From the IMG/VR virus record IMGVR_UViG_3300042141_000203: DNA of 20,000 bases, one strand, 5' to 3'. How positions within the stretch are numbered: position 1 is the stretch's first letter; the number at the start of each line of letters is the position of its first letter. The notes below the pieces were generated by a model. That model worked only from the letters and a program-made list of their open reading frames with translations, did not search any database and was not told where the DNA came from. The translations under genes and the position numbers were made by a program. Below, piece after piece: positions 1-20,000 of the stretch. This stretch comes from an uncultured virus (IMG/VR IMGVR_UViG_3300042141_000203) (taxonomy: Duplodnaviria > Heunggongvirae > Uroviricota > Caudoviricetes).

Positions 1-222
1 GGCCTGGTCACGAGCGGCGGCCAGCTCGGCGGCCGTCGCCGCGTCGCGGGCGGCCTGGTTGCCGGCCTCAAGCCGGCGAATAAGGTCGCGGGCCTCGTCG
101 CGAGTGTCGACCGTGGCGATCCACGAGCGGCGGCCGTCGGCCGTTACGCTTTCCACGTCAAAGAATGAAACGGCGCCGCGGCTGCGGGCGTCAGGGGTTC
201 GGATGATGCGATAGGCGGCCAT
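1..222 (-). CDS. hypothetical phage protein (partial, runs off window start)
   Basis: Manual translation from ATG at 222: MAAYRIIRTPDARSRGAVSFFDVESVTADGRRSWIATVDTRDEARDLIRRLEAG..., open to position 1; AGGA upstream on the minus strand. Confidence 0.65.
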   Translation of the reverse strand, partial: MAAYRIIRTPDARSRGAVSFFDVESVTADGRRSWIATVDTRDEARDLIRRLEAGNQAARDAATAAELAAARDQA

Positions 223-281
223 GGGTTCGGGTTCCTGGTTGGTTGGGGTTATGGGTTCGGAAACGGAAACGGGTTCGGGAT

Positions 282-509
282 TCACGAACGGCGAATGACA
301 ACGGCCGGGCGGCCGTTCACGAGCATGGGCGGCACCGGCGGCGGCACCGGGCACGGGCGGCACAAGGCCGCCGCGGCACGTTCACGGGCAAGGCCGGACG
401 GGGCGGCCAGCTCGGCGGCCAGCTCGTCCCGCCAGGCTTCGAGGGCCGCGGCGGAGTAGGTGAGGCCGGCCAGGATGGCACGAGCGAAAATGTCGGCAAG
501 TGGTTGCAT
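282..509 (-). CDS. small hypothetical protein
   Basis: 75 aa ORF co-oriented with neighbours; same CCCGAACCC-ATG upstream context as the gene starting at 222. Confidence 0.5.
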   Translation of the reverse strand: MQPLADIFARAILAGLTYSAAALEAWRDELAAELAAPSGLARERAAAALCRPCPVPPPVPPMLVNGRPAVVIRRS

Positions 510-595
510 GGGTTCGGGCTCCGTTCAAGGTTCCCCGCCGTTTCGACCCGCGGCGGGTTCGGGTTGTCGGTAGGTTGTCGCCGATGGGCGACAAT

Positions 596-1171
596 TCAAA
601 AGGGGGCGGGCTCCTGGTAGGCTCGGAAGCGGGGCCGGCCGGCCGTTGGGTGACGCTGGAAAAATGCCACGTCGGCCGCGGCCACGAGCCAGTTCCGGCC
701 GGCCTTACGGCCGCGGACCTTCCCGGCCTTGACGAGCTGGCGGAGCCATTGTTCGGTAATGTCGGCGGCCGCGGCGGCCTGGACGAGCGGCAGGTAGGTT
801 TCGGCCACGTCGCCGGCCGCGGCTAGGCGGTCGATGGTTTCCGCCATCACGTCGTCGGCCGGGCGGAGCGCAGGTGCTTCGCCGGCCAGCTCGTCGAAAA
901 GCTGGTCGGCAGTCATGCCACGGTCCGCCGCCGTCACGTCGAGCCCGGCAATATAGGTCGCATCGCCGCCGCTGAACGCGGCCCGGTGCGCGGCCTTGAA
1001 GTGGCCGCCGTGAACGTCGCCCCGCTGCGCCCGATACGCGTCTCGACGGGCGGCCGCGCGCCGCTCCACATCGGCGGCCTCGAGCCCGCGAGCCTCACGA
1101 TAGGCGGCCAGCACAACCGGCCATTCCAGGCCCGCGGCCGCCGCTCTTTCTTTGTGTTCGTTCGTGTTCAT
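596..1171 (-). CDS. protein with C-terminal excisionase/MerR-like winged HTH (HTH_17-like)
   Basis: C-terminal YLPLVQAAAAADITEQWLRQLVKAGKVRGRKAGRNWLV...GRPR resembles Xis-like DNA-binding domains. Confidence 0.7.
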   Translation of the reverse strand: MNTNEHKERAAAAGLEWPVVLAAYREARGLEAADVERRAAARRDAYRAQRGDVHGGHFKAAHRAAFSGGDATYIAGLDVTAADRGMTADQLFDELAGEAPALRPADDVMAETIDRLAAAGDVAETYLPLVQAAAAADITEQWLRQLVKAGKVRGRKAGRNWLVAAADVAFFQRHPTAGRPRFRAYQEPAPF

Positions 1172-1177
1172 GCCCTA

Positions 1178-1206
1178 TTTGTATCCCATCGGCAACATGG
1201 CGTCAA
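1178..1206 (-). promoter_or_regulatory. putative sigma70-type leftward promoter, probably giving a leaderless mRNA
   Basis: Minus strand TTGACG (1206-1201), 17 bp spacer, TACAAA (1183-1178), then 6 nt to the ATG at 1171; A/T tract at 1217-1231 in the UP-element position. Confidence 0.55.
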
Positions 1207-1508
1207 GTAGGGCAACAAAAAAAATTTTTTTCCGCACGTCAAGCGGGCGGCGCATGACGGACACTTGGTATCGTGAGAATCCGACCCGGCCGCGGGCGGG
1301 CTCGAGGCCTGGCCGCGGCAGGTCCGCCATCGGTCCGCGGCGGCCGCTGGTGCCAGCTCCAACGGCGGCCGGTCCGCCGGTCCGGTCCGCCATCGCGGCC
1401 GGCCATCGGGCGGACCTGGCCGGGCCCGGTGGCCGATGGCCGCCGATGGCGGCCGGCCTCACCTGGCCGATGGGCAGGAGCCCGGCGGCCACGTCACGAG
1501 CGGCCAGG

Positions 1509-1608
1509 CTATCGAAATACCATGGCCGGCCGGCCGGCGGCCTATCGAAATACTCGCGCGGCCGTTCGAAATACCCCCGTCGGGGGGTGGAGTGTACGAG
1601 CGTACACT
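1509..1608. repeat. three TCGAAATAC direct repeats plus a palindrome
   Basis: TCGAAATAC at 1512, 1545 and 1566; AGTGTACG-AG-CGTACACT at 1591-1608. Confidence 0.7.
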
Positions 1609-1784
1609 ACCGCGCGGCGGGTCCTTCCGCCGCGAAACGCGGCGGCCCCCCGGCTTCGAACTCCCCATGATGCCATTTTCCGTGCGCGCACCGGCGGCAA
1701 AAGCCCGCAAACTCCGCATCGTGCCGCTATTCGCGGCCCGACGGCGGGGCCCTTGAGCAGAACTGTCAAGGCCCGAAACCGGCA

Positions 1785-2699
1785 TCAACCGGCGGCGGCC
1801 GGCGGCCCCGACAGGGGCCGCGGCGATACCCCGCGCCGGGCGGCGGCGACCTGGGCGGGATCGACGTAGCTCGCGTAGGCGATCTTCGACCCAGGAGCGT
1901 GCCCAAGGTGCCGCGGGGCCGAGCCGGGTTCTTGGATTTCGCAATCGGTCGCCCCCGTGCGGCGAATCCACTTCCAGGTGCCCGTGCGAATCCCGGCCTT
2001 GGCGACCAAAAGCCGCATCTGGTCGGAAAAAGTCTCGTGCGACCCGATCCAGGGCGTCGCCAGCTCTCGAGGGCAGCGAACGAGCGACGCCCGCAAGGCG
2101 TCCATCGTGTCGGGAGCCAACTGGCACACGACCACTCGGCCGGTCTTGTTCTGCCCCCAGGCGACGATGCCGTCCTCGCTGATCTGATCGACGCGGAGCC
2201 GCTTCACTTGATCCTCCCAGCGGAGGCCGCTGTCGTAGGACACGCGGATCGCCAGCGCCCACCACTCCGAACGCCGCAGGCCGCAGCGGTGCCAGCGTGG
2301 CATGGACCGGCACGCAACCAGCAACCGCTCGATCTCCTCGCGCGTCCAGGCCACGGGGGCCTTCCACGGGACGCGGACGGGCCGCACGCGTCGCATCAAC
2401 GCCACCGGGTCACACAGGCCGTCGTCCACGGCCGACCGCCACAGGGACACGAGCTGCCGCCGCTTCGACCTGGCGGTCTGCGGGGCGACGGTCTTTCCGT
2501 ACTCGGCGATGAACTGCGACACGAGCGTCGCGTCCAGCTCGTCGAGCCGGACGTGGTGGCCGGCCCAGCGGTCAAAGAGGCGCACGGCGATCTCGTACTG
2601 CCGCACACTCTCGGCATCGAGCGGGTGCGTCAACGCGTAGGTCGCGATGTAGTCGGCGAGCGTCTGCGGTGTGGTCTGGCGAATCATGGGGCGAACCAT
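1785..2699 (-). CDS. int: tyrosine recombinase / phage integrase (start may be 2687)
   Basis: SAM-like N-terminus; catalytic pattern SGLR, NKTG, KWIRR (at the HxxR position), HLGH, YASYVD; adjacent to a tRNA-derived att core. Confidence 0.85.
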   Translation of the reverse strand: MVRPMIRQTTPQTLADYIATYALTHPLDAESVRQYEIAVRLFDRWAGHHVRLDELDATLVSQFIAEYGKTVAPQTARSKRRQLVSLWRSAVDDGLCDPVALMRRVRPVRVPWKAPVAWTREEIERLLVACRSMPRWHRCGLRRSEWWALAIRVSYDSGLRWEDQVKRLRVDQISEDGIVAWGQNKTGRVVVCQLAPDTMDALRASLVRCPRELATPWIGSHETFSDQMRLLVAKAGIRTGTWKWIRRTGATDCEIQEPGSAPRHLGHAPGSKIAYASYVDPAQVAAARRGVSPRPLSGPPAAAG

Positions 2700-2816
2700 T
2701 CATAGTTCGCGTTGTGCGGTAGGCGGGCCGCTCCATGCGGCACCGTTGGTCATGCCTTCTAGTTTGTGGTGAACAAATCAACACAACCGTCACAGGGGGC
2801 TAAACCCCCACATGCT

Positions 2817-2866
2817 GCATCGGTCTACGGAACCGAAGGTTGAAGGTTCGAGCCCTTCCGGGTGTA
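2817..2866 (+). mobile_element. attP core: 3' portion of tRNA-Arg(ACG)
   Basis: Anticodon arm TCGGT-CTACGGA-ACCGA, variable loop AGGTT, T arm GAAGG-TTCGAGC-CCTTC, acceptor 3' strand CGGGTGT-A; the 5' acceptor strand and D arm are absent; next to the integrase. Confidence 0.85.
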
Positions 2867-2870
2867 TCGG

Positions 2871-2898
2871 CTCCGCAGTTCACCCTAGGACTGCGGAG
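2871..2898 (+). terminator. hairpin directly after the tRNA fragment
   Basis: CTCCGCAGT...ACTGCGGAG perfect 9 bp stem; no U tract. Confidence 0.5.
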
Positions 2899-2930
2899 TC
2901 GTGAAAGCAAATGATTTCACGGAGGGCGTC

Positions 2931-3230
2931 ATGCCGCACGTTCACGCCGCAGGAAAAACGGGCAGGCCGAGGAGCTGGCAGCCGTGCCAGATTGGGCGGA
3001 ATATCGAAAGTGTCTGCGGTCGCCGCGGGGTCCGGCTAGAGGACCTGGCAAGTTCCGCCGGGGTCAGCCTGCCGACCCTGTACCGCATCGTGGGCGGCCT
3101 CACGCCGGACCCCAAGGTATCGACGCTAAAAGCTATTGCCGACTCCCTCGACGTAACCGTGGATCGGCTGATTAGGAAAACAGCGGAGCCAGCCCGCGGG
3201 CGGACTCGATCCGTTCGCAGGCCAGCTTGA
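2931..3230 (+). CDS. XRE-family HTH transcriptional regulator (candidate repressor)
   Basis: LEDLASSAGVSLPTLYRIVGGLTPDPKVSTLKAIADSLDVTVDRLI; GGAGG RBS before ATG 2931; no S24 peptidase domain. Confidence 0.85.
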   Translation: MPHVHAAGKTGRPRSWQPCQIGRNIESVCGRRGVRLEDLASSAGVSLPTLYRIVGGLTPDPKVSTLKAIADSLDVTVDRLIRKTAEPARGRTRSVRRPA

Positions 3231-4395
3231 CGTATTCGGGATTGAGTTCGCAGCCGATGCCGCTCCTGCCAAGCTCGGCGGCAACGGCCAGCGTTGTTCC
3301 GCTGCCGGCGAACGGGTCCAGCACAACGCACGGCACAGACTTTCCGGCATAGCACTGGCAGCCGGCCCGCCAGCCGGTAGTCGTTGTCTGCGTAACGTGT
3401 CGCTGCGGGTCGCGATTGCCGACGTGAAGATGATTCCAGCCGGCAGGCGGAGCGGCCTCATGATGCTTTCCGACTTTCGTGTCCAGCCCCGGCCGAGTCG
3501 CAAGCCGGGACTTCTCCACGACCCGCTCGAGCGGCGAGAGGCACGACGGGCAGCAACCCTCCTCGCTCGTGCCCGCCTTGATGCACGGTGCCACAAGGCC
3601 GGGAGGCATGGTGGCAAAGTGCGCACCCTTGTACGGTTTTGTCGCCACCGTCCAGACAGAGCGGCGATTGCGGGTGTCTCCGCGAAAAACGACGGTTCCT
3701 GGCACCTGATTTCCAGACGGCTTACGGTTCATACCGGCAGCCTGATAGCCGCCACCTCCGTGATCGACAGTAACGCGAGACTCACCGGCCGTTAGCGCCG
3801 CCTCGCTCACAGCCTCCGCGTCGTAGAAATACCGCTCGCTCTTGGTGAGCAGAAAAACGTATTCGTGCGCCTTCGTGCAGCGGTCGCGCACGCTCTCGGG
3901 CATCGGGTTGGGCTTGTGCCAAATGATGTCCTGCCGCAGCCACCAGCCATCCGCCTGCAACGCGAAAGCGACGCGCCACGGGATGCCTACGAGGTCTTTG
4001 GCTTTCAGTCCAGGCGGCGTGTATCCGGGCCTTGCCTTCTTTCTGGCCTCTCCTTCGCGGACAGAAAATGCGTTCATCGCTCCCCAGGACTCGCCTTCCG
4101 CTCGCCGCTGGTTACATGGAGCATCGGGTGCGTACCCGCCTCCGCCGCAGTACGAATCTCCGAGGTTCAGCCACAGCGTCCCGTCCTCGCGCAGCACGCG
4201 ACGCACCTCGCGGAACACTTCCACCATGCGGGCAACGTAGGCTTCCGGCGTGGACTCCAAGCCGATCTGCCCGTCGTGGCCGTAGTCCCGCAAGCCCCAG
4301 TAGGGCGGCGACGTGACGCAACAGTGAACGCTCGCGTCGGGCAGCGTCCGCAATCCTGCGATGCAGTCGCCCTCGATAACTCTGTGCGCAGTCAT
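3172..4395 (-). CDS. DNA N4-cytosine/N6-adenine methyltransferase (beta class)
   Basis: N-terminal VTSPPYW catalytic motif, C-terminal VLDPFAGSGTT SAM-binding motif, WHKPNPMPES..DRCT..HEY; GGAAAGGA RBS. Confidence 0.93.
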   Translation of the reverse strand: MTAHRVIEGDCIAGLRTLPDASVHCCVTSPPYWGLRDYGHDGQIGLESTPEAYVARMVEVFREVRRVLREDGTLWLNLGDSYCGGGGYAPDAPCNQRRAEGESWGAMNAFSVREGEARKKARPGYTPPGLKAKDLVGIPWRVAFALQADGWWLRQDIIWHKPNPMPESVRDRCTKAHEYVFLLTKSERYFYDAEAVSEAALTAGESRVTVDHGGGGYQAAGMNRKPSGNQVPGTVVFRGDTRNRRSVWTVATKPYKGAHFATMPPGLVAPCIKAGTSEEGCCPSCLSPLERVVEKSRLATRPGLDTKVGKHHEAAPPAGWNHLHVGNRDPQRHVTQTTTTGWRAGCQCYAGKSVPCVVLDPFAGSGTTLAVAAELGRSGIGCELNPEYVKLACERIESARGLAPLFS

Positions 4396-4438
4396 GGCGG
4401 ATTCCTTTCCTGCCACGATTTCTAGGCCACTGCACACG

Positions 4439-4492
4439 TTTTTGCAAGTTTGCGAAAATGCCCTTGACAGGTTTTCTCATGCCCGCAAGAAT
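4439..4492 (+). promoter_or_regulatory. rightward early promoter with adjacent operator-like palindrome
   Basis: TTGACA (4464-4469), 17 bp spacer, AAGAAT (4487-4492); TTTTTGCAA-GT-TTGCGAAAA palindrome at 4439-4458. Confidence 0.6.
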
Positions 4493-4501
4493 CCCTCCCA
4501 A

Positions 4502-4600
4502 CATCAGCCAAGGCGGCTGATGGAACCAATGGCGAGGGATTGCCGATGGCTTGGTTCAGTGGCAGGAAGCCGACGGCGGCCCTCCTTTCTCATGGAGGCC
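4502..4600 (+). promoter_or_regulatory. structured 5' leader with GGA-loop hairpins and an anti-SD hairpin
   Basis: Stems 4502-4509/4515-4522, 4523-4529/4551-4557, 4531-4535/4540-4544 (GGGA loop), 4561-4563/4569-4571 (AGGAA loop), CCTCC 4581-4585 pairing with GGAGG 4594-4598. Confidence 0.55.
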
Positions 4601-4603
4601 GAA

Positions 4604-4822
4604 ATGGAACGCGACGGATCGCGGCTCGCAGTAACGGACGACGACGAGGCGGGGCGGCTGCCTCACGAGCCAACCAGGGCCGAAATCCGCGAGGCGTGCG
4701 AGCGGATACGCGCAGGGTGGTCCCCGCGAATGTTGCGGGTGCGGGCGGGCATAACTCTCTGCAGACTGCAATCTCCGGTTTGCCCTTTCACGGCAGAAGG
4801 GCGGCCCTTGCTGATCGAGTGA
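4604..4822 (+). CDS. hypothetical protein
   Basis: GGAGG RBS; EPTRAEIREACERIRAGWS; translationally coupled (GTGA) to the next gene. Confidence 0.65.
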   Translation: MERDGSRLAVTDDDEAGRLPHEPTRAEIREACERIRAGWSPRMLRVRAGITLCRLQSPVCPFTAEGRPLLIE

Positions 4823-5082
4823 TCCAGGTGGCAACCGTGCTCGGTAACCGTGCCCAGCTCGCGCGGCGCACGGTGCCGGCCACGGGGCCGGCGGAGTGGG
4901 CTCCGATCGACCTGACGATCGACCAGCGGATCGCGGCCTCTGACCCGGCCGGGTTCCACGACGCGATCGTCGAGGCGATCGGCTACCTGACGGCGGCGGC
5001 TGACGAGATCGAGCGGGCCGTGATAGGTCCGGCGATGCGCGGCAGCCTGGCCCGGCTCGCGGCACTCAAGGAGGAAAACTAG
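4819..5082 (+). CDS. hypothetical protein
   Basis: GTG start overlapping the upstream stop; ends immediately before csrA. Confidence 0.65.
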   Translation: MIQVATVLGNRAQLARRTVPATGPAEWAPIDLTIDQRIAASDPAGFHDAIVEAIGYLTAAADEIERAVIGPAMRGSLARLAALKEEN

Positions 5083-5313
5083 GTGCTCGTCCTGACGCGA
5101 AAGGCTGCGGAGTCGGTCGTTTTCCCGGCCCTCAACATCACCGTGACGGTCGTGGACATTCGCGGCGATCGGGTGCGGCTTGGGATTTCTGGAGATAGCA
5201 GCATCGTCGCCATGCGCGACGAGCTGCTGGAGCGAATGACGAAGCGTGAATTGGGTGAGTTCTTGGAGCGGAAGGCCATGGAGGCGAGGAACGATGCTGG
5301 CACTGACCTATGA
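5083..5313 (+). CDS. csrA: carbon storage regulator CsrA/RsmA homolog
   Basis: MLVLTRK..ES.....ITVTVVDIRGDRVRLGI......MRDEL matches the CsrA consensus including the R44-equivalent; AAGGAGG RBS. Confidence 0.88.
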   Translation: MLVLTRKAAESVVFPALNITVTVVDIRGDRVRLGISGDSSIVAMRDELLERMTKRELGEFLERKAMEARNDAGTDL

Positions 5314-5515
5314 ACAGCGGGACGCGGAGCAGCGGGTCGCCACGAGGACCGCGAGGTTGCTCGAGGTCTATCACGCGGCAAAGCGGTTGACGGACGGCAT
5401 GAAGCGGATCGGCAACAAGGAGTACGAGGTCGAACCGGCCGCAGTGCTCTCGCTGCGGACGACGCTCACGGAAGCAGGGTTGTTTCTTCTCAAGGAAAGG
5501 AGACTCGAAAAATGA
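5294..5515 (+). CDS. hypothetical protein
   Basis: GAGGA RBS; ATGA overlap with the downstream ATPase. Confidence 0.65.
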   Translation: MLALTYEQRDAEQRVATRTARLLEVYHAAKRLTDGMKRIGNKEYEVEPAAVLSLRTTLTEAGLFLLKERRLEK

Positions 5516-6447
5516 CGATTCAGATTCGCAAGGCTCGCCGCTCGGCGACCAAGCTCCGCCTACTGCTGACCGGGCCGTCCGGCAGCGGAAAGACGTTCGG
5601 CGGCCTGCTGGTCGCCAAGGGGCTCGGCTGCCAGAACATCATCGTGATCGACACGGAGCAAGGGTCGAGCGATCTGTACGATTCGCTGGTCCCGTTCCAG
5701 GTGATCGACCTGGCACCGCCGTTCACCCCGGAAGCCTACATCGAGGCGATCGACGCCGCGGAGCAGGCCGGGGCCGACGCCATAATCGTCGACTCCATCA
5801 GTCACGAGTGGAACGGCAAGGGCGGGTGCCTGGAGCTGGTGGACGAGTTGGCGCGGGCGAAGTTCCGCGGCAATACCTGGTCCGCCTACAGCGAAGTGAC
5901 GCCGCGGCACCGGGCGTTTATCGACCGGATGCTCCGATCCAGTGCCCACGTCATCGCCACGTCGCGGTCCAAGACCGAAACCGCCCAGGTGGACGAGGGC
6001 GGCAAGAAGAAGGTGGTGAAGCTCGGCATGAAGGCCGAGACGCGCGACGGGGTGGAATACGAGTTCACCTGCTGCCTCGATCTTGTCCACGACGGGCATT
6101 TCGCGGTGGCGAGCAAGGACCGGACGGGCCTATTCGGTGGCGACCCGAAGGCCATCACGGTCGAAACCGGACAACGGCTTGCCGCGTGGCTGGCCGGTGG
6201 CGAGGCCCTGCGGAATGTCGAGCCCGCAGCGGCCTCGTCCACGAAACAACGGTCGGTATGGCACGGCAAGGGTCTGTCGCTGCTGCAGAAGGCCACGACG
6301 ACGGCGGAGGTTACCGACGCCGCCAAGCGGATCGACGCCCGCCTGCACAGCGGCGACCTGTCGCAAGAGGAGTGGGACGACCTTCACGAGCTGGTCGATC
6401 GCCGGCTGCATGAACTGTGCGCGACCGTGGAGGCCGCCAGTGAATAG
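5512..6447 (+). CDS. AAA_24 / Sak4-like P-loop ATPase (phage recombination protein)
   Basis: Walker A GPSGSGKT, IDTE, Walker B IIVDS, EYEF and KDRT motifs; followed by an SSB-like gene. Confidence 0.88.
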   Translation: MTIQIRKARRSATKLRLLLTGPSGSGKTFGGLLVAKGLGCQNIIVIDTEQGSSDLYDSLVPFQVIDLAPPFTPEAYIEAIDAAEQAGADAIIVDSISHEWNGKGGCLELVDELARAKFRGNTWSAYSEVTPRHRAFIDRMLRSSAHVIATSRSKTETAQVDEGGKKKVVKLGMKAETRDGVEYEFTCCLDLVHDGHFAVASKDRTGLFGGDPKAITVETGQRLAAWLAGGEALRNVEPAAASSTKQRSVWHGKGLSLLQKATTTAEVTDAAKRIDARLHSGDLSQEEWDDLHELVDRRLHELCATVEAASE

Positions 6448-6619
6448 CCCCGAAGAACTTGCGAACGCCAGGGCCAAGGCCCTCGAGCTGATAGCCGCGG
6501 TCAACAAGGGCGAAATGAGCCTCGACCGGGCCTTGGACGCGATCGTGGAAGTGTGGACGGGACAGGCCAGCCGCATCGTGCGGGTGGGTGAGACTCACAA
6601 ACCGGAGGTGCAGACGTGA
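6440..6619 (+). CDS. small hypothetical protein
   Basis: GTG start with GGAGG RBS; overlaps both neighbours in operon fashion. Confidence 0.6.
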   Translation: MNSPEELANARAKALELIAAVNKGEMSLDRALDAIVEVWTGQASRIVRVGETHKPEVQT

Positions 6620-7113
6620 GATTCGATCAGCTCTGGAAGGAACCAGCGGCCCAGCAGGTGCCGGCGGAAAGCCTGCCGCACGTTCCCGACGGAACGCACG
6701 TCGGCGAAATCAAGTTCGTTGACGAGCGAACGAAGGACTTCGTGAAGTGCGAGGCGAATCCGCAGGGGCACGTCATCCTTGTGCTCGTGGAAGTCTCGGG
6801 GTTCGCCCCGTTCTTCACCGACGTTCCGGCCCATCATCGCGGTGCCGTCGAGGCCCTGTGTCGTTCCGCCGGTGTGGACCCGCCGGACCCGTCGGCCGAT
6901 TGGGACTGCCGCGTCCTCAAGGGCCGCACGGTGACGATGGAAACCGTCCACGGGGTCGGCAAGACGGGCAAGGACTACATACGCGTCGAGCGGTGGAAGC
7001 CGGGGCCGAAGCCGTTGCCGGCGGAAGTGCGCAACACTCCGCCGCGGACGCCTGCGAAGAAGGCCGACGCCATCGTGAAGGCGAACGGCGGCGACGACGA
7101 CATTCCTTTTTGA
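6616..7113 (+). CDS. putative single-stranded DNA-binding protein (DUF669-like)
   Basis: Acidic C-terminal DDDIPF tail; position just after the Sak4-like ATPase. Confidence 0.7.
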   Translation: MRFDQLWKEPAAQQVPAESLPHVPDGTHVGEIKFVDERTKDFVKCEANPQGHVILVLVEVSGFAPFFTDVPAHHRGAVEALCRSAGVDPPDPSADWDCRVLKGRTVTMETVHGVGKTGKDYIRVERWKPGPKPLPAEVRNTPPRTPAKKADAIVKANGGDDDIPF

Positions 7114-7124
7114 AAGGGGCCAGG

Positions 7125-7382
7125 ATGGCGACTCTCTACAAGATCAACGTGATGGATACGGGTTGCGGAGGAACATGGGCATCTTCCGGCGAGTCGTTAC
7201 TGGTCGAGGGCCGGCAGATGGTTCGGCTGCCGCATGGTGCCATCCTGCCTGCCGACGGCTATCACGACACGATGGCCGCGGCCAAGCGAGCCGCGGCTGA
7301 CGAGATCGACGCTATTTGCCTGTCCCTGTCGAAGCAGGCTGCGAATCTGCGGCAGGAGGCCGGTGGGGAGCGTATGGCGTGA
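7125..7382 (+). CDS. hypothetical protein
   Basis: ATG 7125 after AAGGGG; MATLYKINVMD... 85 aa. Confidence 0.65.
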   Translation: MATLYKINVMDTGCGGTWASSGESLLVEGRQMVRLPHGAILPADGYHDTMAAAKRAAADEIDAICLSLSKQAANLRQEAGGERMA

Positions 7383-7559
7383 ACCTGCGAAAGCCCCGCC
7401 GTGGGTGTAGTGGCAGTTGGTCATCCTGCCGCATCGGCCGCCAAGCAGTGAGAGGCGACGTATCCGCTGCAGCCGCCGACGCCTATCCGGGGCGGGCGAC
7501 GGCAACCGCCCTCGAGCGGCGGGCCCGTGCGAGCCGGGCCGGGCGGGATGGAGGAAGCC

Positions 7560-8033
7560 ATGGATTTCAAGGACGCAATCCAAGCACTAGCAGGACGCAG
7601 GGCCGAGCTGCACGCCGGGCAGGCCAGCTCCAGGCCGTTGTCGGAGAACTACGAGGACGTGGGCATCGCCGGCGAGTTTGCGTTCGGCCAGTTCTGCGGG
7701 CTGATGCCCGACCTGGACGAACGGCCGGACGGCGATGGCGGAGTCGATTTCGTGCTGCCGCTGTTGTTCACCGTGGACGTGAAAACCGCCAGGAAGGCCC
7801 ACAACCTCATTCACGAGCAGGGAAAGCCGTTCGCTGACGTGTTCGTGCTCGCGGAGTATTTCGATGCAACTCGAAACGCCCGCCTTGTGGGCTGGGAATA
7901 CGGCCGCAAGCTGGCCGCCGCGCCGGTCCGCGATTTCGGCTACGGGGTGTTGAATCACTACATCGCACGTTCGGAGCTGCGGCCAATGGACGAGCTGGCC
8001 GCCAGGATCGCCAAGCAAGGAGTAAGGCAGTGA
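7560..8033 (+). CDS. PD-(D/E)XK nuclease-fold protein
   Basis: GIAGEFAF (motif I), GDGGVDF, VDVKT (D-x-K); GGAGG RBS. Confidence 0.65.
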   Translation: MDFKDAIQALAGRRAELHAGQASSRPLSENYEDVGIAGEFAFGQFCGLMPDLDERPDGDGGVDFVLPLLFTVDVKTARKAHNLIHEQGKPFADVFVLAEYFDATRNARLVGWEYGRKLAAAPVRDFGYGVLNHYIARSELRPMDELAARIAKQGVRQ

Positions 8034-8953
8034 CACACTGGTTTCCACTATTCGGTCGCGACTTCCTCGCGGCCACGACGGGATGGACGGCCGAGGAGCG
8101 CGGCCACTACATCACGCTGCTGATAGTCCAATGGGAACAAGGCGCCCTGCCGGACGACGTGAAGCGTCTGGAGCTGATTTCGCCAGGCATCCGCTCCTGC
8201 TGGAAGGCGATCGCCGACAAGTTCCCGATCTGGCAGGACGGCCGCCGGCGCAACACCAGGCTCGAGCACGAGCGTTCTAAGGCCGAGGGCCGCAGCGAGA
8301 AGGCTCGTCAGTCGGCATCGCGACTGTGGGCCGGCAAGCGTCCGGAAGCACCAAAGCAGGCCGATTGCCAACCTCCCGCAGAACCCCCATCCTGCCAGAA
8401 TGGCATATGCGATGGCATATGCGATGGCATATGCGAACGCATCAGCGAACGCACCAGCGAAGGCATATGCTCGGCACCATGCTCGGCGGATGCTTCCACA
8501 ACCACATATATTTCATCATCATCAACGCGCGAGAAAAACGTGGCCCCGGAGGGCTGGGAAGGCTTCCGCGAGGGGTGGAATACGGGGGCCTCCGCAGGAC
8601 ACCGGAGGCCATGGCTATCGGCCTCCCCGCCCCCTGCCCTGTCTGACCGCCTGGCGGAGCCCGGCTGGCTGGACGAGGCCGCCAGGGCCATGCCCATGCT
8701 CCAGGCCTGCCGGCGGTTCGCCTCGCCCGTCAGCCTGGGCCAGTTCTGCAAGCCGGGGTTCGTGGCCGAGGTCCTGGGCGGGTACTACCGCGACCGGCCG
8801 CGCGGCCGGCGGGAGCCCGACGCCCCTGCGGCTCCGCAGGTCGACCCGGCCTTTGAGGCCGCGGCACGGGCGACGATGGCGCGCGAGGAAGCCCGCCGCA
8901 AGGCGGAGCACCGCCGCCTGGACGAGCTGGCCGCCACGGGGGGCGACGCATGA
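8030..8953 (+). CDS. DUF1376/YdaU-like replication initiator
   Basis: WFPLFGRDFLAATTGWTAEERGHYITLLIVQW..GALPDD N-terminus; internal 12-bp repeats as in lambdoid O-type genes. Confidence 0.85.
   Translation: MTHWFPLFGRDFLAATTGWTAEERGHYITLLIVQWEQGALPDDVKRLELISPGIRSCWKAIADKFPIWQDGRRRNTRLEHERSKAEGRSEKARQSASRLWAGKRPEAPKQADCQPPAEPPSCQNGICDGICDGICERISERTSEGICSAPCSADASTTTYISSSSTREKNVAPEGWEGFREGWNTGASAGHRRPWLSASPPPALSDRLAEPGWLDEAARAMPMLQACRRFASPVSLGQFCKPGFVAEVLGGYYRDRPRGRREPDAPAAPQVDPAFEAAARATMAREEARRKAEHRRLDELAATGGDA
8401..8524. repeat. putative replication origin iterons
   Basis: TGGCATATGCGA x3, then degenerate 12-bp units (ACGCATCAGCGA, ACGCACCAGCGA, AGGCATATGCTC...), followed by AT-rich ACATATATTTCATCATCATCAA. 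Confidence 0.75.
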
Positions 8954-9150
8954 CGCCGCGGCAGCGCGAGGTCTGCGACGCGATCGTCACGCTCACGGAG
9001 CGTATGGGCCATCCGCCGACGCTGCGCGAGGTCGGCGCGTTTCTCGGCACGCTGCCGAGTGACGTTCACCAGAAGCTCGCGCGGCTGCGCCGTGACGGGC
9101 GCGTCGAGTGGAAGCCGCATCAGTGCCGGACGCTGCGTGTGGTGAAATGA
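8950..9150 (+). CDS. stand-alone LexA-type winged-helix DNA-binding protein
   Basis: MTPRQREVCDAI......GHPPTLREVG..LG.....VHQKL..LRRDG.V......RTL matches the LexA N-terminal domain; no peptidase domain. Confidence 0.85.
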   Translation: MTPRQREVCDAIVTLTERMGHPPTLREVGAFLGTLPSDVHQKLARLRRDGRVEWKPHQCRTLRVVK

Positions 9151-9193
9151 AAGTGTGCAACCGATGCAACGCGGAGAAGGAGACAAACGGGCT

Positions 9194-9424
9194 ATGTCAG
9201 AACTGCGGCAGTCCAGAGTTTCGGATAGCGTCGAGCACCCCGCCCACTACACGACGCACCCAAGCGGCATCGAGTGCATCACAATCGCGGAAGCGTTCAA
9301 CTTCAACGTCGGCAACGCCATCAAGTACCTGTGGCGTGCCGGACTCAAAGGCGACGCCATCGAGGACCTGCGGAAAGCGGCGTGGTACATCAACCGCGAA
9401 ATCGAAAGGCGCACCAGTGAGTGA
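9194..9424 (+). CDS. DUF3310 family protein (SaV / T7 gp1.7-like)
   Basis: VEHPAHYT...IECI....FNVGNAIKYLWRAGLKG..IEDLRKAAWYI. Confidence 0.9.
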   Translation: MSELRQSRVSDSVEHPAHYTTHPSGIECITIAEAFNFNVGNAIKYLWRAGLKGDAIEDLRKAAWYINREIERRTSE

Positions 9425-9974
9425 TCTGGTCGATCGTCTACGCGAGAGCGTCAAGGCCTGCCGTGCATTGGATCGCTCGGCGCTGCTTGAGGAGGCGGCA
9501 GAGGAGATTGAGCTACTGCGCCGCGAGCGTGACGCCACGATGGAGGACTACCGCAGGCTTTCGACGCGATGGGACACGGCGGTCGCCGAATGGGCAGCGG
9601 AAACGCGAAAACTTCATGCGATGATTGACGCCCTACGAGCCATTCACGACGCCGCGCCGGCGGCGATAGCCCGTACAGACGCCGACAGGGACCGCACCGA
9701 TAAAGCGGCACCCCAACCCGGCGAGGGCACCGGCGATATTGTGACGCGGCTGCGGCAGACGCGGGCCAACATGATCGGCACCGATGACGAGGATCACTAT
9801 TTCGACTGCCATGAGGCGGCGGCCGAGATTGAGCGATTGCGGTCGTGGGGCAGGCTCACCGACGAGGAGCGGGCGGCCGTTGCAGTCGCCATTGATGAGT
9901 GCGAGTCGATGCCGGTGACACGATCCCGTGTCGCTGCCGATACGCTGCGGAGCGTTCTGGAGCGATTGAAGTGA
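9417..9974 (+). CDS. hypothetical modular protein
   Basis: GTG start overlapping the DUF3310 stop; repeated D(L/I)VxRLR...EAAxEIExLR modules and an LTDEER module. Confidence 0.7.
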   Translation: MSDLVDRLRESVKACRALDRSALLEEAAEEIELLRRERDATMEDYRRLSTRWDTAVAEWAAETRKLHAMIDALRAIHDAAPAAIARTDADRDRTDKAAPQPGEGTGDIVTRLRQTRANMIGTDDEDHYFDCHEAAAEIERLRSWGRLTDEERAAVAVAIDECESMPVTRSRVAADTLRSVLERLK

Positions 9975-10021
9975 TAACGCCAGCGATCAGCGGCTCCGTC
10001 CGCTGCATCGCGTGGTTCTCA
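9972..10021 (-). mobile_element. attC-like recombination site 1
   Basis: Minus strand: GAGAAC, 5 bp, GATGCAGC (8 nt L''), GG-A-CGGAG-CC, GCTGATC (7 nt L'), 6 bp, GTTATCA; unpaired bases at + strand 10006 and 9999. Confidence 0.8.
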
Positions 10022-10033
10022 CAAGGAGCAAGC

Positions 10034-10351
10034 ATGGCTGACGGCAAAGGATGCAAGTGTGCGGCCCATTCGGAATCCGAGTGCGGCTGCGATGCCGATT
10101 GGACGCCGCAAGAGGTGTACGACCTGCGGGCCGAAAATGAGCGGCTCAAAAAAGCCATTCGCCGCATAGCAGAGCAGGACGCCACGCTGTCGGTATGCGA
10201 CGGCAACGTGACAGTGACCATGGACGCCACGCTCACCGACGAGGAGCGGGAGGCGATTGCCTACGCTGCAAAAATAGTGCGGCTTTCTGGTAAAAAGGTA
10301 GACCGGATGCGGTCGGATGTTATGGCGGCACTGCTCGCCAAATCTGAGTGA
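10034..10351 (+). CDS. hypothetical protein with Cys-rich N-terminus (cassette A gene)
   Basis: AAGGAG RBS; CKCAAHSESECGC motif; LTDEEREAI module; stop codon lies inside the R box of attC site 2. Confidence 0.75.
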   Translation: MADGKGCKCAAHSESECGCDADWTPQEVYDLRAENERLKKAIRRIAEQDATLSVCDGNVTVTMDATLTDEEREAIAYAAKIVRLSGKKVDRMRSDVMAALLAKSE

Positions 10352-10437
10352 GAACACGGAAGATCAACGGCGGCCACGCGAGGACTCACCATGACACATG
10401 ACGCTGAAGGGCCGTCCGTTGCATCGGCTGGTTCTAT
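10349..10437 (-). mobile_element. attC-like recombination site 2
   Basis: + strand: AAC, 6 bp, GATCAAC-GG-CGGCC ... GGCCG-[T]-CC-GTTG-[C]-ATC, 5 bp, GTT; two extrahelical bases at the canonical positions. Confidence 0.85.
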
Positions 10438-11491
10438 GCCGCTCACATTCGGGTCACTTTTCGCAGGCATTGGAGGCTTTGACCTTGGACTTGAACGCGC
10501 TGGGATGCGATGCGAATGGCAAGTCGAAATCGACCCATACGCCAGAGCCGTGCTCGCCAAGCACTGGCCCGACGTGCGCCGCTGGGAAGACGTGCGGACG
10601 TTCCCGCCGAAGGAAGGCGAGTGGGGCGTCGATGTCATCTGCGGCGGATTCCCCTGCCAAGACATCAGCGTTGCCGGAAAGGGTGCCGGCCTCGCCGGAT
10701 CGAGGTCCGGTCTTTGGTACGAATACGCTCGGATCATTGGCGAGCTACGACCCCGCTACGTCATCGTGGAGAACGTCGCAGCTCTCCTTACTCGAGGGGC
10801 CGATGTTGTTCTCGGGACGCTGGCCTCGCTCGGGTATGACGCGGAATGGCACGTTATTCCAGCTTCAGCCGTTGGTGCGCCGCACCGACGGGACAGGCTC
10901 TGGATCATTGCCTACGCCAACTGCGGACAAGTGCATCGGCTGCGAGCCGACCCCGGAGATGGCGGAGCGGTTCCGGCGCAAGGGCAGCAGCGGGAGTTTC
11001 GTCGAGGCGATGGCTGCGAAGATGTATCCGACACCATCGGCATCGCAGATGCCTTGCGAGGGGACGGTTCGGCTGGCTCGCCAGCGATGGCTGGACGGCG
11101 ACTGCACGCTGGAGGAAGCCAACGCAATCGCGGGACGCGATGTGCGGGACAAGCAGGGCAAGGTGCCTGCGATGTGGCCGACGCCGAAGGCATCGGCCGC
11201 AGGGCCGGACTTTGCCAAGACAACGCGGAGCAAGACGGGCATCAGCCTAGCGACGGCTGCGGCCATGTGGCCGACGCCGACCACGCAGGACGCATCGAAC
11301 AACGGCGGCCCGAGCCAGTATCAGCGGAACAGCTTGCCGCTCAATGCGCCGGCTGGTGGAGCGTTGAACCCGACGTGGGTCGAGTGGCTCATGGGGTTCC
11401 CGCTCGGGTGGACCGTCTGCGATGCCTCGGGAACGCGGTCGTCCCGCAGATCGTCGAAGTCATCGGGCGAGCAATAGTTGAGGCGGCGTAA
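10391..11491 (+). CDS. DNA cytosine-C5 methyltransferase, large (alpha) polypeptide (cassette B gene)
   Basis: Motifs I (SLFAGIGG), IV (GGFPCQD), VI (ENV), VIII (PHRRDR), X (LGNAVVPQ); motif IX absent from this frame. Confidence 0.92.
   Translation: MTHDAEGPSVASAGSMPLTFGSLFAGIGGFDLGLERAGMRCEWQVEIDPYARAVLAKHWPDVRRWEDVRTFPPKEGEWGVDVICGGFPCQDISVAGKGAGLAGSRSGLWYEYARIIGELRPRYVIVENVAALLTRGADVVLGTLASLGYDAEWHVIPASAVGAPHRRDRLWIIAYANCGQVHRLRADPGDGGAVPAQGQQREFRRGDGCEDVSDTIGIADALRGDGSAGSPAMAGRRLHAGGSQRNRGTRCAGQAGQGACDVADAEGIGRRAGLCQDNAEQDGHQPSDGCGHVADADHAGRIEQRRPEPVSAEQLAAQCAGWWSVEPDVGRVAHGVPARVDRLRCLGNAVVPQIVEVIGRAIVEAA
10632..11477 (+). CDS. nested alternative-frame (beta) polypeptide of the C5 methyltransferase (frame open from 10398)
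   Basis: Open for 359 codons inside the MTase gene; four xPTP repeat modules; C-terminal LNPTWVEWLMGFPLGWT resembles motif IX. Confidence 0.7.
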   Translation: MSSAADSPAKTSALPERVPASPDRGPVFGTNTLGSLASYDPATSSWRTSQLSLLEGPMLFSGRWPRSGMTRNGTLFQLQPLVRRTDGTGSGSLPTPTADKCIGCEPTPEMAERFRRKGSSGSFVEAMAAKMYPTPSASQMPCEGTVRLARQRWLDGDCTLEEANAIAGRDVRDKQGKVPAMWPTPKASAAGPDFAKTTRSKTGISLATAAAMWPTPTTQDASNNGGPSQYQRNSLPLNAPAGGALNPTWVEWLMGFPLGWTVCDASGTRSSRRSSKSSGEQ

Positions 11492-11503
11492 GGCATAGAA
11501 CAA

Positions 11504-11533
11504 GAATTAGGCTGCGAACTGGCAGCCTAATTC
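11504..11533. repeat. perfect 12-bp inverted repeat at the cassette-array boundary
   Basis: GAATTAGGCTGC-GAACTG-GCAGCCTAATTC. Confidence 0.8.
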
Positions 11534-11612
11534 GGCGGCGAGTGCGGTTATAGGCCGAGACGCAGCAGGCGGCCGGCGTTATCCGGCGAACACTGGACTA
11601 GGGGATTTTGAG

Positions 11613-11951
11613 ATGGGCCGCGCATCACGCGAGAAAGGCAAAAGAGGCGAGCGCGAGGCTGCGGCCGAATTGGGCGCGGCCCTTGGTGTCGCCGCGCGTC
11701 GTGGCGTCCAGTTTCACGGCGGCCCTGACTCGCCGGATGTGGTGATCGAGGCCGCGATCCACGTCGAGGCCAAGCGTGTTGAATCGCTGCAGCTCTACCC
11801 GGCCGTCGAGCAGGCGACGAGCGACGCGCCGCCTGGCAAGGTGCCGATCGTCTGGCACCGTCGAAACAACAAGCCGAGCGTGGTGATTGTGGAAACGTCG
11901 AGGCTCGTGGACCTGGCCCGCGCAATCGTGGCCGCGGCGGAGGGTCGCTAG
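11613..11951 (+). CDS. Holliday junction resolvase-like PD-(D/E)XK protein (Hjc-type)
   Basis: SREKGKRGERE...SPDV...IHVEAKR signature. Confidence 0.82.
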   Translation: MGRASREKGKRGEREAAAELGAALGVAARRGVQFHGGPDSPDVVIEAAIHVEAKRVESLQLYPAVEQATSDAPPGKVPIVWHRRNNKPSVVIVETSRLVDLARAIVAAAEGR

Positions 11952-14059
11952 TGGTCGCGAAATCGAAAGAGGCGATCGAGAACCGCCGCAAGGCGACGCT
12001 CGAGCGTGGCCGCGCGACGACGCGACTCGGCGCGGACATTGGGGCGATTCCAAAAACCGCGGTGCCGGACCGGCGCGACGCGTGCCGGCTCGACCTGGCG
12101 AAGTTCCTCGTGGAGTATTTCCCAAACTCCACCGGCCTCTCGCCATTCTCCGACGACCATCTGCGGGTGATCGGCAGGATTCAAGACTGCATCCTGCGCG
12201 GAGGCCGTTTCGTCAACGCGGTGTACCGCGGCTTCGCGAAATCGACGATCAGCGAAAACTCGCTCATTTGGGCGATGCTCTACGGGCATCGCCGATTCGG
12301 TGCGATCTTCGCGGCCGAGGCGGACCTGGCGGCGAAAGCCATCACGTCGATCAAGCTGGAGCTGGCCGAAAACGACCTGCTGTTTGAGGACTTTCCCGAG
12401 GTCTGCGTGCCTGTGCGGGCCCTGGAGGGAAAGCCGCAACGCTGCCTGTCGCAGACCTGCGGCGGCGAGCACACTCATATCCGCTGGAACGCCGATTCCA
12501 TCGTCCTGCCGGCGATCAAGGGCTCGGCGAGTGCCGGGTCGATCATCTTCTCGCGCGGCCTCACGGGCTCGATCCTGGGACTGCGGCACAAGTCGCCGGA
12601 CGGCACCCAACTGCGGCCGGACTTCGTGATCGTGGACGATCCGCAGACGCGGGAAAGCGCGGCCTCCACGGTGCAGGTGCAGAAGCGGCTCGAAATACTT
12701 TCCAAGAGCGTGATGAAGCTCGCCGGGCACACGAAAAGCATCGCGTGCGTGGTCAATGCGACGGTGATCCAGGTCGACGATATGGTCGACCAGCTTCTCG
12801 ACCCGCGGAAATACCCGGCCTACCAGGGCGAGCGTATTCCGATGGTCCGCTCGTGGTCCAAGGGTCACGAAGAACTGTGGCTCGGCAAGTATCGCGACCT
12901 ACGCAACACGTTCGACAAGGACAAGGTGGGCGACCAGGCCCGTGCCCATCGCGAGGCCAATGAGTTCTACTTGGCGAATCGCGTGGCGATGGACGAGGAT
13001 TGTGCGGTGTCGTGGGCGAGCTGCTTCGACCCCGACGCGGAACACTCCGCGATCCAGCACGCGTACAACGCGCTGATCGACGACGGCGAGGACGTGTTCG
13101 CGAGCGAGTTCCAGCAAAAGCCGCTCGCCAACGAGGCGAAGTCGGCGGCCCTTGCCGGCGAGGACGTTCGCAGCCGCGCCGTGAACGTGCCGCGGTGGAT
13201 CGTGCCGGCCGGACTCGACACGCTCACTGCCTTCGTGGACGTGCAGGAAAAGCTCCTCTACTGGTCGATCGTCGCCTGGGGTCACCAGCTCCGCGGCCAC
13301 GTCGTCGCCTACGGCACCTACCCGGAGCAATCGCGCGCGTACTTCACGCTCCGCGACGCCCGTAAGACGCTGGTGGCGGCTGCTGGCGGGGCCGGCCTGG
13401 AGGCGGCGATCCATGCCGGGCTCGAGCGGGTGGCTATCGAAATACTCGACCGCGAGTTTTCTCGCGAAACGGACGATGCGGTACTCCGGGTCGCGCAAAT
13501 GTTCGTCGATGCCAACTGGGCACAGACGGCCGGCGTGGTCCGCGACTTCGCCAGGCGGTCACAGTGGGGGCCGCGCGTGATCCCGACGCACGGGCGATTC
13601 GTGGGTGCGTCCGGCTCGACCCTCTCGGACAAGCGGCCTGACCGCGGCGAGCGAGTTGGGGCAAACTGGCGAACGAGCACGATCTTGAAGCAGCGGCACG
13701 TCTTGTACGACACGAACGCGTGGAAGTCGTTTTTCGCCGCGCGGATGAAGCTGCCGGCGAGCGATCCGCAGGCCTTCACGATTCACGCCGGCAATCACGA
13801 GCTGCTGGCCGAGCACCTGACGAGCGAGTATCCGACTCGCGTGGAGGCTCGTGGCCGCGTCGTGGACGAGTGGCGGATGATCCCAGGCCGCGATAACCAC
13901 TGGCTCGATTGCGTGGTCGGCGCGGCCGTGGCCGCCTCGTTCACTGGCATTTCGGCCGTCGGTGCCGAGGCGCGGCCGCTGGCGACAGTGCGGCGGTCGA
14001 TCTCGAAGGAGCAGATGGCGGCGAAGCGCGCCGAGCTTTTGGCCCGTTTAGGCCGCTAA
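11951..14059 (+). CDS. terL: terminase large subunit (C-terminal GpA-like nuclease)
   Basis: Walker A-like YRGFAKST, Walker B FVIVDDPQ, nuclease FVDVQ and NHWLDC; upstream of the portal. Confidence 0.88.
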   Translation: MVAKSKEAIENRRKATLERGRATTRLGADIGAIPKTAVPDRRDACRLDLAKFLVEYFPNSTGLSPFSDDHLRVIGRIQDCILRGGRFVNAVYRGFAKSTISENSLIWAMLYGHRRFGAIFAAEADLAAKAITSIKLELAENDLLFEDFPEVCVPVRALEGKPQRCLSQTCGGEHTHIRWNADSIVLPAIKGSASAGSIIFSRGLTGSILGLRHKSPDGTQLRPDFVIVDDPQTRESAASTVQVQKRLEILSKSVMKLAGHTKSIACVVNATVIQVDDMVDQLLDPRKYPAYQGERIPMVRSWSKGHEELWLGKYRDLRNTFDKDKVGDQARAHREANEFYLANRVAMDEDCAVSWASCFDPDAEHSAIQHAYNALIDDGEDVFASEFQQKPLANEAKSAALAGEDVRSRAVNVPRWIVPAGLDTLTAFVDVQEKLLYWSIVAWGHQLRGHVVAYGTYPEQSRAYFTLRDARKTLVAAAGGAGLEAAIHAGLERVAIEILDREFSRETDDAVLRVAQMFVDANWAQTAGVVRDFARRSQWGPRVIPTHGRFVGASGSTLSDKRPDRGERVGANWRTSTILKQRHVLYDTNAWKSFFAARMKLPASDPQAFTIHAGNHELLAEHLTSEYPTRVEARGRVVDEWRMIPGRDNHWLDCVVGAAVAASFTGISAVGAEARPLATVRRSISKEQMAAKRAELLARLGR

Positions 14060-14067
14060 AGGCGAGG

Positions 14068-14112
14068 TGGACAATGGTACACTAACGGGTAGGCTTGCTG
14101 CTGACCCGTTAG
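14068..14112 (+). promoter_or_regulatory. possible late promoter with overlapping inverted repeat
   Basis: TGGACA, 16 bp, TAGGCT; CTAACGGGT/ACCCGTTAG inverted repeat at 14082-14112. Confidence 0.35.
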
Positions 14113-14121
14113 AGGTGCCCA

Positions 14122-14340
14122 TTGGCAGACAACCAGGACGTGCTCGACGCCATCGCTGCAAATCTCGCGCAGCCGCGTCGTGCGCGGACGGACGCCGGCG
14201 AGGTTGAGCAACACGAGCTGCACCGCCAGGTCGAGGCTGCCAAGTTCGTGATGGGGCAGCGGGCCAACGCCAACGCCGCCAAGTCGCCGTGGCTGTCGAT
14301 GCGGTTCGCCCGCCAAGAGTCTCCGGGGGCGATCGGCTGA
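14122..14340 (+). CDS. small head-associated protein (lambda gpW position)
   Basis: TTG start after GAGG; lies between terL and portal; TGATG coupling to the portal. Confidence 0.65.
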   Translation: MADNQDVLDAIAANLAQPRRARTDAGEVEQHELHRQVEAAKFVMGQRANANAAKSPWLSMRFARQESPGAIG

Positions 14341-16106
14341 TGCCACGATCCACCCGAAAAACCGAAACCAAGGCCGAATTGCAGGCCACGGTCGCGAAGC
14401 AGAAGGTCGCGATCCAGACCATGCTCCGTGCCCGCTACGACGCGGCGCAGACGACGAACCTCAACCAGCGGCATTGGTCGATGGCGGATTACTACTCCGC
14501 CGACGCGGCTCTCGCCCCTGACGTGCGGCGGAAGATGCGGGCCCGCGCCCGCTACGAAATCGCCAACAACTCCTACGCGGCCGGCATGGCATCGACGTGG
14601 GCGAACGACCTGGTGGGCACTGGCCCGCGGCTGCAGCTCGACCTAGGGCCGGACGCCGACCCGAATCGCGTCCGCCGCGTGGAGCTGGCGGTCTACGATT
14701 GGATGGTCGACATTGACCTGGCCCGAAAGCTGCGAATCTCCAAGATCGCCAAGTTTTCCGACGGCGAGGCCTTCGGCCTGTTGACGACGAACCGCCGCCT
14801 CCGCGGCGTGCAGCTCGACTTGAAGCTCGTCGAGGCCGATCAGATCGTCGACCCGCAGGGAGTTCCCAATCCCGGCGAGGTCGATGGCGTTCGTTTCGAC
14901 ACCGACGGCAACGTCACTGACTTCTGGATTACTCGGCATCATCCCGGCAGCCTACTCCCAGGCTGGTCCCTGGATGGCCGCTGGGAGAGTGCCGAGAACG
15001 TCCTGCACTGGTTCCACGCGACGCGGCCCGGCCAGCATCGCGGCGTCGGCGAGATCGTCCCGGCCCTCGAGCTGTTCGCGATGCTCCGCCGCTACACGTT
15101 GGCGGTCGTGACCGCGGCGGAAACGGCGGCCGACTTCGCGGCGATCCTCAAGACGACGATGCCGGCCGACGGGGCCGGTGCCGCCGGCATCGACGCGTGG
15201 GAAACCATGCCGATCGTCCGCGGCATGATGATGAGCGCACCGGAAGGCTGGGAGCCATACCAGCTCAAGCCCGAGCAACCGACGGGCACCTACGACTCGT
15301 TCGTGCGGCGGATTCTCAACGAAATCGCCCGTGCGGTGAATATGCCGTACATCGTCGCGGCGATGGATTCGTCGAGCGCGAATTACTCGTCGATGCGCGG
15401 CGACTACCTCGTCTACCGCAAGCACCAGGCGACCGAACGCGGCGACCTGGAGCGGGTGATGCTGGACCCCCTGCTGGCGAAGTGGCTCGACGAGGCGGCA
15501 TTGGTGCCGGGCCTTCTGCCCGACGGCCTGCCGCCGGTGGCCGAGTGGAATTGGACGTGGACGTGGGACGGCCACGAGCACGTCGATCCGACGAAGGAGT
15601 CGGAAGCCGAGGCGATGCAGCTCGAAACAAACACGGCGACGCTCGCGGAGATTTGCGCGAAGCGCGGCCGCGATTGGCGTGTGGTCCTGCGGCAGCGTGC
15701 GGCCGAGCGGCAACTGGCCCGCGACCTGGGCCTGACGGCCGAGCCCGCCCCGGTGGCCGCGGAGGACGAGGACGTAGACCTGGAGGCCGCCGACGGCTAT
15801 CGCCCGCCCCAGGCGGCTCGTGCCGCAGCTCGCCGCGGGCTCGACCTGCGGAGCGAGTACGGCCGCGGCGGGACTGCGGTGGGCATCGCGCGGGCTCGTG
15901 ATATTGCCAACGGCCGGGCCCTCTCCATCGACACTATCGGCCGCATGGTGTCGTTCTTCGCCCGGCACGCGGCCTACAAGAAAAACCACACGGTCGACCC
16001 GCCCTCCAACTCGTACATCTCGTGGCTCCTGTGGGGCGGTGACGCTGGCCGAGAGTGGGCGGAGCGTACCTGGAAGCGTGAGCAAGAAGCTGCGGAGGCA
16101 ACATGA
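14340..16106 (+). CDS. portal protein, lambda family, with extra C-terminal domain
   Basis: YDAA, RARARY..ANNSYA, RPGQHRG, NYSSMR, HVDPTKE and RGRDW motifs. Confidence 0.93.
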   Translation: MPRSTRKTETKAELQATVAKQKVAIQTMLRARYDAAQTTNLNQRHWSMADYYSADAALAPDVRRKMRARARYEIANNSYAAGMASTWANDLVGTGPRLQLDLGPDADPNRVRRVELAVYDWMVDIDLARKLRISKIAKFSDGEAFGLLTTNRRLRGVQLDLKLVEADQIVDPQGVPNPGEVDGVRFDTDGNVTDFWITRHHPGSLLPGWSLDGRWESAENVLHWFHATRPGQHRGVGEIVPALELFAMLRRYTLAVVTAAETAADFAAILKTTMPADGAGAAGIDAWETMPIVRGMMMSAPEGWEPYQLKPEQPTGTYDSFVRRILNEIARAVNMPYIVAAMDSSSANYSSMRGDYLVYRKHQATERGDLERVMLDPLLAKWLDEAALVPGLLPDGLPPVAEWNWTWTWDGHEHVDPTKESEAEAMQLETNTATLAEICAKRGRDWRVVLRQRAAERQLARDLGLTAEPAPVAAEDEDVDLEAADGYRPPQAARAAARRGLDLRSEYGRGGTAVGIARARDIANGRALSIDTIGRMVSFFARHAAYKKNHTVDPPSNSYISWLLWGGDAGREWAERTWKREQEAAEAT

Positions 16107-17923
16107 ACGCGATGAACTTTTCCGCCGACTTCCGCCTCAAGGCCGCCGAAGGCGATGCCCCGTCGAATCCGACGTTTGAGATCACGGCCTACACGGGCCG
16201 GGCGATCCGGCAGTCGTGGTCCCGCAATCCGCTGGTCGTCGACCTGGCCGGCATGGACACGACCCGGCAGGCCATCCCGATCCTGTGGGGCCACGAGGCC
16301 AGCCTGGATTCGCTGCTTGGGCAGTCCACCATCGTCGCCAACGACGGCGAGCAGATCACGCTCGCCGGCGAGTTGATCGGCGAGGGTCCGCTGGCCGACC
16401 GGGTTATTTCGCTCGCCAAGAAGGGCCTGCGGCTGCAGGCGTCGATCGGGGCCGACACCGGCCGCATCGAGAACGTGGCCCCCGGCGAGTCGGTCCAGGT
16501 CAACGGCCGCGAGTTCACCGGCCCTATTTCCGTTGTGCGGGCGAGTTCGCTCCGCGAGGTTTCGATTGTTCTGTTCGGTGCGGATGCCGCAACATCCGCC
16601 GCTATCGCCGCGGAGGCGAATGGGGATTTTTCCATGGCGGATAACGCCACCGAAACGCCCGTCGAGGCCGCCGTGCCGCAGACGGAAGCCCCGGCGATCG
16701 TCGCCGTGGAGAACCAGGCCCCGGCCGTCGAGGCCGTGGAGGAGAAGTCGATGGACGAGATCAAGGCGGAGATCGCCGGCGAGATCAAGGCGGAGCTGCT
16801 GCGGGACATTCGTTCCAGCCGCGTCGCCGCTCCTGCGATCCATGTGGTCGAGAAGGTCGACGGCCCCGCGGTCGTCGAGGCGAGCCTGTGCCTCGCCGGT
16901 GGCCTTCCCGACGTGGAGAGGCGGTTCGACGCCCGCGTCCTCGAGGCCGCTGGCAAGAACCGGGGCGTGTCGCTGGGTGAAACGCTGCTGCAGGCCGCGC
17001 GTGCCAATGGGTACGACGGCGGCAGCAACAAGATCACGCACGCCAACCTGCGGACGATCATGGCCGCCGCGTTCGCGACGCACACGATCAGCAACGTCCT
17101 TGCCGCGACCTACGGCAAGTTCCTGCTGGCCGGGTTCAACGCGGTCGAGTCGGTGTGGGACCGCATCGCGTCGGTCCGCTCGGTGTCGGACTTCAAGACC
17201 GTCACCGGCGTTCGCCTCAACGGCGGTTTCGAGTTCGAGGAGGTCGGCAACGGCGGCGAGCTGAAGTCGGCTGACGCGAGCGACGAGACTCGCACGATCA
17301 AGGCCAAGACCTACGGCCGGCTGACTTCGGTCACGCGGCAGGACATCATCAACGATGACCTGGGCGCGCTGTCCGCGGTTCCGGCCCGGCTCGGTCGCGG
17401 TGCTGCGATCAAGCTCAACAAGGTCTTTTGGGCGGAGTTCGAGTCGTCCAATTCGACCTACTACTCCAAGGAAACGGCCGGTTCCGGCAACGCCCTGGCA
17501 CTCGCCGGCCTCAAGACGGCCGTGGCGAGCTACCGGAAGTTGAAGGACCCGGACGGCAACCCGCTCGGCATCGCCCCGGCGCTGCTGCTCGTTCCCCCAG
17601 AGCTGGAGATCGCCGGCGCCGAGCTGATGGGCTCGGCGCTCATCCACGGCACAAGCGGTGCGGCTCCCAGCACGAACGTGCTGGCCGGTCGCTACCAGGT
17701 GGTCAGCTCGTCCTACCTGACGAGCGCGACGACGTGGTGGCTCTGTGCCAATCCCGGCGACCTGCCGGCGATGGAGGTGGCGTTCCTCAACGGTCAGCGT
17801 CAGCCGACCGTGGAGCAGGCGGAGGCCGATTTCAGCACCCTCGGCATCATGATGCGTGGGTACTTCGATTTCGGCGTCGCCAAGGCCGAGAAGAACGGCG
17901 CCTATCGCATGGCGACCGCCTGA
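16103..17923 (+). CDS. prohead protease - major capsid protein fusion (Mu gpT-like capsid domain)
   Basis: N-terminal protease motifs (AYTG, PILWGH, QASIG, LREVSIV..GAD); C-terminal VSDFK, TYGR..SVTRQDIINDDLGA, LLVPPEL, FLNG...P, DFG. Confidence 0.9.
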   Translation: MNAMNFSADFRLKAAEGDAPSNPTFEITAYTGRAIRQSWSRNPLVVDLAGMDTTRQAIPILWGHEASLDSLLGQSTIVANDGEQITLAGELIGEGPLADRVISLAKKGLRLQASIGADTGRIENVAPGESVQVNGREFTGPISVVRASSLREVSIVLFGADAATSAAIAAEANGDFSMADNATETPVEAAVPQTEAPAIVAVENQAPAVEAVEEKSMDEIKAEIAGEIKAELLRDIRSSRVAAPAIHVVEKVDGPAVVEASLCLAGGLPDVERRFDARVLEAAGKNRGVSLGETLLQAARANGYDGGSNKITHANLRTIMAAAFATHTISNVLAATYGKFLLAGFNAVESVWDRIASVRSVSDFKTVTGVRLNGGFEFEEVGNGGELKSADASDETRTIKAKTYGRLTSVTRQDIINDDLGALSAVPARLGRGAAIKLNKVFWAEFESSNSTYYSKETAGSGNALALAGLKTAVASYRKLKDPDGNPLGIAPALLLVPPELEIAGAELMGSALIHGTSGAAPSTNVLAGRYQVVSSSYLTSATTWWLCANPGDLPAMEVAFLNGQRQPTVEQAEADFSTLGIMMRGYFDFGVAKAEKNGAYRMATA

Positions 17924-17940
17924 CCTGTCGTGAGCATCGT

Positions 17941-17974
17941 TCCCGGCGGGCCGGACTAATCCGGCCCGCCGGGA
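17941..17974 (+). terminator. strong hairpin after the capsid gene
   Basis: Perfect 15-bp stem TCCCGGCGGGCCGGA-CTAA-TCCGGCCCGCCGGGA; weak U tract. Confidence 0.65.
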
Positions 17975-18019
17975 TTCCAAACTTCCCAGTTTCCCGAATC
18001 AAGAAAGAAGGTTTGCAAC

Positions 18020-18343
18020 ATGGCGACTCGTGCCAAAGGTGATGTGATCGACTACACCCCGACGACGGGGGTGGCCGCCGGCGAGGCGGTCGTGGTGGGC
18101 TCGATGGTGGGCGTGGCTTCGCGGCCGATCGCCGCCAACGAGCTGGGTGCCCTGAACGTCGAGGGCGTGTTCTCCATCGAGAAGCCGACCGGGGCCGGTA
18201 CGGCCATCGCGCAGGGCGCGAAGGTCTATCTGTACCAGGGCCAGGCGGTGACGGGTGCCACGGGCACCGTGATGGGGTTCGCGGCCAAGGCCGCTGCAAC
18301 GACCGACAACTCGGTCGACGTGCTGCTCGTGCCGGGCGCCTGA
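18020..18343 (+). CDS. DUF2190 family capsid cement/decoration protein
   Basis: GDVIDYTP...VAAGEAVVVG..VGVA...IAANELGAL..EGVF...K pattern; follows the capsid gene. Confidence 0.85.
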   Translation: MATRAKGDVIDYTPTTGVAAGEAVVVGSMVGVASRPIAANELGALNVEGVFSIEKPTGAGTAIAQGAKVYLYQGQAVTGATGTVMGFAAKAAATTDNSVDVLLVPGA

Positions 18344-18352
18344 CGCCGACGT

Positions 18353-18392
18353 GGACCGCGCGGCCGGGTAGCCCAAGCCCGCCGCGCGGTCC
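18353..18392 (+). terminator. intergenic hairpin
   Basis: GGACCGCGCGGC ... GCCGCGCGGTCC 12-bp stem. Confidence 0.5.
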
Positions 18393-18410
18393 CAGGGCGG
18401 GAACCAAACG

Positions 18411-18785
18411 ATGCAGGACATGATCGCCAAGGGTGCGGCCTGGTTCGACCAGCAACGGAAGGAGCATCTTTCCGTCATGGTCGACTACCAATCCACGGGG
18501 ACCATGTTCACCAAACAAGTTCACGCGACGATCGGCATGACGCGATGGGACTCGGTGGATGCTGCGGGGCAGATGGTCCGGTTCGAGACTCGCGACTACT
18601 TCGTCAACACAGAGGAACTTCGGGACAACCCGCGCCGCGGCGACAAGGTTCACGAAACGGCCTCGGACGGCACCAGACGTACCTACGAGGTCATGGTTCC
18701 AGGCGGCGCAAATAACCCGTGGGTGTGGGCCGACCGCGGGCAGCGTATTCGGCGGATTTTCACGCAATTAGTGGAGAGCGACTGA
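18411..18785 (+). CDS. putative head-tail joining / head closure protein
   Basis: Synteny after DUF2190; beta-rich with PRRGD.V motif. Confidence 0.6.
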
Positions 18786-19897
18786 TGCCGTTTTTCTCAA
18801 TCAGCAGTCCGTCGAGCGGCAACGCAACGCAGCTCCAGGGGCGGGCCGTTTCGGCCACCGCGCCGGCCACCGGCAGCGTCTTGACGTATTCGGGCACCGC
18901 CTGGACGCCATCGCAAGGCGTGACGGGCCCCACCGGCCCCAACGGCCTCGACGGGGCCAAGTTCTATTCGGGCACGACCGGCCCGTCCGCCGGCCTTGGC
19001 TTGAGCGGCGACTTCTACCTCGACACGAATACCGGCGTCCTCTACGGACCCAAGGCGTCCGGCTCCTGGGGGGCAGGCCTCCAGCTCCAGACGGGCCAGC
19101 AGGGCCCCACAGGCCCGGCATCGACCGTCACGGGCCCAACTGGTGCGGCCGGCGTGTCGAACGTCACAGGGCCCACCGGGGCCACTGGCGCGGCATCCAC
19201 CGTCACGGGTCCGACCGGGCCGACCGGAACCCGCGGTGCGACGCTCCTGGCCGGGTCTGGAGCGCCGCTGAACAACTACGGTTCCGATGGCGATTGGTTC
19301 ATCGACACGGTAGGGGCCGACTTCTACGGACCCAAGAGTGGCGGTACCTGGGGATCGCCGACGATCGACCTATTGGCCGTGACGGGGCCGACGGGGCCCG
19401 CGAGTACCGTCACCGGGCCGACCGGCGAGGCTGGCGCGGCCGGCGTCACTGGTCCGACCGGGGCAACTGGGGCCGGGGCAACGGGCCCGACCGGCGCGGC
19501 TGGTGCGGCTGGCGTCACGGGCCCGACCGGGGCGGCTGGGGCATCGGGAGCAACAGGCCCTACGGGGAGCAGCAATCCTAGCGTCGTGGCTCTGACCTAC
19601 GCCGCCACCGTCACGACGAATGCCGCCTCCGGCGACATCTTCGACCTGACCCTGACAGGCAACGTGACGCTCGCCAACCCGACGAATCCGGTGGACGGCA
19701 AGACCGTCCGCTGGCGCATCCGGCAGGACGCCACCGGCAGCCGGACGATCACACTGGGGAACAAGTTCCAGATTCCGTCGTCAGCGACCACGCCGTTGGC
19801 GTGGAGTACGGCCGCGAACGCGATGGACATCCTCGCAGCGACCTATCACGCGGGCCGTGATAAGTGGGATGTTGTCGCGCTCGTCACTGGGTACTAG
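18785..19897 (+). CDS. collagen-like (G-X-Y, GPT-rich) virion fibre protein
   Basis: Interrupted [11 protein letters not shown] tracts; two GD(F/W)(Y/F)xDT....YGPK..G.WG modules; beta-rich C-terminal domain. Confidence 0.82.
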
Positions 19898-19911
19898 GAG
19901 TAATCGCAACA

Positions 19912-20000
19912 ATGGCAACTCTCTATTTCAACGACACCGATTCCGGCGACGGTGATTGGGGCAACTATGACGAGAACTGGTGGACTAACGAAGCGGCGAC
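19912..20000 (+). CDS. hypothetical structural protein (partial)
   Basis: AGGAG RBS; MATLYFNDTDSGDGDWGNYDENWWTNEAA runs off the window. Confidence 0.65.
   Translation, partial: MATLYFNDTDSGDGDWGNYDENWWTNEAA

Follow-up and report, generated by a model that had tools for sequence, protein, structure and literature searches.

A probable integrase-less, integron-type array of two attC gene cassettes in a phage probably infecting Planctomycetota

The region 9969-11501 of the window, i.e., of the whole 20-kb stretch of viral DNA analyzed here, is probably a two-cassette integron-type array without an integrase (CALIN), and an integron integrase (IntI) of the host would be its most likely mover. 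Two attC sites are located 320 nt apart on the + strand with no intI near them, as in the definition of a CALIN (two or more neighbouring attC sites sharing a strand, no intI nearby). The initial annotation of this DNA had proposed such an array, and all of its positions and motifs were reproduced in the sequence. The array appears to lie among the accessory genes of a temperate Planctomycetota phage, probably one of Pirellulales, with a DUF3310 gene and gene X on one side and a RusA-like gene and the terminase on the other. Each cassette would comprise an attC hairpin, a single gene and a short tail complementary to the bases following the hairpin; due to this complementarity, an excised circle would close a full R box. 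Recombination at AAC/GTT would insert, delete and reorder cassettes, outcomes that were seen by comparing relatives. In the phage lineage, arrays were found in at least 74 contigs, with as many as 8 cassettes within 6 kb. The features of the window are listed in Table 1.

Table 1. Coordinates of the array, its attC sites and its genes in the window.
Feature	Position	Strand	Details
Gene X, last gene ahead of the array	9417-9974	+	Translation; no Pfam family
attC 1, short form	9969-10025	+ (attC bottom strand)	R1 48.8 bits, E 7e-12
attC 1, left half	AAC 9976-9978; spacer 9979-9984; L arm 9985-9993; loop 9994-9999
attC 1, right half	L arm 10000-10009; spacer 10010-10014; GTTCT 10015-10019		Unpaired C 10006
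ORF A (105 aa), cargo of cassette A	10034-10351	+	Own Shine-Dalgarno AAGGAG 10023-10028
attC 2, long form	10346-10441	+ (attC bottom strand)	R1 96.2 bits; covariation
attC 2, left half	AGAAC 10351-10355; spacer 10356-10361; L arm 10362-10370
attC 2, upper stem	10371-10375		Paired with 10410-10414
attC 2, variable loop	GAGGA 10380-10384; ATG 10391-10393
attC 2, right half	L arm 10416-10425; spacer 10426-10430		Unpaired T 10415; unpaired C 10422
attC 2, right end	GTTCT 10431-10435; extension ATGCC 10436-10440
C5 cytosine DNA methylase, cargo of cassette B	10391-11491	+	ATG within attC 2; 15-codon leader
Cassette B, distal end	11492-11501	+	GGCAT + AGAAC, complementary to 10431-10440
Conserved array-end flank	11502-11560	.	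Side of attI in a canonical integron

In the window, the R boxes pair between 9976-9978 and 10015-10017 in attC 1 and between 10353-10355 and 10431-10433 in attC 2. The attC architecture and the strand assignment of the initial annotation held, while its box lengths differed slightly from those read here: AAC is followed by a 6-nt unpaired spacer and a 9-nt L arm. In the re-read geometry, the other arm carries an unpaired C and an unpaired T with a 6-bp stem between them. The spacer of attC 2 (ACGGAA opposite GGCTG) is unpaired, and that of attC 1 is largely pairable. Both sites are intergenic: attC 1 lies between the stop codon of gene X (TGA, 9972-9974, contained in the left R box) and the start of ORF A at 10034, and attC 2 between the stop codon of ORF A (10349-10351) and the conserved methylase core, which starts at 10436. 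The 24-nt 3' arm is present in two copies (9996-10019 and 10412-10435), and none of 200 shuffled sequences contained such a repeat. The covariance model R1 found exactly these two sites in the 20-kb window. In two relatives, L075 and L004, attC 1 is 100% identical. Folding of the isolated sites gave z-scores of -2.29 (+ strand) and -3.54 (- strand) for attC 1 and of -1.36 and -1.62 for attC 2, the latter being no better than shuffles. Since single-site folds were only moderately convincing, the structural claim rests on covariation in relatives and not on energy.

Covariation was assessed in alignment A1, comprising 115 phage elements, and R1 was built from phage copies. The L box and upper stem were 95.6% paired, a value inflated for the nine L-box pairs because A1 rows had been pre-selected for at least 8/9 complementary L-box positions; covariation in the upper stem is unaffected by this selection. 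Both sides had changed in 9 of the 14 pairs, and 18 distinct arm pairs occurred. The covariation score was 0.221, compared with 0.092 for shuffles (0/500 reached 0.221) and at most 0.095 when the partner was slid. AGAAC/GTTCT was near invariant (95.5% paired), and the AAC/GTT triplets were present in 114-115 of the 115 rows. On the 3' arm of the + strand, opposite AAC, the unpaired C (column 83) was invariant and the unpaired T (column 76) was conserved in at least 90% of rows, with six pairs separating them; the central spacer measured 5-6 nt (columns 11-17 and 87-91). This anatomy fits the definition of attC by its spacer, extrahelical bases and 6-bp stem (Nivina 2016, PMC5027507). The first extrahelical base, usually G according to that article, is C in the phage sites, and the R box GTTCT departs from the wider consensus GTTRRRY. 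Elements were 56-65 or 95-98 nt long with flanks included, with intermediate forms in two loci (L032 and L066). The exact pattern matched 84 times in viral contigs, and R1 gave 197 matches across 75 loci and 68 matches across five host genomes, as compared with none in a negative control, 64 kb of DNA from other Pirellulales prophages. A search with A1 by nhmmer was less sensitive than the covariance model and served only to complete coordinates.

The complementarity of R boxes across each gene, rather than within each site, had been read from the sequence at the outset and was borne out. Reverse complementation of GTTCTCAC (10015-10022, 8 nt) gives GTGAGAAC (10348-10355), and that of GTTCTATGCC (10431-10440, 10 nt) gives GGCATAGAAC (11492-11501). 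Among related elements, the bases after GTTC were complementary to the far end of their own cassette for at least 4 nt past GAAC in 55 of 76 cases, as compared with about 9 of 76 expected from permuted pairing. The methylase cassette, which was seen in six different contexts, carries AAGCC/GGCTT in relatives in place of ATGCC/GGCAT in the window. Complementarity across cassettes, with this compensatory change between bases 1 kb apart, points to continuing selection for pairing, either in a circular or in a folded form.

The predicted cassette limits were confirmed for both ends of cassette B and for the right end of cassette A. First, in the relative G001, GAGAAC is joined straight to AAGAATTAGG; 10356-11501 is missing, and the downstream sequence is 100% identical. 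The distal end of cassette B and 10351-10356 form a 6-nt direct repeat bordering this 1146-bp indel. Second, L075 and L004 show one difference from the window in 9750-10355 and, from exactly 10356 onwards, 7/80 and 4/80. Third, in two runs from two lake metagenome studies (X1 and X2), contigs skip 10351-11496, with the methylase also being present in the same runs. Thus, breakpoints of relatives fall at AAC, where the cassette reading had placed them, and the 1146-bp methylase cassette is present or absent as one unit. A relative empty of both cassettes, which had also been predicted, was not among the seven viral stretches holding the right-hand flank. In Logan contigs, which drop rare forms, no back-joint of cassette B was among those listed. 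Short joints between attC 1 and attC 2 in contigs, with sides of 21-25 nt, were dismissed as repeat artefacts.

An unlikely alternative is that the sites derive from attC but no longer recombine site-specifically, persisting as start or regulatory modules while cassettes are swapped by homologous recombination between conserved repeats of 50-95 nt. The promoter stem-loops of T4-type phages have been suggested to act through such homologous exchange. Long attC sites of unrelated cassettes are 91-95% identical, which is enough for exchange, the sites carry clear signs of a second role as start modules, and the phages carry no integron integrase. Moreover, one junction of the mosaic with L075 and L004 (9643/9644) falls inside a coding region, away from any attC. 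However, identity falls from the first base past AAC in two comparisons and not within the repeat, and the indel is bordered by the R-box repeat. Homologous recombination neither creates nor needs complementarity across cassettes, and conservation extends to the unpaired bases and the 6 bp between them. Site-specific recombination of the cassettes at AAC/GTT is preferred.

ORF A belongs to the largest cargo family (26 members), for which searches of Pfam and PHROG with ORF A yielded no convincing family assignment. Its suggested kinship to the upstream phage gene was correct: the C-terminal part of gene X, from about 9644, is of the same family, and gene X from 9644 onward matches a cassette ORF of L075 and L004. 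In relatives, homologues ending in LLERLx-stop and followed by GAAC stand before the first elements. A 288-aa ORF at 9108-9974 was rejected as a single gene, being a composite frame over the genes for DUF3310 (9155-9424) and gene X (9417-9974). The cargo of cassette B matched PF00145 (2.4e-47), TIGR00675 (135 bits) and phrog_363 (3.8e-85). Across the related arrays, cargo of identifiable family consists mostly of DNA-modification enzymes, and the array probably allows counter-defence and accessory genes to change quickly. Between phage and host arrays, no convincing common cargo was found, the matches being one weak HNH match and two to attC-encoded peptides. Searching GenBank phages (INPHARED, blastn in distant mode) returned no related array, only matches to the methylase gene, each of which covered less than 80% of the query.

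Cassette genes are encoded on the attC bottom strand in the phages and on the top strand in host arrays. According to a codon model, the best-scoring ORF was sense in 115 of 127 viral cassettes, with the model misjudging the methylase cassette itself, while the longest ORF was antisense in 26 of 29 host cassettes. The cargo had been annotated as antisense to the normal cassette orientation, in agreement with this result. All ten Pfam-positive cargo representatives were sense as well. The longest-ORF test was weak for viral arrays (87 sense, 39 antisense and 1 tie of 127) and was replaced by the codon model because it was unreliable in this GC-rich DNA. With genes on the bottom strand, opposite to bacterial cassettes, the phage operon would read them in sense.

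The long attC form may also start translation of its cargo. An in-frame ATG starting the cargo gene was found in 103 of 123 long viral attC sites, and in 89 the frame stayed open for at least 30 more codons; for host attC sites, the corresponding numbers were 1 of 24 and 0. In five relatives, the codon following GGTTCT is AAG and not ATG, and the ATG within attC is thus the sole start. The variable loop of the long form would have gained a ribosome-binding site and a start ATG with a leader of about 15 codons, and cargo expression from this attC start module is predicted from the reading frames. No published description of such a backward attC form with a putative translation start was found.

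The right border of the array may be attI-like, in that the same flank follows six different cassette ends, always straight after RAAC. It contains a perfect 12-bp hairpin (11504-11533; fold z -4.33) that is terminator-like on the - strand. The array end of the phage L065 resembles the attI flank of the host array L094, with a score of 62 compared with a shuffle maximum of 25. For the window flank, the score against L094, the one host attI flank examined, was 21 with a shuffle maximum of 28. Likeness of the window flank to a host attI was not supported: across 301 genomes of the order, three partial matches were found, all weak, and the alignment to L094 was not significant.

A host integron integrase would act on the cassettes in trans. 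Applying an attC covariance model had been put forward as a check, and the structure-aware R1 tied the phage sites to arrays beside intI: four arrays adjoin intI genes scoring 388-453 bits, above the TIGR02249 cut-off, with three R1 sites in L094 (1.2-2.6 kb from intI), five in L116, three in L108 and two in L115. The phage sites are thus of planctomycete type, since R1 also matches arrays next to true intI in Pirellulales and Planctomycetia. As annotated, no intI is present in the 20-kb window, and none of 38 related viral records, 15 of which are at least 90% complete, contained an IntI above the cut-off. A complete integron, with intI by the array, was not found in the window, whose lone tyrosine recombinase (1785-2699, - strand) reached 17 bits compared with a cut-off of 265. 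Hosts in Planctomycetota, probably Pirellulales, are suggested by the attC type (5 of 7 genome matches labelled Planctomycetota) and by TerL, relatives of which, about 44% identical, occur in 33 of the 151 genomes of the order. IntI above the cut-off was present in 3 of the 33 genomes with TerL relatives and in 23 of the 151 overall, i.e., without enrichment. In none of the 12 TerL-related prophage loci fetched was an attC found at a distance of up to 1.5 kb from TerL.

This lack of enrichment would also be compatible with the quite unlikely possibility that the phage's own tyrosine integrase recombines the attC sites besides integrating the prophage. One gene of the Phage_integrase family is present in all 15 near-complete related records and, counting every record, in 31 of 38, and the phage would not depend on the gene content of its host. 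Against this, the enzyme of the window is far below the integron-integrase cut-off and scores 22.7 bits to XerD, none of the 38 viral records reaches the IntI cut-off, and the same attC type adjoins true intI in host genomes. Tyrosine recombinases near attC that lack the IntI-specific domain are not regarded as IntI by Cury et al. 2016 (PMC4889954). Host IntI remains the preferred mover. Inverted repeats arisen by chance, or simple terminator hairpins between genes, with no role in recombination, are already refuted with near certainty: attC 2 alone folds no better than shuffles and the GC-rich window favours hairpins, but the 84 exact matches in viral contigs, the 197 R1 matches, the complementarity across cassettes, the strong compensatory covariation, the limits shared with indels, the homology to sites beside intI and the absence of a T-run after the hairpins on the + strand all speak against them.

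Integrons are viewed as bacterial gene-capture devices, and recent work indicates that cassettes for defence against phages are stored in chromosomal integrons. Here, sites of this kind give the variable accessory region of an entire phage group its organisation, and the cargo includes DNA methylases of the anti-restriction type. If the host integrase drives the cassettes, phages use the adaptive machinery of the host to diversify their own genes, and this would be a clear natural example of a mobile element's function being exploited in trans. A broader proposition, for which the balance is about even, is that a freshwater planctomycete phage lineage keeps its own pool of backward cassettes, with attC sites as portable start modules, the cassettes being moved by the IntI of whichever host the phage occupies. 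If so, the phage would borrow a bacterial gene-capture machine to reshuffle counter-defence genes (methylases, Mom), and the reversed polarity would leave exchanged phage and host cassettes mutually silent. To our knowledge, neither reversed gene polarity nor an attC doubling as translation start has been described for bacterial cassettes, and the origin of new integron cassettes is an open question. In-frame fusions of attC and cargo may show how new cassettes form; with one constant leader joined in frame to many genes of unrelated kinds, the system offers a handle on cassette origin and on how coding, in addition to folding, can constrain the attC sequence.

Among known systems, the promoter-early stem-loops (PeSL) of T4-type phages are repeated stem-loops before small accessory phage genes that mark mosaic borders and carry expression signals; their cassettes carry a promoter and are thought to work by homologous recombination. 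The phage arrays are similar in having repeated stem-loops ahead of small accessory genes with expression signals, but differ in their attC anatomy and in junctions at one fixed triplet. A promoter as in PeSL was not found, with no sigma-70-like site, the one promoter type scanned for, in 8900-12100.

The sedentary chromosomal integrons of Planctomycetota have attC sites of the same family, as judged by R1 matches, and show complementarity across cassettes, e.g., in L094. They differ from the phage arrays in having intI and an attI side, ORFs on the top strand (26/29) and the start module in only 1 of 24 sites. An attC covariance model specific for Planctomycetes exists (Ghaly et al. 2021, PMC8352920).

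The initial annotation regarded integrons as rare or absent in phages; the observation stood up, but integron parts in phages have already been published. In 10,705 genomes, Qi et al. 2023 (Front Microbiol, PMC9892861) reported 17 CALINs and 21 phages, and five of six phage attC sites were recombined in an IntI1 assay. In common with the arrays described here, those have attC sites without intI, methylases among the cargo (five in theirs) and, at the array border, a terminator-like hairpin with GTT motifs. Their cases are sporadic, whereas here a whole phage lineage carries arrays. The two arrays with a stated direction in that article were called typical of bacteria, in contrast to the bottom-strand genes here, and unlike in the cases it describes, attC appears to supply the ribosome site and the start codon. 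None of the terms Planctomycet-, opposite, antisense, ribosome and start codon appears in the main text of PMC9892861. Finally, IntI insertion outside att sites, as described by Loot et al. (bioRxiv 10.1101/2022.09.11.507474), concerns bacterial genomes; it could provide a route by which a first cassette entered the phage at a hairpin-adjacent GTT without attI.

The stretch of accessory genes that holds the attC cassette array lies directly upstream of the packaging genes, in 20 kb of high G+C sequence from a temperate tailed phage or prophage.

Positions of genes and array elements in the window
Feature	Position	Strand	Remark
Tyrosine integrase	1785-2699	-	
N6/N4 methylase	3172-4437	-	near integrase, outside array
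Sak4-like AAA_24 protein	5512-6447	+	
DUF1376 primosomal-type protein	8030-8953	+	
DUF3310	9155-9424	+	PF11753, 1.4e-13
Gene X	9417-9974	+	
attC site 1	9969-10025		
ORF A	10034-10351	+	cassette A
attC site 2	10346-10441		
Start module of site 2	10380-10384; 10391		GAGGA; ATG
C5 cytosine methylase	10391-11491	+	cassette B
RusA-like/PDDEXK protein	11613-11951	+	
Large terminase, portal, protease-capsid fusion, collagen-like fibre	after RusA-like/PDDEXK protein		last in window

The 288-aa ORF at 9108-9974 was rejected as a single gene, since it spans the DUF3310 gene in another frame as well as gene X. By eye, a candidate small zinc-ribbon ORF was noted at 9148-9228.

All motif positions of the initial annotation were recovered from the window sequence. 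Sites 1 and 2 are intergenic hairpins sharing a 24-nt 3' arm, which is present in two copies in the window (0 of 200 shuffles). Folded alone, site 2 was no better than shuffled sequence (z of -1.36), and folding energy was therefore not used as an argument for structure. Exact scanning with 21 bases of this arm gave 84 stretches in IMG/VR, with at least 74 related contigs among the 80 stretches listed, and seven in species-representative genomes, labeled Planctomycetia, Pirellulales or Planctomycetota (five), Polarisedimenticolia (one) and Gammaproteobacteria (one). The elements occur in a short (~50 nt) and a long (~90 nt) form, the latter having a bigger terminal loop, and their conservation is abruptly limited by AGAAC at the left and GGTTCT at the right. 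An alignment was made of 115 distinct copies, chosen by a pattern that demanded complementarity at 8 or more of the 9 L-box positions. Under the structure used here, pairing was 95.6% over the L box and upper stem, a percentage biased by this choice for those nine pairs. Changes on both sides were seen in 9 of 14 pairs, and the covariation score was 0.221, as compared to 0.092 for shuffles (0 of 500 reaching 0.221) and no more than 0.095 with slid partners. In this alignment, an invariant unpaired C and an unpaired T conserved to at least 90%, six pairs apart, both lie on the 3' arm facing AAC, and 5-6 nt separate the R box from the L box. This anatomy fits the attC bottom strand as described in sections of Nivina et al. 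2016 (PMC5027507). Unlike usual attC sites, the phage elements have C instead of G as the first unpaired base, and the R box GTTCT instead of the consensus GTTRRRY.

A covariance model built from phage attC copies matched sites 1 and 2 in the window and no others, and 197 sites in 75 viral loci. It also matched co-oriented arrays adjoining intI genes in Planctomycetia/Pirellulales genomes; these intI genes scored 388-453 bits (curated integron-integrase cut-off of 265). Three sites lay 1.2-2.6 kb from intI at host locus L094, and arrays of five, three and two sites were found beside intI at L116, L108 and L115, respectively. Genome-wide, with 150 candidates scored per genome, five such genomes had at least 9, 27, 1, 15 and 16 matches. 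There were no matches in 64 kb of DNA surrounding terminases of distant prophages from this order. Thus, the phage elements can be classified as attC sites of the planctomycete type, for which, according to parts of Ghaly et al. 2021 (PMC8352920), a taxon-specific model at the level of the phylum is already published. One host genome (G044) had two integron layouts: intI was divergent from the array at L094 (G044:C155), and at L108 (G044:C230), as at L116 (G040:C2), it lay upstream of the array and pointed in the direction of its cassettes.

The cassette reading proposed earlier is supported by related phages, in which breaks from the window fall at AAC, cassette B is present or absent as a unit, and most cassettes have complementary ends. 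The nearest record compared (G001) matches the window with 100% identity from 11497 on; its ORF A homologue ends directly at this flank, 10356-11501 being absent, with a 6-nt repeat at both ends. The same 1146 bases were skipped in contigs of runs X1 and X2 (two lake/freshwater studies), which contain the methylase cassette too. Compared with phage loci L075 and L004, the window had a single difference across 9750-10355; differences (7/80 and 4/80) started exactly at 10356, the first base past AAC, and no likeness was found past 10435. The conserved end flank followed six different cassette ends, each time directly after RAAC, and the methylase cassette had the same limits in six different neighborhoods. 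When bases after GTTC were compared with those before a GAAC 180-2500 nt downstream, 55 of 76 elements had at least four extra complementary positions, where permuted partners would give about 9. The two ends of the window methylase cassette, 1 kb apart, carry a compensatory pair of changes, and a host array followed the same cross-cassette rule at its attI junction. Together, limits and complementarity form the sequence signature of cassettes that circularize and recombine through the R box.

An exception is a mosaic junction at 9643/9644 (compared with L075 2615-2660), away from any attC. From about 9644, gene X shares 97.6% identity with an ORF that is cassette cargo in L075/L004 and has its own attC in front. 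The window counterpart before 9644 is a 75-aa coiled-coil-like N-terminal part without attC; thus, this junction lies inside a coding region.

At one array end, the flank of phage locus L065 (872-1121) matched the attI-side flank beside the intI of L094 (9860-10110) at 45 of 56 positions, with a single mismatch over a stretch of 33 nt (score of 62; shuffle maximum of 25). Therefore, some phage arrays may have brought attI along. In most related phages, array ends have another flank, starting with CAGTGTTTCT and holding several repeats, e.g., GATAAC, CATAAC and GTATATC, which could be candidate integrase- or terminase-binding repeats. Past the last cassette of the window, a perfect 12-bp hairpin (11504-11533), terminator-like on the minus strand, is followed by GTT where cassettes join; it resembles the hairpin border of phage TJE1 in the portion of Qi et al. 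2023 (PMC9892861) used here. The summed k-mer depth of contigs over the two attC sites (9985-10061 and 10370-10446) was ~10-30x that of flanking genes in runs X1, X2 and X12, which suggests that these attC sequences are present in many copies in the respective lake/freshwater communities.

The genes, described initially as inverted, do have reversed polarity. In host arrays, the longest ORF was antisense to the model strand, i.e., the attC bottom strand, in 26 of 29 cassettes (22 of 29 by codon model). For viral arrays, six genes of the window served to train a codon model, by which the best ORF was sense to the model strand in 115 of 127 cassettes (108 sense versus 6 at a margin above 5). The cruder longest-ORF test gave 87 sense, 39 antisense and one tie, and each of the ten cargo representatives for which Pfam gave a family was sense.

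In the long viral form, a ribosome-binding site and an ATG sit in the attC loop. An in-frame ATG was present in 103 of 123 long viral elements, and the frame remained open for at least 30 codons past it in 89, as compared to 1 and 0 of 24 comparable host elements; 28 host and 12 viral elements without the anchor motif were left unscored. After GGTTCT, the methylase of five relatives reads AAG where the window has ATG, so that the attC ATG is the sole available methylase start there.

The 173 distinct sense ORFs of the viral cassettes fell into 101 clusters. A 6-kb locus had as many as eight cassettes, and shared families stood in differing orders. A Pfam family was found for 10 of the 96 cluster representatives scanned (five of 36-46 aa were left out): C5 methylase, N6/N4 methylase (two), Methyltransf_11, Mom, DUF551 (two), HNH, HTH_17 and a recombinase fragment. 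N6/N4-type methylases are cassette cargo in relatives (cluster c4), and the window has one outside the array. The commonest cluster (c0, 26 members, no Pfam family) comprises proteins of ~100 aa, including ORF A as well as the C-terminal region of gene X, with an LT-EER-AI motif, an LLERL-type C-terminus and a stop codon usually overlapping the next R box. The codon-model score of the window methylase was 1.9 (18-65 for other window genes), and this atypical usage would fit a recent acquisition of its cassette.

The absence of intI stated initially extends beyond the window, whose tyrosine integrase reached 17 bits against the integron-integrase model. None of 38 related viral records (15 at least 90% complete) had an IntI over the cut-off, and each of the 15 near-complete records had one ordinary tyrosine recombinase. 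In the presumed host order, 23 of 151 genomes sampled had an IntI over the cut-off. Such an IntI was also present in 4 of 5 genomes carrying the 21-base motif, but these are not independent evidence on the host of the phage, since the motif matches there are mostly chromosomal arrays; genomes with distant terminase relatives were not enriched (3 of 33).

Overall, the feature is real and its initial interpretation is supported. Sequence comparison establishes the attC anatomy with homology to IntI-associated sites, gain and loss by whole cassettes at AAC, and reversed polarity with a start module in attC. In the proposed mechanism, a host IntI would act in trans on the phage attC sites, the attC leader would be translated, and the array would serve counter-defence. 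In the sections of Qi et al. 2023 drawn on, 21 phages among 10,705 genomes were reported to have integron parts, 17 CALINs (attC clusters without integron integrase) being among these, with methylases in the cargo, and IntI1 recombined 5 of 6 phage attCs. Its main text, supplements aside, does not contain 'Planctomycet-', 'opposite', 'antisense', 'ribosome' or 'start codon', and our literature search found no publication in which phage attC cassettes are reversed and bear a start. Phage CALINs are thus already known; the reversed, start-bearing form is apparently new as far as this search reached. By its attC type, the window array is a planctomycete CALIN in a phage, its cassettes being reversed and translation starts being supplied by attC. 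It differs from bacterial integrons in that it is a phage array without IntI, its genes lie on the opposite attC strand, and the long attC contains a start module.
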